From: Alphaproteobacteria bacterium
Lineage (GTDB): Bacteria; Pseudomonadota; Alphaproteobacteria; CALKHQ01
DNA length: 64,000 nucleotides
Direction of reading: 5' to 3'
NCBI GenBank assembly: GCA_965227515.1
Contig: CBDDFZ010000001.1
Location: forward strand, 256,001-320,000
Shown here: one piece after another, positions 1 through 64,000 of the stretch
Numbering within the stretch: position 1 is the first letter of the stretch
Layout: each line of letters opens with the position of its first letter
Position numbers and translations under genes: made by a program
Notes under the pieces: generated by a model
Database searches by the model: none
Seen by the model: only the letters and a program-made list of their open reading frames with translations
What the model was told of the DNA's origin: nothing

Positions 1-1
1 G

Positions 2-235
2 GCGCACCGCTTCGCCATCGGTACCCACCGGGCGAAGCGCTCGGCCCAGATCGCGCGCTCGGTGCTGGACGAAATCCCCGGCATCGGGGCGGCGCGCAAG
101 AAGGCGCTGCTGCTGCACTTCGGTTCGGCGCGCGGGGTGCAGAGCGCCGGCGTGTCCGACCTCGCCCAGGTCGCCGGCATCAACCAGGGCGTCGCCCAGC
201 GCATCTACGACTTCTTCCACGAGGGGAAGTCATAG
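2..235 (+). CDS. uvrC: Excinuclease ABC subunit C, C-terminal fragment (5' truncated by window edge)
   Basis: Frame 2 reads [14 protein letters not shown]...[23 protein letters not shown]...VAGIN...IYDFFH*, the UvrC HRFAI motif plus tandem HhH; stop TAG 233-235. Confidence 0.93.
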
Positions 236-251
236 CCATGACGGGGTTTCC

Positions 252-602
252 TTGAGCACCGCAATCACCGAACGCCTGCGCGCGATCTGCCTGGCGCTGC
301 CGGAGGCGACCGAGAAGGAGGCGTGGGGCGACCCCACGTTCCGCATCCGCGACAAGATCTTCGCGATGGAGAAGCGCGGCGACGGACGGGTCTCGATCTG
401 GTGCAAAGCGGCACCCGGCAGCCAGGAGATCCTGGTCGGCGCCGACCCCGAGACCTTCTTCGTGCCGCCCTATGTCGGCCACAAGGGCTGGGTCGGCATG
501 CGGCTGGACAACGATCCCAACTGGGACGAGGTCGCCACCGTGGTCGGGCGCAGCTACGCGCTGATCGCCCCGAAGAAGTTGGCCGCGTTGGTCGAGACAT
601 GA
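252..602 (+). CDS. MmcQ/YjbR family protein
   Basis: Motifs LALPEATE, WGDPTFRIRDKIFA, FFVPPYVGHKGWVG, SYALIAPKKL. Confidence 0.85.
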   Translation: MSTAITERLRAICLALPEATEKEAWGDPTFRIRDKIFAMEKRGDGRVSIWCKAAPGSQEILVGADPETFFVPPYVGHKGWVGMRLDNDPNWDEVATVVGRSYALIAPKKLAALVET

Positions 603-606
603 CGCA

Positions 607-692
607 CGTAGCCAGGGTGGAGCGGAGCGGAACCCGGGGTCCTCGTCGGCTGGCGCCGAACCCGGGTTGCGTTGCACGCCACCCGGGCTACG
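607..692. repeat. GTAG-type REP doublet (palindromic), copy 1
   Basis: CGTAGCCAGGGTGGAGCGGAGCGGAACCCGGG...CCCGGGTTGCGTTGCACGCCACCCGGGCTACG between convergent genes; related copies at 12533 and 14410. Confidence 0.8.
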
Positions 693-710
693 TTCACGAC
701 CGTGCAGGCA

Positions 711-1472
711 TCAAATCGACCCCGCTTCAACCATGTAGTTGTTGGCGGTGCACATGGCCGCGTCGTCGGAGGCGAGGAACAACACCATGCGGGCGAGGTA
801 GACCGGGTCGATCAGGTCGGGCAGGCACTGCTTCTCGCGGTGCGCCTCCAGCGCTTCCGGCGTCGCCCACAAGGTCTTCTGGCGCTCGGTCATCACCCAG
901 CCCGGCACCACCGTATTGACCCGGATGCGGTGCTTGCCGAGGTCGCGGGCGAAAGCGCGGGTCATGCCGTGCACGGCCGCCTTGGCCGAGGTGTAGACCG
1001 GCATGCCGCCCGCCTTCTCCCACCAGGAATTGGAGCCGAAGTTGACGATCGCGCCCTTGCCGGCGGCGATCATGCCGGGCGCCACCGCCTGGATGGCGAA
1101 GAACATATGGCGCAGATTGGTGGCGATGCGCTCGTCGTAATACTCCGGCGTCACCTCGTCCCAGGGGTGGCGGTCGTCGCGCGCCGCGTTGTTGACCAGC
1201 ACCTGGGCCGGCCCAACCGCCTCGGCCATCGCCGCGAACGCGGTCTTCAGCGCCGCGATGTCGCGCAGGTCGCAGATCTCGTGATGGACGGTGGCGCCCG
1301 TGGCCATGAGCTCGTCGGTCAGCGCGGCACTCCCCCCGGCGTCCATGTCGACGAAGGCGATGCGCGAGCCCTGGGCGGCAAACGCACGCACGATCTGCTC
1401 GCCGATGCCCGACGCGCCGCCGGTGATGAAGACGGCAACATCCTTGAGGCTGGGATAGGTGGCAAACGCCAT
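711..1472 (-). CDS. SDR oxidoreductase, D-xylose 1-dehydrogenase (Caulobacter XylB)-like
   Basis: YPSLKD N-terminus, TGGASGIG, NNAARDDRH, YTSAK catalytic motif, PGWVMTERQ. Confidence 0.8.
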   Translation of the reverse strand: MAFATYPSLKDVAVFITGGASGIGEQIVRAFAAQGSRIAFVDMDAGGSAALTDELMATGATVHHEICDLRDIAALKTAFAAMAEAVGPAQVLVNNAARDDRHPWDEVTPEYYDERIATNLRHMFFAIQAVAPGMIAAGKGAIVNFGSNSWWEKAGGMPVYTSAKAAVHGMTRAFARDLGKHRIRVNTVVPGWVMTERQKTLWATPEALEAHREKQCLPDLIDPVYLARMVLFLASDDAAMCTANNYMVEAGSI

Positions 1473-1547
1473 AATGCGCTCCTGTAATCGATTACGTAAG
1501 TGGATGGGACGGCGGAAGTTGCGGGGCGCGACGCATTCGGGACGGCG

Positions 1548-2189
1548 TCAGCCGTCGGCTTGCAGCACGTCGCAGATGGTGTAGATCAACAGGCGGGTCG
1601 AGGCACCACCGGGATCGGGATGGCCGATCGACCGGTCGCCCAGGAACGAGGCGCGGCCCTTGGTCGCCTTCATCGGGATGGTGGCCTCCAGCGCGGCGTC
1701 GGCCTGGGCGCAGACCTTGCGCATGATCTCGGCAGCGTCGTCGCCGGCCTCGGCCGCGGTGGCCAGCGTGCGCTGCACCGGCACCCACACGTCCAGCATG
1801 GTCTTGGCGCCGACATCGGACTTGCCGCGGGTCTTGATCGCCTCGATACCGGCATCCAGCATGTCGGCGAGGTCGCCGGGCTTGATCAGCTTCAGCTCGT
1901 CGGCCGCCTTGCCCATGGCCATCAGCAGGCTGCCATAGAGCGGGCCAGACGCGCCGCCGACCTTCATCACCAGGGTCATGCCGGCCTTCTTCAGCGCCTC
2001 GCCCATCGGCATGGCGGCGAGATCGTCGGCATTCTCGCTCAGGGCTGCGAAGCCCCGCTTCATGTTGACGCCGTGGTCGCCGTCGCCGATCGCCTGGTCC
2101 AGCTCGGTCAAATGCTGCGCGTTCTCGGCAATTGTCTCGGCCGCGGCACGGATGATGCGCGCCATCAGCGGCCCGTAGTCGACCACCAT
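1548..2189 (-). CDS. dhaL: Dihydroxyacetone kinase ADP-binding subunit L
   Basis: LTELDQAIGDGDHGVNM, GGASGPLYG, GAKTMLD, KGRASFLGDRSIGHPDPG. Confidence 0.93.
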   Translation of the reverse strand: MVVDYGPLMARIIRAAAETIAENAQHLTELDQAIGDGDHGVNMKRGFAALSENADDLAAMPMGEALKKAGMTLVMKVGGASGPLYGSLLMAMGKAADELKLIKPGDLADMLDAGIEAIKTRGKSDVGAKTMLDVWVPVQRTLATAAEAGDDAAEIMRKVCAQADAALEATIPMKATKGRASFLGDRSIGHPDPGGASTRLLIYTICDVLQADG

Positions 2190-2339
2190 GTGTCCTCCCC
2201 TGGAAATTGAACTCGTGATTGCGGGCCAGAGTGCGGCGACAGCGGTGCGCCGTCAAGCCGCGCCTGCTTGCGGGCCGGGCCGGCCGGGGCTATCACGGGT
2301 GCGCGCGGCGACGTCCCGCCAACACCACACGGACTGAAC

Positions 2340-3647
2340 ATGATCCCTCGCTACTCCCGGCCGGAGATGGCCGCCATCTGGTCGCCGGAAACCAAGTTCC
2401 AGATCTGGCTCGACATCGAGACCCTGGCGACCGAGGCACAGGCGAAGATCGGCGCGGTGCCCCAGGAGGCCGCCAAGGCGGTGCGGGAACGCGGCGGCTT
2501 CGACGTCGCCCGCATCGACGCCATCGAGGCGGAGGTGAAGCACGACGTCATCGCCTTCCTGACCAGCGTGGCCGAGCACGTGGGGCCCGAGGCGCGCTTT
2601 GTGCACCAGGGCATGACCTCGTCGGACGTGCTGGACACCTGCCTGGCCGTGCAACTGACCCGCGCCGCCGACCTGCTGCTGGCCGACCTGGATGCGCTGC
2701 TGGCCGCGCTGGAGCGCCGCGCGCTGGAGCACAAGGCCACACCGTGCATCGGGCGCAGCCACGGCATTCACGCCGAGCCGACCACGTTCGGCCTGAAGCT
2801 GGCCGGCCACTATGCCGAGTTCGCACGCTGCCGCGAACGGCTGGTCGACGCGCGGCGGGAGGTGGCGACCTGCGCCATCTCCGGTCCCGTGGGCACGTTC
2901 GCGTCCATCGACCCGGCCGTAGAGGCCCATGTGGCGGCGGCACTGGGGCTGGCGGTCGAGCCGGTGTCGACCCAGGTCATCCCGCGGGACCGCCACGCCA
3001 TGTTCTTCTGCGTGCTGGGGGTGATCGCCGGCGCGGTGGAACGGCTGGCAACCGAGATCAGGCACCTGCAGCGCACCGAGGTGCGCGAGGCCGAGGAGTA
3101 CTTCGCACCGAGCCAGAAGGGCTCGTCGGCGATGCCGCACAAGCGCAACCCGGTGCTGAGCGAGAACCTGACCGGGCTGGCCCGCTTGGTGCGCGCCGCC
3201 GTGGTTCCCGCCCTGGAGAACGTCGCCCTGTGGCACGAACGCGACATCTCGCACTCCGCCGTCGAGCGGGTGCAGGCGCCGGATGCGACGGTGACGCTGG
3301 ACTTCGCGCTCGCCCGCCTGACCGGCGTGGTCGACAAGCTGGTGGTCTACCCGGAGCGAATGGCCGAGAACCTGGCGGCGCTGGGCGGCCTCGTCCACTC
3401 GCAACAAGTGCTTCTGGAGTTGACCCAGGCCGGCTTTGCGCGCGAGGACGCCTATCGGATCGTGCAACGCAACGCCATGGCGGTGTGGGCGGACGGCGGG
3501 ACCTTCCGCGAGGCGTTGGCCGCCGATTCCGAGGTCGCCAATGTGCTGGACGACGCAGCGCTTGACCGCGCGTTCTCGCTGGCGCCTCACCAACGGCATG
3601 TGGATGCAGTGTTCGCGCGGGTATTCGAGAAAGGCGGCCCCGCCTGA
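2340..3647 (+). CDS. purB: Adenylosuccinate lyase
   Basis: Start [10 protein letters not shown] at 2340; [30 protein letters not shown] signature. Confidence 0.97.
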
Positions 3648-3979
3648 TGGCCGGCGCGTCCGGCGGCAATGGCCGGCTGATCGCGGTCGCCTTCCTGCAG
3701 GCCTTCGGACTGTTCGTCTGTCTGGTGCTGGCGATGGCGATCGTCACCTCGGCCGGTCTGGCCGAGGGTGGGTTGAACTGGCCGATGATCGCGGCCGGCC
3801 TGGCCTGCGCCTTCTATCTCGCGGCCATCTGGCAATTCATTCGCAGCCTGACGTGGTTCCTGATCGGATTATTGCTGTGGTGCGTAATCTGTTTCGGCCT
3901 GTTGCTCGTGTTGCCGGAATGGATCATGCAATTCACCAGCGCGGTGCCGGCAGCGGCTGAAAATGGGTTCGCGCAATAA
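3647..3979 (+). CDS. Small hypothetical membrane protein (about 3 TM)
   Basis: TGATG overlap with purB stop; three hydrophobic segments. Confidence 0.65.
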   Translation: MAGASGGNGRLIAVAFLQAFGLFVCLVLAMAIVTSAGLAEGGLNWPMIAAGLACAFYLAAIWQFIRSLTWFLIGLLLWCVICFGLLLVLPEWIMQFTSAVPAAAENGFAQ

Positions 3980-4158
3980 CACCTGCGACGCGCGTACTGC
4001 CCAGCCTTTCCTTCAATTCTAGGGCGAGCGGAGAACAGTCCGAAGTTTTAGTTGAACCACTTCCCAGCATTTCAGACGATTTCGAATGGCATTTTAAGTA
4101 AATACTCTTCGTCCTTCCCTTGCACATCCTTTGATCAAACCAATCCCATGTTTGGTAA

Positions 4159-4173
4159 TTAATTGGCCCTTAG
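4159..4173. promoter_or_regulatory. Putative CtrA-binding site
   Basis: TTAA-ttggccc-TTAG (TTAA-N7-TTAA with one mismatch) in an AT-rich region about 110 bp upstream of a chemoreceptor gene. Confidence 0.4.
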
Positions 4174-4280
4174 GGAATTTCTGATTCTATCCAAATACGC
4201 AGACGACGCGAACGCCGGGATAGAGCGCCCGTTGATTGACCGCTCATACCCGGCACGCCGACCAAAATGGGGTGTACATT

Positions 4281-5765
4281 ATGAAGACCAGCGTGCTGAA
4301 GGCCACGCTCGATGCGGTATTGGAGTCCCAGGCCGTCATTGAATTTCAGATGGATGGAACGATCCTAACCGCGAATGCGAATTTCCTCGACGCGATGGGC
4401 TATTCGCTGGACGAGATCAAGGGCAAGCACCACAGCATGTTCGTCGATCCGGCGGAAGCGAACGGAGCGCCATACAAGGCGTTCTGGGAGAGCTTGCGCC
4501 GCGGCGACTTTCAGGCCGCGGAGTTCATGCGGGTTGCCAATGGTGGCCGGACGATCTGGATCCAGGCCGTCTACTGCCCAATCAAGGACTCGCGTGGCAG
4601 GCCGACCAAGGTGGTGAAGTTCGCCACCGACATCACCGCACGCAAGCTGGAGAACGCCAACTATCAAGGACAGATCGAGGCCATCGGCAAGTCCCAGGCG
4701 GTGATCGAGTTCGAGTTGGATGGCACGATTATTACGGCCAACCAGAACTTCCTGGCCACGCTCGGCTACACCCTTGATGAAATCAAAGGCAAGCACCACC
4801 GTATGTTTGTCGACCCGGCCTACGCCGGCTCGGCCGAATACCACCAGTTCTGGGACAATCTCGGGGCCGGGCGATATGACGCCGGCGAGTACAAGCGCAT
4901 GAAGAAGGACGGTGGCGAGATCTGGATCCAGGCCAGCTACAACCCGATCAGCGATCCGATGGGCAAGCCGTTCAAGGTCGTCAAGTACGCGACCGATATC
5001 ACCAAGCAGGTGCTGGCGCGCCAGGAAGCCGATCGGGTCGGCAAGATCATCGATGCCAATCTGGAACAGATTGTGCAGAGCGTCACCAACGCCAACCTGC
5101 AGTCCGCCTCGGCCAACGGTGCTTCGGACCAGACCCTGACGACCGTTCAATCGATCGCCAGCGCCACGGAAGAGCTGGAGGCCACCGCGCGCGAGATCGC
5201 GCAATCCATGGTGGTCTCGCGCAGCGAGGCCGAGAAGGCGATGGCGGAGACCAACGCGACCGACACGTCGACACAGGCGTTGACGAAGGCCGCTGAGTCG
5301 ATGACCAACATCGTCAAGATCATTCAGGACATCGCCAACCAGATCAATCTGCTGGCCCTGAACGCCACCATCGAGTCCGCGCGCGCGGGCGAGGCCGGCA
5401 AGGGATTTGCCGTCGTTGCGTCCGAGGTCAAGTCGCTGGCCAACCAGGTGGCGTCCGCGACCGAGCAGATCACCGACGAGATCGCCGGCGTTCAGTCGGT
5501 CTCGGCCGAGGTGGTCAATCGTCTCAACGCGATCAAGCACGCGGTCGAATCGGTACAGACGAGTGTCACTGGCACGGCCAGCGCCTCCGAAGAGCAGAGC
5601 ATGACGATCCGCGAGATCGCCTCGAACATGCAGACCGCGTCCTCGGCTGTCAGCGACACCAGCGACGGGCTGAAGGGCGTCAGCCAGGCGATCGAGGAAG
5701 CCAACGCACTCGCCGACGAAGGCATCCGCCTTTACCGGGAGATGCAGTCCCAGCAAGCCGCCTAG
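4281..5765 (+). CDS. Soluble methyl-accepting chemotaxis protein with two PAS domains
   Basis: Two SQAVIEF..DGTI..AN.NFL PAS repeats; [34 protein letters not shown] signalling domain; no TM segment. Confidence 0.93.
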
Positions 5766-6120
5766 GACCACCAAGCCCGACAGTCGCGCGTGCCGCCCCG
5801 CTACACGGCGCGCCGCGGCTGCCGGTCCGTTCTTCCCGCCCGTCGACAGGGCCGAGACCGTCGAACAAGCCCCCGCGATCTCGATAAAGCAGCGACAGCC
5901 GCTAGAACAACCTCGATAACATCATTTAATTGCAACTTGCACACCCAGTACTGATCAGCCTGTTCAGCCAACAATGCTGAACGGGCCGCCTCCCGTTGTG
6001 CCAATTGACCAATTTTTAGAACATTGATGCTCGAATACGCCTGGATGTCTTCGGAATTTCCGGTCAACGCGGGTCCGATGACGGGGCTTGGGCAATTTTT
6101 TGAGTGAAAAGGTTGGGCTG

Positions 6121-7605
6121 ATGAACGGATCGGTGCTGAAGGCAATTCTGGCTGCGGTACATCGCTCGCAGGCGGTCATCGAGTTTGAACTGGACGGAAC
6201 GATCATCACGGCCAATTCGAACTTCCTGGACGCCATGGGCTATACCCTGGATGAAGTGAAGGGCAAGCACCACCGTATGTTCGTCAGCCCTGAATATGCG
6301 GACAGCGAGGAATACAAGGCATTCTGGGAGAGCCTGCGCAAGGGCCACTTCCAGGCCGCCGAGTACAAGCGATTTGCCAAGGGCGGCAAGGAGATCTGGA
6401 TCCAGGCCACCTACAACCCGGTGCTGAACGGATCCGGCAAGCCCATTCGCGTCATCAAGTTCGCCACCGATGTCACCGCCCAGAAGCTGCGCAACGCGGA
6501 CTACCAGGGCCAGATCGAGGCGATCCACAAGTCCCAGGCGGTGATCGAATTCAACCTCGACGGCACCATCCTGAAAGCCAACGAGAACTTCTGCCGGGCC
6601 CTGGGCTACCGCGAGCACGAAATCGTCGGCAAACACCATCGCATGTTCGTCGATACGGCATATGCAAACTCGGACGACTATCACCGTTTCTGGGAAACGC
6701 TCTCGCGCGGCCAGTTCCTGTCGGGCGAGTTCAAGCGCGTCGACAAGAGCGGCAACGAAGTCTGGATCCAGGCCAGCTACAACCCGATCTTCGATCCTGA
6801 CGGCCGCCCGTTCAAAGTGGTCAAGTTTGCTTCCGACATCACTGAGCAGGTGCATGCGCGCATGGAGGCCGAGCGCGTCGCGGAGTCCATCGAGCGGAAC
6901 CTAGACAACATCGTCGAAAGCGTGAACGCGGCCAGCATGCAGTCGGCATCGGCGTCGAGCGCCTCCGATCAAACGTCGTCCATGGTGCAGGCGGTCGCCA
7001 GCGCCACCGAGGAGTTGGAGGCCACGACCCGCGAGATCGCCCATTCCATGACCATGTCGCAGACGGACGCGGAAAGGGCGATGTCGGAGACAGAGGCAAC
7101 CGATTCGTCCACCCAGGATCTGGCGAAGGTCGCGGAATCGATGACCAATATCGTCAAGATCATCCAGGACATCGCCAACCAGATCAACCTGTTGGCGCTG
7201 AATGCCACCATCGAGTCCGCGCGCGCCGGCGAGGCCGGCAAGGGCTTTGCCGTGGTCGCATCGGAGGTGAAGACGCTCGCCAATCAGGTCGCGTCGGCGA
7301 CTGAGCAGATCAGCGAGGAGATCAGCGGCGTTCAGACGGTCTCGGGCAAGGTGGTCGAGCGGCTGTCAGCCATCAAACGCGCCGTGGAGTCGGTGCAGAC
7401 CAGTGTCACCAGTTCCGCGTCGGCCATTGAAGAGCAGAACATGGCGATGAAGGAGATCGCGACCAACATGCAGACCGCCGCGCAAGCGGTCAGCGATACG
7501 GGCGATGGGCTGAACGGCGCCAATGACGCAATTGGCCGCGCCAACGAGTTCGCCAACGAGGTGCTGCGGCTGCATCACGAATCCAAGGCAGCCCAAGCGG
7601 CCTAG
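6121..7605 (+). CDS. Soluble PAS-PAS methyl-accepting chemotaxis protein, tandem paralogue
   Basis: Same architecture and length as 4281-5765 with the same signalling hairpin. Confidence 0.93.
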
Positions 7606-7646
7606 CGGAGACGGCGCCCCGGCGCCGCCAGCCCCCCAACGACGAG

Positions 7647-7680
7647 ACGGTCCGCACCCCGCAGGTGCGGGCCGTTATTT
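7647..7680. terminator. Hairpin terminator between convergent genes
   Basis: ACGGTCCGCACC-ccgca-GGTGCGGGCCGT followed by TATTT. Confidence 0.55.
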
Positions 7681-7716
7681 CATGCGTGCGCCCGCAATAG
7701 GCGGAGGCCGGGAATA

Positions 7717-8043
7717 TCAGCCGGCTTCGGCCTGGAGCTGGGCCAGCGCCGTCGACAGCAGTTCTTCCATCTGCTTGCGCAGCCGGTGCTCCGACATTTC
7801 CACGCCGCGTTCCTGGAAGTCCGCCAGCACTTTTTCCACGACATCGTCGTCGCCCGGCTTCTCGAAGTCGGAGATCACGACCTCCTTGGCGTAGGCATCG
7901 GCGGCGGCGGCCTCCAGGCCGAACTGCTGCGCAGCCCACAAGCCGAGCAGCTTGTTGCGCCGGCTCATCGCCTTGAACTGCAATTCCTGGTCGTTCTTGT
8001 ATTTCGCCTCGAAGGCCTTTTCGCGGTCGTTGAACGACGCCAT
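7717..8043 (-). CDS. DUF1476 protein (F1Fo ATPase inhibitor zeta family)
   Basis: MASFNDREKAFEAKY, RRNKLLGLWAA, DFEKPGDDDV. Confidence 0.9.
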   Translation of the reverse strand: MASFNDREKAFEAKYKNDQELQFKAMSRRNKLLGLWAAQQFGLEAAAADAYAKEVVISDFEKPGDDDVVEKVLADFQERGVEMSEHRLRKQMEELLSTALAQLQAEAG

Positions 8044-8296
8044 GTCGGCATGCTCCCGGTTTCAGGTGTTTTGACGTGGTCAAGCTGATCCCCGTTATAT
8101 AGGGGCTTGCAGTGCGTGCAACGACCCTGTGCGCTCAAATGGTCGAGATATTGTGCCCTGGTCCACAATGGCCGGCACATAGCGCGCTCATTGTATTGCC
8201 GGATCGCTGTTGTTATATCCACGGTGTTCACGTCAATCGGAGCGCATGTGCGCATGCGCGGGCGAAGGAGATGGCGGCCTTCCGCCAGACACCCCT

Positions 8297-9061
8297 ATGG
8301 CACGTCGCAGACAGATCTACGAGGGCAAGGCAAAGGTTCTCTACGAGGGCCCGGAGCCGGGCACGATCGTCCAGTACTTCAAGGACGACGCGACCGCCTT
8401 CAACAACACCAAGCGCGGCACGATTACCGGCAAGGGTGTGCTGAACAACCGCATCTCGGAATATTTCATGCAACGGCTGGGCGAGATCGGCGTGCCGACC
8501 CATTTCGTGCGCCGCCTGAACATGCGCGAGCAGCTTGTCCGCGAGGTCGAGATCATCCCGGTCGAGGTGATCATCCGCAACGTTGCCGCCGGCACCTTCG
8601 CCAAGAAGTTCGCCATGCCGGAGGGCACGCCGCTGCCACGGTCCATCGTCGAGTACACCTACAAATCCGACGAATTGGGCGACCCGATGGTGACCGAAGA
8701 GCACATCACCGCCTTCGGCTGGGCGACGCCCCAGGACATCGACGACATCATGGCGCTGTCGCTCAGGATCAACGACTTCCTGTGCGGCCTGCTGTTGGGG
8801 GTCGGTATTCGGCTGGTCGACTTCAAGCTGGAGTTCGGCCGGCTGTGGAACAACGAGGAAATGCGCATCGTGCTGGCTGACGAGATCAGCCCCGACAGCT
8901 GCCGGCTGTGGGACATCGACACCAACGAGCGCATGGACAAGGACCGCTTCCGCCGCGACATGGGCAATGTCGAAGAAGCGTACCAGGAAGTGGCCCGCCG
9001 TCTCGGCATCCTGCCGGATGCCGGCCCGCGTGACATGAAGGGCCCGTCGACCATACAGTAG
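8297..9061 (+). CDS. purC: SAICAR synthetase
   Basis: [47 protein letters not shown]. Confidence 0.97.
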
Positions 9062-9120
9062 GCTCTAGAGCTGATCGATTGAGTCGGCACCGCGAAACCG
9101 GTCAGGGGAGCAGCCCAGAG

Positions 9121-9363
9121 TTGAAAGCGCACGTGATGATCATGCCCAAGACGGGCGTCCACGACCCGCAGGGCGACGCCATCGCCAACGCCCTGCGCAC
9201 GCTCGGCTTCAGCGACGTGCACGGCGCGCGCCAGGGCAAGATGATCGAGATCGAGTTCGAGGGCGACGATGCCGCCGCGGCGCGCCAGACCGTTGTCGAC
9301 ATGTGCGAGAAGCTGCTGGCCAACACGGTCATCGAATCCTACCGCATCCACGTCGAGGCCTAG
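9121..9363 (+). CDS. purS: FGAM synthase subunit PurS
   Basis: TTG start; DPQG, RQGK, MCEKLLANTVIE. Confidence 0.92.
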   Translation: MKAHVMIMPKTGVHDPQGDAIANALRTLGFSDVHGARQGKMIEIEFEGDDAAAARQTVVDMCEKLLANTVIESYRIHVEA

Positions 9364-9546
9364 TGTCCCGAATCTGAAGTTCGTAACAGTATCTGCTGGC
9401 CTCGATCGAACTTCAGATTCGATTGGGACACTAGCAACATATTGTTTCTAGTGTGGTTTTCGGTTTCGAAGTTCGCGCAGGTACCACCGCAGTTGTATGG
9501 CGAACTTCGAGACCACCACACTAGATCGTTTCTCGCTTGCGCTGAG
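9360..9546 (+). mobile_element. CTAG-punctuated MITE-like element, family A copy 1
   Basis: 187 bp with two long hairpins each bounded by CTAG; reverse complement of 51591-51777 with 5 mismatches by manual alignment. Confidence 0.85.
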
Positions 9547-9558
9547 GCAGCCGCACCC

Positions 9559-9590
9559 TGAGCATCTGCCCACCTTTGAGCAAATGCTCA
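9559..9590. promoter_or_regulatory. Tandem putative operator pair of the adjacent SorC-family regulator, downstream of the regulator gene
   Basis: TGAGCATCTGCCCA and palindromic TGAGCAAATGCTCA; similar pair at 10610-10642. Confidence 0.5.
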
Positions 9591-9607
9591 GAATGCCGTC
9601 TCTCGGT

Positions 9608-10567
9608 TCAATCGCCCCCGGTCGCGTCCAGCACCGCGCGGGCGGTATCCTCGTCGGTCACAAGGCCGGTCACCAGGCGCCCGCGCAAGGCACCGGCAAT
9701 CGCCTCCAGCTTGTTGCTGCCGGTGGCGATCGCGATGATCTGGCGCGGCGCCAGTTGCTTGGGGCTCAGGCTGAGTGCCCGGGCATTGACCGACCCCTCG
9801 ATCAACTGGCCGTCGCGGTCGAAGGCCCAACCGCCGATCTCGCCCACCGCGCCCAGATCGGAAAGCTCGCCCAACTCGTCATCGGTGATAAAACCGTCGG
9901 CATGAAGCGGTCCGTTCCACGACAGGTTTCCGACGCCGACGAACGTCGCCTTGGCCGATTGCGCCAGCCCGGCCAGGATGGCGACCGACCGCTGCGCGGC
10001 CAGCACGTCGCGCTCCTCCAGCGTGTCGGCGATCAACGGCGTGGGCCGGGGAAAGCATTGGCAGCCCAGCCGGTCGCCCAGCCGCATCACCACGTCATAT
10101 CTGTTCGCGGACGCATCGCGCGCGATGCTGCCGACCACGGAGACGATCTTGTGCTGGGGGCGCTCCATCGGACTGATCATATCGACCATCGCCCGGAGCG
10201 CGCGCCCGCTGGTCACCGCGATCGTGGTCGGCGCGGTCGCGGAGAGCAGACGCTCCATCCGCACCGCCGCGGCGGCGGCCACGCTGGCCAACGTGGCCGG
10301 CGGGTTCTCGGCCAAGCCCGGCACCACGTCCGCCACGTCCAGCGCGAACCGCTCGCGCAGGGTCTCGGCCAACTGGGCACAGGCGCTGATCGGCCGGGTC
10401 ACCTGCACGCGGATCAGTTGCTGCGAGATCGCCAGCGCGATGAGCCTTTGGGCGGCCGGCCGCGAGACGTCCAGCTTGGCGGCAATCTCGTCCTGGGTGT
10501 TGCCGGCCACGTAGTAGAGCCACGCCGCACGGGTCGCGAGGTCCAGCTTGTCGTCACTCGTTGTCAT
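9608..10567 (-). CDS. Sugar-binding transcriptional regulator, SorC family
   Basis: RAAWLYYVAGNTQDEIA HTH; sugar-binding domain with GAVGEIGGWAFD and LVTDEDTA. Confidence 0.9.
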   Translation of the reverse strand: MTTSDDKLDLATRAAWLYYVAGNTQDEIAAKLDVSRPAAQRLIALAISQQLIRVQVTRPISACAQLAETLRERFALDVADVVPGLAENPPATLASVAAAAAVRMERLLSATAPTTIAVTSGRALRAMVDMISPMERPQHKIVSVVGSIARDASANRYDVVMRLGDRLGCQCFPRPTPLIADTLEERDVLAAQRSVAILAGLAQSAKATFVGVGNLSWNGPLHADGFITDDELGELSDLGAVGEIGGWAFDRDGQLIEGSVNARALSLSPKQLAPRQIIAIATGSNKLEAIAGALRGRLVTGLVTDEDTARAVLDATGGD

Positions 10568-10609
10568 GGTCGTTCCGGGTCGCGCGATATGCTTGATCTG
10601 GGCTTTCGG

Positions 10610-10642
10610 TGAGCGATTATACGCGAAATGAGCGAATGATCA
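10610..10642. promoter_or_regulatory. Putative operator pair in the divergent regulator/SDR promoter
   Basis: TGAGCGATTATACG and TGAGCGAATGATCA just upstream of RBS GGAGG and ATG 10659. Confidence 0.5.
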
Positions 10643-10658
10643 AAAGGGGAGGAATATC

Positions 10659-11429
10659 ATGTATCTCGAAATGCTCGACCTGTCGGGTCGCGTGGCGGTC
10701 GTCACCGGCGGCGGCCGCAACATCGGGCTGGCCTCGGCCACCGCGCTGGCGGAGGCCGGCGCGCGCCTGGTGATCTGCGACATCGACGAGGAGGTTGGCG
10801 CCAGCGGCAAGGCGACCCTGGAGGGGCTGGGCCACGAGGTCGATTTCATCCACCTCGACGTGACCAAGCCCGACGACGTGACCGCCGCCGCCGACAAGGT
10901 GGTGGCCGACCTCGGCCGCGTCGACATCCTGGTCGCCAATGCCGGCATCGCCATCAACACGCCGGGCGAGGACACCTCGGACGCCGACTGGCTGCGGGTG
11001 CTCGACCTGAACCTGAACGGCGTCTACTGGTGCAACCGCGCCTTCGGCAAGCACATGCTGGCCGGCGGCAGCGGCAGCATCGTCAACATCGGCTCCATGT
11101 CGGGCATCATCTCCAACTACCCGCAGCCGCAGGCTCACTACAACGCGTCCAAGGCCGGCGTTCACATGCTGACCAAGTCGCTGGCCGGCGAATGGGCGAC
11201 GCGGGGCGTGCGGGTCAATGCGATCGCGCCCACCTACATCGAGACCGCCATGACCCGGCGCGGCATGGACAACCCGGAATGGTACAAGGCGTGGCTGGAC
11301 ATGACGCCGATGAAGCGGGTCGGCCAGCCGCCGGAAATCGCCTCGGTCGTGCTGTTTCTCGCCTCCGACGCCGCGTCATTGATGACCGGCAGCGTCGTAG
11401 TGGTTGACGGCGGCTACACGGTGTGGTGA
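10659..11429 (+). CDS. SDR polyol dehydrogenase (galactitol/tetritol dehydrogenase-like)
   Basis: [28 protein letters not shown]. Confidence 0.85.
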
Positions 11430-11457
11430 GCCCTTTCCGCAGCCTCGTTTGCACGCC

Positions 11458-12504
11458 ATGTCACCTCACTTCAGGAGCAAGATCTTGACCCGCTTGGACG
11501 CCAAGCTCGACCGGATTCGCAACGGCACCGCCACCCGCGCCGACTTCATCATCGCCGACGCCAAGGACGGCGACATGGGCCCGAGCCTGACCTCGTGCGG
11601 CCCGGCCCGCCAGCCCGACGGCTCGTGGCAGCGCTATCGCACCCGCCAGGAGTTTCTGGACCAGGTCCAGGCCATCATCGCGCAGGATGTCGTCGACATC
11701 ATGCTGACCTCGGCCTCCAACCTGGAGCTGCTGCTCGAGCGCGGCGCGTATGACGGCAGCCTGGTCAAGCCGGCGATCCGCGCCAACGACACCACCGACA
11801 TCTGGCGTGTGCGGGGCGAGAGCTACTCCAAGCAGCCCTCGCGCGCGTTCCGCACCGCCACCCCGTCGCGGGTGATGTATGGGACCGCGCTGCCGTCGCC
11901 GGGTTCGCCCACCTACCTCACCGACCTGGGTCTCTACTCGGTGACCTTCAACAACGACATCGACGCCGACGTCGCGTCGCTGGAGGCGTTCGCGGAGTTC
12001 CGTGCCGAGGCGGCGGAATCCGCCTTCACCTACTTCCTGGAAGTGTTCAACCCGAACGTCGACTGCGGCATCGCGGCCGATGAGGTGGGCCACTACGTCA
12101 ACGACTGCATCGTGCGCTGCCTGGCCGGCCTGACCAAGGCGGAGCGGCCGCGCTTCCTGAAGATCGTCTACAACGGCCCGAAGGCGCTGGACGAGCTCGC
12201 CACCTACGACCCCTCGCTGGTCGTCGGCATCCTGGGCGGCGGCGCCGGCACCGCGCGCGACACCTTCGAGCTGCTGAGCCAGGGCCAGAAATACGGCGCC
12301 TGGGTGGCGCTGTTCGGCCGCAAGATCAATCTGGCGGAGTCACCGACCGATATCGTGCGCCTGATGCGCGCCGTGACCGACGGCGACGTCGGCCCGGAAG
12401 AGGCGGTGAAGGCCTATCACGACGCGCTGCAGAAGCAGGGCATCACCCCCACCCGCGCGCTGGACGAGGACATCCAGATCACCGAATCGGTGCTGAAGGG
12501 GTAG
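11458..12504 (+). CDS. Conserved hypothetical protein, probable class I aldolase-like TIM barrel
   Basis: FLEVFNP, FLKIVY (candidate Schiff-base Lys), GILGG and LFGRKI (phosphate-binding GR); start uncertain (ATG 11458 or TTG 11485). Confidence 0.6.
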   Translation: MSPHFRSKILTRLDAKLDRIRNGTATRADFIIADAKDGDMGPSLTSCGPARQPDGSWQRYRTRQEFLDQVQAIIAQDVVDIMLTSASNLELLLERGAYDGSLVKPAIRANDTTDIWRVRGESYSKQPSRAFRTATPSRVMYGTALPSPGSPTYLTDLGLYSVTFNNDIDADVASLEAFAEFRAEAAESAFTYFLEVFNPNVDCGIAADEVGHYVNDCIVRCLAGLTKAERPRFLKIVYNGPKALDELATYDPSLVVGILGGGAGTARDTFELLSQGQKYGAWVALFGRKINLAESPTDIVRLMRAVTDGDVGPEEAVKAYHDALQKQGITPTRALDEDIQITESVLKG

Positions 12505-12532
12505 CGCGCCGCCTTCCCACACACCAGCCGGC

Positions 12533-12614
12533 GTAGCCCGGATGGAGCGCAGCGTAATCCGGGGCCTCAAGTCAGGGTAGGTCCCCGGGTTTCACGTCAT
12601 TCCACCCGGGCTAC
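12533..12614. repeat. GTAG-type REP doublet, copy 2
   Basis: GTAGCCCGGATGGAGCGCAGCGTAATCCGGG...TCCACCCGGGCTAC. Confidence 0.8.
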
Positions 12615-12636
12615 AAACGTGACCTATTGGCTCCAC

Positions 12637-13200
12637 CTACTGGATGGTGGTGATCTTGCCGAAGTTGCGGGTGCCGCTGGCGTCGGTGCCGGTGACGCTG
12701 CCGTTTCTCACGTCGACATCGACCCTGAGATCGCCGCTGGCGGTGGCCAGCGAGATCCGGTCGGCGGTCGTGCCCTGGTTGAACATCTGAATGCGCTCAC
12801 CGGTCGACGGCACCGTCAGCAGCCAGTTGCCGTCGGGCTGCCGCTCGAGCTGGCCGGGCGGCACCTGGCCGCCGCTGAACAGAATGACCCGCGCACTGAG
12901 CCCGGTGACCTGCTGCTGCACCGGCAGCACGGTGGAGGACGGGGGCTGGGTGCCGAACACCGGGGGGTTGTTGACGGCAGCGGCGCCGCCGGTCCGCTCG
13001 GCGCTGGGGCCGGAGCCGGTGCCCGTCCCGCTGCTATTGCCGGTCTGGACCGAGTTCAGCGCGGACAGGAAGTCGGTCCCGCCGCCGCTACCGCCGCCAC
13101 CGGTGTCCACGCACCCCGCCAACAGGCCGGACGCTAACAACGCGGCCGCGAACGCGGTTGCTGACCTACCCCAGATGCCTGGCAACATTTCCCTACCCAT
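12637..13200 (-). CDS. Hypothetical lipoprotein
   Basis: Lipobox LLAG-C, Gly/Ser-rich linker, beta-rich C-terminal domain. Confidence 0.7.
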   Translation of the reverse strand: MGREMLPGIWGRSATAFAAALLASGLLAGCVDTGGGGSGGGTDFLSALNSVQTGNSSGTGTGSGPSAERTGGAAAVNNPPVFGTQPPSSTVLPVQQQVTGLSARVILFSGGQVPPGQLERQPDGNWLLTVPSTGERIQMFNQGTTADRISLATASGDLRVDVDVRNGSVTGTDASGTRNFGKITTIQ

Positions 13201-13385
13201 CGGTTCTCCAACGCTCCAGTGCGATTTCGCTGCGCATCGGTCATACTCCGGCACGCTCCGGCCGACAACTCGGTTGATGACCGGCCCGGCCCAACGCGGC
13301 CGCCAATAACAAGACTGCCAACAACAAAATCGATGGGGAAATACGAATGCAGACTACAAACGGCGCCGGCCGGGACGGAGGCACC

Positions 13386-14399
13386 ATGGCGGGCATCGTC
13401 ACCGGCGGCACCTGGTGCGTCGACCTGAACAAGATCGTGGCCCACTGGCCGCCCGAGGACACCGCCGCCGAGATCGTGGAGATCGACGTGCATGGCGGCG
13501 GCTCGGGCTGCAATTTCGCGCTCGACATCAAGGCGCTCGACCCGACAGTGCCGGTGGAGACCATCGGCCTGGTCGGCGACGACGAGCATGGCAGGGTGCT
13601 TCTGGGCCTGTGCGACGGATCGGGGGTCGTGCGCGACCAGATGCATATCAGCGACGCGCTGCCGACCCAGTTCACCGATGCCTACTGCGTAAAATCCACC
13701 GGGCGGCGCACCCACCTTTACTACCCCGGCATCTCCACCCTGCTTTGCCCCGATCATTTCGACCTGGCGGCCACCACCGGCCGCCTGTTCCACCTCGGCC
13801 TGCCCGGCGCGCACAAGCCGATGGACAGTCCCTGGCAGGACCACCCGAACGGCTGGGCGGCGGTGCTGCAGGACGCCAAGCGCCTGGGCCGGACCACCAG
13901 CCTGGAGCTGTTCTTCGTGGCGCCCGAGCGCATGCGCGCGCTGGTGCACCCGTGCCTGCCGCTGCTCGATATCCTGGTCATCAACGACTACGAGATCGCG
14001 GCACTCGCCGACATGCCGGCGGTGGCCGGCGGCGATGTCGACCCCGCCCAAGTGCTGGCGGCGGCGCGCAAGGTGCTGGGCCTGGGCGCGATGCAGGTGG
14101 TGGCCGCGCACTACCCCGGCGGCGCCATCGCGGTCACCCGCGACGGGACCGTGGCGGCCAAGGGCTCTACATGCATCCCGGAGCGCGAGATCGTCGGCGC
14201 CAATGGGGCCGGCGACGCCTATTGCGCGGGCTTCGTCTACGGCTACCTGAGCGGCTGGGACCTGGACCGCTGCCTGGCGCTGGGCCATGCCTCGGCGGCG
14301 ATGTCGCTCACCCACGTCTCCACCACCAAGGGCGTCAGGGACTGGCAGGCATGCATGGCCCAGGCCGACGCCTGGGGCTGGCGGGAAATGTCGCTCTAG
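13386..14399 (+). CDS. PfkB family carbohydrate kinase
   Basis: GGGSGCN, GLVGDD, INDYE, GAGDAY signature. Confidence 0.9.
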   Translation: MAGIVTGGTWCVDLNKIVAHWPPEDTAAEIVEIDVHGGGSGCNFALDIKALDPTVPVETIGLVGDDEHGRVLLGLCDGSGVVRDQMHISDALPTQFTDAYCVKSTGRRTHLYYPGISTLLCPDHFDLAATTGRLFHLGLPGAHKPMDSPWQDHPNGWAAVLQDAKRLGRTTSLELFFVAPERMRALVHPCLPLLDILVINDYEIAALADMPAVAGGDVDPAQVLAAARKVLGLGAMQVVAAHYPGGAIAVTRDGTVAAKGSTCIPEREIVGANGAGDAYCAGFVYGYLSGWDLDRCLALGHASAAMSLTHVSTTKGVRDWQACMAQADAWGWREMSL

Positions 14400-14409
14400 G
14401 CTCTTGATT

Positions 14410-14497
14410 GTAGCCTGGGTGGAGCGGAGCGGAACCCGGGGTCGTTGCCGGACGGCAAGAGAAGTCCCCGGGTTGCATGCCGTTCCACCCGGGCTTC
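14410..14497. repeat. GTAG-type REP doublet, copy 3
   Basis: GTAGCCTGGGTGGAGCGGAGCGGAACCCGGG...TCCACCCGGGCTTC. Confidence 0.8.
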
Positions 14498-14531
14498 GGG
14501 ACTGGTCAGCCAGCCCCGAAGCTGTCGGGGA

Positions 14532-15038
14532 CTACCCGCGGTCGCCGATGATCAGGCCCAGCCGCGCGAAGTACTCGATCTGCTGCTGCGTCATGCGCGA
14601 CATCTGCGGTGCCTGACCCTCATCGCCGCCGTTATTGTCGCCGCCGCCTCCGGGGGCAGCACCATCCGGGGCATCGCCATCCGGCGCATCGCCATCGGGC
14701 GCGCTGCCGTCGGAATCGCCTCCGCCAGAGCTCGCGTCGGCGTTCTTCAGCATCTCGACGCACTCGGCCCTGTTGAGGTCGCAATCAACGACGTCGCCCG
14801 TCGGCGTGATGATGAACCGCCCATTGCCGATGGTGTAGTGCCCTGACGCATGTTGCGTAATGCCCGTGCGTCCGGCGCCTTGCACGGTGATGTAGCTGAG
14901 GTCGCCGACTATCGAGATATTCTCGCCCTGCAGGATATGGCCGCGCAGGAATTCCTCGTACCAGTCGATGGCAAATGCACTGGAGCTCACGATCATCGAA
15001 GCCACGCCGCAAGCAATCAGACCGATTTTTTGTTTCAT
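14532..15038 (-). CDS. Hypothetical secreted protein with acidic DG(D/S/A)AP tandem repeats
   Basis: RBS GGAG; signal peptide ending AFA; four 15-bp repeats encoding DGSAP-DGDAP-DGDAP-DGAAP. Confidence 0.65.
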   Translation of the reverse strand: MKQKIGLIACGVASMIVSSSAFAIDWYEEFLRGHILQGENISIVGDLSYITVQGAGRTGITQHASGHYTIGNGRFIITPTGDVVDCDLNRAECVEMLKNADASSGGGDSDGSAPDGDAPDGDAPDGAAPGGGGDNNGGDEGQAPQMSRMTQQQIEYFARLGLIIGDRG

Positions 15039-15300
15039 GACAAATGCTCCCTTGAGCGCGCGCCACACGCGTTCCCACAACGAGACCGAGCCTATCGGTT
15101 CATCAAAAAAGTCAGCACGATGTCGGGGGGCCGGCTCTCAGTGGATCGCCGGCGGACGGTGTGTCGTCGCCAATACTCGCCGCATCACAGAGATAAGGAT
15201 CGTTTATGTCTGCCGCGTGGCGATATCGTGAAAACGTGCGCGGCTGGCGCGAATTGTCGGTTTAGAGTTTCCCAGGCACCGTCGCTTCCACCCACACCAT

Positions 15301-15331
15301 CGTCATGCCCGCACTTGTCGCGGGCATGACG
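15301..15331. repeat. CGTC-type REP palindrome, likely acting as terminator of the ABC operon
   Basis: CGTCATGCCCGC-ACTTGTC-GCGGGCATGACG. Confidence 0.7.
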
Positions 15332-15351
15332 GTATTCGACGACCGCCGCCC

Positions 15352-16140
15352 TCAGTGGCTCATGATGATGTCGGTGAGCTCATTCAGCGACGTGTCGGCC
15401 TTCAGCGCGTCCTTCACGTTCTGGCCGTGGGCCATGATCGAGAAGCGGTCGCAGACCCGGAACGCGTGGTAGAGGTTGTGGGTCACGAACACGCACGACA
15501 CGCCGGATTCCGCCAGTTCGCGCATGATCGCCAGCACCTTCTCGGTCTCGCGCACCGACAGGGCCGAGGTCGGCTCGTCCAGCAGCAGGATGTCGCGCTT
15601 GAAATGCACGGCGCGCGCGATCGCCACCGCCTGCGCCTGGCCGCCCGACAATTCTTCCACCAGCAGGTCCGGCGAGGTGATGCCGGCGATGCGCACGTAC
15701 TTGTCCAGAATTTCGACCGCGGTCTTGCGCATCTCGCCCATGCGCATGAAGCCCAGTGGGCCCAGCGGCTCGCGGCCGGCGTAAATGTTGCGCATGATCG
15801 ACATCGACCGGACCAGCGCGATGTCCTGGTAAATGGTCTGGATGCCCGCCTGCTCCGACTTCTGCCGGGTGTGGATATCGACCGGCTTGCCCAGGCGCAA
15901 GAACTCGCCCTTGTCGGGTGTCACCACGCCGGAGAGGATCTTGATCAGCGTGGACTTGCCCGCGCCATTGTCGCCAAGCAGGCCGACCACCTCGCCCGGC
16001 CGGACCTCGAAGTCCACGTTCATCAGCGCGTTCACGTGGCCGTAGCTCTTGGAGATGCCGCGCGCCTCGAACAACGGAACCTCACCGTCGGGCCGGCTGG
16101 CGCTGGCGGCGGTCGGTGCGTCCATGGTGTCTACGCTCAT
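15352..16140 (-). CDS. Sugar ABC transporter ATP-binding protein (single domain, CUT2)
   Basis: GDNGAGKST, LSGGQ, LLLDEPT. Confidence 0.93.
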   Translation of the reverse strand: MSVDTMDAPTAASASRPDGEVPLFEARGISKSYGHVNALMNVDFEVRPGEVVGLLGDNGAGKSTLIKILSGVVTPDKGEFLRLGKPVDIHTRQKSEQAGIQTIYQDIALVRSMSIMRNIYAGREPLGPLGFMRMGEMRKTAVEILDKYVRIAGITSPDLLVEELSGGQAQAVAIARAVHFKRDILLLDEPTSALSVRETEKVLAIMRELAESGVSCVFVTHNLYHAFRVCDRFSIMAHGQNVKDALKADTSLNELTDIIMSH

Positions 16141-16186
16141 CGCGCGCTTCCTCCGGTTCCGGTCCCAGTCAATACGTCCACCGGCT

Positions 16187-17278
16187 TCAGAACTTCCGCC
16201 GGGCCACTTGGTTCACGATCACGCCGAACACGATCATCATGCCGGCAAATGCATCCAGGTAGAACGTCGGCATGCCGGCGTGGGTGACGATGTTGCTGAG
16301 CAGGTAGTAGACCGCCGTGCCGAAAACGATGCCGATCACGGAGCCGCGTCCGCCGGTCAGCGCCAGCCCGCCGACCACGCAGATCGCCACCGCATAGAGC
16401 TCGATGAAGAGCTGCGGGTTGGTTTCGGCCTTGCCCAGCCGGGTGATCGAGAACAGGCCCGAAATGAACGCGAATACCGAGCTGAGCACGAATGCCAGCG
16501 TCTTGGTGCGGATGACATTAATGCCGGCATACTCCGCCGCCCGCGCGTCGCCACCGGCGGCGAAGAAGTGGTTGCCGTAGCGGTGCCGGTTCAACAGCAG
16601 GTAGGCGATGACCGCCAAGACCAGGAACCACAGGAACGAGGCGGGCAGCCAGCCGAACAGATTGTCCCACATCACCGCCTTGAAGTCCTCGGGCGGCTTG
16701 ATGGTCAGCGCCTTGCGGCCGGCATAGAGCTCGACGATGTAGGGAGCGCCGGCGCGCACGATGAACAGCATGCCAAGCGTGGTGATGAACGACGGAATCT
16801 TGAAGTAGAGCGTGATGAACGCGTTGATCAGCCCGATGCAGATCGCGACCAGCATGCCGAGGAACAGCGACACCAGCCAGGCGCCGCCGGCCGCCGTCAG
16901 CCAGGCATCCTCCGCCTCCGAGAACCAGCCCCATTCCGCGATCACCGGCGTGGAGGCGTCATAGAAGACGGCCATGGCGAACGGCGCCGCGACGAACACC
17001 GAGCCCACCGACAGATCGAACTCGCCGGAGATCATCAGCAGCCCGACGCCCAGAGCGATGATGCCGAACAGCGGGATCGCGCGCATCAAAAGCGTCGCGT
17101 TGCGCTGGGACAGGAAGCGGAAATCCTCGGGGAAGACCAGCGAGGCGATCACGCAGCCGGCCAGCAACATCAGGAACAGCATCACAACCGGACCGGCCGG
17201 GTGCATGCGCACCCGATTGAACCAGCTCGACTGCTGGTAGCGGGCCGCGGCGTCGATGGTCTGGGTGGTCGAGGCCAT
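16187..17278 (-). CDS. Sugar ABC transporter permease (RbsC-type)
   Basis: GEFDLSVG, IPSFITTLG, ELYAVAICVVGG, GGRGS. Confidence 0.92.
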   Translation of the reverse strand: MASTTQTIDAAARYQQSSWFNRVRMHPAGPVVMLFLMLLAGCVIASLVFPEDFRFLSQRNATLLMRAIPLFGIIALGVGLLMISGEFDLSVGSVFVAAPFAMAVFYDASTPVIAEWGWFSEAEDAWLTAAGGAWLVSLFLGMLVAICIGLINAFITLYFKIPSFITTLGMLFIVRAGAPYIVELYAGRKALTIKPPEDFKAVMWDNLFGWLPASFLWFLVLAVIAYLLLNRHRYGNHFFAAGGDARAAEYAGINVIRTKTLAFVLSSVFAFISGLFSITRLGKAETNPQLFIELYAVAICVVGGLALTGGRGSVIGIVFGTAVYYLLSNIVTHAGMPTFYLDAFAGMMIVFGVIVNQVARRKF

Positions 17279-17280
17279 CG

Positions 17281-18378
17281 TCACGTCGACCTGCGCCTGA
17301 CGATGGTGTTGAGGATGACGGCGCCGATGATCAGCGCGCCGAGCAGGCCCTTGAACAGGGTCTCGGGTGCTGCGATCAGCACCAACACGTTGTCGACGGT
17401 CTCGATCAGGGCGGCCCCCAGGATCATGCCCAGGATCGTGCCCCGCCCGCCGAACAGGTTGACGCCGCCAACGACGACAGCGGCGATCACCTTCAGCTCG
17501 AAGCCGCTGGTGATGGCGAACGACGGCTCGACCTCGTTGATCATGGTCGCCTGCATGATGCCGGCGAAACCGGCCGCCATGGCACACAGGATGAAGGCGA
17601 TCAGCTTGGTGCGCCGAATGTTCACGCCAACCGCGGTCGCCGCGTCCTTGTTGCCGCCGGTCGTGAACATATGATTGCCGATCCGGTGCCGGTTCAGCAG
17701 CAGGTGGGCGGCGAAGCCCAGCACCACCAGCCAGACCATCTGCATGTAGATCGGATCGACGATCTCCCCGGTGAACAGCGTCGTCAGCAGGTCGGTCTGC
17801 GCCTCGCCGGTCTGCTCGCAGTCGCGGCAGGGGTAGAAGGCCATGCTGTCCATCTGCCCGCTGTTCGGGTTGATCGACACGAAGCGGATCACGCCACGCA
17901 GGATGAACATCATGCCGATGGTGGCGATGAACGACGGGATGCCGATCCACGCGGTCAAATATCCGTTCAGCGCACCGAAGATCGCCACGGTGAACAGGCC
18001 CGCCGCCACCGCCACGAGCAGCGGCATGCCATAGGTGGTGTAGACGATGGTGGTGATGAAGGCGGCCAGCGTGTAGGTGCCGGCGGTGGAGATGTCGAAC
18101 TCGCCGCTGATCATCAACAGGCCGACCCCGAGCGCGGCAATCGCCGTGGTCGGGATTTTCAGCGCCAGCAGCACGCGCAGATTGTCAGTGGTCGCGAAGG
18201 CGAAGTCCGACGACGCGAAACTCCAGATCAGGCAGATGGCGAGAAACGTCCCGTAGACGATGACGATCGCCGAGCCCTGATAGCGCTTGGCAGCCGTCCA
18301 CCATGCCGGGCCATGGTCGCGCCGGCGCGCGGCGGCCATTTCGGCATTGGTCATCTCTGTGGTCGTCTCGCTAGCCAC
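17281..18378 (-). CDS. Sugar ABC transporter permease (RbsC-type)
   Basis: GEFDIS, IPSFIATIG, ELKVIAAVVVGG, GGRGT. Confidence 0.92.
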   Translation of the reverse strand: MASETTTEMTNAEMAAARRRDHGPAWWTAAKRYQGSAIVIVYGTFLAICLIWSFASSDFAFATTDNLRVLLALKIPTTAIAALGVGLLMISGEFDISTAGTYTLAAFITTIVYTTYGMPLLVAVAAGLFTVAIFGALNGYLTAWIGIPSFIATIGMMFILRGVIRFVSINPNSGQMDSMAFYPCRDCEQTGEAQTDLLTTLFTGEIVDPIYMQMVWLVVLGFAAHLLLNRHRIGNHMFTTGGNKDAATAVGVNIRRTKLIAFILCAMAAGFAGIMQATMINEVEPSFAITSGFELKVIAAVVVGGVNLFGGRGTILGMILGAALIETVDNVLVLIAAPETLFKGLLGALIIGAVILNTIVRRRST

Positions 18379-18488
18379 GCTTCTTGCCCGCGCAATAACA
18401 GATCGAAGATGTACGGTGGAAACGGCCGGGCACCACCGCAGCGGCGGGCCCGGCCTTGTCTTTCAATCGGTTGCCGATCGGACGCGGC

Positions 18489-19469
18489 TTAGCGGTAGGT
18501 GCCGCCCCAATCCAGCGCGTACTGACCGTTCACCATGTCGATCAGGTTGTTGCCCGTATCGATGTCCGGCGGGGTCAGGCCATAGCGCACGGCGTAGGCG
18601 GCGAACATCACCGGCAGGAAGCCCTGCCAGAACGGCTGCTGGTCCATGGTGGCCGTGGTGACGCCGTTCATGATGTTTTCCATGATCTTCGGATTGGTAT
18701 CGAAGCCGCCATTCGGGATGCTGTCGATACCGGCCTCCATCGCCGCGTCGGGCGCGACGGTGGTCGGCGTGGTGCCGAGGCCGACGATGCAGGTGATGTC
18801 CGGATTGGCGATCAACGCCTGGGAGATCGCGGTCAGCGCTTCGGCGTCGACCGTGCCGGTGCCGATGACCTCCGACGTGATACCCGCCGGGTCCAGCGCC
18901 AGCTGCACGCCCTCGGCACGCTCGATGGCGTAGGTCAGCTCAGGGAATTCCACCGGCAGCAGGCAGTGGTCGCCCTCGCCCAGCCCGTGCTCGTCGATCA
19001 TGCGCTGGCCGATGATCCGGCCCGAGGCATGGAAGTCCTGGCCGACGAAGGCCTGGCGGGCGTTGCCGTCGGCGCCGTCGGGATCGTCGATGTTCTGCGC
19101 GATCACGATCAGCCCGGCGTCGACCGCCTTCTGCACCGCCTCGTCCAGCGCGTCAGGCACGGTGATGGTGGGCGCGACCGCGTCCTGGCCCTCGGCGATG
19201 GCGGTCTCGATCAGCTCGGCGTGACGGGCGGCGTCGCCGTCCGCGTTCACATAGGTGAGGTCGACCTGGAACAGGCGCGCGGCTTCCTCGGCGCCGAACT
19301 GCATCGGCTGGAAGAAGGTGGCACCGGAGCAGCAGTGCTGGATGAAGGTCACGCTGACCGGCGCAAGATCGTCCTGCGCCGAGGCGCTGCCGGCAATGCC
19401 AACGAGCCCCACGGCCGCCGCGGCGGCGGCCACGGCCCGCGAGAGTGCGGTTGTGTTTGCTTTATGCAC
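18489..19469 (-). CDS. Sugar ABC transporter substrate-binding protein
   Basis: GGAGG RBS then GTG 19469; signal peptide; AFVGQD, GGFD, ATMDQQPFWQG. Confidence 0.9.
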   Translation of the reverse strand: MHKANTTALSRAVAAAAAAVGLVGIAGSASAQDDLAPVSVTFIQHCCSGATFFQPMQFGAEEAARLFQVDLTYVNADGDAARHAELIETAIAEGQDAVAPTITVPDALDEAVQKAVDAGLIVIAQNIDDPDGADGNARQAFVGQDFHASGRIIGQRMIDEHGLGEGDHCLLPVEFPELTYAIERAEGVQLALDPAGITSEVIGTGTVDAEALTAISQALIANPDITCIVGLGTTPTTVAPDAAMEAGIDSIPNGGFDTNPKIMENIMNGVTTATMDQQPFWQGFLPVMFAAYAVRYGLTPPDIDTGNNLIDMVNGQYALDWGGTYR

Positions 19470-19569
19470 GGATGTTCCTCCCATTGGTTATGACGGCAGC
19501 TTAGGTTGGGGTTGCTGCCCACACAAGCCCACCGGTTCCGGTGGGAAACTGGTCCGTTGGGTCATGGCC

Positions 19570-20358
19570 CTACAGCTTGGCCATGAACGCCTCGAACTCT
19601 TTATCGTCGATCGGCACCAGGTGCTCGGGGCCGGGGTAGGCACCGCTTTCCACATCGGCGCCGAACTCCTTGAACGCGGCGATGCGTTCCTCCTGCAGCC
19701 GGTCGTACTCGGCGCGGAAGTTGCGGTAGACCTTGGCGTGGCGGGGGCGGTGGCCGCGGGTGTAGCCCAGCACGTCCTCGGCAAACAGGTACTGCGCATC
19801 GCCGCCAGTGCCGGCGCCCATCGACAGCATCAGCATCGAGGTCCGCTTGGAGATTTCGGCCGCCACCCGGTCCGGCACCACTTCCAGTTCGGCCGCGAAC
19901 GCACCGGCGGATTCCAACGCCTTGACGTCATTGTAGACCTTCATTGCGCTGTCGGCGGTCTTGCCCACCGCCTTGAAGCCGCCGGTCCAGGTGCATTTCG
20001 ATGGGATCAGGCCGACGTGGCTGACCACCGGAATGCCCTCCGCCGCCAGTCGGGCAACGATGTCGAGGCTGGCCGCGCAATAGACGCAGTCACCGCCGGT
20101 CAGCAGCGCCTTGTGGGCGGCGCGCAGGTAGTCGTCGGTGGTGCACAGCTCGCCATAGAGCAGGCCGACCTGGACGAAGCAGTCGCCCGCCGCCTCGCGC
20201 ATTTCCGGCGTCCATATCGGGGCGATGATCGACAGCATGTCGATGCCCGCCGCCGAAGCGGCCCGCGCCTCGTCGTGGCTGTCGACGAACAGCATCTTGA
20301 TCTGGCGCTTGCCCTTCATCGCCAGCATGTCGGCGACGGTATTGCGCGTTCGGTTCAT
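19570..20358 (-). CDS. PanB (ketopantoate hydroxymethyltransferase)-like protein, divergent
   Basis: HVGLIP, AGAFAAELEVVP, MGAG..GDAQYL..ED.LG, PRHAKVY and YP tail present; GDS loop and KxEG motif absent. Confidence 0.8.
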   Translation of the reverse strand: MNRTRNTVADMLAMKGKRQIKMLFVDSHDEARAASAAGIDMLSIIAPIWTPEMREAAGDCFVQVGLLYGELCTTDDYLRAAHKALLTGGDCVYCAASLDIVARLAAEGIPVVSHVGLIPSKCTWTGGFKAVGKTADSAMKVYNDVKALESAGAFAAELEVVPDRVAAEISKRTSMLMLSMGAGTGGDAQYLFAEDVLGYTRGHRPRHAKVYRNFRAEYDRLQEERIAAFKEFGADVESGAYPGPEHLVPIDDKEFEAFMAKL

Positions 20359-20657
20359 CGGTCCTCCCCAGGTCCGTTCTGCGCCGTCCGGTCTGTCGGT
20401 GCGACCGGTTTCGGCACGCTTTTGTTTGGCCGCGCCGGCCGCCCCGATGCATCGAGGTGCCTGGTGCTCACGCCATTGCGCTCGACACTAGGCCATACCG
20501 GCGCAGGTTCGAAAGCGCCACGACGCGGGCGGCGGCGCGTAAACGATAACAATTCTTGTGACAGGCGCGATTTGCCGGGTCGCCGGGCCCAGGCCGGCGT
20601 TGGCGGCAACGCGCCTCAATTTGATCCTCCCTGACGTATTTCTGTGTTGTTGGTACC

Positions 20658-20710
20658 GTTCATATCGCGTATGAACTCATTATGCGACATCAAAATTGCC
20701 TCATAATGAG
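20658..20710. promoter_or_regulatory. Inverted repeats in divergent promoter (candidate operators)
   Basis: GTTCATA-tcgcg-TATGAAC and CTCATTATG-N17-CATAATGAG immediately upstream of the LacI gene. Confidence 0.4.
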
Positions 20711-20734
20711 CTATTCAGCTCCCGAGGTGCCACG

Positions 20735-21784
20735 ATGAGCGAGACGCCGACCCCGCCGCGCCGCGCCACCATCAAGGATATCGCGCGGGCGACCGGCTAT
20801 TCGCGCGCCACGGTCGACCGTGCGCTGAACGGGCGCGGGCGCGTGCATCCGCGCACCGAGCAGCTGATCCAGGCCGCCCGGGAGAGCCTGGTCGAGAACC
20901 CGGTCGCGCCGTTCGACGTCGGCGTGCTGGCGGGATCGCCAATGGCGGCGGAGCGGCCGGTCGAGCTGCTGTTCCAGGTCGGCCGCGGCATGACCGACCA
21001 GTTGCGCGGCGTGTGCGCGGCATCGGACCGTCCCATCGACGTGTTCGACTTCTACCAGCGCGACAACGAGGCCGTGTCCAAGGCGCTGGAGCGGCTGTGT
21101 GCCGACACCGCCCATCCGCTGGTCGCCATCGTCAAGAACGAGGCCCGCAATGCACGGATCATGGCAGCGGCCCGGCAACGCGGAAAACGCATCGTCACCA
21201 TGGTGTCGGACGTCGACGCCCACGCGCGCGACGCCTTTGTCGGCATCGACGACCGCATGGCCGGGCGCACCGCCGCCTTCCTGATCGGCAATCTGCTGCG
21301 CGGCCAGGATGCGCGGGTCGGCGCGGTGCTGGGCAGTTCCAGCTTCCGCTGCCAGGAGGACCGCGAGATCGGCTTCCGCACCCACCTGCGCGGCGCCTTT
21401 CCCAACCTCACGGTCTGCGACGCGGTGCAGGGCGACGACTCCCCGGACAAGACGTTCCAGGCCGTGCGCGACCTGTTGCGCACCGAGCCGGACCTGGCCG
21501 CGATCTACAACGGCGCCGGCGGCAATGTCGGCCTGGCGGAAGCGGTCCGCGAGGCCGGCCGGGCCGGCGACATCTTCGTCATCGCCCACGAGACCAACGA
21601 CACCACCGTCCCGCTTGCCGAGGACGGCCTGATCCATTTCCTGATCGGGCAGGACACCGGCACGATGCTGGCGCGCGCGCTGGATCTGGCCGCGGCGCCC
21701 GAGATTCAGGCGGACGATGTGGTCAGCCTTGTGGACTTTTTCGTCTTTACGCAGTTCAACATCGGATCGGCTGCAATCGCCTGA
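20735..21784 (+). CDS. LacI family transcriptional regulator
   Basis: ATIKDIARATGYSRATVDRALNGR HTH; periplasmic-binding-fold C-terminus. Confidence 0.9.
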   Translation: MSETPTPPRRATIKDIARATGYSRATVDRALNGRGRVHPRTEQLIQAARESLVENPVAPFDVGVLAGSPMAAERPVELLFQVGRGMTDQLRGVCAASDRPIDVFDFYQRDNEAVSKALERLCADTAHPLVAIVKNEARNARIMAAARQRGKRIVTMVSDVDAHARDAFVGIDDRMAGRTAAFLIGNLLRGQDARVGAVLGSSSFRCQEDREIGFRTHLRGAFPNLTVCDAVQGDDSPDKTFQAVRDLLRTEPDLAAIYNGAGGNVGLAEAVREAGRAGDIFVIAHETNDTTVPLAEDGLIHFLIGQDTGTMLARALDLAAAPEIQADDVVSLVDFFVFTQFNIGSAAIA

Positions 21785-21832
21785 GGCCAACCGGGCGACG
21801 GATGCGGCCGCGTGCACGGAGGAATGCGCACC

Positions 21833-22858
21833 ATGACCGACACCGCAATTGGCGAGCGTGACAAGCTGGGCAAACGCGACAAGCGGGGTGACTGGCGCCC
21901 GCCCTATCTGTTGAAGCTGCCGGCGCTGTTCGCCTGGCCGCCGAAGCCGCTGGGCGTGCTGAAATGGATTTTCGGGTTCCCGGGCTATCTGTGGCCGTGG
22001 AACGCGCTCTACCTCGGCATCGCGGTGCTGACCTGGTTCTTCCTGACGCCCTCGCTGGCGTCGATGCAGAGCCTGGAGATCGGCTGGATCGCCATCATTC
22101 TCGGCCGCAACCTTGCGCTGACCGTGGTGTTCTACGGCGCGTGGCACGTCTGGTTCTACATGATCAAGGGCCAGGGAACCGACTTCAAGTACACGACCAA
22201 GCCGTTCGCCACCAACAACGACACCTTCCTGTTCAAGAACCAGGTCAAGGACAATATGTTCTGGTCGCTGGTCTCAGGCGTGCCGATCTGGACCGCCTAT
22301 GAGGTCGTGACCCTGTGGTTCTACGCCAACGAGTGGATCCCCTACATCAACTGGGAGACCAACCCGGTCTGGTTCGTGGCGCTGCTGCTGCTGATCCCGG
22401 CGATCCGCGAGGTCCATTTCTACTGGGTCCACCGGCTGATCCACTGGAAGCCGCTGTACGACAGCGTGCATCACCTGCACCACCGCAACGTCAATATCGG
22501 GCCGTGGACGGGCATCTCGATGCACCCGGTCGAGCACCTGCTCTATTTCTCCGGCGCGATCGTGCACTGGGTCCTCGCCTCGCATCCGATCCACGTGCTG
22601 TTCCATCTGCAGCATGCCGGCCTGTCGCCGGCCCAGGGGCATGTGGGCTTCGACCGCGTGGTGGTGGCCGGCAAGGGCGTGACCATCGGCAACTACTTCC
22701 ACTACCTCCACCACAAGTATTTCGAGTGCAACTATTCCGGCGACGGCCTGCCCGTGTTCGACAAGATCTTCGGGACGTTCCATGACGGGTCGGACGAGGC
22801 GCAGGAGCGCATGAATGCGCGCTTCATGAAACGCGCCCAGGCGTCCGCCGCCGAATAG
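21833..22858 (+). CDS. Sterol desaturase/fatty acid hydroxylase family membrane di-iron enzyme
   Basis: His boxes HFYWVHRLIH, HHLHH, HPVE, HYLHH; several TM segments. Confidence 0.88.
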   Translation: MTDTAIGERDKLGKRDKRGDWRPPYLLKLPALFAWPPKPLGVLKWIFGFPGYLWPWNALYLGIAVLTWFFLTPSLASMQSLEIGWIAIILGRNLALTVVFYGAWHVWFYMIKGQGTDFKYTTKPFATNNDTFLFKNQVKDNMFWSLVSGVPIWTAYEVVTLWFYANEWIPYINWETNPVWFVALLLLIPAIREVHFYWVHRLIHWKPLYDSVHHLHHRNVNIGPWTGISMHPVEHLLYFSGAIVHWVLASHPIHVLFHLQHAGLSPAQGHVGFDRVVVAGKGVTIGNYFHYLHHKYFECNYSGDGLPVFDKIFGTFHDGSDEAQERMNARFMKRAQASAAE

Positions 22859-22896
22859 CCCGCGCGACACACCAGACTGCAAACACGGAGACCTGA

Positions 22897-23211
22897 ATGA
22901 GTAACTGGATCGAGGCCTGCGGCGTGGATGACGTCGAGGAGGAAGACGTCATCCGTTTCGACCACGGCGACCGCACCTTCGCCATCTACCGCAGCCCCGA
23001 CGATGCGTTCTATGCGACCGACGGCCTGTGCACCCACGAGAAGGTGCACCTGGCCGACGGCTTCGTGATGGACAACACCATCGAATGCCCGAAGCACAAT
23101 GGGCGCTTCGACTACACCACCGGTGCCGCGAAGGGTGCGCCCGTGTGCGTGGCGCTGAAGACCTATCCGACCAAGGTGGAAGACGACCGCGTGTTCGTCG
23201 ATATCGGTTAG
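22897..23211 (+). CDS. mocE: Rieske [2Fe-2S] ferredoxin, MocE family
   Basis: ATDGLCTHE...IECPKHNGRFD. Confidence 0.85.
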   Translation: MSNWIEACGVDDVEEEDVIRFDHGDRTFAIYRSPDDAFYATDGLCTHEKVHLADGFVMDNTIECPKHNGRFDYTTGAAKGAPVCVALKTYPTKVEDDRVFVDIG

Positions 23212-23215
23212 TCCG

Positions 23216-24409
23216 GTGGCGGATGTCGTCATTGTCGGGGCGGGCGAATGCGGGGTGCGCTGCGCCTTCGCCCTGCGCGAGGCCGGCTTTGACGGCTCGG
23301 TCACCCTGATCGGCGACGAACCGCATCTGCCATACGAACGCCCGCCGCTGTCGAAGGAAGTGCCGGTGGCGGCGAAGACCATCGCCACCGAAGAGGCCTA
23401 TACAGAGGCGAACATCGACCTTCGTCGCGGCACGCGGGTGACCGAGATCGACCGCGCGGCCAAGTCGGTGCGGCTTTCCGATGGCGGCGATGTCACCTAC
23501 GACACGCTGGTGCTGGCCACCGGGGCACGGGCGCGGGTGCTGCCGGGCCTGGAAGACGCGCTCACCCTGCGCACGCTTGACGATGCCGAGGCCATTCTGG
23601 CCCGTCTGTCGCCAGGCAGCCGGCTTGCCATCGTCGGTGGCGGCTTCATTGGGCTCGAACTGGCCGCCACTGCGCGAGGTCTCGGCGCCGAGGTCACGGT
23701 GGTGGAGGCCGCCGACCGGCTGATGGCCCGGATCGTCCCCAGCGACATCGCACTGGCGGCCGAGACGCGCCACCGCGAGGCGGGCGTCGAGTTGCTGCTT
23801 GACGCCAAGGTCGACCGTGTCGGCGACGGCGAACTTCACCTGACCGATGGCCGCGCGGTGCAGGCCGATGTGCTGGTCGCCGGTGTCGGCTCGGTGCCGG
23901 AGACCGCGCTCGCCGAGGCCGCCGGCCTGGCGGTCGACCCCAACATTGGCGGCATCGTGGTCGACCACTGCTTCCGGACCGAGGACCCGGCCATCTTCGC
24001 GGCCGGCGACTGCTGCAATTTCCCGTGGGGCGGCGGGCGCGTTCGACTGGAAAGCTGGCGCGCGGCGCAGGACCAGGCCAACCACGTCGCCAACGCCATC
24101 ATGGGCCGGGACGACGCCTATGCCCGCGTGCCGTGGTTCTGGTCCGACCAGCACGACCAGACATTGCAGGTCGCTGGCCTGCCCGACCCGTTCGTGCAGT
24201 GCATCCGCCGCGACATCGGCGACGGCGCCTTCATCCTGTTCCAGCTCGATGCCGATGGCGGCATATTGTCGGCCAGCGGTATCGGCACCGGCAACGCGGT
24301 CGCCAGGGACATAAGGGCGGCGGAGAAGATGATCGAAGCGGGGATCAAGCCCGACCCGGCCGCCCTGGCCGACCCGAACAGCAATCTGAAGCGCCTGCTG
24401 AGGGGTTAG
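23216..24409 (+). CDS. Ferredoxin-NAD(P)H reductase (MocF-like)
   Basis: GAGECG, PYERPPLSKE, LATGA, GGGFIGLE, RLESW, VPWFWSDQ. Confidence 0.9.
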   Translation: MADVVIVGAGECGVRCAFALREAGFDGSVTLIGDEPHLPYERPPLSKEVPVAAKTIATEEAYTEANIDLRRGTRVTEIDRAAKSVRLSDGGDVTYDTLVLATGARARVLPGLEDALTLRTLDDAEAILARLSPGSRLAIVGGGFIGLELAATARGLGAEVTVVEAADRLMARIVPSDIALAAETRHREAGVELLLDAKVDRVGDGELHLTDGRAVQADVLVAGVGSVPETALAEAAGLAVDPNIGGIVVDHCFRTEDPAIFAAGDCCNFPWGGGRVRLESWRAAQDQANHVANAIMGRDDAYARVPWFWSDQHDQTLQVAGLPDPFVQCIRRDIGDGAFILFQLDADGGILSASGIGTGNAVARDIRAAEKMIEAGIKPDPAALADPNSNLKRLLRG

Positions 24410-24484
24410 TTTGCCTCGTTCGTGCCATGGTAGCGTGATCACATGGCACTGGTTTCGGGAAACTGCGGGATCTGGGGAAGCCAA

Positions 24485-25363
24485 ATGAGCCGCGTGCGCA
24501 CTGAGCGCCCACGCATCGCGACATGCATCACGTTGGCCGTAGCGGCCCTGATGTCGCTGCCAGGGACTCTGCTTGGGCAAGACACCGACACGCTCGCCGC
24601 GACCGCTTCCGGTCCGCTGACCTTCGTCGGGCAAGGCGACGATGAGGTTACTGTGCATGCGCCCGGGCCATTGGTGTTCACCGGCCAGGACCTGGGGCCG
24701 TTGACGGTGAAGGTGCAGGACACGCTGGTCTTCGCCGGCCAGGGTGTGGACACCGAATTGTTCGTCGGCCGCAATGCGCTGACATTCATCGGCCAGGGCG
24801 AGGACACACTGGCACTGTTCGTGCCCGAATCACTGGTATTTGCCGGGCAGGATTGCCTGAGCCCGCACGCCGAGCCATTGGTGGTGGCCACCGCCCTCGA
24901 CGCCGGCCCGCAGGGCTGGTCGGTATTCGGCGACGCGCACGGCATGACGGTCGACGGTGGCGGGTTGCGGGTGATCGACGACGCCACTGGCGAGGTCTGG
25001 TACTGGAACGCGCCCGCCAGCTATCACGGCTGCCGCGACCACTTCTACGGTGGCACGCTCAGTTTTCGGCTGAAGGTCGACCGCACCGACGAGCCCTTTG
25101 ACGACCGCGACGTCCTAATCATGGGTGCGTCCGGTGCCGCCATCTGGTTCGACACCGCGCGGAACCCTGGCGTCGAATGGACCGCCTACAGCATACCCCT
25201 GACCGCTGGCGTCGGCTGGATCGACGCAGCCACCGCTGCGCCTGCCAGTGAGGCCGTCATTCGCGCCGTGCTGTCCGATATCGAGGCATTGCGAATCCGG
25301 GGTGAATACCGCACCGGCGACGATATCGGTTGGCTGGCGGACGTGATCTTCAGGGCGCCATAG
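24485..25363 (+). CDS. Secreted protein with 18-aa LxFxGQ repeats and C-terminal laminin B (domain IV)-like domain
   Basis: Signal-like N-terminus; periodic LTFVGQ/LVFTGQ/LVFAGQ/LTFIGQ/LVFAGQ; WYWNAP..YHG....FYGGTLSF and VLSDIEALRIRGEY. Confidence 0.65.
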   Translation: MSRVRTERPRIATCITLAVAALMSLPGTLLGQDTDTLAATASGPLTFVGQGDDEVTVHAPGPLVFTGQDLGPLTVKVQDTLVFAGQGVDTELFVGRNALTFIGQGEDTLALFVPESLVFAGQDCLSPHAEPLVVATALDAGPQGWSVFGDAHGMTVDGGGLRVIDDATGEVWYWNAPASYHGCRDHFYGGTLSFRLKVDRTDEPFDDRDVLIMGASGAAIWFDTARNPGVEWTAYSIPLTAGVGWIDAATAAPASEAVIRAVLSDIEALRIRGEYRTGDDIGWLADVIFRAP

Positions 25364-25392
25364 TCCGGCAGTCGCTGCCTACGACCGCCCAT

Positions 25393-27189
25393 CTACATCT
25401 GGGCGTCGGTCAGCGCCATCACCGGGTCGGAGCCTGCCATTGCCGCGGCGCGCAGGCCGTCGGCCTGAGGCAGCACGTGGGCGGCATAGAACGCGGCGAG
25501 CGCCGTCGGGGTGTCGACCGCGCCGGTGTTGCCCTCGGGCGGCGTCACCCGCTCCTCATGCACCGCCAAGGCGCCCTTGGCCAGCAGCCAACCGCCAATG
25601 ACCATGCCGGCGAGACGCAGGTACGGTGCCGAGCCTGACAGCGCATCGACCGCGCCGGTGCCGATGGTATCGGCGACATAGTCGGTGGCCGTCTCCAGCG
25701 CCAGCACGCCGGCCGACAGCGCGTTCGCGACCGGTTGCAGCCCCCGGTGGCCGCCAAGCGCGGTCGCCGTTGCCGAAATTTCCGCGCAGAGAGCACGCAT
25801 CGCCGCCCCTTCGTCGCGGCCGATCTTGCGGCCCACCAGGTCGGCCGCCTGCACCCCATTGGTGCCCTCGTAGATCGGCAGGATGCGGGCATCGCGGTAA
25901 TGCTGGGCGGCACCGGTCTCCTCGATGAAGCCCATGCCGCCGTGCACCTGCACCGCCGTCGACGCGACCTCGCAGGCCACGTCCGTGCACCACGACTTCA
26001 CGATCGGCGTCAGCAGGTCGACGCGGTCCTGGGCGGTGGCGCGCTGTGCCTCGTCGGCGTGCCGGCTTGCCGTATCCTCGGCGGCGGCCGTCACCATGCA
26101 GAGCGCGCGGGTGGCCGCCACATGCGCCTTCATCCACATCAGCATGCGCCTGACGTCCGGGTGGTGGAGGATGGGCGCGCCCACCTTGCCGTCGCCGGCG
26201 GTGCGTCCCTGCACCCGCTCGCGCGCGTAGGCCAGGGCCTGCTGGTAGGCGCGCTCGGCGATGCCGACACCCTGCACGCCGACCGAAACCCGGGCATTGT
26301 TCATCATCGTGAACATGCCCTTCAGGCCCTCGTGCTCCTTGCCGACGATCTCGCCGACCGCGCCGCCGTCGTCGCCATAGGCCAGCACGCAGGTCGGGCT
26401 GGCGTGGATGCCCAGCTTGTGCTCCAGCGACACCGTGCGCACGTCGTTGCGCGGCCCCAGCGAGCCGTCGGCGTTGACCGCGAACTTGGGCACGATGAAC
26501 AGCGACAGGCCCCGGCTGCCGGGCGGCGCATCGGGGGTGCGCGCCAGCACCAGGTGGACGATGTTCTCGGCCAGGTCGTGATCGCCCCAGGTGATGTAGA
26601 TCTTCTGGCCGATCAGCCGGTAGCGGCCGGGCCCGAGGTCGGGCGCCGGTGTCGCCATGGTCCGCACTGCGCCCAGATCGGTGCCCGCCTGCGGCTCGGT
26701 CAGGTTCATGGTGCCGGTCCACTGCCCGCTGGCGATGCGCGGGATGTAGGTCTGCTTTTGCTCCGCCGTGCCGTGGGTTGTGAGCGCGGACATCACGCCC
26801 TGGTTCAACAGCGGGTTGAGCGCAAAGCTGAGGCAGGCGCCCTGCCACATCTCCTGCACCGCGGTCGCCAGCACCCAGGGCAGCCCCTGGCCGCCATAGT
26901 CGGGATCGAACGGCAGGCCGTTCCAGCCGCCCTCGGCAAAGGCGCGAAAGGCATCGGCGAAGCCGTCGGCCGACCGCACAACTCCGTTCTCCAGGGTCGC
27001 GCCCTGCAGGTCGCCGGTGCGGTTCAGCGGGGCGATCACTTCGCCGGCGAGCTTGCCGGCTTCGGTCAGGATCGCCTCGGCGAGATCGGGCGTCACCTCC
27101 CCCATGCCCGGCAGCGCGGTCACCTCGTCGAGGCCGGCGACGGCGCGCAGCGTGAACATGAGCTCGGCAACGGGGGCGGTGTAGGTCAT
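25393..27189 (-). CDS. Acyl-CoA dehydrogenase (DmdC-like long form)
   Basis: GTMNLTEPQAGTDL, GQKIYITWGDHD, HKLGIHASPT, QVHGGMGF, IYEGTNGVQA. Confidence 0.93.
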   Translation of the reverse strand: MTYTAPVAELMFTLRAVAGLDEVTALPGMGEVTPDLAEAILTEAGKLAGEVIAPLNRTGDLQGATLENGVVRSADGFADAFRAFAEGGWNGLPFDPDYGGQGLPWVLATAVQEMWQGACLSFALNPLLNQGVMSALTTHGTAEQKQTYIPRIASGQWTGTMNLTEPQAGTDLGAVRTMATPAPDLGPGRYRLIGQKIYITWGDHDLAENIVHLVLARTPDAPPGSRGLSLFIVPKFAVNADGSLGPRNDVRTVSLEHKLGIHASPTCVLAYGDDGGAVGEIVGKEHEGLKGMFTMMNNARVSVGVQGVGIAERAYQQALAYARERVQGRTAGDGKVGAPILHHPDVRRMLMWMKAHVAATRALCMVTAAAEDTASRHADEAQRATAQDRVDLLTPIVKSWCTDVACEVASTAVQVHGGMGFIEETGAAQHYRDARILPIYEGTNGVQAADLVGRKIGRDEGAAMRALCAEISATATALGGHRGLQPVANALSAGVLALETATDYVADTIGTGAVDALSGSAPYLRLAGMVIGGWLLAKGALAVHEERVTPPEGNTGAVDTPTALAAFYAAHVLPQADGLRAAAMAGSDPVMALTDAQM

Positions 27190-27228
27190 CGGGTCAGGCT
27201 ACCATGTGTGAGACGTTCTGACTTGCCA

Positions 27229-28200
27229 CTAGCGTGCGGCAGCGGCGCGGCGCAAGCGGTCGTTGATCGCCTCGCCCAGGCCGTCATCCGGAATGGGTGC
27301 GACGGCAATGGCGGTGAACGGTGCGCGGTCGAGCGTACGCAGCATGGCGAACAGGTTGGCCGCCGCCTCGGTGGTGTCGCCGCCGGGGCTCAGGTCCAGG
27401 TCGGCATCCACGGTGCCGCCGAAGCCCAGCAGCGCCGCGCCGGGCGGGCGGGCGGGCGCGTTCATCGCCAGCGGACGCTCGGGCGCGTAGTGGGATGCGA
27501 GCTGGCCGGGCGCGCGCGGCACATCTTCATCGCCGCCAGTTTCCGGTGTGCCAAGGGCGACACCCAGCTCGTCCTCGATGGCGGCACGGGCCAGCCCGCC
27601 GGGGCGCAGCAGCACGGGGCGGGCGTCGTCGCGCAGGTCGACGATGGTCGATTCCACGCCGACCGTGCAGGGCCCGCCGTCGACCACCATGTCGACCGCG
27701 TCGCCCAGTCCGGCGATGACGTCGGCGGCCCGCGTCGGGCTCAGCCTGCCGGAGCGGTTGGCGCTGGGCGCTGCCACCGGCAGCCCGACCTCGCGCAACA
27801 GCGCCTGCGCCACCGGATGCGCCGGCACCCGCAGCGCAACGCTGTCCAGCCCCGCAGTTGCCAGCAGCGAGATCGTGCACCCGGCGGTGCGTGGCAGGAC
27901 AAGGGTCAGGGGTCCCGGCCAGAATGCCTTTGCCAGCCGTCGCGCCAGCATGCCGGCCGCACCGAGCGCAAAGGCGGCGTCGGCGCTGGCGACATGGGCG
28001 ATCAACGGGTTGAAGCGGGGCCTGCCCTTGGCGGCGAACACCGCAGCCACCGCCCGGTCGTCGTCCGCCCGCGCACCGAGCCCATAGACCGTCTCGGTGG
28101 GAAACGCGACCAGCCCGCCGCGCCGCAATATCGCGGCCGCGCGCGCAATGACGTCGTGGTTCGCGAGGTCCGGCACGTCAGGAGTGTTTGACAGCGTCAT
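27229..28200 (-). CDS. sua5: L-threonylcarbamoyladenylate synthase (Sua5/TsaC)
   Basis: AFPTETVYGLG, KGRP.FNPLI.H, PSANRSG, PGQLASHYAP. Confidence 0.93.
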   Translation of the reverse strand: MTLSNTPDVPDLANHDVIARAAAILRRGGLVAFPTETVYGLGARADDDRAVAAVFAAKGRPRFNPLIAHVASADAAFALGAAGMLARRLAKAFWPGPLTLVLPRTAGCTISLLATAGLDSVALRVPAHPVAQALLREVGLPVAAPSANRSGRLSPTRAADVIAGLGDAVDMVVDGGPCTVGVESTIVDLRDDARPVLLRPGGLARAAIEDELGVALGTPETGGDEDVPRAPGQLASHYAPERPLAMNAPARPPGAALLGFGGTVDADLDLSPGGDTTEAAANLFAMLRTLDRAPFTAIAVAPIPDDGLGEAINDRLRRAAAAR

Positions 28201-28268
28201 CGGGCAGTCATATGTCATGTTGCAGTGCACAATTTCCACAATTCGTGGACTCGGGAAAGGGCGATACC

Positions 28269-28907
28269 ATGGCGGGCAGGGTCCTGACCATTGCGCAACA
28301 GAAGGGCGGCGCCGGCAAATCCACGCTGGCGGTCAACCTGGCGGTGGCCTGGGCGCGCGCCGGGCACACGACCGCGCTCGTGGACATCGATCCGCAGGGC
28401 TCAACCGCGCGCTGGGCCGAGGTGCGCGCCACCGACCCGGCCTTGGAAGACAGCGGTCTGTCGGCCACCGTCATCACCGGCTGGCGCACCACCAATCAGG
28501 TGAAACGGCTGGCGGACGAGAACGACGTGGTCGTCATCGACAGCCCGCCCCATGCCGAGACCGACGCCAAGCTCGCGATCCGCGCCGCCGACACCGTGGT
28601 GGTGCCGATGCAGCCGGGGCCAGCCGACCTGTGGGCGACCGCGCCGACGCTGGACATCGCCACCGCCGAGAAGCGGCCCTGCCTGATCGTGCTCAACCGG
28701 GTGCCGCCGCGCGGCAAGCTGGTGGAGCGCATCGTCGCCGAGGTCGAGGCGATGGACCGCGCCAATCTGGGCGTGGCGGCCGCGCGCATCGGCAATCGGA
28801 TCGCCTTCGCATCGGCCTTCGCGGAGGGCAAGGGCGTGCTGGAGAGCGAACCGCGCGGGCAGGCGGCGGCGGAGATCAAGGCGCTGGCCGACGAATTGCT
28901 GGGCTGA
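28269..28907 (+). CDS. Short ParA-family ATPase (orphan)
   Basis: QQKGGAGKST deviant Walker A, DIDPQGS, IDSPP; no parB adjacent. Confidence 0.85.
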   Translation: MAGRVLTIAQQKGGAGKSTLAVNLAVAWARAGHTTALVDIDPQGSTARWAEVRATDPALEDSGLSATVITGWRTTNQVKRLADENDVVVIDSPPHAETDAKLAIRAADTVVVPMQPGPADLWATAPTLDIATAEKRPCLIVLNRVPPRGKLVERIVAEVEAMDRANLGVAAARIGNRIAFASAFAEGKGVLESEPRGQAAAEIKALADELLG

Positions 28908-28940
28908 GGGTCGACGATCCATGTCGGCACCGGCCGAACG

Positions 28941-28966
28941 AAAACGCCGGCCCTGAGGCCGGCGTC
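28941..28966 (-). terminator. Intrinsic terminator of the DUF4167 gene
   Basis: Minus strand GACGCCGGCC-TCAG-GGCCGGCGTTTT. Confidence 0.65.
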
Positions 28967-28996
28967 TCAAACCGCTAAATCAATCTGTCTGCGCCG

Positions 28997-29755
28997 TCAG
29001 ACCAGCACCGGGTCGTCATCGCCATCCGACGAGCCCTCGCCAACCGACGTGTCGCCCACCGACAAGGACGGCTGGCGCTCGTCCTCGCTGGCCGAGGCCG
29101 GGGGCCGGCGTCGAGTGCGCCGACGGCGCGGCTGCGACTGGGCGTCGTCGTCCCGCGAACCCTCGTCCCGTGAGCCGTCGCCATCATTCGTATCGCCGGC
29201 ATTGGCGTTCGTGCTGGCGTTGTCGGAAGCCGCCGACGCGCCCTCATCCTGGTCGCCGTCCGCCTGTGCGGGAGGCCGGCGGCCATTGGACCGGCGCGTG
29301 CGCTTTTCGCCGCGCGGATCGTTCCCCGACACCTCTTCCTGCCGGAACTGACCACCGTTCTGGCCGCCTTGCTGAGGATCGGGCATCTGCGGCTGTTCCG
29401 CCTGCAATGCATCATCGCGGTCATGGCCGTTGACCGCCGCGCCGTTGTTGTTGTGATTGCCCGCCGCAGCACCATTGGCCTGGTTCGCCTGATTGGCCGA
29501 CGCAGGGTCCGTCGTCGCGTTGATCACGCGATAATAATGCTCGGCGTGCTGGAAGTAATTCTCGGCCATCACACGGTCGCCCGACGAACTGGCGTCGCGC
29601 GCCAGCGTCAGGTACTTCTCGTGCACCTGGTAGGCGTTGCCGCGTATACGAACGTTCGGCCCATTGCTGTCGAACGTCTGGTTGCGATTGTTGGTGGGCT
29701 TGCGCCCTGCGTTGCCACGGTTCCGCGGCCGCTTGTGGTTTGAGTTTTGCCTCAT
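28997..29755 (-). CDS. DUF4167 domain protein
   Basis: FDSNGPNVRIRGNA..V.EKY..LARDA.SSGDRVMAENYFQHAEHYYR plus disordered tail; usual position after prmC. Confidence 0.9.
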   Translation of the reverse strand: MRQNSNHKRPRNRGNAGRKPTNNRNQTFDSNGPNVRIRGNAYQVHEKYLTLARDASSSGDRVMAENYFQHAEHYYRVINATTDPASANQANQANGAAAGNHNNNGAAVNGHDRDDALQAEQPQMPDPQQGGQNGGQFRQEEVSGNDPRGEKRTRRSNGRRPPAQADGDQDEGASAASDNASTNANAGDTNDGDGSRDEGSRDDDAQSQPRRRRTRRRPPASASEDERQPSLSVGDTSVGEGSSDGDDDPVLV

Positions 29756-30062
29756 CACACCGTCTGCAATCCCGACACCCGCACCAATCGGTCCCATCCA
29801 CGTTCGAACCGAAGCGTTCAAGGTTCAGGTGCGCCGGCTTTGCCGGTCTTCCCCGAACAGCGGGCCGATTGTCCTGCCGCACCGATAAACGGTTGCGGAT
29901 TTCCCCAACTCCGGCATCGCCAAGCCGGGCCCTGGTGGCCAATTTGCCACAGCGGACCCTCCGATCCTCGACACCTCAGCGCCCGAAGACCCAAGCGGCT
30001 ATCCGGCCTGCACCGAAGGTATTCGTAGCAAATTGCCGTCTTCGGTTCCAAACCAAATGAGG

Positions 30063-30977
30063 CTAAACGGTGGCACGGTGTGTCTTTGGCGCAGCAGGTG
30101 TTGCCACAAGGCAACGATCATGGCCGGCCAAGTCCCGCCGAATCTCCAGCGTTTTGACGCCGTGGGCGTCGAGCACATGCCGCACCGCATCGGCCTGTCC
30201 GGCGCCGATTTCGATGAACGCACGACCGCCTGGCCTGATCACCCGCGCCAGATCGACCGCGAGGGCGCGATAGGCATCCAGGCCGTCCAAGCCACCGTCC
30301 AGGGCCAGGCGCGGATCGTTGGCGCCGACCTCCGGCGACAGCCTCTCTATTTGCTCCCGTTCAATATAGGGCGGATTTGTAAGGATGATATCAACGGCCC
30401 GATCGGCAATGGCATCGGTCCAATCGCCGACCGCAAACGCCGCCCGCGACGCCAGGCCCAGCCGGCTCGCATTGCGCCGCGCGACCTCGACCGCGCCCGC
30501 GCTGCGATCGATGCCAACGCCGTGCAGGCCGGGACGCTCGTGCAGCAACGCCAGCAGCAGGCAGCCGGTACCGGTGCCGAGGTCGAGCGCATCGGTCGCC
30601 CGCCCATGCTCGGCGGCAAACGCGGCCGCCGCCTCAACCAGCACCTCGCTGTCCGGGCGCGGGTCCAGCGTATCGGGCCCAAGCTCGAAGCTCAGGCTCC
30701 AGAACTCGCGGCTGCCGACGATGCGCGACACCGGCTCGCGGCCGCACCGCCGCGCGATCGCTTCCGCGAAGGCCGCGCACGACGCCGCCGGCAGGGTCTG
30801 ATCCGGGTCGCGCAGCACCTGCTCGCGGGTCAGACCGGTCGCGTGGTTGAGCAAAACGACGGCATCGCGCCTGGGTTCCTCGACGCCGGCCTCGGCCAGG
30901 CGCGTCGTCGCCGCGCGCAGCACCGCATCGACGCGCGCGCCGGGCTCGATCCATGAATTCCGGAGCACCTGGGCCAC
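30063..30977 (-). CDS. prmC: Release factor glutamine methyltransferase
   Basis: REFWSL, PRPDSE, DLGTGTG, NPPY, LALDGG.DGL. Confidence 0.93.
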   Translation of the reverse strand: MAQVLRNSWIEPGARVDAVLRAATTRLAEAGVEEPRRDAVVLLNHATGLTREQVLRDPDQTLPAASCAAFAEAIARRCGREPVSRIVGSREFWSLSFELGPDTLDPRPDSEVLVEAAAAFAAEHGRATDALDLGTGTGCLLLALLHERPGLHGVGIDRSAGAVEVARRNASRLGLASRAAFAVGDWTDAIADRAVDIILTNPPYIEREQIERLSPEVGANDPRLALDGGLDGLDAYRALAVDLARVIRPGGRAFIEIGAGQADAVRHVLDAHGVKTLEIRRDLAGHDRCLVATPAAPKTHRATV

Positions 30978-30982
30978 CCAGG

Positions 30983-32068
30983 CTAGTTCAGGGCGGCTAG
31001 CCGGGCGGCCTGGTCCTCGGTGGTCAGGGCATCGACCAACTCGTCGAGGGCAACGCCTGCCAGGATCTGGTCGAGCTTGTGCAGGGTCAGGTTGATGCGG
31101 TGGTCGGTCACCCGGTTCTGCGGAAAGTTGTAGGTGCGAATGCGCTCCGACCGGTCGCCGCTGCCGACCTGGCTGCGCCGGTCCGCCGCCCGCTCGGCAT
31201 CGACCCGCGCGCGTTCGGCGTCGTAGAGCCGCGCGCGCAGCACTTTCATCGCCTTGGCGCGGTTCTTGTGCTGGGACTTCTCGTCCTGCTGCGAGACCAC
31301 GATGCCGGTCGGCAGGTGGGTAATGCGGACCGCGCTGTCGGTGGTGTTGACCGACTGGCCGCCGGGACCCGATGCCCTGAACACGTCGATCCTGAGATCG
31401 CCCTCGTCGATGGCGACGTCGACCTCCTCGGCCTCGGGCAGCACCGCCACAGTGGCGGCGGAGGTGTGGATGCGCCCGCTGGATTCGGTGACCGGCACGC
31501 GCTGCACCCGGTGCACGCCTGATTCGTACTTCAGGCGGGCGAACACCTGGCGACCGGAAATCGTCGCCGACGCCTCCTTGATGCCGCCGATGCCGGTTTC
31601 CGACATGCTGATGATCTCCATCTTCCAGCGATGGATATCGGCATAGCGCTGGTACATGCGGAACAGGTCGGCCGCGAACAGCGCCGCCTCGTCGCCGCCG
31701 GTGCCGGCGCGCACCTCCAGGATGGCGTTCTTCTCGTCGGCCTCGTCCTTGGGGAGCAGCAGCACGCGGATGCGCTGGTCCAGCGCCTCGACCTTCTCGC
31801 GCGCGGGCTCAAGCTCCGCCTCGGCCAGTTCACGCATCTCCGCGTCACCATCCGGGTCGGCGATCATCTCTTCCAGGTCGGCAAGCTCGCTTGAGCTGGC
31901 GTTCAACTCACCGATCACCTGCACCAGAGGTGCCAGGTCGGCAAACTCCTTCGACAGGCTGGCATAGTCGGCCTGGCTCATCTCGCCGGCCTGGCCCAGC
32001 TTGTGCCCCACCTCCTCGTGGCGGGCGACCACCTGGGCCAGTTTCTCGGATAGATCGGATCCCGTCAT
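30983..32068 (-). CDS. prfA: Peptide chain release factor 1
   Basis: GTGGDEA, PVT specificity motif, GGQ, RTYNFPQ. Confidence 0.96.
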
Positions 32069-32078
32069 CGCCGGCTCC

Positions 32079-33341
32079 TCAGGCCCCGCCGTTCGCGCCG
32101 GAGGACGCCACAAGTGCCGCCAGTCCATCCAGCGCCACCTGCTGCTCGACGCCGGTATCCAGGTTGCGGAACGTCGCCGCGCCCGCCGCGACCTCGTCCT
32201 CGCCCAGGATGACGGCGGCCCACGCATCGACCTTGTTGGCGTGCTTCATGCGTCGTTTCATGTTGCCGCGATAGGCGACGTCGACCGCGAAACCATCAGC
32301 GCGCAGCCGTTCGGCCACCTCCACCGCGGCGCGCGCTTGCGCTTCGCTCACCGGCATCACGGCGATGGGGCGGGTGGCCTCTGGCACGCCGGCCGACAGC
32401 ATCGCCAGCCGCTCGATGCCCGCCGCCCAGCCGACGCCGGGCGTCGGCGGGCCGCCCATGGTCGGGATCAGGCCGTCGTATCGGCCGCCGGCCAGCACGG
32501 TGCCCTGGGCGCCAAGCCCGTCGGAGATGAACTCGAACGCAGTGTGGCCGTAATAGTCCAGGCCGCGCACCAGCTTCGGATCGAGCGCGTAGTCGATGCC
32601 GTGGGCGTCGAGGCCGTCGCGGACCCGCGCGAAGAAGTCGGTGCTCTCCTGGTTCAAATAGTCCTGGTAGGACGGCGCGTCGGCGACAAGCGCGCGGTCG
32701 CCCTCGTCCTTGCTGTCCAGGATGCGCAGGGGATTGCGCTCCAGCCGGGTCTGGCTGTCGGCGGAAAGCCTGGACGCCAGCGGGCGCAGGAACGCCACCA
32801 GCGCATCGCGATAGGCGGTGCGGCTGGCGACATCGCCCAGCGAGTTCAGGTGCAGCCGGATATTGCCCTCCAGCCGCAGCGCCGCCAGCAGGCGGGCGCC
32901 GACCGCGATCACCTCGACGTCGCCCTCCGGCTCCGGCACGCCGATCAGTTCGACGCCGACCTGGTGGAACTGGCGCAGGCGGCCCTTCTGCGGCCGCTCG
33001 TAGCGGAACATCGGCCCGGCATAGAAGAACTTGCACGGCACCTGCTGGGCCAGCCCTTCCGACATGAACATCCGCGCCACGCCGGCGGTGTTCTCCGGCC
33101 GCAGGGTGACGCTGTCGCCGCCGCGGTCGTCGAACGTGTACATCTCCTTGGTCACCACGTCCGTCGCCTCGCCCAGGGTGCGTTGGAACACCTCGGTGAA
33201 CTCGACGATGGGCGTCGACACCGCGTGGTAGCCATAAAGTGCCGCCACCGCGCGCGCGGTGTCGATCACGTGCCGGTGGCGGCGCTCGGCCTCCGGCAAC
33301 AGGTCGTGCATGCCGCGGACGGATTGCGGTTTGGATGCCAT
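32079..33341 (-). CDS. hisS: Histidine--tRNA ligase
   Basis: [36 protein letters not shown]. Confidence 0.96.
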
Positions 33342-33415
33342 GGGTTCAGAAGGTCCTGTCGATCAGATCGGCCGCGACGCGGGCGCCCGCGCCAAACCGG
33401 CGGCGCAGACTATAC

Positions 33416-34558
33416 CTATTCGGCCGCGATGGGCGAGCCCGCCGGTTCGCCGCCCGTTTCGGCCTCGGCCTCGATCTCGGCCGCGCGTTTCTCCACAAGG
33501 TCGACCAGATGGTCGACGACCGCCGGGTCCTGCAGCCGGTGGTGGGGCACGCCGCCGATATAGACCTGGTGTGTGCCGCGCCCGCCGCCGGTGAAGCCGA
33601 TGTCGGTCTCGCGCGCCTCGCCCGGCCCGTTGACCACGCAGCCGATGACCGACAGCGTGACCGGCACGGTGATGTGGGCAAGCCGTTGCTCCAGCGCCGC
33701 CACCGTCTCGATGACGTTGAACTGCTGGCGCGCGCAGGACGGGCAGGACACGATGGTGACGCCGCGCCGCCGGAGCCCCAAGGACTTCAGGATCTCGTAG
33801 CCGGCGCGCACCTCCTCCACCGGGTCGGCGGACAGCGAGACGCGGATGGTGTCGCCGATGCCGGCCCACAGCAGGCTGCCGATGCCGATGGCGGACTTGA
33901 CGGTGCCGCCCAGCGTGCCCCCCGCCTCGGTGATGCCCAGGTGCAGCGGGTAGTCGCAGGCGTCGGCCAGCCCCTGATAGGCGGCGACGGCCAGGAACAC
34001 GTCCGATGCCTTGACGCTGATCTTGGTCTCGAAGAAGCCCTGGTCCTCCAGGATGCGGGCATGGTCGAGCGCGCTTTCGACCATCGCCTCCGGGCACGGC
34101 TCGCCGTACTTCTCCAAGAGGTCGCGCTCCAGCGAGCCGGCGTTGACGCCGATCCGCATGGAGCATCCATGATCGCGCGCGGCGGCCACCACTTCGCGCA
34201 CCCGCGCGGCGCTGCCGATGTTGCCGGGGTTGATGCGCAGGCAGGCAGCACCCGCCTCCGCCGCCTCGATCGCCCGCTTGTAGTGGAAATGGATGTCGGC
34301 GACGATCGGCACCGGCGACGCCTTGACGATGGCCGGCATCGCAGCGGTCGCGTCCTCGTCCGGGCAGGAGACGCGCACGATATCCGCGCCGGCCTCGGCC
34401 AGCGCGCGCACCTGTGCGACGGTCGCGCCTACGTCCCCGGTGACGGTGTTGGTCATCGACTGCACGGTGATCGGCGCATCGCCGCCGACGGCAACCGGTC
34501 CGACCATGATCTGCCGGCTCTTGCGGCGGATGATGTCGCGATAGGGTCTGACGCTCAT
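33416..34558 (-). CDS. ispG: HMBPP synthase IspG
   Basis: [41 protein letters not shown]. Confidence 0.96.
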
Positions 34559-34870
34559 GTTCCGCTATTCCTGCTGGGCCTGTTCCTGTTGGGGCGGTTG
34601 CTATCGGGGCTGTGCCTGTTGGCACCGGCCGCCGGCCCCGTCCCCAAGACCTGTGCCATCCACCATATGTGCCGCCTCATAGCACTTATCCAGTCCGTGT
34701 GCGAACATGCGCCGCCAGATCGTCCCTCGCAGCTGCCAAATCGACGTGTACTGCGGGAACCATCGGAGCCTTGCCGGTGTTGAGGTATGGCCCCAAGTGC
34801 CAAGGATGCCCCGAATACGCCGGATACCCCGAATGCCTCGCTCCGATGAGAGGCCCGAAAGGAGGACGTC

Positions 34871-35269
34871 ATGAACGACATCCGCACCGCACCTCGCCAC
34901 CGCCGGTCAAGGCACCGGCTGGTCGCGGCACTGGCCCTTGCCCCAATGCTCGCCGCCGGCAGCGCATTAGCCGCCGGCAGCGCATTGGCCCAGGATGGCG
35001 GCCCCGACATCATCTGGCCCGGCGTTGACATCAACATCGGCAGCGATGGCTCGATAACTGTGGGCACGCCGGACTATGAACCCCAGCCCGATGGCGGCAA
35101 CGGCAGCCAGGGCCGCGGCAACGGGAACGGCGTGGAAGTACCGCCGGGCCACATGCCGCCCGCCGGCATGTGCCGCGTGTGGTACCCGGACCGGCCGGCC
35201 GGCCACCAGCCGCCTGCGAGCAGCTGCGCGGTCCCGGTGCCTCCCGGCGCGTTCCTGGTCTACGGGTAG
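34871..35269 (+). CDS. Small secreted hypothetical protein with PPGHxPPxGxCRVW motif
   Basis: RBS GGAGG; signal peptide; Pro/Cys-rich C-terminus VPPGHMPPAGMCRVWYPDRPAGHQPP. Confidence 0.7.
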   Translation: MNDIRTAPRHRRSRHRLVAALALAPMLAAGSALAAGSALAQDGGPDIIWPGVDINIGSDGSITVGTPDYEPQPDGGNGSQGRGNGNGVEVPPGHMPPAGMCRVWYPDRPAGHQPPASSCAVPVPPGAFLVYG

Positions 35270-35398
35270 CGCGGCCATACAATTACCGCGCGAACGAGTC
35301 CACTTGGCTCGATGCGGACATCGGAATGCGTTGCTGTGACTGAGGTGGCCCGCCGAGAGGCGGAAACGGCGGACCTTGGGATACGACCGACCTTGGGG

Positions 35399-36760
35399 TC
35401 AGCCTGTACTGCCGCCCTGTAGCTGTAACGGATCGAGCGAGACGTTGCGCATCACCTGGCCCGGCTGGCCCAGCAACGGCAGCGCGCCGCCATCGACGAT
35501 GAACTCCAGCCCGCCGGCATTGCCCATGCGCAGCAGCAGGCCGTCGCGGTTCGGCACCTTGTAGATCTCGCCTTCGCGCAGAAGCCGGGTGAACACCTCG
35601 GAGCCGCCGGCATCCTTGATCTGGATCCAGCAGTCGGACACGGCCCGCAGGATGACCCGGGAGTCGGTGTTGACCTCGCCATAGACATGGGTCGCCGATG
35701 CCTCGATGGCGCTGACATCCGCCGTGGCGCCGCCGGTCGACGCGACGTCGACATCGCCCTCGACCTCGGCCGCCAGATCCTCGGGCACGTTACCGCGGCC
35801 GGCGGCCGGGAAGCCCAAATCATGCGGCGAGATGGTGTGATTGTCGCGATCCAGCGGCTGGCCGGCGCTCAGCACATCGGCAGAGTGCGGCACCGCCTCC
35901 GACGGCTGGTCCAGCGACGGGGCGGTCTGGGTGCCCGGCACCGGTGCCGCCATCGCCGTGTTCAGCGAGAACAGCGGCTCCGACACATCGCCCGCCACGC
36001 CGACCATGTCCTTCGGATCGGCGCCGGCGGTCATCACATTGCCCATGCCGGCGGTCTGGCTCATTTCTTCCGGCCCGGTGTCCGGCAACGCGGCAGCGCC
36101 GCTGAGCGCATTGGCATCGATGCCACGCGACAACCGCGGGTCGTCGGCCGCCACATCGGCATAGGCCAGCAGCGGATCGCCGGCACTGAGCGACTCGACG
36201 CCGCCGCCCGGCGTCATCATCGGGCTGTCATTGCCGGTGCCCGTCGCCTGCTCGACCTGCTCGATCAGGTGTTCCGGCACATCGGCCACGGTGACCGGAC
36301 GGTCTTCCGATTCGCCGCCAAGATATTGCCACGCGCCGTAGCCGCCGATGGCCACCAGCAGCGCGATCACCAGCATCGCGGTCGCCGGCAACCGGCTTTC
36401 CGACACCGGCTCGGGGAACACCAGGGCGCACGGCGCGCGATATTCGGAACGCTCGTTGCGGAACCGCCGGACCACCTCGTCGCCGTCGAGGCCGAAGTGC
36501 TCCGCGTAGCTGCGCAGAAATCCTATGACGTAAGGCGTACCGGGCAGCTCTTCGAACCGCCCTTCTTCGATGGCCTGTAAGTAGACAACACGAATGCGCA
36601 GCACATTGGCCACGTCCCGCAAGCTCTGGCCATAGTGGACACGCGCTTCGCGCAGGGATTGTCCGACTGTGACTGGCGTTTCGCCCGGCTCTTGTCTTAA
36701 GGCGTTGTTATCGGAACGCCCTTCGCCTACGGGAAGGGAATTCAAGTCATGTGCCGGCAT
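35399..36760 (-). CDS. rodZ: RodZ family protein (HTH, TM, DUF4115)
   Basis: VGQSLREAR...YLQAIEEG...GFLRSYA.H.GLD, one TM, C-terminal WIQIKD..GNAGG; upstream of ispG. Confidence 0.88.
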   Translation of the reverse strand: MPAHDLNSLPVGEGRSDNNALRQEPGETPVTVGQSLREARVHYGQSLRDVANVLRIRVVYLQAIEEGRFEELPGTPYVIGFLRSYAEHFGLDGDEVVRRFRNERSEYRAPCALVFPEPVSESRLPATAMLVIALLVAIGGYGAWQYLGGESEDRPVTVADVPEHLIEQVEQATGTGNDSPMMTPGGGVESLSAGDPLLAYADVAADDPRLSRGIDANALSGAAALPDTGPEEMSQTAGMGNVMTAGADPKDMVGVAGDVSEPLFSLNTAMAAPVPGTQTAPSLDQPSEAVPHSADVLSAGQPLDRDNHTISPHDLGFPAAGRGNVPEDLAAEVEGDVDVASTGGATADVSAIEASATHVYGEVNTDSRVILRAVSDCWIQIKDAGGSEVFTRLLREGEIYKVPNRDGLLLRMGNAGGLEFIVDGGALPLLGQPGQVMRNVSLDPLQLQGGSTG

Positions 36761-36992
36761 ACCCTCGCACCCATCACCCCTTCTCAAAGCACAACCGAAC
36801 CCCGATAGTCGCCCCTCCGCGGCCGACCGATCAGGCTACCCCTGTCCGGTGCACCCCTCGCCCCCGACTAGCGCCGTTCCCTCATCGCACTGTTATCGCT
36901 CGTGTCCGAACGTCTTTACCTTAGAAAATGCCGAGGGAAACCCGACCACCGATGTTGCTACCTTATCGCAGCCGAAAACGCAAAATCAAAGT

Positions 36993-39266
36993 CTAAATCC
37001 GCACGCCATGGTCCAGCGCAAACGACCGCAGATGGTTGCGCAGACTGGCGTTGGCGCTGTCCAGCAGATGGGCCAGATATGGGGTGAGCGCATGGGTGTC
37101 CAGACTGCGGACCAGGGTGCGCACCGCGCCCACCGATGACGGCGACATCGAGAAGTTCCGCACCCCCAGTGCGATGCAGGCCATGACCTCAAGCGGATGG
37201 CCCGCCATCTCGCCGCAGATCGCCAGCGGCACGCCGGCGCGGCGGCAGGCCGCGGCGATGTTGGCGATCATGCGCAGCGCTGGCGGCGCCAGCACATCGT
37301 AGCGGTTCGCCACCGTCGAGCTCGACCGGTCGGCGGCGAAGATGAACTGCATCAAATCGTTGGTGCCGACCGAAATGAAATCGACATAGGCGAGGATGGT
37401 GTCGAGCTGGAAGATCAGCGACGGCACCTCCAGCATCACCCCGACTCGCAACGGCGCCGGCACCGCGCCCCCCGTCGCGGCCAGGCGCTCGACTTCGCGG
37501 TCCAAGATGCCGCGGGCCTGCACCAGCTCGGCGACATCGGTCACCATCGGGAACATCAGCGACAAGGGCCCGCCATCCGCGGCCATCAGCATGGCGCGCA
37601 GTTGCGTGCGCAGGATCGCCGGGCGGTCCAGCGAGACGCGGATCGCGCGCCAGCCCATGGCCGGGTTCTCGTCGCCGGACGACCCCGCCCGAAAGTAGGG
37701 CAGCGACTTGTCGCCACCGACGTCCAGGGTGCGGAAAGTGATCGGACGCCCGCCGGCCGACTCGATGACGCGCCGATAGATCGCCTGCTGCTCCTCCAGG
37801 TTCGGAAACGAGCTGCGCACCATGAAGGCGATCTCGGTCCGGTAGAGGCCCACCCCGTCGGCGCCGGTGCGGTCCAGATGCGCCATGTCGGCCAGCAGGC
37901 CGGCGTTCAGGAACAGGCCGATCTTCTCGCCATCCACGGTAACCGCCGGCTGGTTGCGCTCGGCCTCGTACTGCGCCCGCTGGCGGTCGAGCGTGGCCAG
38001 GCTTTCCTCCACCACGCTCAGCACGTCCTCCGACGGGCGCAGCAGCACCTGGGCGGTATTGCCGTCGACCACGATCGCGTCGCCCGAATCGGACTGCGCC
38101 AGCACGCCGCGCGCACGGCCCACCATCGGGATATCCAGCGCGCGGGCGACGATGGCCGCGTGGCCGGTGGGCGATCCCTCCTCCAGCACCACGCCGGCCA
38201 GCTTCTCGCTGACGAAGTCGAGCAGCTCGGCCGGGCTGATATCACGCGCGACGATAATGGCGTTGTCCGGCAAGTCGTCGACCGTCACCTGCTGGCCGCT
38301 GAGATGCAACAGCAGCCGGCTGTTCAGCTCGTCCAGGTCCAGCATGCGTTCGCGCAGATAGGGGTCGGTGATCTGGGTCATCCGCGCCCGGGTGTCGTCG
38401 CTGACGCGGCGCACGGCGGCTTCGGCGGTCAGGCCGGTGTTGATCGCCTCGGTGATGCGGCGCAGCCAGCCCCGGTCATGGGCGAACAGGCGATAGGCGG
38501 CCATCACTTCGGTGTGCTCGCCGACCGCCGTCGCCACCTCCAGGCGCTCCATCAACGCGTCGATCGAGCGCCGCAGGCTGTCGACCGCTTCCTCCAGCCG
38601 CGCTAGCTCCGCCTCGCGATCCTCGGCGACCAGCTTTTCGACATCGGGCCGGCGGCGGTGCATCCACGCGGTGCCGACCGCAAGCCCGCCGCTGAGTGCG
38701 ACACCGGCGATGCGGGCCGGCCGCGTGTCCAGCCCGTCCACCACCTGCTGCTCGCGCGGGTCGATCAGCTCGCCGGCGGCGATCAGCTCCGCCAGCACCA
38801 TCGCGATGGTTTCCAGCGTCTCCAGCTCTTCGTCGGTATAGGTGCGCGGCGAGCGGTTCTGCACCACCAGCACCCCGGTCACCCGCCCGCTGCGCAGGAT
38901 CGGCACGCCGATCAGCGAATGGAACGGCGCCTCGCCGGTTTCCGGCCGAAAGGCGAACTGGGGATGGTTCTGGGCCTCGCTGAGCCTGAGCGGGCGGGCG
39001 CGGGCGGCGATGTCGCCGACCAGGCCCTCGCCGACCTGAAGCCGGGTCTGGTGCACCGCCGATTGCTGCAGGCCCTCGGTGGCGAACAGCTCCAGCACGC
39101 TGCCGGCGCGCAGGATGTAGACCGAGCACACCTCGGCCACCATCTCGCCGGCAATCATCTGGGTCACGCGGTCCAACCGCGCCTGCGCCGATTCCGGCGC
39201 CGCCATCAGGTTGCGCACCCGCTGCAGCAGGCGTCGCGATGCGGCCCAGGAGCCTGAGACAGCCAT
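36993..39266 (-). CDS. ptsP: PTS-Ntr enzyme I (GAF plus PEP phosphotransferase)
   Basis: N-terminal GAF (AEVCSVY, ATEGL), TGHAAI phospho-His, GLYRTE, ENPAMGWR, SVGTNDL. Confidence 0.95.
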   Translation of the reverse strand: MAVSGSWAASRRLLQRVRNLMAAPESAQARLDRVTQMIAGEMVAEVCSVYILRAGSVLELFATEGLQQSAVHQTRLQVGEGLVGDIAARARPLRLSEAQNHPQFAFRPETGEAPFHSLIGVPILRSGRVTGVLVVQNRSPRTYTDEELETLETIAMVLAELIAAGELIDPREQQVVDGLDTRPARIAGVALSGGLAVGTAWMHRRRPDVEKLVAEDREAELARLEEAVDSLRRSIDALMERLEVATAVGEHTEVMAAYRLFAHDRGWLRRITEAINTGLTAEAAVRRVSDDTRARMTQITDPYLRERMLDLDELNSRLLLHLSGQQVTVDDLPDNAIIVARDISPAELLDFVSEKLAGVVLEEGSPTGHAAIVARALDIPMVGRARGVLAQSDSGDAIVVDGNTAQVLLRPSEDVLSVVEESLATLDRQRAQYEAERNQPAVTVDGEKIGLFLNAGLLADMAHLDRTGADGVGLYRTEIAFMVRSSFPNLEEQQAIYRRVIESAGGRPITFRTLDVGGDKSLPYFRAGSSGDENPAMGWRAIRVSLDRPAILRTQLRAMLMAADGGPLSLMFPMVTDVAELVQARGILDREVERLAATGGAVPAPLRVGVMLEVPSLIFQLDTILAYVDFISVGTNDLMQFIFAADRSSSTVANRYDVLAPPALRMIANIAAACRRAGVPLAICGEMAGHPLEVMACIALGVRNFSMSPSSVGAVRTLVRSLDTHALTPYLAHLLDSANASLRNHLRSFALDHGVRI

Positions 39267-39280
39267 GGCTACAGCCGCCG

Positions 39281-40348
39281 CTAACCGGCCGCGTTGTCGG
39301 CCTGGGTGCGTACCTGCAGACTGGTCGCCGCTTGGTCGACCAGCTCGGCGAGAATGTCGGACGTGGGCTGCTCGGCGGTGACCATGCCGACGCTCTGGCC
39401 GGCCATCACCGACCCGAACTCCACGTCGCCCTCGATCACGGCGCGGCGCAGCGCGCCGCCCCAGAACTGCTCCACCTCGTATTGCGCGGCTTTCAATTCC
39501 TTTGAGCCGTCGTCAATGGCGCGCAGCATCGCGCGCTGGGTCTCGGCGAAGTCGATGGTGGCCTTGTTGGCGAGCGCGCGCACCGGAATGACCGGCAGCC
39601 GCGGATCGAGCTGGACCGAGGCCACGGCATCGCGCGCGCTGGCGCGGATGAACGCCTGCTTGAACTTGGGATGGGCAATCGATTCGGTGGCGCAGACGAA
39701 GCGGGTGCCGAGCTGGCAGCCCGCCGCCCCCATTTCAAGGTAGGACACGATCACCTCGCCGCGGCCGATACCACCGGCGACGAATACCGGCACGTCGCCG
39801 ATATAGGGCAGGATCTCCTGCGCCAGCACGCCGGTCGCCACCGGGCCGATGTGGCCGCCGGCCTCGTTGCCCTCGATGATCAGGGCATCGGCGCCCGACT
39901 TCACCAGCTTGCGCGCAACCGCCAGCGACGGGGCGAAGCACAGCACCTTGGCGCCGGCACTCTGCGCCCGCTCGATGGTCGCCGCGCGCGGAAGGCCGCC
40001 GGCCAGCACGATGTGGCTGACCTTGACGTCGACGCAGGTCTCGATCAGCTCGTCGATCAGGTGGCTGAGCAGGATCAGGTTGACGCCGAACGGCTTGTCG
40101 GTCAGCGCCCGCGTGGCGGCGATCTCGTCGGCCAGCATCTTCCCCGACATGGCGCCCGACGCCAGCACCCCGAAGCCGCCACCATTGGAGATGGCGGCAA
40201 CCAGATTGCGCTCCGACACCCAGGTCATGGCCCCGCCCAGGATCGCGTAGTCGCAGCCCAGGAACGCACGGCCGCGCGCCCACAGGCTGTCCAGCCTGCG
40301 GCGGGCGTCGGCCGTCGGCGGCGCGGCCATGGCGGTGGGCTGGCTCAC
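39281..40348 (-). CDS. Nitronate monooxygenase/FabK family flavoprotein
   Basis: GGAMTWVS, PFGVNL, EGNEAGGHIG, AGGIG, MAGQSVG. Confidence 0.9.
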   Translation of the reverse strand: MSQPTAMAAPPTADARRRLDSLWARGRAFLGCDYAILGGAMTWVSERNLVAAISNGGGFGVLASGAMSGKMLADEIAATRALTDKPFGVNLILLSHLIDELIETCVDVKVSHIVLAGGLPRAATIERAQSAGAKVLCFAPSLAVARKLVKSGADALIIEGNEAGGHIGPVATGVLAQEILPYIGDVPVFVAGGIGRGEVIVSYLEMGAAGCQLGTRFVCATESIAHPKFKQAFIRASARDAVASVQLDPRLPVIPVRALANKATIDFAETQRAMLRAIDDGSKELKAAQYEVEQFWGGALRRAVIEGDVEFGSVMAGQSVGMVTAEQPTSDILAELVDQAATSLQVRTQADNAAG

Positions 40349-41565
40349 GCCGCGTCCAGCCCGTAGGCACTGTGCAGCGTGCGCACGGCAAGCTCGGTGT
40401 ATTCGGCGCCGATCAGCACGCTGACCTTGATCTCCGAGGTGGAGATGACCTGGATGTTGATGCCCTTGTCGGCGAGCGCATGGAACATGGTCTGCGCGAC
40501 GCCGGCATGGCTGCGCATGCCGATGCCGATGACCGAGACCTTGCTGACGTCCTGGTCGGCGACCAGGCGCTGGTAGCCGAGGCCATCCTGCTTGGTCTCC
40601 AGCACCTGCACCGCCTCGTCTAGGTCGGTGTCGTTGACGGTGAAGGTCAGGTTGGTGACCTTGCCGTCCTCCGAAATGTTCTGGACGATCATGTCGACAT
40701 TGATGCTGGACTCCGCCAGCGGGCCGAAGATGGCGGCCGCGATGCCGGGACGGTCCGGCACGCCGACCAGCGTGATCTTGGCCTCGTTGCGGCTGTACGC
40801 CACGCCCGTGACGACCTGCTGTTCCACGATTTCGTCCTCGTCTACCACCAGGGTGCCGTCGCTGTCGTCGAAGCTTGAGCGGACGTGCACCCGGACCCGT
40901 TCTTTCATTGCCAGTTCGACGGAGCGGGTCTGCAATACCTTGGTGCCCGACGAAGCGGATTCCAGCATCTCCTCGTAGGTGATCTTATCCAGCTTGCGGG
41001 CCCGCGTCACGATGCGCGGATCGGCGGTATAGACCCCGGCCACGTCGGTATAGATGTCGCAGCGGTCGGCATCGAGCGCCGCCGCCAGCGCCACCGCGCT
41101 GGTGTCGGAGCCGCCGCGGCCGAGCGTGGTCACCCGGCCGTCCGGCCCGATGCCCTGGAACCCCGGCACCACCGCCACCCAGCCGGCGCCGAACGTGCCC
41201 TCGATGCCGGTGCGGTCGATGCCCTCGATCCGCGCCTTGGAATGCACCGCATCGGTATGCACGGGAAGCTGCCAGCCGAGCCAGGAGCGCGCCGGCACGC
41301 CGATGGTCTTCAGCGCCAGGGCCAACAGCCCGCTGGTCACCTGTTCGCCGGTCGCGACCACCACGTCGTATTCGCGCCCGTCCTCGCGGCCCGCCATGTC
41401 GCCGACCAGCCCGATCAGCCGGTCGGTCTCGCCGGCCATCGCCGACACCACGACCGCGACCTCGTGGCCGGCGTCGTGCTCGCGGCGCACGCGCTCCGCC
41501 ACCGCGCGGATGCGTTGAATGTCGGCCACCGAAGTGCCGCCGAATTTCATCACGAGGCGAGCCAT
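40345..41565 (-). CDS. lysC: Aspartate kinase
   Basis: MKFGGTSV, VVSAM, TTLGRGGSD, ACT domains, TSEIK. Confidence 0.96.
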   Translation of the reverse strand: MARLVMKFGGTSVADIQRIRAVAERVRREHDAGHEVAVVVSAMAGETDRLIGLVGDMAGREDGREYDVVVATGEQVTSGLLALALKTIGVPARSWLGWQLPVHTDAVHSKARIEGIDRTGIEGTFGAGWVAVVPGFQGIGPDGRVTTLGRGGSDTSAVALAAALDADRCDIYTDVAGVYTADPRIVTRARKLDKITYEEMLESASSGTKVLQTRSVELAMKERVRVHVRSSFDDSDGTLVVDEDEIVEQQVVTGVAYSRNEAKITLVGVPDRPGIAAAIFGPLAESSINVDMIVQNISEDGKVTNLTFTVNDTDLDEAVQVLETKQDGLGYQRLVADQDVSKVSVIGIGMRSHAGVAQTMFHALADKGINIQVISTSEIKVSVLIGAEYTELAVRTLHSAYGLDAA

Positions 41566-41761
41566 GGGGAAGGTTGTAGCCTGGGCCAGTGTGGGGTCGG
41601 GTTCAGGGTTCTTAATACGCACCGGCGCCTATATTGATGTGCAGCATGGCGCAAGAAATTGCACATGCGGCACATGGCCCCGGTCGCGCCAGGGCCGGTT
41701 GAGCGCGGGCGGCGGCTATCCATACTGAGAGTCGGGGGGCGGCGCAAGCGGGGTGAGAGGC

Positions 41762-42523
41762 ATGCAGGGCAATACCGCACAGCACGACAACGGCACCGTC
41801 GACGCCAACGAGGCGGCCAAATTCGCCGCCATCGCCGCCGAATGGTGGGATCCGAACGGCAAGTTCCGGCCCTTGCACCGGTTCAACCCGACCCGGCTGG
41901 AGTTCATCCGCGCCCGGGCCTGCAATCATTTCGTCCGCGACCCGGCGCGGCTGGACGCACTGGCCGGGCTCAAGGTGCTCGACATCGGCTGCGGCGGCGG
42001 GCTGATCGCCGAGCCGATGGCGCGAATGGGCGCCGAGGTGACCGGCATCGACGTGACGGCGCGCAGCATCGCGGTCGCCCGCCACCATGCCGAGGCGCAG
42101 GGGGTCGACGTCACCTACCGCGAGGCGACGGCGGAGGCGCTGGCCGAGGAAGGGGCGCGCTTCGACCTGGTGCTGACGCTGGAAGTCGTCGAGCACGTGG
42201 CCGACGTGGACCTGTTCCTGCACGCCGCCGGCAGCCTGGTGGCACCGGGCGGCATGCTGATCGCCGCTACCCTGAACCGGACCAAGCGCGCCTTCGCCTT
42301 TGCCATCGTCGGCGCGGAATACGTGCTCGGCTGGCTGCCGCGCGGCACCCACGACTGGCGCAAGTTCGTGAAACCGTCGGAGATGGCGCGCGGGCTGCGC
42401 ACGGCAGGGCTGTCGCCCGTGGAGGTGACGGGCGTCGTCTACAACCCGCTGTCGGGCGAATGGCGCCTCAACCCGCGCGACGTGGCGGTCAACTACATGA
42501 TGGTCGCGACCCGCCCGGTGTGA
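41762..42523 (+). CDS. ubiG: Ubiquinone biosynthesis O-methyltransferase
   Basis: WWDPNGKFRPLH, LDIGCGGG, EVVEHV, PRGTH. Confidence 0.95.
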   Translation: MQGNTAQHDNGTVDANEAAKFAAIAAEWWDPNGKFRPLHRFNPTRLEFIRARACNHFVRDPARLDALAGLKVLDIGCGGGLIAEPMARMGAEVTGIDVTARSIAVARHHAEAQGVDVTYREATAEALAEEGARFDLVLTLEVVEHVADVDLFLHAAGSLVAPGGMLIAATLNRTKRAFAFAIVGAEYVLGWLPRGTHDWRKFVKPSEMARGLRTAGLSPVEVTGVVYNPLSGEWRLNPRDVAVNYMMVATRPV

Positions 42524-42570
42524 TTTCGGCTGGCCGGCCCTGCTCGTCGGCACTAGACTGCGTTTGCCTA

Positions 42571-42719
42571 TCCAAGTGCGGCTAGGGTTCCGTCACAGCG
42601 GCGCAAGACCGTCGCTGTGGGCCTGGACCGAGCGCCGTTATGAGCCGACGTCTCCAAGAGCACCGCTTTGGCGACACCGCGGCAGACACCTTAAGGACCA
42701 AAAGGCCAGGGGGGTTGGA
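42571..42719 (+). ncRNA. ykkC-family riboswitch, subtype-2-like variant
   Basis: AAGTG-CGGC-TAGGGTTCCG...CTGGACCGAGC-GCCG...ACACCTTAAGGACCAAAAGGCCAGGGGG, with closing helix TCCAA/TTGGA; ends 47 nt before the EamA ATG. Confidence 0.8.
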
Positions 42720-42766
42720 CGGGCGCGCTGACGCGCGCCTGCAACCCAAAGCCCCTGAGGTGGCTC

Positions 42767-43624
42767 ATGTCTGTTCCTGGCCTGCTGCTCGTTCTTGCCG
42801 CCGCCATCTGCCACGCGACCTGGAATTTCCAGGTCAAGAGGATCGGCGGCGGACCCGAACTGGTCTGGCTGTTCTCGGTCATCAGCACGGTCGTCTATCT
42901 GCCGATCGCCGTCATCGTGGTCATCGTCGACGAACCGGCCTTCACCGGCTGGCAGTTGGCGTTCATTGCCGGCAGCGCATGCCTGCACATGGCCTATTTC
43001 CTGCTGCTGCAACAAGGTTACCGGCGGGGCGACCTGTCGCTGGTCTACCCCACGGCGCGCGCCACCGGCCCGCTGCTGTCGACAGCGTTCGCGGTGGTCG
43101 TGCTCAGCGAGACGCTGACCGTCCAGGCTGCCATCGGCGCGACAGTGGTCGTCGTCGGCGTGGTGTGCCTGAGCGGCGGACTGCGGCGCGGGGCCCGCAA
43201 GCTCGCGATCTCGCTCGGCTTCGGTGTTGCCATCGGCTGCCTGATCGCGACCTATACGGTTTGGGACGCCTATGCGGTCACCGCGCTGATGGTGCCGCCG
43301 CTGCTGATGGACTATGGGTCGGGCGCATTGCGCGCGGCGGCGCTGGCGCCCTGGGGCATTCGCCGCTGGGAACAGGTCAGGCGGCACTGGCGCGACCACC
43401 CGGTCGCCGTGCTCGCCATCGCGCTGTTCAACCCGCTGGCCTACATCCTGGTCCTGTATGCGCTGACCTTCACGCCCGTGGTCTACGTGGCGCCGACACG
43501 CGAGCTCAGCGTGGTGATCGCGGTCATCATGGGGTCTGTGCTGCTGGGCGAGGGCGACCTTCGCCGCCGCCTGCTGTGGGCGACCGTCATCCTGGCCGGC
43601 GTCAGCCTGCTGGCAACCGGATAG
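42767..43624 (+). CDS. EamA/DMT family transporter
   Basis: HATWN, GYRRGDLSLVYP.AR, APTRELSV; about 10 TM in two repeats. Confidence 0.88.
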   Translation: MSVPGLLLVLAAAICHATWNFQVKRIGGGPELVWLFSVISTVVYLPIAVIVVIVDEPAFTGWQLAFIAGSACLHMAYFLLLQQGYRRGDLSLVYPTARATGPLLSTAFAVVVLSETLTVQAAIGATVVVVGVVCLSGGLRRGARKLAISLGFGVAIGCLIATYTVWDAYAVTALMVPPLLMDYGSGALRAAALAPWGIRRWEQVRRHWRDHPVAVLAIALFNPLAYILVLYALTFTPVVYVAPTRELSVVIAVIMGSVLLGEGDLRRRLLWATVILAGVSLLATG

Positions 43625-43748
43625 ATCGGGATCAGCTTACGCTGAATCTGCCCCAGCCCTCTCCCCCACCCGGCCACCCAGCAGGATACTCTCGTGGGTG
43701 GCCGGGTGGGGGAGAGGGTCGGTGCCGACTCAAATGATCATGCTCTAG
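43622..43748 (+). mobile_element. MITE/RIME-like element, family B copy 1
   Basis: 127 bp TAGATCGGGATC...GATCATGCTCTAG with central hairpin CCCTCTCCCCCACCCGGCCACCCA/TGGGTGGCCGGGTGGGGGAGAGGG; inverted copy at 50627-50753. Confidence 0.8.
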
Positions 43749-43757
43749 CGGAGGCCC

Positions 43758-44312
43758 TCAGGCCCAGAACCCGGCGGGCGCGCCGCGCCAGGGCGGGGCG
43801 AGGCCGTCGATGGCGGCCAGTCGCGGGCAGTCCTCGGCATGGGCGCCCGGCAGGTAGCCGATGCCGATCAGGAACGAGCCGGTGATCTCGCCGCCGGTGA
43901 ACTTGAAGGTCTTCTTGAACAGCTTGACCCAGTCCTCCTTGCGACGCGGGTGATGGGCGGCGAGCCAGGCGGCGAACCCGCCATGGCTGTCGCGCAGGCC
44001 CTGGACGACGCGCGCATTATGGATCGCCGCGTTCACCTTCAGCGCGTTGCGCACCACGCCGGGGTCGGCGAGCAGGCGCTCCCGGTCGGCCTCGTGGAAC
44101 GCCGCCACCTTGTCGACGTCGAACCCGGCATAGGCGGCCGCCAGGCTGGCACGCTTTTGCAGCACCAGGCCCCAGTTCAGCCCGGCCTGGGTGATTTCCA
44201 GCATCAGGCGCTCGAACAGCCTGGTCTCGTCGGTCTCGGGCACGCCGTACTCGGCGTCGTGATAGGGGCCGTGCAGCGGGTTGGCAGCGGCATAGGCGCA
44301 ATAGCCGGACAT
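43758..44312 (-). CDS. tag: DNA-3-methyladenine glycosylase I
   Basis: YHDAEYG, LEITQAGLNW, VRNALK, FKFTGGEI, HAEDC. Confidence 0.9.
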   Translation of the reverse strand: MSGYCAYAAANPLHGPYHDAEYGVPETDETRLFERLMLEITQAGLNWGLVLQKRASLAAAYAGFDVDKVAAFHEADRERLLADPGVVRNALKVNAAIHNARVVQGLRDSHGGFAAWLAAHHPRRKEDWVKLFKKTFKFTGGEITGSFLIGIGYLPGAHAEDCPRLAAIDGLAPPWRGAPAGFWA

Positions 44313-44407
44313 CGGGCAGCTCTCGGTCGGGTGACGGGCGGGGTGGATATGACCATCGCCCAACCCTCCTGACAACATGGCGTCAGGAGGGTATGACCGG
44401 GCACGCG

Positions 44408-44944
44408 CTACCAGTCGTACGGCTCGATGTCCTGCGCCTCGATCAGATAGCCGGCGCTGGCGATCTCGGTGTCGATGGACGACGCGGTCAGAATGCCGGT
44501 GACATAGACCGCCTCGAACAGGTCATCGACCTGATAGGGCTTCTTGGTGGTGACATAGACAAGCTGGTTCGGCGGCGGCGGCGGCACGTGGATGCAGGCC
44601 CCGATATAGGGGACCAGGATGAACTCGGTCACCCCGACACCGGCGAAGTCGAACGGCACCACGAAGCCCGGCAGCCTGACCACCTCGCCATTGTACTGGG
44701 TCACGACCTGGTTGCCGTAGGCCTCCAGCGTCTGCATGGCCTGGACGTCGTCGTGCTGCATGATGCCCAGCCCCTCCAGGATGCGGTCGATCTCCGCATC
44801 CTCGGGCAAAAGGTCGTCCCAGGTGATGACAATGGGCAGGTCGTCGGCCTGCGCATTGCCCGTCGCCAAGACTGCGGTGGCCGCGATCAGCGCCGCCGCG
44901 CATGTTCGAACGGTTCGGTTGCGAATGGTTCGGTCGGGGACCAT
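44408..44944 (-). CDS. DUF3299 periplasmic protein
   Basis: ITWDDLLP, LPGFVVP, EFILVPYIGACIHVPPPPPNQ. Confidence 0.88.
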   Translation of the reverse strand: MVPDRTIRNRTVRTCAAALIAATAVLATGNAQADDLPIVITWDDLLPEDAEIDRILEGLGIMQHDDVQAMQTLEAYGNQVVTQYNGEVVRLPGFVVPFDFAGVGVTEFILVPYIGACIHVPPPPPNQLVYVTTKKPYQVDDLFEAVYVTGILTASSIDTEIASAGYLIEAQDIEPYDW

Positions 44945-44969
44945 GCGTTCTCTCCCAGGCTGAGGAATA

Positions 44970-46226
44970 TCAGACACGGACGGTCATGCCGTCCGCCAGC
45001 GACAGTCGATAGGCGCGATAGGTCGGCGCCAGCCCGATCACCGTGCCGGCCGCGACGATGATCGCCAGCATCATGAGCTCGAACCCGGCCGGCGGCGCGA
45101 TCTGAACGTAGAGCCCGAACTCGGCGTCGATCCACGGGCGGGCGGCGAACAGGCCGGCATAGAGCAGCAGGGTGCCGGCGATCACCCCCGCCACCGAGAT
45201 CATGAACGCTTCCAGCGTCAGCAACCCGGCCACGATGTGCGGCCGCGCGCCGACCGCGCGCAGGATCGCCATCTCGCGCCGGCGCTCGTTCAGCGTGGAC
45301 AGGATCATGATCATCATCCCGATCAGCGCGGTCAGCACCACCATCGCGGAAACAAGCCCCAGCGCAGTCTCGGCGGTGGAAATGAGGCCCCACAGCTCCT
45401 GCAGCGCCACCCCGGGCAGGATCGCCAGCAATGGCTCCTCCGGGTACTCGTTGATCGCGCGCTGCACGCCGAACACGGCCATCCGCGACGCCATGCCGAC
45501 CATCGCCGCGGTAACGGCCTTCGGCGTCAGGTCCATCTCGCGCACCCGGTCCGCTGGTACGCCGGGACCGATTTGCGCGCCGGACCGCCAATCGACATGG
45601 ATCGCCTCGATCGCCTCCAGGCTGACGAACACGGTGCGGTCGACCGGCGTGCCTGTCTTGGCCAGCACCCCGGCGACGCGGAACGGCTTGTCGTCGTGCT
45701 CGGCGAAGCTGCCGGCACCGATGCCATGCGCCACGACAATGGGCGCGTCGACCCGATAGCCCAGGTCGGCGGCGACGTCCGCGCCGAGCACGGCGTCGAA
45801 CAGGTCGTCGAACACACCACCCTCGTCGAACGCCAGCGCGCGGCCGCCACGGTATTGATAGCGTTCGAAGAACGCCTGGCTCGTGCCCATCACCCGGAAG
45901 CCGCGATGGCTGTCGCCGAGGGAGATCGGCACGATCCATTCCACCCCCTCCATCGCGGCGATGTCCTGATAGCTCTCCCAGGTGATGTTGTTGGTGGCGT
46001 TGCCGATGCGGAACACGGCGTAGAGCAGCAATTGCACCGGCCCGCTGCGCGCGCCGACGATCAGGTCGGTGCCTGAGATGGTGTCGGCAAAGCTCTGGCG
46101 GGCGCCGAGGCGGACCTTCTCCACACCCAGGAACAGCGCCGTGCTGAGCGCGAGCGCCAGGATCGTCAGGCCCACCGTCAGCCAGCGGGTGCGCAGGGAG
46201 CGCATGGCCAGTCGCAGCAGAATCAT
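44970..46226 (-). CDS. MacB/FtsX-like ABC permease of zrg-type cluster
   Basis: SGTDLIVGARSG..QLLLY.VF.IG, PISLGDSHRG, ERRREMAILRAVGA. Confidence 0.9.
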   Translation of the reverse strand: MILLRLAMRSLRTRWLTVGLTILALALSTALFLGVEKVRLGARQSFADTISGTDLIVGARSGPVQLLLYAVFRIGNATNNITWESYQDIAAMEGVEWIVPISLGDSHRGFRVMGTSQAFFERYQYRGGRALAFDEGGVFDDLFDAVLGADVAADLGYRVDAPIVVAHGIGAGSFAEHDDKPFRVAGVLAKTGTPVDRTVFVSLEAIEAIHVDWRSGAQIGPGVPADRVREMDLTPKAVTAAMVGMASRMAVFGVQRAINEYPEEPLLAILPGVALQELWGLISTAETALGLVSAMVVLTALIGMMIMILSTLNERRREMAILRAVGARPHIVAGLLTLEAFMISVAGVIAGTLLLYAGLFAARPWIDAEFGLYVQIAPPAGFELMMLAIIVAAGTVIGLAPTYRAYRLSLADGMTVRV

Positions 46227-46930
46227 GTGCCGCCTCCAGTGACGATGTCCTCCAGCCTGACGACCTTGTCGAAATGGGGCGCGAGGCCCTCGTCGTGGCT
46301 GACCATCAGCAGGCTGGCATCCGCCGCCGCCAACTGCCGTAACAGCACATCCAGGAACGCATCGCGGGCGCGAGTGTCCAGGGCGGACGTCGGTTCGTCG
46401 GCGACGATCAGCCCGGGTGCGCCGATCAAGGCACGCGCCGCCGCCACCCGCTGTTGCTGGCCGACGCTGAGGCGGCTGGCGGGCCCGGCGGTTGCCAGGT
46501 CCGACGCAATGCCGAGCGCGTCCAGCAGCGCCAGAGCCTGCTGGCGAACATCCGCCGGCGCCGCCCCCATTTGGCGCCGGCGCTCCGGCGCGAAACGCAG
46601 CGCCAGAAGCACGTTGTCCAATCCCGACACGAACGGGATCAGATTGAACATCTGAAAGATCACGCCGATATGCTCGGCGCGGAAGCGGTCGCGACGGGCC
46701 GCCGACATTGCAGACAGCGCCTGCCCCAGCACCGTGACTTCGCCGTGGCGCGGCGCGTTGATGCCGCAGATCAGGCCAAGCAGTGTCGACTTGCCGCTGC
46801 CCGACGGCCCCACCAGCAGCAGGCGCTCCCGCCGCGCGACGTCGAGTGCTTTCACATCCAGCGAGAAACCGTGGCGACGCTGCCAGCGGAAATGCACATC
46901 GCGCAGGGCAAGTGCGGCGCCGTCAACCAC
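46223..46930 (-). CDS. ABC transporter ATP-binding protein of zrg-type cluster
   Basis: GPSGSGKST, LSVGQQQR, ADEPTSALD. Confidence 0.92.
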   Translation of the reverse strand: MVDGAALALRDVHFRWQRRHGFSLDVKALDVARRERLLLVGPSGSGKSTLLGLICGINAPRHGEVTVLGQALSAMSAARRDRFRAEHIGVIFQMFNLIPFVSGLDNVLLALRFAPERRRQMGAAPADVRQQALALLDALGIASDLATAGPASRLSVGQQQRVAAARALIGAPGLIVADEPTSALDTRARDAFLDVLLRQLAAADASLLMVSHDEGLAPHFDKVVRLEDIVTGGGT

Positions 46931-46963
46931 CGGTCTGCTCGGCCGCGCGCCGCGCCGGGCCGG

Positions 46964-47653
46964 CTAGATCGAACCGGTCAGGTCGAGAACCGGGTTGTCG
47001 CGCTCGACCTCATAGCCGAAGGAGCCGGCCGCCGACAGCATCTGCACGTCCAGTTCGACCGCATTCGGAAACGCGTCGAAGTAGGCGAAGTCGATGCTCG
47101 TGATGACCTCGACCTCGGCACACGCCAGTTCGTAGGCGGCGCGAAACTCGGTGTGGCTTTCCTCATGCTCGGCATGCTCGTCCGCGTGATCGTCGCCATG
47201 GTCGTCATGGTGCTCATCGGCATGTTCATCATGGTAATCGTCGTCATGATCCTCGGCGTGCTCATCCGCGTGATCGTCGTCGTGTTCGTCCGCGTGATCC
47301 TCATGATGGTCGTCGTCATGGTCGTCCTCTCCGACCAGTGTCGCCCGCGCGTCGACCACTTGGCAGCCCGCCGCCTCCGGCAACACGAACAGGTCCAACG
47401 GTCGCGCCAGCACCGCGATGGCGTCCTCGATGAGCGCCCGGTCCTCATCCGTTTCGGCGGGGTGCTCGAAGCCGACGATATCCGCGCCGGGCGCCTCAAG
47501 CTCGATGAAGACATGGTGGCCTTCGACCGCGATGTTGAAGGTGCCGTGGCCGTGCTCATGAGCGCCAAGCTCGCGGGACGGCTCCTCCGCGCTGGCGACG
47601 TTCGTGATGGCCGCAACCGCGCCGGCAGCGATGAACAATGAACGCGTCGACAT
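46964..47653 (-). CDS. zrgA: DUF2796/ZrgA-family His-rich periplasmic zinc-binding protein
   Basis: Signal peptide, AHEHG, PGADIVGFEH, long His/Asp/Glu tract, H.EF.A.Y...C. Confidence 0.85.
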   Translation of the reverse strand: MSTRSLFIAAGAVAAITNVASAEEPSRELGAHEHGHGTFNIAVEGHHVFIELEAPGADIVGFEHPAETDEDRALIEDAIAVLARPLDLFVLPEAAGCQVVDARATLVGEDDHDDDHHEDHADEHDDDHADEHAEDHDDDYHDEHADEHHDDHGDDHADEHAEHEESHTEFRAAYELACAEVEVITSIDFAYFDAFPNAVELDVQMLSAAGSFGYEVERDNPVLDLTGSI

Positions 47654-47700
47654 CTTCGATCTTCCCCTGATGGCACCGTACAATTGGGCAGTCGGGCAGT

Positions 47701-47736
47701 CGGCCATTCGGCCATTCGGCCATTCGGCCATTCGGC
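47701..47736. repeat. 8-bp tandem repeat (CGGCCATT)x4.5 in the zrgA leader
   Basis: cggccatt cggccatt cggccatt cggccatt cggc. Confidence 0.9.
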
Positions 47737-47770
47737 AATCTAGTGACCGGTGCGCGCTGCGTCGCGTGAA

Positions 47771-47790
47771 TGTTATGTTATTACATAACA
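47771..47790. promoter_or_regulatory. Zur-binding box
   Basis: Near-perfect palindrome TGTTATGTTATTACATAACA upstream of a His-rich metal-uptake operon. Confidence 0.8.
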
Positions 47791-47880
47791 GACACATGGT
47801 GTTGCAAGGGCGATGTTTCGGCAGCCGGCAATCGGGGAGGTTATCGTCGCGATGCCACCCGGGCAGATTACGGTGGAATA

Positions 47881-47959
47881 CGGTGACAGTTTACTAATTA
47901 CTTCTCAGGGAATGCGCAGATGACCTAGGGGGGCGGTTGTAATTAGTAAACTGTCACCG
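47881..47959. repeat. 79-bp element with perfect 21-bp terminal inverted repeats
   Basis: CGGTGACAGTTTACTAATTAC-N37-GTAATTAGTAAACTGTCACCG. Confidence 0.85.
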
Positions 47960-47970
47960 AAATATTGCTG

Positions 47971-48615
47971 TCAGCTCGATGCGAAGCCGGTTACGGCGTC
48001 CGCCGCCTCGTCCCAGGCCTGGTCGGCGGTGCGGCCGCTGCGTTTCAGCGGCTTCAGGTCGTGGTCGCCGCCCTCGATCCAGGTGACACTCACCGCCTCT
48101 GAGAGCGAATAAGCGGTGACCTCGTCAGGTCGGCCGAACGGGTCGCGGGTGCCTTGCACGATCAGGGTCGGCGTGCGCTGGCCCTCCAGGTGCGCGGTGC
48201 GGGTCTTCTCCGGCTTGCCGGGCGGGTGGAACGGGTAGCCGAGACAGGCGACGCCAACGATGGGCAGGCCGTCATCGGCGAACGGATCGGCGACCATGGA
48301 GGCCACCCGGCCGCCCATCGACTTGCCGCCAATGACGATGCGTGCGTCCGGCCTGGCCGCGGCAACATTCTCGACCACCGCGCGGAAGCGCTCGGTCAGC
48401 GCCGGCATCCGGTCCGGGCCCTTCTTCTTGCCCTCGGTGCGGCGCGCCGCCATGTAGGCGAACTCGAACCGCACCACCGCAAGCCCGCGTTCGGCGAGGC
48501 GCGCGGCGATACCGGTCATGAAGGGGCTGTCCATCGGGGCGCCGGCGCCGTGGGCCAGCACGACGACCATCGCCGCATCGGCGGGCCCGTCGACCAGCAG
48601 GTCACCGGCCAGCAT
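47971..48615 (-). CDS. Alpha/beta hydrolase family protein
   Basis: LAHGAGAPMDS, GGKSMGGR nucleophile elbow, GYPFHPPG, QGTRDPFG, GDH. Confidence 0.9.
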   Translation of the reverse strand: MLAGDLLVDGPADAAMVVVLAHGAGAPMDSPFMTGIAARLAERGLAVVRFEFAYMAARRTEGKKKGPDRMPALTERFRAVVENVAAARPDARIVIGGKSMGGRVASMVADPFADDGLPIVGVACLGYPFHPPGKPEKTRTAHLEGQRTPTLIVQGTRDPFGRPDEVTAYSLSEAVSVTWIEGGDHDLKPLKRSGRTADQAWDEAADAVTGFASS

Positions 48616-48621
48616 GGGACG

Positions 48622-49143
48622 CTAGCGCTTGCGGAAGGCGTCCAACGCCACGACGTTGTCGTCGCCCGACGCGGCGTCGCCGTCTTCGGCGATCTCCAGG
48701 TCCGACGTGGGCTGGTCCCCGCCCTGCTGATCCTCGGTCTTGGTCTCGGCCAATTCGTCGGACATGCCGAGCTTGGCCGTGCCATCGGCGGACTCGCCCT
48801 TGAACTGCAGGCCGAAATTGACCGATGGGTCGGCAAACCCGGTCAGCGCGGCGAACGGCACCACCAGGCGCTCGTGGTGCTTGTTGAAGCTGAGGGTGAC
48901 CGCGAAATGGTCTTCCAACACCTCCAGGCCCCAGAACTTGTGCTGGAGCACGATGGTCATCTCCTCCGGGTACTTGGCGACCAGGAAGTCCGCGATGTCC
49001 ACGCCGGGCGCGGAGGTGCGGAATGTGATGTAGAGGTGGTGATTGCCCGGCAGCCCGTCTTCCGCCACCGTTTCCAGCGTGCGGCGCACCACCCCGCGCA
49101 GGGCGTCTTCGACAAACGTGTCATAGCGGATCAGCGGCGTCAT
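48622..49143 (-). CDS. sspB: ClpXP adaptor SspB (alphaproteobacterial type)
   Basis: IRYD...ALRGVV, YPEEMTIVLQH.FW, F.DPSVNFGLQF, C-terminal VVALDAFRKR; immediately downstream of ssrA. Confidence 0.93.
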   Translation of the reverse strand: MTPLIRYDTFVEDALRGVVRRTLETVAEDGLPGNHHLYITFRTSAPGVDIADFLVAKYPEEMTIVLQHKFWGLEVLEDHFAVTLSFNKHHERLVVPFAALTGFADPSVNFGLQFKGESADGTAKLGMSDELAETKTEDQQGGDQPTSDLEIAEDGDAASGDDNVVALDAFRKR

Positions 49144-49199
49144 CGACCGGGCGGCTCCCGTGAGTTTCTGCGGGCGCGCCGGCGGCCGCGCCAAATCAG

Positions 49200-49477
49200 T
49201 GGGGGGCTTCTGTTGCCCGGCGCCCCCCGAAACCGCGCTTACCTAAATTTAGGCAGCGAGTGCGATTTCGTTATCGTTCGCACCTAGGTTTTGGCCCGAT
49301 AACGGCGGTACCATGCCGGGCGAAAGCACTGTCTTTACACGCACGTCGATCCTGTTTCGCCCCCATGATGCGCCCTGGAAACCCGGGCGGATAATGGTGG
49401 AGGCGCCGGGTACTGCCCCCGGGTCCGCAACGCTTATTTCACAGACCGTTTATCGCCATAGCCGAGCAAGCCCGGCA
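49200..49477 (-). ncRNA. ssrA: Two-piece (circularly permuted) tmRNA; tag (A)ANDNEIALAA
   Basis: Acceptor piece ends ...GCAGTACCCGGCGCCTCCACCA at 49395; coding piece starts GGGGGCGAAACAGGATCGAC at 49364; tag ORF 49281-49249; TATAAT at 49488-49483. Outer ends approximate. Confidence 0.95.
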
Positions 49478-49610
49478 GTAAGATTATAAAGGACGTTTTG
49501 CGGTGATTTAAAGGCCCGAGGGCGTTCGGCGGGCCGAAATGCGATTCGGCACGCCGGGACTCGCATTGCTATAGTCGCCACCCGTTCCGCCGCAAGATCA
49601 CGAGTCGCCC

Positions 49611-50630
49611 GTGCCCCTCACATCGCTCGAACAAGAGGAAATCGACCGCCAGCGCGCCCAGTCCGCCGCCACCCGGCGTATGTGCGTGCCGGCACTGGAG
49701 GAGGAGCTGTTCTCCGCCATCCCGGTGCTGGACCACGGGTTCGTGCGGGTGGTCGACTACATGGGCAGCGACGAGGCGGTGGTGCAGGCGGCGCGCGTGT
49801 CCTATGGCAGCGGCACCAAGCAGGTCTCCAACGACCGCGGGCTGATCCGCTATTTGATGCGCCACCGGCACACCACGCCGTTCGAAATGTGCGAGATCAA
49901 GTTCCATGTGAAGCTGCCGATCTTCGTCGCCCGCCAGTGGATCCGGCACCGCACCGCCAACGTGAACGAATATTCCGCCCGCTATTCCCGCATGGACCGG
50001 GAGTTCTACGTGCCGGATGCGGACTATCTGAGCGGCCTGATCGCGGGCAAGAAGGCCGACGAGCGCCAGTTGAAGCTGTTCGGCGGCGAGGAAGCCGCGG
50101 CCCCCACCGCCACCGGGCTGCAATCGACCACCAACAAGCAGGGCCGCGAGACCGGCCTGGATGTCGAGGAGGTGGGCGACGCCATCGGCAAGATCGACCG
50201 CATCTCGAAGCAGGCGTACGGCACGTACACCACGCTATTGAACGAGGACGAGCGCGGCCGCAAGAAGGACGAGAATCGCACCGGCCTGGCGCGCGAGCTG
50301 GCCCGCATGGTACTGCCGGTCAACGTCTATACCCAGTGGTACTGGAAGATCGACCTGCACAATCTGCTCCATTTCATCAGCCTGCGCGCCGACGCCCACG
50401 CGCAATACGAGATCAGGGCCTATGCCGATGTGCTGGCGGACGTGACCAAGAAGTGGATGCCGCTGACGTTCGAGGCGTTCGAGGACTATGTGCAGGGCGC
50501 CGCCAACCTGTCGCGCGGCGCGCTCGACGTGGTGCGCCGCCTGCTCGCCCGCGAAGAGGTGACCCAGGAGAACAGCGGGCTCACCAAGCGGGAATGGCTG
50601 GAACTGAAGGCCCAGGGGCTGGTCGGTTAG
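49611..50630 (+). CDS. thyX: FAD-dependent thymidylate synthase
   Basis: [37 protein letters not shown]. Confidence 0.95.
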
Positions 50631-50753
50631 AGCATGATCAATTAAGTCGGCACCGGCCCTCTCCCCCACCCGACCGCCCACGAAAGTATCCTGCTGGGTG
50701 GCCGGGTGGGGGAGAGGGCTGGCGCAGATTCAGCGTAAGCTGATCCCGATCTA
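50627..50753 (-). mobile_element. MITE/RIME-like element, family B copy 2
   Basis: Reverse-complement homologue of 43622-43748; overlaps the thyX TAG. Confidence 0.8.
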
Positions 50754-50779
50754 AAAGACTCAGCCGCCCCGGTCGCGAC

Positions 50780-51487
50780 CTACATCTTCATATCGAACAG
50801 CAGGAACTCGGAATCCTCGTCCTCGCTGGCGATATCGAACGTCCCGGGCTCCTTGATCGCAGCGCCGTCGCCGTCGAACAGCGGCTCCCCGGCCACCGTC
50901 AGCGATCCGCGGATGAGCTGAATCCAGGCGCCACGTCCCGGCGCCAGCTCATGGGATACCCGGTCTCCCGGCCCCAGGATCGAGGCATAGAGCGCAACGT
51001 CGCGATGGATGGTGACCGAGCCGTCCCTGCCGTCATGCGAGCCGACCAGCCGCAGCCGGCCCCGCTTCTCGTCCTCCGCAACCGAGATCTGCTCATAGCC
51101 GGGAGCCAGGCCCTTGCGTTCCGGCAGGATCCAGATCTGCAGGAAATGCGCCTCGTCGATATCGGAAGCGTTGTACTCGCTGTGGCGGATGCCGGTGCCG
51201 GCCGACATGCGTTGCACATCGTCCGGGCGGATCACCGACCCATTGCCCTCGCTGTCCTGGTGGCGCAGCGCGCCATCGATCACGTAGGTGACGATCTCCA
51301 TATCGGCGTGAGGATGGGTGGGAAAGCCCTGCCCCGGCGAGACGCGGTCCTCGTTGATCACGCGCAACGGCCCGAAACCCATGTGGGCCGGGTCGTGATA
51401 GTGGCCGAAGGAAAACGTGTGCTTGGACGTCAGCCAGTCGAACCGGGCGGTGCCACGCGCATCGGCGTGCCTGAGTGTGAGGTCCAT
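50780..51487 (-). CDS. Pirin family protein (YhhW-like)
   Basis: HTFSF..Y.DP, LRVINED, HPH.DMEI, MSAGTGIRHSE, LQIW; true start MDLTLRH. Confidence 0.92.
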   Translation of the reverse strand: MDLTLRHADARGTARFDWLTSKHTFSFGHYHDPAHMGFGPLRVINEDRVSPGQGFPTHPHADMEIVTYVIDGALRHQDSEGNGSVIRPDDVQRMSAGTGIRHSEYNASDIDEAHFLQIWILPERKGLAPGYEQISVAEDEKRGRLRLVGSHDGRDGSVTIHRDVALYASILGPGDRVSHELAPGRGAWIQLIRGSLTVAGEPLFDGDGAAIKEPGTFDIASEDEDSEFLLFDMKM

Positions 51488-51590
51488 CGCGTTGTCTCCC
51501 GCATCCGGCGGCCACACGACGGCCGCGCCGGGCAGGAGATGTGATCGGCGCCGCGCCAAGTCAACGGGTGGGCGTGCGGGCCGGCGCCGA

Positions 51591-51777
51591 CTCAGCGCAA
51601 GCGAAAAACGAGCTAGTGTGGTGGTTTCGAAGTTCGCCATACAACTGCGGTGGTACTTGCGCGAACTTCGAAACCGAAAACCACACTAGAAACAATATGT
51701 TGCTAGTGTCCCAATCGAATCTGAAGTTCGATCGAGGCCAGCAGATACTGTTACGAACTTCAGGTTCGGGACACTAG
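51591..51777 (-). mobile_element. CTAG-punctuated MITE-like element, family A copy 2
   Basis: Inverted copy of 9360-9546; terminal CTAG supplies the stop codon of the diguanylate cyclase. Confidence 0.85.
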
Positions 51778-53585
51778 CCAGCTTCGCGCAGCAAGGGCGT
51801 AGGTGCCGGCCCCGGCGCCAGCGACACCCGGTTGCGGCCGCCGTTCTTGGCGGCATAGAGGGCCGCGTCCGCCTCGGCCAGCAACGCATCGAGATCGCGC
51901 TCGTCGTACGGACCCGCCACAACCAGGCCCAGCGAGGCGGTCACCACCCCGTCGGTGCCCTGCTCATGGGGAATGCCGCGCGCCTGCAGGCCGGTGCGAA
52001 TGCCCTCGGCCAGGCCCACCGCATCGGGCTGGGCGGACACCTTGAATGCGACCGCGAACTCCTCGCCGCCCAGGCGAACCGCCAGATCCTGCTCGCGCCG
52101 CAGGCTGGCGCGCAATGTCGCGCCCACCTCCACCAGCACAACGTCGCCGGCGGCGTGGCCATAGGTGTCGTTGTAGGCCTTGAAGTTGTCGACATCGATC
52201 GCCGCGATGGCAAACAGCGAACCTTCCGCGCGGGTTTGCGCCAGCAGCGCCGGCCCGTCCTGGTTGAACCGCCGCCGGTTGCCGAGCCCGGTCAACTCGT
52301 CGATCAGCGACAGGTCGCGGAACCGCTTGTGCGCGGAGATGTCCTGCCAGATGACCGTGTAGCCGACGGTCTCGTCCTTGCGGCGCAGCGGCGAGATGAC
52401 GGCCTGCGCCCAGAGGGTCTCGCCGTTGGCGCGCCGCAATTCGACCTCGTCGGACCACGGGTCGCTGCCGTCGCCGAGCCCGGACAACGCGCGATCGGCC
52501 CAGCCCGCGCCCTCCTCCGGCATCCGGGCAATGTCCGACAGGCGCGGACCCACGATGTCGGCCGCGTCGCAATCCACCGCCAGGCACAGGGCGTTGGTGG
52601 CTTCGGTCACCACGCCGTCCGCGTCCAGGCGCGCGCTCATCACATGCTCGTCGAGGCTTGCCACCGCGCCCTGCACATGGCCGACCCGGCGTACCATCCG
52701 GCACAGCAACAGCGCCGCGCCGACCAGCAACAACGCACCGCAGCCGATGCCGACCCACAGCCACGGCGAAACGAACACGCTCTCCTCGAAGGTCACGCGG
52801 AACCAGCGCCGCCAGATCTCGTCCTTCTGTGCCGGGCTGATGGCGGCGAATGCCTTGTCCAGGCTGCTGGCCAGTGCCGCGTCCTCGGCGCGCACGACCA
52901 TGACGACCTCGCCCAGAACCGGCAGTTCGCCATTGATCTTGATATTGGTGATCGCGGCCTGGGCCATGAAGTAGCTGACGATGGGCAGATCGGCGACGAA
53001 TGCATCCCACCGTCCGGTCGCAATTCCCGTCAGGGCCTCGTCGGGCGGCACGAATTGGCCATCCTCGCCAACGCCGTGGCGGCGCAGCTCCTCCAGGGCC
53101 GGGGGCGTTCCGACAATGTCGAGGCCGGCCAGATCGGCGAAGTCGCCCACAAACGGGGCATCGGCCGCGGTGACGACGACGGTCGGAAACGTCAAGTAGG
53201 CCCCGGTCGCGATGGCCCAGCCGTCGCTCAGCGCCTTGTTGTTGGTCATGGAGTGGGAGACCAGCGCGACGTCGCCATTCTCCAGCGCCTGCATGGTGCG
53301 GCGGTGGGAGCGATGGGTGCGCAGCACCAACTCGAACTCGACCCCCAGCATCTCGCTGGCGGCAGCCAGATAGTCGCCGGCAACGCCGCTCAGGTCGCCG
53401 CCTTCATCATCGAAGATGACGATCGGAGCAAAGAAATCGCTGGCAACGGGAATGACGGGATGATCGGACAACCAGGCGCGTTCCGCGTCGGTCAGGTCCA
53501 ATGTGTTCGCAGAGGCCGCCGGGACGCCCAACATCGCGACAGCCGCCAACAACGACGCACAGGCGCCGATGGTTTTTCGTGTCAT
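51774..53585 (-). CDS. Diguanylate cyclase with periplasmic solute-binding domain, TM and PAS
   Basis: Signal peptide, LTDAERAWL SBP start, TM, PAS, DELTGLGNRR, DVDNFK.YNDTYGH, R..D I-site and GGEEF. Confidence 0.92.
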   Translation of the reverse strand: MTRKTIGACASLLAAVAMLGVPAASANTLDLTDAERAWLSDHPVIPVASDFFAPIVIFDDEGGDLSGVAGDYLAAASEMLGVEFELVLRTHRSHRRTMQALENGDVALVSHSMTNNKALSDGWAIATGAYLTFPTVVVTAADAPFVGDFADLAGLDIVGTPPALEELRRHGVGEDGQFVPPDEALTGIATGRWDAFVADLPIVSYFMAQAAITNIKINGELPVLGEVVMVVRAEDAALASSLDKAFAAISPAQKDEIWRRWFRVTFEESVFVSPWLWVGIGCGALLLVGAALLLCRMVRRVGHVQGAVASLDEHVMSARLDADGVVTEATNALCLAVDCDAADIVGPRLSDIARMPEEGAGWADRALSGLGDGSDPWSDEVELRRANGETLWAQAVISPLRRKDETVGYTVIWQDISAHKRFRDLSLIDELTGLGNRRRFNQDGPALLAQTRAEGSLFAIAAIDVDNFKAYNDTYGHAAGDVVLVEVGATLRASLRREQDLAVRLGGEEFAVAFKVSAQPDAVGLAEGIRTGLQARGIPHEQGTDGVVTASLGLVVAGPYDERDLDALLAEADAALYAAKNGGRNRVSLAPGPAPTPLLREAG

Positions 53586-53775
53586 GCGCAAGGCCCGCAC
53601 CGTCTCCCACACATCCGGTTGAGCGTTTGGTATCGGCTTGAAACTTGTTCTCCAGGCATGCCGCCAAAATGGTTAAGAAATTGCTGACGACAGCGCCAAA
53701 CAGGCCCCGCGACGTTAAGAATTGCGCCGATGGGAAATGGATGCGTCCCGCGACCACCGCCCGGCTAGCGGACCG

Positions 53776-55113
53776 CTACACCCACGGGCAGTGGGTGGTG
53801 CCGGAACCGAAAGCGCGGCCCTCGGCGAACCGCGCCATGGCGAATGGCTCCAGGTCGGCGACATTGGCGCCGTTGACGATGTGGTCGGCCACCAGCTTGC
53901 CGACGCCGGTCATCTTGAATCCGTGGCCTGAGTCCGCGATCATGTAGACGTTGTCGCGCACCCAGTCGAACACCGGCACGTTGTCGGCGGTGAAGGCGCC
54001 GATGCCGCCGGACATCCGGTCCTTGAACTGGGGACGGATGCCCTTGAAGCGGTCCATGAACATGCCCATGCAGGCGGTGATGTAGTCCGGGAACTCGGCC
54101 CCCGGCTGGTACTCGGCATTGGCGTGGCCGTAGGGCTCGGTGTTGGCGTTCGGGCCGACCTCCACCGGCATCGCGCCGCCCTGAATGCCCGGCCGCTCCA
54201 TCCGCTCGGTGCCGTTCTTCCAGTAGATGTAGACGTTGTCCTTGATTTCGTCGCCCGAGGTCGGGTCGACGACCGGCGTGTTCATCAGCTCGATATGCAG
54301 CACCGGCGGATTGAGGCCGCGCGCGGTGGCATAAGGGCCGTCATAGTAGATCTCGCCCTCCTCCAGCCGCCAATAGGTCCAGGCGTCCTTGCCCGCGACA
54401 TGGCTGCCGTCGCGGTAGCCGACATCCATCGTCATCGGCAGGCCGAGCTTCTCCCAGTGCAGCGGCGTCCACGGCCCCAGCCCCAGCACCACCGCGTCGC
54501 ACGCGATCCGCCCCTTGTTGGTGACGACGGCGGAGACCCGGTTGTTGGCGAGGTCGTACTCCTCCACCTCGACGCCGGAGAAGATGCGCACGCCGTGGCG
54601 TTCGCACAGCTCGGTCAGCCCCTTCACCATCTGGGCGGTGCCGGCATATCCCGACAGCCGCTCGTGGATCACCACGTCGATGGAGTGGTGGTTGAAATCG
54701 GGCCACAGGCTCGACAGGTGGTCGCGCGCCTCCTTGCCGACGTAGAGGTCGGATGTATAGCCCGCCGCCTGCTGGCTGGCGTGCATGCGCTCGTAATCGC
54801 CGATCTGGTTCGACTCGCCGCAGGAGACATAGCCCACCTGCTGGAAGCCCAGGCGCACCGGGTCGTAGTTCCACACGTCGACCGAATGCTTGATGATCGG
54901 GTGCAGTGCCTCGGTCATGTAGAAGCCGCGCACGCAGCCGCAGGCCACCCCGGTGGACCCGGCCCCCGGCGCCGACTTGTCGAGCACGATGACGTCGGCG
55001 CCCGAGCCGCCGCGCTTCTCCAGCGCCATGGCCATGTGCCACGCCGTCGACAGGCCATGGACTCCGGCGCCGACGATGGCGTAGCGGACGGACGACGGCA
55101 GGCTATCGGTCAT
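53776..55113 (-). CDS. FAD-dependent oxidoreductase, sarcosine oxidase beta/MgdA-like
   Basis: VGAGVHGLSTAWH, GAGSTGVACG.VR, DSGHGFKM.GVG. Confidence 0.8.
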   Translation of the reverse strand: MTDSLPSSVRYAIVGAGVHGLSTAWHMAMALEKRGGSGADVIVLDKSAPGAGSTGVACGCVRGFYMTEALHPIIKHSVDVWNYDPVRLGFQQVGYVSCGESNQIGDYERMHASQQAAGYTSDLYVGKEARDHLSSLWPDFNHHSIDVVIHERLSGYAGTAQMVKGLTELCERHGVRIFSGVEVEEYDLANNRVSAVVTNKGRIACDAVVLGLGPWTPLHWEKLGLPMTMDVGYRDGSHVAGKDAWTYWRLEEGEIYYDGPYATARGLNPPVLHIELMNTPVVDPTSGDEIKDNVYIYWKNGTERMERPGIQGGAMPVEVGPNANTEPYGHANAEYQPGAEFPDYITACMGMFMDRFKGIRPQFKDRMSGGIGAFTADNVPVFDWVRDNVYMIADSGHGFKMTGVGKLVADHIVNGANVADLEPFAMARFAEGRAFGSGTTHCPWV

Positions 55114-55167
55114 GTCTATGCTCCGGCCGGCGTTGTAGGGGCCGGCATTGCTATGGGATCGCTGGCT

Positions 55168-56235
55168 CTAGAGTTTGCCCGTAAACGACTGGTTGTGGGC
55201 GCGCAAGGTCGCATCGCTGCCGAACGCGAAGTGCTTCGACATATCGACCGAGAACTGGCTGGCGACCGTGGTGCGGCCCAGCGCCTCGGCCATCTGGCGG
55301 GTGTGGTGCGGGCCGTTGCCGCAGCAGATACCGAGATAATTGATGCCGGCGGCATAGGCCGCCTTGGCGAATTCCCCGATCTCGTAGCGATTGCAGGTGA
55401 ACGGGTCGAGCGCGACCGGGAACGGGCGGTCGTCCGGAATGCAGTGGCAGCCCGGGTCGCGCAGCGACTGGAAGGTCGGCTCGGCCTCGTGAGTGCGATA
55501 GGGCACCGGCAACGCCGCCACATGGCAGCTCACCGCCTGACGCACCGCCAACGCGTGGGGCAGCATGGTGTCCGGCCCGCGATGGCAGTTGACGCCGACC
55601 ACGTCCGCGCCGGCGTCCTGCAGCTTCAGGCATGCCGTCGCCGGGTCGTCGCCATCGCGCATCACCCCTTCGCGGTGGACGGACATGGTAACCACCGACG
55701 GCACCTGGGCTGTCAGCATGACTTCCAGCGCGATCAGGGCCTCCTCAAGGTAGGAGAAGGTCTCGCCGACGATGAGGTCGACCCCGGCCTCGACCGCCCA
55801 GCCGACCTGCTCCTCGAAGATGTCGCGGACCACGCGCCGGGTGCCGTCGTCGGCCGGATCGAACACGTTGGTGTTGCAGATGTTGCCGGCGACCAGCGGG
55901 GCTTCCCCGGCAAACTCGTCGGCGACCTCCTTGGCGATGGCCAGCGCCTGCCGGTTCAGCGGCTCCAGCAGGTCTTCCTTGCCGATCAGCCGCAGCTTCT
56001 CGCGGTGGCCGTAATAGGTGAATGCCTCAACGATGTCCGACCCGGCGCGCACGAACTCGCGGTGCAGTTGCTTCACCGCTTCCGGGTCGGTCAGCACCAC
56101 CTCCGGCACGAACGGTCCGGCCTGCACATAGCCGCGGCGCTCCAACTCGAACAGATAGCCCTCGGCGCAGATCACCGGCCCGTCATTCAGCCGCTCCATC
56201 AGGCCGCGTTTGACGACTTCGACAGATACACTCAT
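55168..56235 (-). CDS. Homocysteine S-methyltransferase (BHMT-like)
   Basis: AEGYLFELERRGY..AG.F.PE, GVNC and GICCG zinc ligands, PYRT. Confidence 0.88.
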   Translation of the reverse strand: MSVSVEVVKRGLMERLNDGPVICAEGYLFELERRGYVQAGPFVPEVVLTDPEAVKQLHREFVRAGSDIVEAFTYYGHREKLRLIGKEDLLEPLNRQALAIAKEVADEFAGEAPLVAGNICNTNVFDPADDGTRRVVRDIFEEQVGWAVEAGVDLIVGETFSYLEEALIALEVMLTAQVPSVVTMSVHREGVMRDGDDPATACLKLQDAGADVVGVNCHRGPDTMLPHALAVRQAVSCHVAALPVPYRTHEAEPTFQSLRDPGCHCIPDDRPFPVALDPFTCNRYEIGEFAKAAYAAGINYLGICCGNGPHHTRQMAEALGRTTVASQFSVDMSKHFAFGSDATLRAHNQSFTGKL

Positions 56236-56430
56236 GGTCTGGCCCCCAAGCGCAAGGCGCCGCCCGATCACACTTGCGGCGCACGAATTCTGGGGCGGGG
56301 CGTTACCACCTATCGCTTTGGCGCAACAACATAAATCAAGTATCCGACAGGAAAATTCTCACCCGAATGCAACTATGTGTCGGTTTGGGACTATGATCGG
56401 TCGCAAGCGGCAAAGTGGGTGGAGGCGAGA

Positions 56431-57759
56431 ATGACGCCAAGCAACGGCACAGGCGACGATCTGCCAGGCGACAATCTGCCAGGCGACGATCTGAACGACC
56501 TGCTCGGCGCGATGGTCGAGGCGACCGATGCGCGGAAGGCCGCGCCCGCGGCACCGTCCCTGCACGACGTGGTGCGCGCCCTCAACAGCCTGCGCACGGG
56601 CCTGCCCGGTGCGGCGCCGACCGTGGCGCGCGGCCTGGTGGAAGAGGCGCTGGGCGCGGTGGAGCGGGTCTGCGACACCCAAGTCGCCCAGGTGACCGGC
56701 GATATCAGGTTTCGCGATCTGGCCGGGCGTTGGCGCGCGTTGGCGGCAATGGTGGATTGCGCCGGCGACGGCGGCCCGGCGAAGGTGCAAGTGCTGTCGG
56801 CGACGGCGGCGGAATGGCGCCACGACGCGACCGCCGGCGAGTTCGACGACACCGCCCTGTTCGCCCGCCTCTACATCGACCCCTACATGGCCGACGCCGA
56901 CCCGTTGTCGGTGCTGGTGATCGACGAGACGTTCGGCCAGCGCCCCGACGAGATCGCGGTGCTGTCGGCCGCCATGCAGTCGGCGGCGACCGCCCACACG
57001 GTCGTGCTGGCAACGGCCGACCCGGCCTTTTTCGGCGCCAACGACCTGTCCAGCCTCACCGGCGGCGGGCGCATCGGGCAGGTGCTGGCGGGGCCGCAAG
57101 CGATCGCCTGGCGCGGCCTGCGCGAGGCGCCGGAGGCGGGGCATCTGGGCCTGGTCGCCAGCGGCGCCACACTTGCGGATGGCACCGAGATCACCGGCGC
57201 GATGGCGGCCGGCATCGCCATTGCCGCCGGCGTAGCGGCCACCGGCTGGCCGGCCTATGCCTGGCCGGAGGCGGACGCGCCGGGTGCGTCGCTGGTGGTC
57301 GACCTCGACGACCGCGATGCCGGCGACCTCGCCGAGCACGGCATCATCCCGCTGGCCGACGGGGCAACGGGCGGGGTCGCCCCCGGTGCCCTGCCGTCGG
57401 CGATGAAGCCGACCCACTACCGCGACGCCCAGGCCAACGTGCTGGCACGGGCCATGGCCCAGCTCGCCTACACCATGGCGATTTCGCGCTATGCCCAGGC
57501 GATCAAGCTGATGGCGCGCGACGGCACGCTGGCCGGCGATGCGATGACGATGAGTGCCGCGGCCGGCGCCTGGCTCACCGGCTACGTGGCGGAAAGCCCC
57601 GAAGCCGAGCACCCGCTGACCGAAGGCTCGGTCAGCATCGTTGCCGTGCCCGACGCGCCCGGCGCCTTCGATGCCGAGATCGCGCTCAAGCCCGGGCTTG
57701 GGTTCGGCCGCCAGACCGCGACTTGCCAGCTCACCTTGCCGCTGCCGGACCCGGTTTGA
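56431..57759 (+). CDS. tssC: Divergent orphan type VI secretion sheath large subunit (TssC/VipB)
   Basis: Collinear TssC-like blocks: FRDL...WRAL, EFDDTALF..LY, AA.AH....A.P.FFG, WRGLRE, KP..Y.D..AN..AR...QL.Y....SRYA, WL..YV, PL....V.....P..PG.F.A...LKP. Confidence 0.7.
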   Translation: MTPSNGTGDDLPGDNLPGDDLNDLLGAMVEATDARKAAPAAPSLHDVVRALNSLRTGLPGAAPTVARGLVEEALGAVERVCDTQVAQVTGDIRFRDLAGRWRALAAMVDCAGDGGPAKVQVLSATAAEWRHDATAGEFDDTALFARLYIDPYMADADPLSVLVIDETFGQRPDEIAVLSAAMQSAATAHTVVLATADPAFFGANDLSSLTGGGRIGQVLAGPQAIAWRGLREAPEAGHLGLVASGATLADGTEITGAMAAGIAIAAGVAATGWPAYAWPEADAPGASLVVDLDDRDAGDLAEHGIIPLADGATGGVAPGALPSAMKPTHYRDAQANVLARAMAQLAYTMAISRYAQAIKLMARDGTLAGDAMTMSAAAGAWLTGYVAESPEAEHPLTEGSVSIVAVPDAPGAFDAEIALKPGLGFGRQTATCQLTLPLPDPV

Positions 57760-57806
57760 GGGTTGCCGTAGCGAGTGGCATTAATGCCGGCTAATCTCCG
57801 CCGGCC

Positions 57807-58817
57807 ATGAATTCGTTCACCTACATCGCCCGGCGGCTGGCCCTGGCGGTGCCCACGTTGCTGGGCGTCGCCATCATCACCTTCATCGTGCTGCGCGTGG
57901 TGCCCGGCAACCCGATCGCGATGATGATCCCGCCCGGCGCCACCGAGGCCGACATCGCCCGGCTTGAAGCGCTCTACGGCTTCGACCGGTCGATCTTCGC
58001 CCAGTTCGGCATCTGGATCGCCGATGCGGTGCAGGGCGACTTCGGCACCTCCATCAGCCTGCGCGCCGATGTGATGGACCTGGTGCTGCACGCGCTGCCG
58101 GCGACGCTGGAGCTGTGCCTGCTGGCGATCCTGATCGCGATGGGGCTGGGCGGCGGGCTGGCCGTGGTCGGCGCGCGCTTCGGCGGCTGGGCGGAAGCCG
58201 TCATCGACGGCGTTGTCGCGTTCGTGCAGTCGATCCCCGATTTCCTGTGGGGCCTGCTGCTGATCCTGCTGTTCGGCGTGCTGTTCTTCGACATGCCGAT
58301 CTCGATGCGCCACGACCCGCGCGCCGCCATCGACACCGCGACCCAGTTCTACTTGCTCGAGAGTATCGTCACCGGCCGCTTCGCGCTGACCGGCGACCTG
58401 CTGCGCCATCTGATCATGCCGGCCGCCGCACTGGCATTGCCGCTGGCGGCGGTGATCGCGCGCGTCCTGAAGTCGTCGCTGAAAGAGGCGCTGACCCAGG
58501 ACTACGTGATGCTGGCGCGGGTGAAGGGCCATGGCCGCTGGGCGGTCGTGATCGGCCAGGCGCTGCGCAACGCGGCGATCCCCACCGTCACCCTGACCGG
58601 GGTGCAGTTCACCTTCCTGGTCGGCGGCACCGTGCTGATCGAGAAGATCTTCTCCTATCCCGGCATCGGCGGCATGGCCATCGACGCCGTGATCAACCGC
58701 GACCTGCCGCTGATCCAGGGCCTGGTGCTGATGTTCGCGGTGCTGTTCATTGCGGTCAATCTTGCCATCGACCTCACCTACGCCGTGCTGAACCCGAGGC
58801 TGCGCCATGCGCAGTGA
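57807..58817 (+). CDS. Peptide/nickel ABC transporter permease (DppB-like)
   Basis: PGNP, GDFGTS, LPATLEL, DYV..AR.KG, LRNA, RDLPLIQG. Confidence 0.93.
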   Translation: MNSFTYIARRLALAVPTLLGVAIITFIVLRVVPGNPIAMMIPPGATEADIARLEALYGFDRSIFAQFGIWIADAVQGDFGTSISLRADVMDLVLHALPATLELCLLAILIAMGLGGGLAVVGARFGGWAEAVIDGVVAFVQSIPDFLWGLLLILLFGVLFFDMPISMRHDPRAAIDTATQFYLLESIVTGRFALTGDLLRHLIMPAAALALPLAAVIARVLKSSLKEALTQDYVMLARVKGHGRWAVVIGQALRNAAIPTVTLTGVQFTFLVGGTVLIEKIFSYPGIGGMAIDAVINRDLPLIQGLVLMFAVLFIAVNLAIDLTYAVLNPRLRHAQ

Positions 58818-59700
58818 GGCCACTGCTATTGCACCGGTGCGGCTGCCGCCCAGACGCGGGGCGCTGGCCGCCGCGCTGACCAACCCGCGGGTGCTGATCG
58901 GCGGCACCATCATGCTGGCGCTGGCCGTGGTCGCCATCGCGGCACCCTGGCTGGCGCCGCGCGACCCGCTGGAGCAGGACTTCATCTCGTTCTTCGCCGC
59001 CCCGTTCTGGATGGACGGCGCCTACCCGGAGTTCATCCTCGGGACCGACAGCCTGAGCCGCGACATCCTCTCCCGCCTGATCCACGGCACCCGGGTGGCG
59101 CTGACCGTCGCGGTGATCGCGGCGACGCTGGCCTGCCTTCTTGGCACCGTCCTCGGCATGCTGGCCGGCTATTTCGGCGGCAAGGTCGACATGGCGATCT
59201 CCCGCCTGGTCGACATCTGGATGGCGTTCCCGCCGGTGCTGCTGTCGGTGGTGCTGGTGGCGGTGATCGGCGCCGGCCTGAACGCGGTGATCATCGCCAT
59301 CGTGGTGGTGGACTGGACCCGGTTCTGCCGCGTGGTGCGCGCCGAGGTGATGGTGCAGCGCGCCCAGGACTACGTGACGTCGGCGCGGACCATCGGGCTC
59401 GGCGGCTGGCGCGTCCTGGTCGGCGAGATCCTGCCCAATGTGGCGCCGCTGCTGATCGTGCTGCTGACCCTGGAGATGGGCATCGCCGTGGTGGTGGAGG
59501 CGATCCTCAGCTTCGTCGGCCTTTCCGTCGCCTCCGACGATCCGACCTGGGGCGGGATGATCGCGGAGGGGCGCACCAACATCAACCACGCCTGGTGGCT
59601 GATGGCGTTCCCGATGGCCTGCATCGCGGTGACCGTGATCGCGCTCAACTTGCTGGGCGACGGGCTGCGCCACGCCCTGGATCCCGTACTGCGGCGGTGA
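58807..59700 (+). CDS. Peptide/nickel ABC transporter permease (DppC-like)
   Basis: LGTD...RDI.SR, EA.LSFVGL, P.WG.MI.EG, NLLGDGLR. Confidence 0.93.
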   Translation: MRSEATAIAPVRLPPRRGALAAALTNPRVLIGGTIMLALAVVAIAAPWLAPRDPLEQDFISFFAAPFWMDGAYPEFILGTDSLSRDILSRLIHGTRVALTVAVIAATLACLLGTVLGMLAGYFGGKVDMAISRLVDIWMAFPPVLLSVVLVAVIGAGLNAVIIAIVVVDWTRFCRVVRAEVMVQRAQDYVTSARTIGLGGWRVLVGEILPNVAPLLIVLLTLEMGIAVVVEAILSFVGLSVASDDPTWGGMIAEGRTNINHAWWLMAFPMACIAVTVIALNLLGDGLRHALDPVLRR

Positions 59701-59726
59701 CACCCAACCGATAGCCATACCACCAA

Positions 59727-59876
59727 CGTCATGCCCGGGCCGGTCCCCGTCCGTATGGAAGGGGACCGAGTCCCGGGTATCCACGTCTTCTGCGCGCGAC
59801 AACTGAAGACGTGGATGCGCCCTCGGGCTCGGCCGTAGGCCGACCCAAGGACAGGCTCCTCAAGTCCGCGCATGAC
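59727..59876. repeat. CGTC-type REP doublet with extra hairpins inserted in both arms
   Basis: CGTCATGCCCGGG...CCCGGGTATCCACGTCTTC...GAAGACGTGGATGCG...CGCGCATGAC. Confidence 0.75.
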
Positions 59877-60003
59877 AACGAGGGCAGATCACGCAGGTGC
59901 CGAGTTGCTGCGGGCGACACGCAATGGCGGCCAGGGCTCCCGCACCCGCAATCCGTGAAGTGCTGCCATGCACAAAGCGCAATTGACTCGCGCGGCCTTC
60001 TCC

Positions 60004-60017
60004 ATCAACTGATTGAT
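60004..60017. promoter_or_regulatory. Candidate TetR autoregulatory operator
   Basis: ATCAA-ctga-TTGAT palindrome about 40 bp upstream of the TetR start. Confidence 0.4.
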
Positions 60018-60054
60018 TTGTTGCGACCGCCTCCATGACGGAGGCGAGGAGGAC

Positions 60055-60720
60055 ATGATGGAACACATCGAAACCGTGGACGATGCCACGGCGGCCGAAG
60101 CCGCGCCGCCCACGCGCTCCAGCAGCGCGCGCAGGCGCAGCGACATCGCCGCCGCCGCCCGTGCTTTGATCGTCGAGCGTGGGTTCGAGGGCCTGCGCAC
60201 CCGCGCCATCGCCGACCGGGTCGGCATCAATGTCGCCACCCTGCACTACCACGTGCCGACCAAGCAGGCGCTGGTCGAACTGGTGGCGCAATCCCTGCGC
60301 GACGAGTTCGCCGCCCAGCACGCCGCGCGCCCGCACGAGGGGCTGTCGCCGCTGGAGCGGCTGACCACCAAGCTCGGCAATTACGAGGAAATCCTGTTCG
60401 AGAAGCCCGACGTCATCCAGGTGTTCGCCGAGCTCGGCTCGCGCGAACGGCGGGACGAGGCCGTGCACGCGGTGATGGAGCGGATGCGCACCCAGTGGCG
60501 GCATCACTTCGCCGATATCCTGCGCGACGGGCGCGCCACTGGCGATTTCCGGCCCGACCTGGACCCGGACAATGCGGCCCTGATGATTATTTCCGCCCTG
60601 GTCGGCGTGCGCAGCCATGGCAAGCAGACCCGCGACGAGTTCCACGCCTTCCTCGACGAGATCGTCCGCGCGGTCGTCAGCCCGGCGGCGGCCACTACCC
60701 TGAACGGGTCCGCGGCCTAG
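60055..60720 (+). CDS. TetR/AcrR family regulator
   Basis: RGFEGLRTRAIADRVGINVATLHYHVPTK HTH. Confidence 0.92.
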   Translation: MMEHIETVDDATAAEAAPPTRSSSARRRSDIAAAARALIVERGFEGLRTRAIADRVGINVATLHYHVPTKQALVELVAQSLRDEFAAQHAARPHEGLSPLERLTTKLGNYEEILFEKPDVIQVFAELGSRERRDEAVHAVMERMRTQWRHHFADILRDGRATGDFRPDLDPDNAALMIISALVGVRSHGKQTRDEFHAFLDEIVRAVVSPAAATTLNGSAA

Positions 60721-62226
60721 ATGGCGGGTCCACCGCAAACCGCCGCGCCGGCCGGGGCGCAAGACCTGTTGCCGGGGCGCTGGATCGCCCACTGCGCCCT
60801 GCTGATGGCCGCGTTCATGAACCTGGTCGACGTGACCATCGTCAACGTGGCGCTGCCGACCTTGCAGACGCACCTGAATGCCTCTCCGGCCGAGCTGGAA
60901 TGGCTGGTCGCCGCCTATGTGCTGGCATTCGCCGTCGGCCTGCTGCCGTTCGGCCGGCTTGGCGATATCGTCGGCCGGCGCCAGGTCTTTCTGTTCGGCG
61001 TGCTTGGCTTCACCGTCTTCTCGGTGATGTGCGGGGCGGCACCCAGCATCGGATGGCTGATCGCCGGCCGGGTGCTGCAAGGGCTGGCGGCAGCGGCTAT
61101 GATGCCGCAGACACTGGCCATCGCCCAGGTGATGTTCCCGCCGCAGGAACGCGGGCTGGCGTTCTCCCTGTTCGGTCTCAACGCCGGCATGGCCGCAGTC
61201 GCCGGGCCGCTGGTCGGCGGGCTGCTGATCGCCGCCGACCTGTTCGGCCTCGACTGGCGGCCGATATTCCTGGTCAACGTGCCCATCGGCATCATCGCGA
61301 TGATTGCCGGCCTGGCGTTGATTCCCAACATCCCGGGCCACCGGGGGCGGATCGACTGGATCGGCATTCCGCTCGGCGCAATTGCCGTGGTGTGCCTGGT
61401 ATTCCCCTTGGTCGAGGGGCGCGGCTTCGGCTGGCCAGTGTGGATATTCGTCATGCTGGCAGTGGCGCCGGTTGCGGCAACGGCCTTCGTGATGTGGCAG
61501 CATCGCCGCGCGCGGCTCGGCCTGCCGCAGTTGTTGCCGGTCGGCCTGTTGCACAATTCCAGCTATATGATCGGTGCCGCGATGACGACGGCGCTGTTCT
61601 CCGCCATGCCGAGCTTCTTCATGTCGTTCGCGATCTTCCTGCAGACCGGTTTCGGCTTCACCGCGTTCCAGTCCGGCTACACCACCGCACCGATGCCGGT
61701 CGGCATCTTTGTCGCCTCGCTGGTCGCCGGGCGCATCGGCAGCCGCGTGTTGCACGGCCGTGTCGCGTTCGGGGCCGTGGCCGTGCTGATCGGCTTCGTC
61801 TGGCTGCGCATCCTGATCGCCGACGTTACCGATAGCGTCAATCACTGGAGTGTGGCGCCGGCGCTGCTGGTGGTCGGTCTCGGCTTGGGCACGGCCATCG
61901 GGGCCATGTTCCAGATGGTGCTGGCGACCGTGCCCGACCGCGATGCCGGCTCGGGGTCCGGCGCGCTGCAATCGTTTCAGCAGGCGGGACTGGGGTTGGG
62001 CGTTGCGGTCGGCGGCGAGATCTTCTTTTCCACCATCGCCGCCAGCGAGGCCGGGCACCATGCCACCTACGTGAGCGCTCTGACCAACGAGATCATCTAC
62101 CAGTTCTGCGCCATGGCCGTGGTCTTGAGCCTGCTCGCGCTGATGTGGTGGCAGGCGAACCGCCGCGGGCCGAAAGAAAGGCAGGGCAGCGAAGGCCGCC
62201 CGACCGTGTCGGCGGTGGAGGCCTGA
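60721..62226 (+). CDS. MFS transporter, DHA2 (14-TM) family
   Basis: DVTIVNVALP, GRLGDIVGRR, WRPIFLVNVPIG. Confidence 0.92.
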   Translation: MAGPPQTAAPAGAQDLLPGRWIAHCALLMAAFMNLVDVTIVNVALPTLQTHLNASPAELEWLVAAYVLAFAVGLLPFGRLGDIVGRRQVFLFGVLGFTVFSVMCGAAPSIGWLIAGRVLQGLAAAAMMPQTLAIAQVMFPPQERGLAFSLFGLNAGMAAVAGPLVGGLLIAADLFGLDWRPIFLVNVPIGIIAMIAGLALIPNIPGHRGRIDWIGIPLGAIAVVCLVFPLVEGRGFGWPVWIFVMLAVAPVAATAFVMWQHRRARLGLPQLLPVGLLHNSSYMIGAAMTTALFSAMPSFFMSFAIFLQTGFGFTAFQSGYTTAPMPVGIFVASLVAGRIGSRVLHGRVAFGAVAVLIGFVWLRILIADVTDSVNHWSVAPALLVVGLGLGTAIGAMFQMVLATVPDRDAGSGSGALQSFQQAGLGLGVAVGGEIFFSTIAASEAGHHATYVSALTNEIIYQFCAMAVVLSLLALMWWQANRRGPKERQGSEGRPTVSAVEA

Positions 62227-62231
62227 GCGGC

Positions 62232-63137
62232 GTGGCTTCGATAACCGCACAGCCCACACTGTCGCTGGAAGACGTGCGGCTGAGCGTTGGGCAGGGGCGT
62301 ACGCGTACGACCATCCTGCGCGATGTCTCGCTGGACGTGCGACCCGGCGAGGTGGTCGGGCTGGTCGGCGAATCCGGCGCCGGCAAGACCATGATCGGCC
62401 GGCTGGTGCTGGGCCTGGAACCGAAGGCCGCCTACCTGGAGCACGGCACCGTCACATTCGAGGGCCTTGACCTGCTGGCCGACCATGGCCGCGCGCGGCA
62501 TGCCCTGCTCGGCAAGCGCATCGCCTTGATCCCGCAGGACCCGATGAGCGCGCTGAACCCGGTGCACCGCATCGAACGCCAGCTCTGTGACGTGCTGCGC
62601 ATGCACCTGGGGATGAACGCCGCCAAGGCCAGGGCCCGCGCCCTGGAGCTGCTGGACGCCGTGCACCTGCCGAACCCGGCGCGGGTGCTGCGCCAGTTCC
62701 CGCATGAGCTTTCCGGCGGCATGCGCCAGCGGGTGCTGATCGCCATCGCGTTTGCCTGCGACCCGGCGCTGATCATCGCCGACGAGCCGACGACGGCGCT
62801 GGACGTGACCGTGCAACGCCAGGTGCTGCGCCTGATCCGCGAGATGCAGCACCGGGCCGGCACAGCGATCCTGTTCGTCACCCACGACCTGGGCGTTGTC
62901 GCCAAGCTCGCCGACCGGGTGGTGGTGCTGCACGCCGGGCGGGTGCTGGAGACCGGTGCTACCGAAGACGTGCTCGCCAACCCGGCGCATGCCTACACCC
63001 GTGCCCTGCTTGCCGCCACGCCGCGCTTCGACCGCCCGGCCGACGCGCTGGTCCCGGTCAGCCCCGAACTCAACGCGCAATTGCTGGCCGAGGCGGCAGC
63101 CTCCGATGACGCATTCGTGCAATCCCTCCAGCAATGA
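62232..63137 (+). CDS. Peptide ABC transporter ATP-binding protein (DppD-like)
   Basis: GESGAGKT, PQDPMSALNP, PHELSGGMRQR, ADEPTTALD, HAYT; GTG start 62232. Confidence 0.92.
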   Translation: MASITAQPTLSLEDVRLSVGQGRTRTTILRDVSLDVRPGEVVGLVGESGAGKTMIGRLVLGLEPKAAYLEHGTVTFEGLDLLADHGRARHALLGKRIALIPQDPMSALNPVHRIERQLCDVLRMHLGMNAAKARARALELLDAVHLPNPARVLRQFPHELSGGMRQRVLIAIAFACDPALIIADEPTTALDVTVQRQVLRLIREMQHRAGTAILFVTHDLGVVAKLADRVVVLHAGRVLETGATEDVLANPAHAYTRALLAATPRFDRPADALVPVSPELNAQLLAEAAASDDAFVQSLQQ

Positions 63138-63193
63138 CTTCGCCGCTGACCGCTCATACATTGCGTTGACGATTTCCGCGTGAGGGCAGGCCG

Positions 63194-63670
63194 ATGAGCA
63201 CCGATACCCAGACCGCCATTTTTGCCGCCGGCTGTTTCTGGCACCCGGAGGCCGTATTCCGCCAGTTGGAAGGCGTGGTCGAGACCGAGGTCGGCTACAC
63301 CGGCGGGACGGCCCGGAACCCGACCTATGAGCAGGTCTGTTCCAGGACCACCGGCCATGCCGAGGCGGTGCGGGTGGTGTTCGACCCGGCGCGGGTCGGC
63401 TATGAGGAGCTGCTGGACGTGTTCTGGCAGATCCACGACCCGACCCAGTTGAACCGTCAGGGCCCGGATGTCGGCAGCCAATACCGCTCGGCGATCTTCA
63501 CCACCGACGACACGCAGCACGCGGCGGCAGAAGCTTCGATGGCCGCCAAGCAGAGGCATTTCGGCGGCGGCATCGTCACGGAAATCACCCCGGCGACCAC
63601 GTTCTGGCGCGCCGAGGAATATCACCAGCGTTACGAGGACAAGCAGCGCCGCCGCTTCGGGCTGCTTTGA
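63194..63670 (+). CDS. msrA: Peptide-methionine (S)-S-oxide reductase
   Basis: GCFW, GYTGG, PTYEQVC, GHAEAV, NRQGPD.G.QYRS, AEEYHQ.Y. Confidence 0.95.
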
Positions 63671-63693
63671 CCGGTTGCAACAAACAACCATCT

Positions 63694-63867
63694 GTCGTCC
63701 TCGCCCTTGTGGCGAGGACCCATCGTTGTCCAGAAACTCAACAGGTTGAGACGAATCGGCATCTGAACTGGCGGGCGGATGGATGCGACGGTTCACCCAT
63801 CCAGCTTCGAACGGCACTGGCCCGGACCGCCCCACAAATGGGTCCTCGGGACAAGCCCGAGGACGAC
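63694..63867. repeat. CGTC-type REP pair with long spacer
   Basis: GTCGTCCTCGCCCTTGTGGCGAGGACCCAT...ATGGGTCCTCGGGACAAGCCCGAGGACGAC. Confidence 0.7.
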
Positions 63868-63930
63868 AATGGTGTGTTTGTCGAGGAGTGTGATTCCGGT
63901 CGGCCCAAGGCCGAGGGTGGCAAGAGTTGC

Positions 63931-63999
63931 CTAACTACCGCCGTTGCCATCGCGCCGCTGGCGGAACGAGCGCCAGAAGTCGTAGATGGCGAGGCCCGC
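63931..63999 (-). CDS. C-terminal end of a gene entering from the right edge
   Basis: Reads AGLAIYDFWRSFRQRRDGNGGS* with GC3-rich codons. Confidence 0.4.
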   Translation of the reverse strand, partial: AGLAIYDFWRSFRQRRDGNGGS

Positions 64000-64000
64000 G

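Follow-up and report, generated by a model that had tools for sequence, protein, structure and literature searches.

A stretch of 64,000 nucleotides from an alphaproteobacterial genome (the window; contig CBDDFZ010000001.1, positions 256,001 to 320,000) carries genes for a His-box oxygenase next to those for a sugar-type ABC importer and a PanB-like protein, and the question raised by this locus is what such an oxygenase acts on and which task the PanB-like protein performs beside it. A first-pass annotation had placed nine genes here in two divergent operons, and ORF, Pfam and NCBIfam analyses agreed in finding all nine at those places. We tentatively read the genes as a LacI-controlled locus for the import of a sugar or cyclitol, its oxidative O-demethylation by a three-component enzyme and the handling of the C1 unit by the PanB-like protein, and hold this reading with somewhat less than even confidence. 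The earlier interpretation taken as a whole appears partly supported by the sequence comparisons.

The minus-strand operon encodes an ABC transporter ATPase of 262 aa with a single nucleotide-binding domain (15352..16140; PF00005, 107 bits), two sugar-type permeases matching BPD_transp_2 PF02653 (permease 2, 16187..17251, 135 bits; permease 1, 17281..18378, 148.5 bits), a periplasmic binding protein of the monosaccharide/cyclitol type (CUT2; 18489..19484; Peripla_BP_4, 127 bits) and the PanB-like protein (19570..20358; PF02548, residues 75-243 only). A Peripla_BP_4 binding protein, BPD_transp_2 permeases and a sugar-type ATPase together make up a CUT2-type importer, which departs from the CUT2 models in having two permease genes and one nucleotide-binding domain where the models have two. 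The ATPase matched only the first half of the approximately 500-aa CUT2 models YtfR, XylG and RbsA, and the best NCBIfam matches of permease 2, AraH and MglC, were both under cut-off. For the binding protein the highest-scoring NCBIfam model was that of the rhizopine binding protein (87.6 bits, cut-off 420) and the best solved relative was 4ru1 (E 3.5e-18); the protein is only distantly related to MocB. Closer relatives were found at two other oxygenase loci, L010 and L038, where the binding proteins are 76% and the ATPases 83-85% identical to those of the window.

Between the operons lies a divergent intergenic region (20359..20695) that, from its position only, presumably contains promoters and operators for the two of them; a promoter-like site or convincing palindrome was looked for in it and neither was found. 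The plus-strand operon begins with a LacI-family regulator (20696..21784; LacI HTH and Peripla_BP_4) that is 61% identical to the LacI beside an oxygenase orthologue in a genome of the same family (G079). It continues with the oxygenase (21812..22858), a ferredoxin (22897..23211) and a reductase (23216..24409), with successive intergenic gaps of 27, 38 and 4 nt, the last between the end of the ferredoxin gene and the start of the reductase gene.

The oxygenase belongs to the FA_hydroxylase superfamily (PF04116, 65.5 bits against a cut-off of 31). The His boxes quoted in the first-pass annotation were all found and do not vary among 26 aligned members of the family (H202/H207/R208/H211, H220/H223/H224, H238-P-x-E241-H242 and H297/H300/H301), and with H261 and H277 there are thirteen invariant histidines in all in these sequences. 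The protein had no NCBIfam match and no PDB sequence match. Its AF2 model (pLDDT 79.6) has long helices in the N-terminal half, and the closest solved fold was Scs7p (4zr0_B), with 187 residues aligned by VIA-align at an rmsd of 5.1 and a Z of 6.2, a value common among helical proteins; a Foldseek search with the model returned nothing at E<=0.001. There are 4602 database relatives, 54-78% identical among the matches listed. Databases label the family a sterol desaturase.

The ferredoxin is a MocE-family Rieske [2Fe-2S] protein (TIGR02377, 176.8 bits against a cut-off of 136.15), 76-78% identical to the annotated MocE of R. etli and Nitratireductor plasmids, and as a query it matched only the window's own copy in the genome. 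The reductase is a MocF-like ferredoxin-NAD(P)+ reductase (Pyr_redox_2, 240 bits, and Reductase_C). Both proteins would probably pass electrons to the window oxygenase, and the earlier suggestion that this oxygenase family uses redox partners of the MocE/MocF type is well supported. MocDEF is proposed to demethylate 3-O-MSI, and Bahar et al. 1998 reportedly described a 'ferredoxin oxygenase complex' of rhizopine catabolism. The window resembles the MocDEF system of S. meliloti L5-30 and R. leguminosarum in its MocE-family ferredoxin above cut-off, its FAD reductase of the MocF type, a catalytic subunit that is a membrane di-iron His-box protein and the linkage to a sugar/cyclitol ABC importer. 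The mocDEF genes form a rhizopine-inducible unit (PMC10107442).

The catalytic subunits of the two systems are different. A tblastn comparison of the window oxygenase with mocD loci gave no match, and hhalign of the PF04116 oxygenase family with MocD (PF00487, FA_desaturase) gave a probability of 0.2%, i.e. no detectable homology. The window oxygenase is not a MocD, the MocD position being taken by a non-homologous family; a MocD-like gene occurs elsewhere in the same genome in a non-sugar context. Further differences from the Moc system are a LacI regulator instead of MocR, a binding protein only distantly MocB-like, and the lack of mocA and mocC. The absence of mocABC from the window had been pointed out before, and a tblastn search of the whole genome with the iolG and TIM-barrel proteins of moc-like plasmid clusters placed no Gfo/Idh/MocA or MocC-like TIM-barrel gene in the window. 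A Moc-like redox chain and a PanB-like protein would here serve a swapped catalytic subunit of an unrelated family.

Clusters with the MocD-type subunit, on rhizobial and marine plasmids, bear on this comparison. R. etli CIAT652 pA and CFN42 p42e carry a LacI gene beside an FA-desaturase (mocD), MocE, reductase and PanB-like gene in that order, and a Marivivens plasmid has the same gene set adjoining a TIM barrel, an ABC transporter, iolG, iolC and iolD. On a S. meliloti plasmid, tblastn gave LacI, MocE-like, reductase-like and PanB-like matches, arranged in this order. A Nitratireductor plasmid cluster adds purU (formyl-tetrahydrofolate deformylase) and iolG, purU standing in place of the PanB-like gene; purU also occurs in a second moc-like cluster, L105. 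Like the window, these clusters have a sugar-type ABC importer, the same type of regulator and a (near-)orthologous ferredoxin, reductase and, Nitratireductor excepted, PanB-like protein (51-78% identity), while the oxygenase of the R. etli, Marivivens and Nitratireductor clusters is of a different family. In the plasmid moc-like clusters the identities to the window proteins are 66-78% for the ferredoxin, 51-61% for the reductase and 62-73% for the PanB-like protein, which the Nitratireductor cluster lacks. Several plasmid clusters add a TIM-barrel protein and adjoin iol genes or purU, whereas the window cluster has neither; it contains no downstream sugar or inositol enzymes, and no formaldehyde or folate C1 genes were found in the window.

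Other arrangements combine the two oxygenase types. L010 and L038 have LacI and a PF04116 oxygenase together with FA_desaturase genes (two in L010, one in L038), a reductase and an ABC transporter, L038 additionally having a ferredoxin. Genome G079 holds MocE and a reductase with a MocD-like gene, the LacI-oxygenase pair lying at a separate place. Mesorhizobium and Bradyrhizobium plasmids carry an AraC gene beside ribokinase, PanB-like, PF04116 oxygenase, Rieske and reductase genes. The PF04116 and MocD-type oxygenases are thus interchangeable or combined in such clusters.

Since Pfam family and best solved fold both point to lipid enzymes (Scs7p is a sphingolipid hydroxylase), the oxygenase might modify a membrane lipid such as a sterol, hopanoid, sphingolipid or ornithine lipid and stand beside the importer by coincidence. 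The window protein shares with the Scs7p-type enzymes (4zr0/4zr1) the His-box pattern and membrane helices and has its best structural match among them, at a Z common among helical proteins, but their donor is cytochrome b5 where the window has a Rieske ferredoxin and reductase, and the window context is one of sugar catabolism. Neighbours within 10 kb were compared at 79 oxygenase loci, the best-scoring of at least 574, with both flanks complete in 41 and curtailed by contig ends in 38, which leaves the context incomplete there. They included MocE (16), reductase (10), CUT2 permease (27), LacI (18), AKR (15), SDR (20), creatininase family (13), TIM barrel (10) and Gfo/Idh/MocA (8) genes; lipid-synthesis genes were represented neither in the tblastn panel nor in the neighbour clusters, so that lipid neighbours lay outside their direct scope. 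The relatives of the oxygenase were found mostly among sugar transporters and sugar/polyol enzymes, and the sugar or cyclitol context proposed earlier for this 'sterol desaturase' family is well supported by the neighbouring genes. LacI/DeoR regulators, sugar ABC transporters and sugar/polyol enzymes recur across the oxygenase clades, the oxygenase shares an operon with LacI both here and in G079, and the 21 oxygenase paralogues present in one genome are easier to reconcile with catabolic diversification than with the tailoring of lipids. Gene context favours a soluble, sugar-like compound over a lipid as the substrate, and we regard the lipid-modifying role as highly improbable.

Local linkage is patchy and far from universal. 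PanB-like genes were within 10 kb of only 4/79 oxygenase loci, and in the oxygenase tree the links to ferredoxin, reductase and PanB-like genes are scattered over several clades. One large clade is linked instead to AKR and creatininase-family genes and may carry out a different chemistry.

The first-pass annotation had made its reading depend on the genes co-occurring in other genomes, and they do so locally in several lineages and also at genome level. Among 401 class-level genomes the oxygenase was present in 25, MocE in 17 and the PanB-like protein in 24. Oxygenase and MocE were found together in 11 genomes (1.06 expected), PanB-like protein and MocE in 12 (1.02 expected) and oxygenase and PanB-like protein in 11 (1.5 expected), or about ten times chance level, in a set that includes related, non-independent genomes, so that Fisher p-values overstate the co-occurrence. 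Sixteen of the 17 MocE genomes had the oxygenase or a MocD-like gene. MocE was missing at E<=1e-30 from 14/25 oxygenase genomes and is therefore not an obligate partner of the oxygenase family.

The PanB-like protein was compared with true PanB. It scored 97.7 bits against TIGR00222, under the cut-off of 207.55, and covered profile positions 119-261 only. The C-terminal two thirds align with E. coli PanB (1m3u, E 1.1e-22), while the N-terminal 48 residues are unalignable, which leaves D45 without a mapped counterpart. H136 and E181 are kept, but D84, K112 and E114, which belong to the metal/keto-acid site of E. coli PanB, are replaced by G65, Y93 and A95, respectively, and G65 and Y93 are invariant across the PanB-like subfamily. 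The translation lacks the GDS tripeptide, as described in the first-pass annotation. Database sources name the family 3-methyl-2-oxobutanoate hydroxymethyltransferase.

That name, and the finding of no canonical panB in the genome, would suit a gene encoding the organism's own ketopantoate hydroxymethyltransferase, yet panC (TIGR00018) also had no match in this genome, which is 99.67% complete, and neither the replaced residues nor the score under cut-off agrees with such a role. R. etli p42e carries a second panB copy, equated by position only with the PanB-like gene of the mocD cluster and so the presumed orthologue of the window gene; this copy did not complement a panB mutant, and no metal site could be detected in it (PMC3082293). 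The loss of metal/keto-acid residues, the missing panC and the inactive R. etli paralogue lead us to infer that the PanB-like protein probably does not work as PanB, in agreement with the earlier annotation, and the assignment as a true PanB is barely credible.

We infer the remaining steps of the demethylation route by analogy, including the identity of the substrate, the site of hydroxylation, the O-demethylation and the C1 transfer to folate. The sugar-type ABC importer would bring in a monosaccharide-like or cyclitol-like solute, which the three-component monooxygenase would hydroxylate with electrons passing from NAD(P)H through the FAD reductase and the MocE-family Rieske ferredoxin to the di-iron His-box enzyme in the membrane. 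Hydroxylation would most likely fall on an O-methyl carbon, giving a hemiacetal whose breakdown would yield the free sugar or cyclitol together with a C1 unit. The PanB-derived protein might then pass this unit, as formaldehyde or a hydroxymethyl group, to tetrahydrofolate, although this use of folate is a guess because the residues for the known chemistry of PanB are lost. Within the FA_hydroxylase superfamily there is a precedent for ether cleavage in alkylglycerol monooxygenase, which hydroxylates alpha to the oxygen.

In marine bacteria a cytochrome P450 with redox partners O-demethylates 6-O-methyl-D-galactose (PMC10033563, PMC9400963, PMC6292453). As is proposed for the window, a monooxygenase fed by redox partners there removes the methyl group of an ether in an imported sugar, which releases a C1 unit that has to be disposed of. 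It differs in being a soluble haem enzyme instead of a membrane di-iron enzyme, and in that a separate pathway detoxifies the formaldehyde, with no PanB-like protein described for it.

The same oxygenase and importer could also carry out a C-H hydroxylation that removes no methyl group, for instance at C1 of a 1,5-anhydro-alditol to give an aldose or on a deoxy sugar or deoxy-inositol, with the PanB-like protein acting on a keto-sugar intermediate and not on C1. The sugar/polyol context of the oxygenase family would fit any hydroxylation, and the AKR neighbours (15/79 loci) and Gfo/Idh/MocA neighbours (8/79 loci, and in G079 as well) are of kinds that form or consume anhydro-alditols and inososes. 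The PanB fold is enolate-stabilising, which would suit a keto-sugar, but the PanB-like protein no longer has the metal ligands that enolate chemistry requires. The purU genes in two moc-like clusters point to folate C1 traffic, and the PF04116 oxygenase with one or two MocD-type enzymes on one redox chain in L038 and L010 fits the removal of several methyl groups better. For Rhizobiaceae, a 2025 review describes the enzyme that hydroxylates 1,5-anhydromannitol at C1 as not yet identified (PMC12441222), which leaves room for such a reaction. We consider this alternative to O-demethylation possible but doubtful.

It is less probable still that the oxygenase O- or N-demethylates an imported sugar, cyclitol or amino-cyclitol and that the PanB-like protein is unrelated to C1, being for example a structural partner, isomerase or regulator. 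Such a separate role would agree with the loss of the catalytic metal site and with the 17/29 PanB-like loci for which the panel gave neither an oxygenase nor a ferredoxin within 9 kb and whose scanned neighbours were unrelated (FtsJ, sensor kinases, transposases, FtsH and others). Against this, the PanB-like protein is strongly tied to MocE at genome level, in 12/17 MocE genomes, and MocE was present in 7/7 other genomes with a PanB-like copy at least 55% identical to that of the window. PanB-like proteins from more than 100 database clusters show 77-84% identity, compared to 54-78% among the listed oxygenase relatives, which fits a substrate-independent role and a small co-substrate shared between systems.

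PanB-like proteins also accompany three unrelated oxygenase types, PF04116, MocD-type and PhyH, which likewise speaks for a connection to C1. The PhyH example is found with the second PanB-like gene of the window's own genome, where an AraC gene stands beside genes for PhyH (Fe/2OG), a permease, a binding protein, an ATPase, ribokinase and the PanB-like protein, next to iolC. This cluster is orthologous to that of the Mesorhizobium and Bradyrhizobium plasmids, the oxygenase excepted.

The nine genes that the first-pass annotation had placed in two divergent operons were all found as open reading frames, and their families were confirmed by Pfam and NCBIfam. On the minus strand are a PanB-like protein related to ketopantoate hydroxymethyltransferase (19570-20358), which NCBIfam matched over its C-terminal part only at 97.7 bits against the PanB cut-off of 207.55, a Peripla_BP_4 binding protein (18489-19484; Pfam) whose top NCBIfam match was the rhizopine binding protein (87.6 against a cut-off of 420), two BPD_transp_2 permeases (17281-18378 and 16187-17251; Pfam) and an ABC ATPase of 262 aa (15352-16140; Pfam/NCBIfam). 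The ATPase has a single nucleotide-binding domain and matches the first half only of the CUT2 ATPase models of about 500 aa, and it is accompanied by two permeases encoded as separate genes. On the plus strand a LacI regulator (20696-21784; Pfam), a PF04116 (FA_hydroxylase) protein referred to here as the oxygenase (21812-22858; Pfam, no NCBIfam match), a Rieske ferredoxin (22897-23211) scoring 176.8 bits against the 136.15 cut-off of the curated MocE model, and a MocF-like FAD reductase (23216-24409; Pfam) are separated by gaps of 27, 38 and 4 nt. The His boxes that had been cited for the oxygenase were present and were invariant in an alignment of 26 family members.

The locus is flanked by unrelated genes encoding an acyl-CoA dehydrogenase, Sua5, a Laminin_B-domain protein, a PfkB kinase and an SDR. 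The PfkB kinase (13347-14399) was dropped as a pathway member since it had no counterpart in related clusters. The Laminin_B reading frame (24443-25363, 306 aa) directly follows the reductase, carries the domain at its C-terminus (52 bits) and repeated ...(L/V)(T/V)F(V/T/A/I)GQ(G/D)... motifs in its N-terminal half, and also had no counterpart in related clusters. A promoter and terminator scan returned zero promoter-like and six terminator-like sites, no more than in shuffled sequence, and an inverted-repeat search of the LacI region gave weak GC-rich palindromes only, and no operator is proposed.

When the ferredoxin and PanB-like protein were used as queries against annotated plasmids, they located clusters resembling the mocDEF rhizopine-type systems, whose MocD-type oxygenase belongs to PF00487 (FA_desaturase). 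Rhizobium etli CIAT652 pA and CFN42 p42e have the order LacI / mocD-mocE-mocF-PanB-like, a Marivivens plasmid has LacI / FA desaturase-MocE ... PanB-like-TIM barrel-binding protein-permease-ATPase-iolG-iolC-iolD, and a Nitratireductor plasmid has iolG-ABC transporter-TIM barrel / LacI / FA desaturase-MocE-reductase-purU. An unannotated S. meliloti plasmid record gave matches to LacI, ferredoxin, reductase and PanB-like in that order. Identities between the window and these clusters were 66-78% for the ferredoxin, 51-61% for the reductase and 62-73% for the PanB-like protein, whereas the oxygenase gave no tblastn match to MocD and a profile-profile probability of 0.2%. The redox chain, PanB-like partner and regulator type are thus common to the window and the MocD-type clusters, while the catalytic subunit comes from a different, non-homologous His-box family. 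The lack of similarity to MocD therefore indicates that the catalytic subunit was replaced and the other three features kept. On these comparisons the locus reads as a moc-like system whose catalytic subunit is not homologous to MocD, and it would illustrate free swapping of that subunit around a conserved core of ferredoxin, reductase and PanB-like protein.

Several clusters combined the oxygenase types or exchanged their partners. At two loci (L010 and L038) the transporter is an orthologue of the window's, with the binding protein 76% and the ATPase 83-85% identical, and it occurs together with LacI-oxygenase, one reductase and FA_desaturase genes (two in L010, one in L038); a ferredoxin is added in L038 and a rhamnose-mutarotase-domain protein in L010. 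In a genome of the same family (G079), LacI (61% identical) and the oxygenase (76%) lie beside a Gfo/Idh/MocA gene and an ABC transporter, a PanB-like gene (79%) follows about 5 kb past the transporter, and MocE and reductase genes accompany a MocD-like gene on a different contig. Plasmids of Mesorhizobium and Bradyrhizobium have the order AraC / ribokinase-PanB-like-oxygenase-Rieske-reductase. In the window's own genome a further PanB-like gene, with 41% identity to the first, lies in a cluster convergent with an adjoining iolC (L092, C1:3880367-3888133) and ordered AraC / PhyH-type Fe/2OG dioxygenase-permease-binding protein-double-domain ATPase-ribokinase-PanB-like. This cluster is orthologous to those of Mesorhizobium and Bradyrhizobium (PanB-like 63-65%, ribokinase 61-62% and AraC 36-37% identical), which have a PF04116 oxygenase, Rieske protein and reductase in place of PhyH, so that here a third kind of oxygenase serves the same module.

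Further copies were found elsewhere. In the window's genome, an oxygenase paralogue of 63% identity (L093, C2:1320116-1321111) with no ferredoxin nearby is bordered on one side by an FkbM-type methyltransferase gene and on the other by a urea/amide-type ABC operon (Peripla_BP_5, Urt-like). A MocD-like FA desaturase (L094, C1:1427654-1432391), 52% identical to R. etli MocD and not in a sugar cluster, neighbours a PhyH dioxygenase, a winged-HTH methyltransferase, an EamA transporter and a DinB/FGE-sulfatase-domain protein. Another alphaproteobacterial genome (G155; L096, L099-L102, L126-L128) had 21 oxygenase matches at 48-73% identity, two of them with a stop codon. Several of these oxygenase genes are arranged in tandem or grouped with MocD-like genes, and the genome also has five copies of PanB-like (72-79%) but no more than two MocE-like ferredoxins.

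The oxygenase has 4602 database relatives at E<=0.001, the best 120 of which are 54-78% identical, and where the sources give a name it is sterol desaturase family. A genome scan located at least 574 loci, and the 79 best-scoring ones were analysed by tblastn with a protein panel within 10 kb of the oxygenase; both 10-kb flanks were complete in 41 of these 79. The neighbours, whose families were confirmed by Pfam scans of cluster representatives, were a CUT2-type permease at 27 of the 79 loci, an SDR at 20, LacI at 18, a MocE-type ferredoxin at 16, an aldo/keto reductase at 15, a creatininase-family protein at 13, a reductase and a xylose-isomerase-like TIM barrel at 10 each, a Gfo/Idh/MocA dehydrogenase and DeoR at 8 each, and a PanB-like gene at 4; a separate count returned almost identical figures. 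The setting of the family is sugar or polyol catabolism rather than lipid metabolism, as seen with a panel that held no lipid-synthesis gene. In the family tree, links to ferredoxin, reductase and PanB-like genes were dispersed over several oxygenase clades, and one large clade had aldo/keto reductase and creatininase-family neighbours instead. Loci with an aldo/keto reductase and a creatininase-family (PF02633) protein at their flanks and no ferredoxin nearby (L012, L014-L016, L023, L024, L034, L037, L042, L055, L059, L061 and L069) account for much of the family and fell mostly into a single clade, and their oxygenases may carry out a different chemistry. In the AlphaFold2 model of the oxygenase (pLDDT 79.6) the N-terminal half contains long helices. 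Among solved structures the hydroxylase domain of Scs7p matched best, though weakly (Z 6.2), in agreement with Pfam and not decisive; Foldseek against the PDB returned nothing at E<=0.001 and a PDB sequence search nothing at E<=1.

Co-occurrence was counted over the same 401 class-level genomes for all four gene families, several of which genomes are close kin, so that p-values are overstated. The oxygenase family (E<=1e-60) was present in 25, PanB-like (E<=1e-30) in 24, MocE (E<=1e-30) in 17 and MocD-like (E<=1e-50) in 17. Oxygenase and MocE were found together in 11 genomes (1.06 expected by chance), PanB-like and MocE in 12 (1.02 expected), oxygenase and PanB-like in 11 (1.5 expected) and all three in 9. 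An oxygenase or MocD-like gene was present in 16 of the 17 MocE genomes and 17 of the 24 PanB-like genomes. MocE was present in all seven other genomes whose PanB-like protein is at least 55% identical to that of the window and in only 4 of the 16 genomes with copies at 33-48% identity. Counting against the reading proposed below, 14 of the 25 oxygenase genomes lacked MocE at E<=1e-30, and 17 of 29 PanB-like loci had no panel gene within 9 kb, the neighbours scanned there being unrelated.

The first-pass annotation had proposed that the PanB paralogue handles a released C1 unit. Aligned with E. coli PanB (1m3u), it has D84 changed to G65, K112 to Y93 and E114 to A95 and keeps H136 and E181, the replaced residues belonging to the metal and keto-acid site of the E. 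coli enzyme; its N-terminal 48 residues were unaligned. Neither G65 nor Y93 varies within the subfamily, which is highly conserved, at 77-84% identity over the best 120 database clusters (named members from Rhizobium, Thiolinea, Thiothrix and Ostreiculturibacter) out of a search with 6157 matches, true PanBs among them. Neither a canonical panB (TIGR00222 over cut-off) nor a panC (TIGR00018) was found in the window's genome, which is 99.67% complete. The PanB-like protein therefore does not appear to work in pantothenate synthesis there, and the organism may need external pantothenate. Of 21 related genomes searched, 8 carried a PanB-family match over cut-off and 9 carried none at all. The PanB-like gene on p42e, 62% identical to that of the window, lies inside the LacI / FA desaturase-MocE-reductase cluster and is equated, by position only since the record lacks the older locus tag, with the published second panB copy of R. 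etli CFN42. That second copy is reported to retain 5 of the 12 invariant residues of the active site, to lack a detectable metal-binding domain and to fail to complement a panB mutant (Villasenor et al. 2011, PMC3082293). A complex prediction for the oxygenase and the PanB-like protein scored 0.00, which gives no answer and is evidence neither way.

The locus probably encodes a three-component oxygenase whose substrate is an imported, sugar-like compound. The solute would be imported and then hydroxylated by a chain from reductase through ferredoxin to the di-iron oxygenase. One rival is that a 1,5-anhydro-alditol is hydroxylated rather than a methyl ether, and a review describes the 1,5-anhydromannitol hydroxylase of Rhizobiaceae as still unidentified (PMC12441222). 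Oxidative O-demethylation, with the C1 unit handed to tetrahydrofolate, is the best single reading because the PanB-like protein recurs beside three unrelated oxygenases with little in common beyond methyl hydroxylation, because its parent family is a folate C1 transferase, and because a formyl-tetrahydrofolate deformylase gene (purU) occurs in two related clusters, the Nitratireductor plasmid and locus L105. The complete chain, from import through hydroxylation and O-demethylation to tetrahydrofolate, is put at slightly under an even chance. By analogy, the rhizopine-like binding protein and the iol genes beside related clusters would favour an O-methyl cyclitol as substrate and the mutarotase in L010 an O-methyl aldose; solved relatives of the binding protein are too distant to deduce it.

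Under a further-reaching and rather improbable reading, the proteobacterial PF04116 sterol desaturase family would form a large and hitherto unrecognised group of membrane di-iron enzymes that O-demethylate methylated sugars and cyclitols, with up to 21 paralogues in one genome. The PanB paralogues without a metal site would then be a new folate-dependent enzyme taking hydroxymethyl or formaldehyde straight from the hemiacetal and serving MocD-, FA_hydroxylase- and PhyH-type oxygenases, so that no free formaldehyde is released. If true, thousands of database proteins called sterol desaturase (4602 relatives) and some called 3-methyl-2-oxobutanoate hydroxymethyltransferase would need new names, the moc-like clusters that are widespread in rhizobia not using rhizopine would gain a role, and there would be a testable model of how demethylation can proceed with formaldehyde kept out of the cytoplasm. 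Plant and algal material is rich in methyl-ether sugars and cyclitols, including pinitol, ononitol, methylated fucose, rhamnose and galactose, and 4-O-methylglucuronate. A literature search that covered few subscription journals found no paper linking either the oxygenase family or the PanB-like protein to sugar catabolism, and among the papers searched the marine-bacterial P450 system was the only sugar O-demethylase with demonstrated activity. The P450 demethylase for 6-O-methylgalactose is the known functional analogue (PMC10033563, PMC9400963, PMC6292453). The fatty acid hydroxylase of PMC5789663 is a different, nod-box-controlled gene.

Elsewhere in the window, two adjacent paralogous genes (4236-5765 and 6088-7605) encode soluble double-PAS methyl-accepting chemotaxis proteins and lie in a region of lower GC, about 0.60 relative to 0.68.

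Follow-up and report, generated by a model that had tools for sequence, protein, structure and literature searches.

A ykkC-type aptamer fold upstream of an EamA transporter gene

The window (the whole 64,000-nt stretch of alphaproteobacterial DNA analysed here) contains a ykkC-type aptamer fold with helices P0, P1, P1a, P1b, P2 and P3 at 42566-42724 on the forward strand, 43 nt ahead of a gene for an EamA/DMT transporter. The best NCBIfam match of this protein is TIGR03340 (phn_DUF6), which is full length at 109.5 bits and lies below the cut-off of 288; its start codon, the ATG at 42767, is supported by alignments of EamA orthologues, which begin at residue 1. The gene 5′ of the leader encodes UbiG (TIGR01983, 275.6 bits against a cut-off of 103), and both flanking genes are those named in a preliminary description that had been made from the letters of the sequence. 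No phn genes were found near the transporter in the neighbourhood of the locus. A promoter scan of the leader gave no match and a scan of the leader for terminator-like sites or U-tracts was blank, in agreement with the earlier statement that a U-tract is lacking. The RNA is present in one copy in the 5.5-Mb genome, which also carries a separate, canonical guanidine-I riboswitch (RF00442, 73.9 bits) 5′ of a gene for an NMT1-like binding protein. The features of the leader are as follows.

42566-42570, forward strand: conserved 5′ flank, GCCUA, with CC 42567-42568 nearly invariant
42571-42575, forward strand: P0 5′ strand, UCCAA, pairing with 42715-42719
42576-42578, forward strand: junction GUG between P0 and P1, conserved in the family alignment counts
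42579-42637, forward strand: P1 and the ykkC internal loop, CGGC 42579-42582 with GCCG 42634-42637, from the alignment to the RF00442 consensus
42593-42621, forward strand: P1b hairpin with a 10-bp stem and a CAAGAC loop; the basal pairs covary
42633, forward strand: diagnostic C (A in guanidine-I); cmscan places GAGCG opposite the consensus GAGAG
42644-42683, forward strand: P2, GCCG 42644-42647 with CGGC 42680-42683, covarying, with a 32-nt insertion
42684-42714, forward strand: 3′ domain, comprising AGACACC 42684-42690, P3, an A-rich loop, A 42708 and a G-run 42709-42714
42715-42719, forward strand: P0 3′ strand, UUGGA, pairing with 42571-42575
42720-42741, forward strand: G+C-rich hairpin of 9 bp with a UGAC loop, directly 3′ of the aptamer, kept in 37 of 37 sequences
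42742-42747, forward strand: CAACCC, complementary to GGGUUG 42712-42717 (end of the G-run and P0 3′ strand)
42751-42762, forward strand: pre-Shine-Dalgarno and Shine-Dalgarno stretch GCCCCUGAGGUG, with GAGG at 42757-42760, complementary to CACCUUAAGGAC (42687-42698)
42767-43624, forward strand: EamA/DMT transporter gene, phn_DUF6-related, 285 aa (PF00892, 66.6 bits)

The ykkC elements listed in the preliminary description were all found where it had placed them: AAGUGCGGCUAGGGUUCCG at 42574-42592, the hairpin arms CACAGCGGCG (42594-42603) and CGUCGCUGUG (42610-42619), CUGGACCGAGCGCCG at 42623-42637, and ACACCUUAAGGACCAAAAGGCCAGGGGG beginning at 42686. That description had also proposed a comparison with the Rfam covariance model. 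A gathering-level Rfam scan of the window is blank at the aptamer locus; below that level the leader matches a single ykkC-type Rfam family, RF00442 (Guanidine-I), whose model aligns in full (positions 1-107) to 42571-42714, scoring 30.5 bits (E = 8.8e-4 when 401 nt were scanned and 2.9e-3 across the whole 5.5-Mb genome). Since the gathering score of this family is 63 bits, standard annotation overlooks the aptamer.

Distribution and covariation of the RNA family

The RNA stands 5′ of five of eight orthologous transporters from named genomes and MAGs, where RF00442 scores are again sub-threshold (34.8-39.2 bits); it was not found at the other three (L004, L007 and L008). Nothing informative emerged when the genes beside two of these three orthologues were inspected for a protein regulator (SfsA and peptidase M24 at L008, MscS at L004). 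Among 70 unique metagenomic loci ascertained by RNA searches alone, 63 have an EamA-like ORF immediately downstream, a count that leaves aside L002 and L014-L017 (guanidine-I-type or weak controls), loci reached by way of the protein, and five whose downstream DNA was too short. The seven loci lacking EamA include L097, with an MFS transporter, L075, with a PF06983 protein, and L035, L083 and L062, whose downstream ORFs have no family and are probably not real. With a model built here (R1), members of the family reach 100-130 bits and canonical guanidine-I RNAs just 20-35; RF00442 behaves the other way round, giving 73.9 bits to the guanidine-I copy of this genome. Among 151 genomes sampled from the class, strong R1 matches were confined to G000 and G102, and among 151 sampled from the phylum to G000; a BLAST of the leader DNA against 60 relatives matched the window's own genome only. 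The reference genomes searched rarely carry this RNA. Clustering of the flanking genes at 25 loci revealed no neighbour in common beyond close pairs, so that synteny offers no clue to the ligand; the RNA and the transporter are a self-contained two-part module set in varied genomic neighbourhoods.

For the family alignment, 93 R1 matches were reduced to 41 unique rows whose downstream DNA gave a tblastn match to the window's EamA protein with at least 50% identity, starting no later than residue 20. Removal of L048, L026 and L053 (whose aptamers are aberrant or partial) and of L044 (from another sub-clade) left 37 sequences. Thirty of these came from a pattern that fixes 25 core bases, and the invariance of those 25 columns is therefore by construction. 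Over the whole alignment 95.8% of the cells expected to pair do so, as against 20-43% when the partners are slid. Both sides have changed in 11 of 25 pairs, covariation being what the preliminary description had suggested looking for in orthologue leaders; the covariation score was reached by 0 of 500 shuffles, a control that overstates significance because the sequences are related. Unguided, RNAalifold recovered P0, P1, P2, P3 and the downstream hairpin from the family.

On these comparative grounds, the leader is a genuine, conserved ykkC-fold RNA switch. A chance resemblance, or a decayed relic without function, would fit the sub-threshold Rfam score and the three orthologous transporters that manage without the RNA. 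Such an origin is already contradicted by the comparative data, which comprise 49 unique relatives upstream of the same transporter clade and compensatory change in P0, P1, P1b, P2 and P3; the two-part core pattern, moreover, has a single match in the window and none in 100 dinucleotide shuffles. We regard it as vanishingly improbable.

Conserved and variable parts of the aptamer

The outermost conserved bases, CC 42567-42568 (alignment columns 2-3), are C in at least 90% of the 37 sequences, and in 36-37 of these they could extend P0 by pairing with the basal GG of the downstream hairpin; this CC/GG extension does not covary. P0 itself is paired in 95.1% of cells, with compensatory changes in three of its five pairs (one of the pairs is C-G in 23 sequences, U-A in 11 and U-G in 3), and RNAalifold found four of the five without guidance. 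The 5-nt stretch made up of the last two P0 bases and the junction reads AUGUG in 27 of 37 sequences and AAGUG in 7. P1 encloses the internal loop, whose strands are CUAGGGUUCCG (42582-42592) and CUGGACCGAGCG (42623-42634), and contains a pair (columns 16/79) that is C-G in 24 of 37 and U-A in 13 of 37. The internal-loop sequence, which the search pattern prescribed for 30 of the 37 rows, is also found in the seven rows that were obtained by routes other than the pattern, and in all seven of these the position equivalent to 42633 is C. P2 is paired in 97.3% of cells and has compensatory changes in two of its four pairs.

In the 3′ domain, CACC 42687-42690 is invariant (37/37) although it lies outside the search pattern, and in the cmscan alignment its last base, 42690, is a C where guanidine-I RNAs have the pocket-floor G67. 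P3 is formed by GG 42695-42696 with CC 42706-42707. The preliminary description had called this P3 atypical, a view that the alignment does not sustain: the pair 42695/42707 (columns 137/149), G-C here, is G-C in 10 sequences, A-U in 22 and G-U in 4, and P3 is typical for the family save for base 42699 of its loop, which is C here, G in 32 of the other 36 sequences and U in 4. The true outliers of this aptamer are instead its long P1b and P2 extensions. The P1b region, at 29 nt, is the longest of the 37 (median 13), the P2 loop has 32 nt against a family median of 4, and owing to these extensions the aptamer measures 149 nt where the family median is 105.

Comparison with guanidine-I riboswitches

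The RNA shares with guanidine-I riboswitches the P1/P1a/P1b/P2/P3 architecture, the CUAGGGUUCCG loop and an A-rich P3 loop. It differs from them in having GGACCGAGCG for GGUCCGAGAG, ACACC for ACACGG, an additional P0 helix, and an EamA gene downstream in place of a carboxylase, ABC or SMR gene. The position that separates guanidine-I from subtype 2 RNAs is A38 in the D. dadantii numbering, A46 in that of Reiss and C49 in the PRPP aptamer, according to the accessible text of PMC6031431 and PMC5340920. Tested for membership in guanidine-I, the leader fell short both by score (30.5 against 63 bits) and by the residues given in the accessible part of PMC5340920 (A38/A46 and G67), for which it has C 42633 and C 42690.

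Could the element nevertheless be a diverged guanidine-I switch, one that has kept the ability to sense guanidine, or a closely related guanidino compound, and that controls an exporter? RF00442 is, after all, its sole ykkC-type Rfam match. DMT transporters, to which the one here belongs, and SMR transporters form one superfamily. In addition, the authors of PMC5912903, in its accessible text, suggest a small charged toxic compound as the ligand of subtype 2d. Against this, the score amounts to half of the gathering threshold, and A38 and G67 are both C, where G67A alone causes an approximately 200-fold loss of guanidine-I binding (accessible text of PMC5340920). Furthermore, the subtype 2 RNAs tested in the accessible portion of PMC6003355 do not bind guanidine, and this genome has its separate canonical guanidine-I element in a typical gene context. 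To judge by its residues the aptamer does not look built for guanidine, and we consider a guanidine-sensing role very improbable. The preliminary description's claim of a ykkC-fold RNA of a non-guanidine kind, with a P0 helix and 5′ of an EamA gene, is in keeping with the fold, the two C markers and the PF00892 match.

Assignment to subtype 2d

Published sorting proceeds from the C49-equivalent position to the downstream gene (PMC6003355 and PMC6031431, accessible text). The leader has the ykkC fold with a pyrimidine, C 42633, at that position, and conserved tails that form P0, as described for subtypes 2a and 2b, which places it in subtype 2. With 2a and 2b it has further likenesses, namely a P0 that closes a four-way junction, the pyrimidine at the C49 position and CACC for the guanidine-I CACG; with 2b it also shares a G available at the S-turn position. 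The gene context is different: 2a and 2b go with purine, branched-chain amino-acid or glutamate genes, and this RNA with a transporter gene. Its 3′ tail is a G-run, its expression platform has a helix that would sequester the Shine-Dalgarno sequence where theirs has a terminator, and it comes from an alphaproteobacterium, Firmicutes being the main hosts of 2a (PMC6003355, accessible text). The structures 6DLT and 6DMC represent the PRPP (2b) and ppGpp (2a) riboswitches (PMC7609027, in its accessible part). RNAs of subtype 2a lie 5′ of branched-chain amino-acid, glutamate synthase and natA genes and lack the G96-equivalent S-turn G (PMC6003355 and PMC6031431, accessible sections); those of 2b lie 5′ of de novo purine genes and contact the pyrophosphate through A5, G6, A101 and G105 (PMC6031431, same limits). 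A ppGpp riboswitch was rejected because EamA is downstream and a six-G run follows P3, and a PRPP riboswitch because the downstream gene is EamA and not a de novo purine gene. A (d)NDP riboswitch (2c), which has a NUDIX/HAD hydrolase context, was likewise rejected, with EamA downstream and no hydrolase among the downstream genes examined.

Subtype 2d orphan candidates reportedly go back to the studies of Nelson 2017 and of Sherlock 2018 and 2019. The subtype is an orphan ykkC class with unknown ligand that lies 5′ of EamA (phn_DUF6) or TauE transporters (PMC7266159 and PMC5912903, as far as their accessible text goes). The context here agrees with this, in the PF00892 match, in phn_DUF6 as the best NCBIfam match and in the 63 of 70 loci associated with EamA. 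As 2d is already in print and phn_DUF6 is the best match, the RNA most likely adds a member to an orphan class already known; this identity comes from gene context and the sorting logic, and the comparison is with published descriptions of 2d. Pocket substitutions and gene context together suggest that the RNA is probably a ykkC subtype 2d aptamer, in what we propose to be a translational ON switch. The preliminary description had mentioned 2d among the subtype 2 options and had stopped short of filing the RNA there; its proposal of an orphan or new-ligand variant gives way to the fact that the same combination has been described as 2d (accessible text of PMC7266159 and PMC5912903). The RNA shares with 2d the ykkC fold, altered pocket residues and a position 5′ of an EamA/phn_DUF6 transporter. 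TauE-associated examples are absent from our sample, which is biased by the search pattern. No assigned ligand for 2d was found in the open literature searched; subscription papers and supplements may hold one.

The 2d consensus is described as the subtype most like guanidine-I (PMC5912903, accessible text), and the RNA here, with its covarying P0 and 2a/2b-like C substitutions, is a poor fit to that description. This would favour a class apart from published 2d, with a pocket like that of the PRPP aptamer for a phosphate- or phosphonate-type ligand. G 42632, C 42633 and CACC 42687-42690 would then correspond to G48, C49 and C75-C78 of the PRPP aptamer, in which G48, C49, C77 and C78 hold the 5-phosphate and its metal; the mapping is by sequence analogy only. 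Also in its favour are the invariance of CACC in 37 of 37 sequences, P0, which is said to extend the pocket for larger ligands (both structural points from the accessible text of PMC6031431), and the name of the transporter's nearest family, 'phosphonate utilization associated'. On the other hand, published sorting would put these RNAs in 2d, the 3′ tail is a G-run that allows no alignment with A101, A103, G104 and G105 of the PRPP aptamer, the transporter falls far short of the phn_DUF6 cut-off, and no phn genes are nearby. We think such a separate class quite unlikely. It is a little easier to imagine, though still doubtful, that the RNAs lumped as 2d are several classes, with sister types that would have other 3′ domains, EamA clades of their own and other compounds as ligands.

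Under the preferred assignment to 2d, the RNA belongs to the last unsolved branch of the ykkC RNAs. The locus contributes a clean example, present once in a complete genome of an alphaproteobacterium in which a canonical guanidine-I switch occurs as well. A practical warning follows as well: RF00442 used at its gathering score overlooks the whole group.

A predicted translational ON switch

The hairpin at 42720-42741, which directly follows the aptamer, shows compensatory changes (columns 170/179 are U-A in 17 sequences and C-G in 15), and the distance from P0 to the start codon is tightly kept at 37-55 nt (median 47). Pairing between the G-run and the C-run beyond the hairpin is partial across the family, being formed at 156/190 and 157/189 in most rows while 158/188 lacks the pair in 24 of the 37 sequences. 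The Shine-Dalgarno region can pair with ACACC and the P3 5′ strand. In the window, 9 of 10 positions of 42687-42696 pair with 42753-42762; across the family this anti-Shine-Dalgarno helix is paired in 70.4% of cells, and 6 of its 13 pairs have changed on both sides. Covariation links column 137 (42695) to two partners, one in P3 and one in the pre-Shine-Dalgarno stretch (A/U/U in 15 of 37, G/C/C in 7 of 37). The mean energy of the matched duplexes is -12.5 kcal/mol, compared with -10.6 when partners are mismatched and -4.8 when they are shuffled, and the matched mean was reached by 0 of 2000 permutations.

This pairing implies a translational ON switch. We predict that without ligand, the ACACC junction and P3 5′ strand (42687-42698) would pair with the pre-Shine-Dalgarno and Shine-Dalgarno stretch (42751-42762), while the G-run and the P0 3′ strand would pair with CAACCC (42742-42747) around the constant hairpin (42720-42741); translation of the transporter would thereby be blocked. 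Bound ligand would keep P3, the G-run and P0 within the aptamer; the Shine-Dalgarno sequence would be freed and the transporter would be made. Taken alone, the secondary structure of the aptamer is disfavoured by some 13-18 kcal/mol relative to the alternatives, and the switch must therefore depend on ligand, tertiary contacts or kinetics. The locus thus adds a covariation-backed model of an expression platform, which can be converted to a reporter.

With an aptamer that is real, control might still be mainly transcriptional, either Rho-dependent or through an intrinsic terminator formed from the conserved hairpin. That hairpin is present in all 37 sequences, a short U-rich run follows it in some relatives (for example L010, L056 and L009), and the characterised ykkC subtypes are transcriptional ON switches, as stated in the accessible text of PMC6031431. 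The leader here, however, has neither a U-tract nor a terminator-like site, and the hairpin does not overlap the aptamer save for the possible 2-bp CC/GG extension, so that ligand binding would leave it in place. It is the Shine-Dalgarno stretch, moreover, that forms the covarying competitor of P3. Mainly transcriptional control therefore seems unlikely, and translational control, which the preliminary description had also favoured, is our best reading of the covarying helix and the missing U-tract.

The competing helix proposed in that description (42707-42711 with 42753-42757) is energetically plausible in this leader. In the single sequence it reaches -14.7 kcal/mol, against -13.1 for the anti-Shine-Dalgarno helix, and constrained folds give -98.8 and -96.2, respectively. 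Across the family 83% of its cells pair, through G-U, and no pair has changed on both sides; it was therefore rejected as the main switch in favour of the covarying helix between ACACC/P3 5′ strand and the Shine-Dalgarno region. It is possible that it serves as an auxiliary pairing in the G+C-rich members of the family (6 of 37).

Identification of a ykkC-type RNA in the EamA leader

The preliminary description placed a ykkC-type RNA between ubiG and a transporter gene of the EamA family. This gap of 243 nt does carry the RNA, and each of the core elements attributed to it is present at its position:

41753-42523: ubiG (TIGR01983, 275.6 bits)
42566-42724 (+): ykkC-fold RNA
42767-43624: EamA-family gene (PF00892)

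At gathering thresholds, the sole Rfam match in the whole window was a tmRNA, and the ykkC RNA was not called. In a permissive scan of 401 nt, the Rfam Guanidine-I model (RF00442, cut-off 63 bits) matched over its full length (model positions 1-107) at 42571-42714 with 30.5 bits (E = 8.8e-4; 2.9e-3 across the whole genome). In the window, a two-part core pattern occurred a single time, and 100 shuffles gave no occurrence of it. The full-length sub-threshold match and the absence of the pattern from shuffled sequence confirm a ykkC-type RNA upstream of the EamA gene.

Three other signals were recorded. The tmRNA gene is of the two-piece (permuted) alphaproteobacterial kind (window 49198-49515 (-); RF01849, 257.5 bits; RF04321, 160.5 bits). 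An ORF of 365 aa in another frame (window 42640-43737 (+)) spans the leader and the entire EamA gene; since orthologue alignments back the start at 42767, it is probably an artefact of high G+C content. Lastly, a partial Metazoa_SRP match over the G+C hairpin and gene start (window 42718-42850 (+); 20.1 bits, cut-off 70) surfaced in the small permissive scan only and was taken as chance.

Conservation of the RNA and its gene association

A search of named alphaproteobacterial genomes and MAGs yielded eight loci with transporter orthologues of 60-63% identity. Directly upstream of five (L005, L006, L009, L010 and L011) lies a sub-threshold RF00442 match (34.8-39.2 bits); no match of this type was found upstream of the other three (L004, L007 and L008). 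A covariance model, R1, was built from the window sequence and these five leaders. It matched all 80 metagenomic loci that had been pulled by a pattern of the 5′ core alone, with scores from 130 down to 32 bits. Among loci ascertained by the RNA only (L013 and L018-L097; 75 unique aptamers, 70 with sufficient downstream DNA), an EamA-like ORF follows immediately in 63 of 70, the exceptions being L062, L097 (MFS), L075 (PF06983), L035, L083 (two copies) and L088. Apart from the transporter, no neighbouring gene was common to 25 loci, so the RNA and transporter form a self-contained module. The RNA is rare in the reference genomes sampled: of 151 genomes sampled from the class, R1 exceeded 100 bits in two, the window's own genome, which has one copy, and G102; of 151 sampled from the phylum, it did so in the former alone.

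Some copies are irregular. The metagenomic contig L083 has aptamers in opposite orientation near its two ends (5410-5533 (+) and 506-630 (-)), neither followed by a recognisable EamA gene. Three copies appear damaged: L071 has a cut 3′ domain, and the transporter match that follows it starts no earlier than residue 89; the shortened 3′ domain of L048 adjoins an ATG; and L026 has an insertion within P3.

Covariation was assessed in an alignment (A5) of 37 unique sequences spanning aptamer to start codon. As the pattern scan supplied 30 of the 37 rows, invariance of the core loop is built in; the informative pairs are found beyond the 25 bases that the search pattern fixed. The P0/P1/P1a/P1b/P2/P3 structure has standard pairs in 95.8% of 919 cells, compared with 20-43% when the 3′ partners were slid. 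Two-sided changes occur in 11 of 25 pairs, and the covariation score was reached by 0 of 500 shuffles, a statistic inflated by sequence kinship. Examples are as follows.

Pair counts in alignment A5
P0, one pair: C-G 23, U-A 11, U-G 3
P0, another pair: U-A 27, A-U 6
P1: C-G 24, U-A 13
P3: A-U 22, G-C 10, G-U 4

Two-sided variation also occurs in P1b and P2, and unguided RNAalifold found the same helices. The window RNA is real and conserved. Its copy is the longest of the 37 (P0-to-P0 149 nt, median 105) because P1b and P2 are extended; its core is ordinary.

Distinction from guanidine-I and assignment to subtype 2d

Guanidine-I RNAs are separated from subtype 2 by an A (A38 in D. dadantii, A46 in Reiss) where subtype 2 has a pyrimidine (C49 of the PRPP aptamer), and a pyrimidine likewise takes the place of the pocket-floor G67 in subtype 2 (PMC5340920, PMC6031431). 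The window has C at both sorting positions, 42633 and 42690. Where the Rfam Guanidine-I consensus reads GGUCCGAGAG and ACACGG, the window sequence is GGACCGAGCG and ACACC, and it has the P0 helix revealed by the PRPP and ppGpp riboswitch structures. The two models discriminate both ways: RF00442 gives 73.9 bits for a canonical copy and 30-39 bits for the window's family, while R1 gives 100-130 bits for that family and 20-35 bits for guanidine-I-type RNAs upstream of NMT1-like binding-protein genes. Judged by sequence, guanidine-I membership fails on the three features tested. The proposal of a non-guanidine-type variant is thus upheld by the two cytidines, the RF00442 score below cut-off and the reciprocal model scores. 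The canonical guanidine-I riboswitch, above cut-off, lies in the same genome (G000:C1:127616-127764 (+); L002 1501-1649), where it precedes a gene for an NMT1-like ABC substrate-binding protein; two ykkC-fold switches that differ in their pockets are thus kept by this organism.

Subtype 2d RNAs are described as preceding transporters annotated EamA (originally phn_DUF6) and TauE, with the ligand given as undetermined (PMC7266159); a second account agrees and proposes a small, charged, toxic compound (PMC5912903). No paper in the literature searched assigns a ligand to 2d. The best NCBIfam match of the window's transporter is TIGR03340 phn_DUF6, a full-length match that falls short of the cut-off (109.5 bits; cut-off 288). 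Published sorting considered the C49-type position first and the downstream gene second (PMC6003355, PMC6031431), so RNAs like this one would have gone into 2d. The account in PMC5912903 has 2d as the subtype most like guanidine-I, whereas the window RNA, bearing P0, does not look guanidine-I-like. Compared with 2d by description rather than consensus sequence, the RNA very probably belongs to this known orphan class. The novelty suggested in the preliminary description, a new-ligand variant, is not supported, as gene context and sorting positions fit the published orphan 2d; rather than a new type of element, the locus offers a good handle for experiments.

By analogy, the counterparts of G48, C49 and C75-C78 are G 42632, C 42633 and CACC 42687-90. 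The PRPP aptamer uses G48, C49, C77 and C78 to bind the 5-phosphate and its metal, the ppGpp aptamer makes contact with the 3′-pyrophosphate through G48, A76 and C77, and P0 enlarges the pocket in 2a and 2b (PMC6031431). The CACC, which lies outside the search pattern, is invariant (37/37). This correspondence, the invariant CACC and P0 give a speculative hint that the ligand is of the phosphate or phosphonate type and not a guanidine-like cation. The PRPP aptamer has a different 3′ tail from the G-run seen here. Furthermore, the GGACCGAGCG-type RNAs (L018-L097, alignment A4) comprise several 3′-domain variants, and a different EamA clade follows each of them (best seeds L039/L070/L024; L031; L020; L079/L040); in one, CAUCU..GGGAUAGAAGCC..GAGGAG replaces CACC..GGGGGG. 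Separate variants with separate clades suggest that '2d' may hide more than one ligand specificity.

A putative translational switch

Spacing between P0 and the start codon varies little (37-55 nt, median 47), and each of the 37 sequences has a covarying G+C-rich hairpin immediately after the aptamer. In the window, a terminator scan found none, in line with the lack of a U-tract noted previously. The pre-SD and Shine-Dalgarno stretch is complementary to the ACACC junction and the P3 5′ strand. This anti-SD helix has 13 bp in L063 (12 Watson-Crick, one G-U) and pairs 9 of 10 positions in the window (42687-42696 with 42753-42762); across A5, 70.4% of cells are paired and two-sided change affects 6 of 13 pairs. 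The P3 nucleotide at column 137 (42695) covaries with both alternative partners (A/U/U in 15/37, G/C/C in 7/37). Mean duplex energies were -12.5 kcal/mol for matched strands, rising to -10.6 when species were mismatched (a mean as low as the matched one arose in 0 of 2000 permutations) and to -4.8 with shuffled targets. The competing helix proposed earlier, between the G-run/P3 3′ strand and the C-rich pre-SD, is stronger than the anti-SD helix in the window (-14.7 vs -13.1 kcal/mol) and in five others of the 37 sequences, but shows no two-sided change across A5; it may assist the OFF state in G+C-rich members.

ACACC and P3 lie in the ligand pocket of all solved ykkC structures (PMC5340920, PMC6031431). 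Since they belong to the pocket, a ligand-bound aptamer would hold them and set the Shine-Dalgarno sequence free. The outcome would be an ON switch for translation, which agrees with the ON logic of the characterised subtypes (PMC6031431); we infer that the mechanism as a whole is probable. Alternative folds are 13-18 kcal/mol more stable than the aptamer secondary structure by itself; a part must therefore be played by ligand, tertiary contacts or co-transcriptional kinetics. On the 5′ side of P0, an almost invariant CC (window 42567-42568) can pair with the basal GG (42722-42723) of the hairpin that follows the aptamer in 36-37 of the 37 relatives; no covariation was seen among them, and the pairing could lengthen P0 at the cost of the hairpin.
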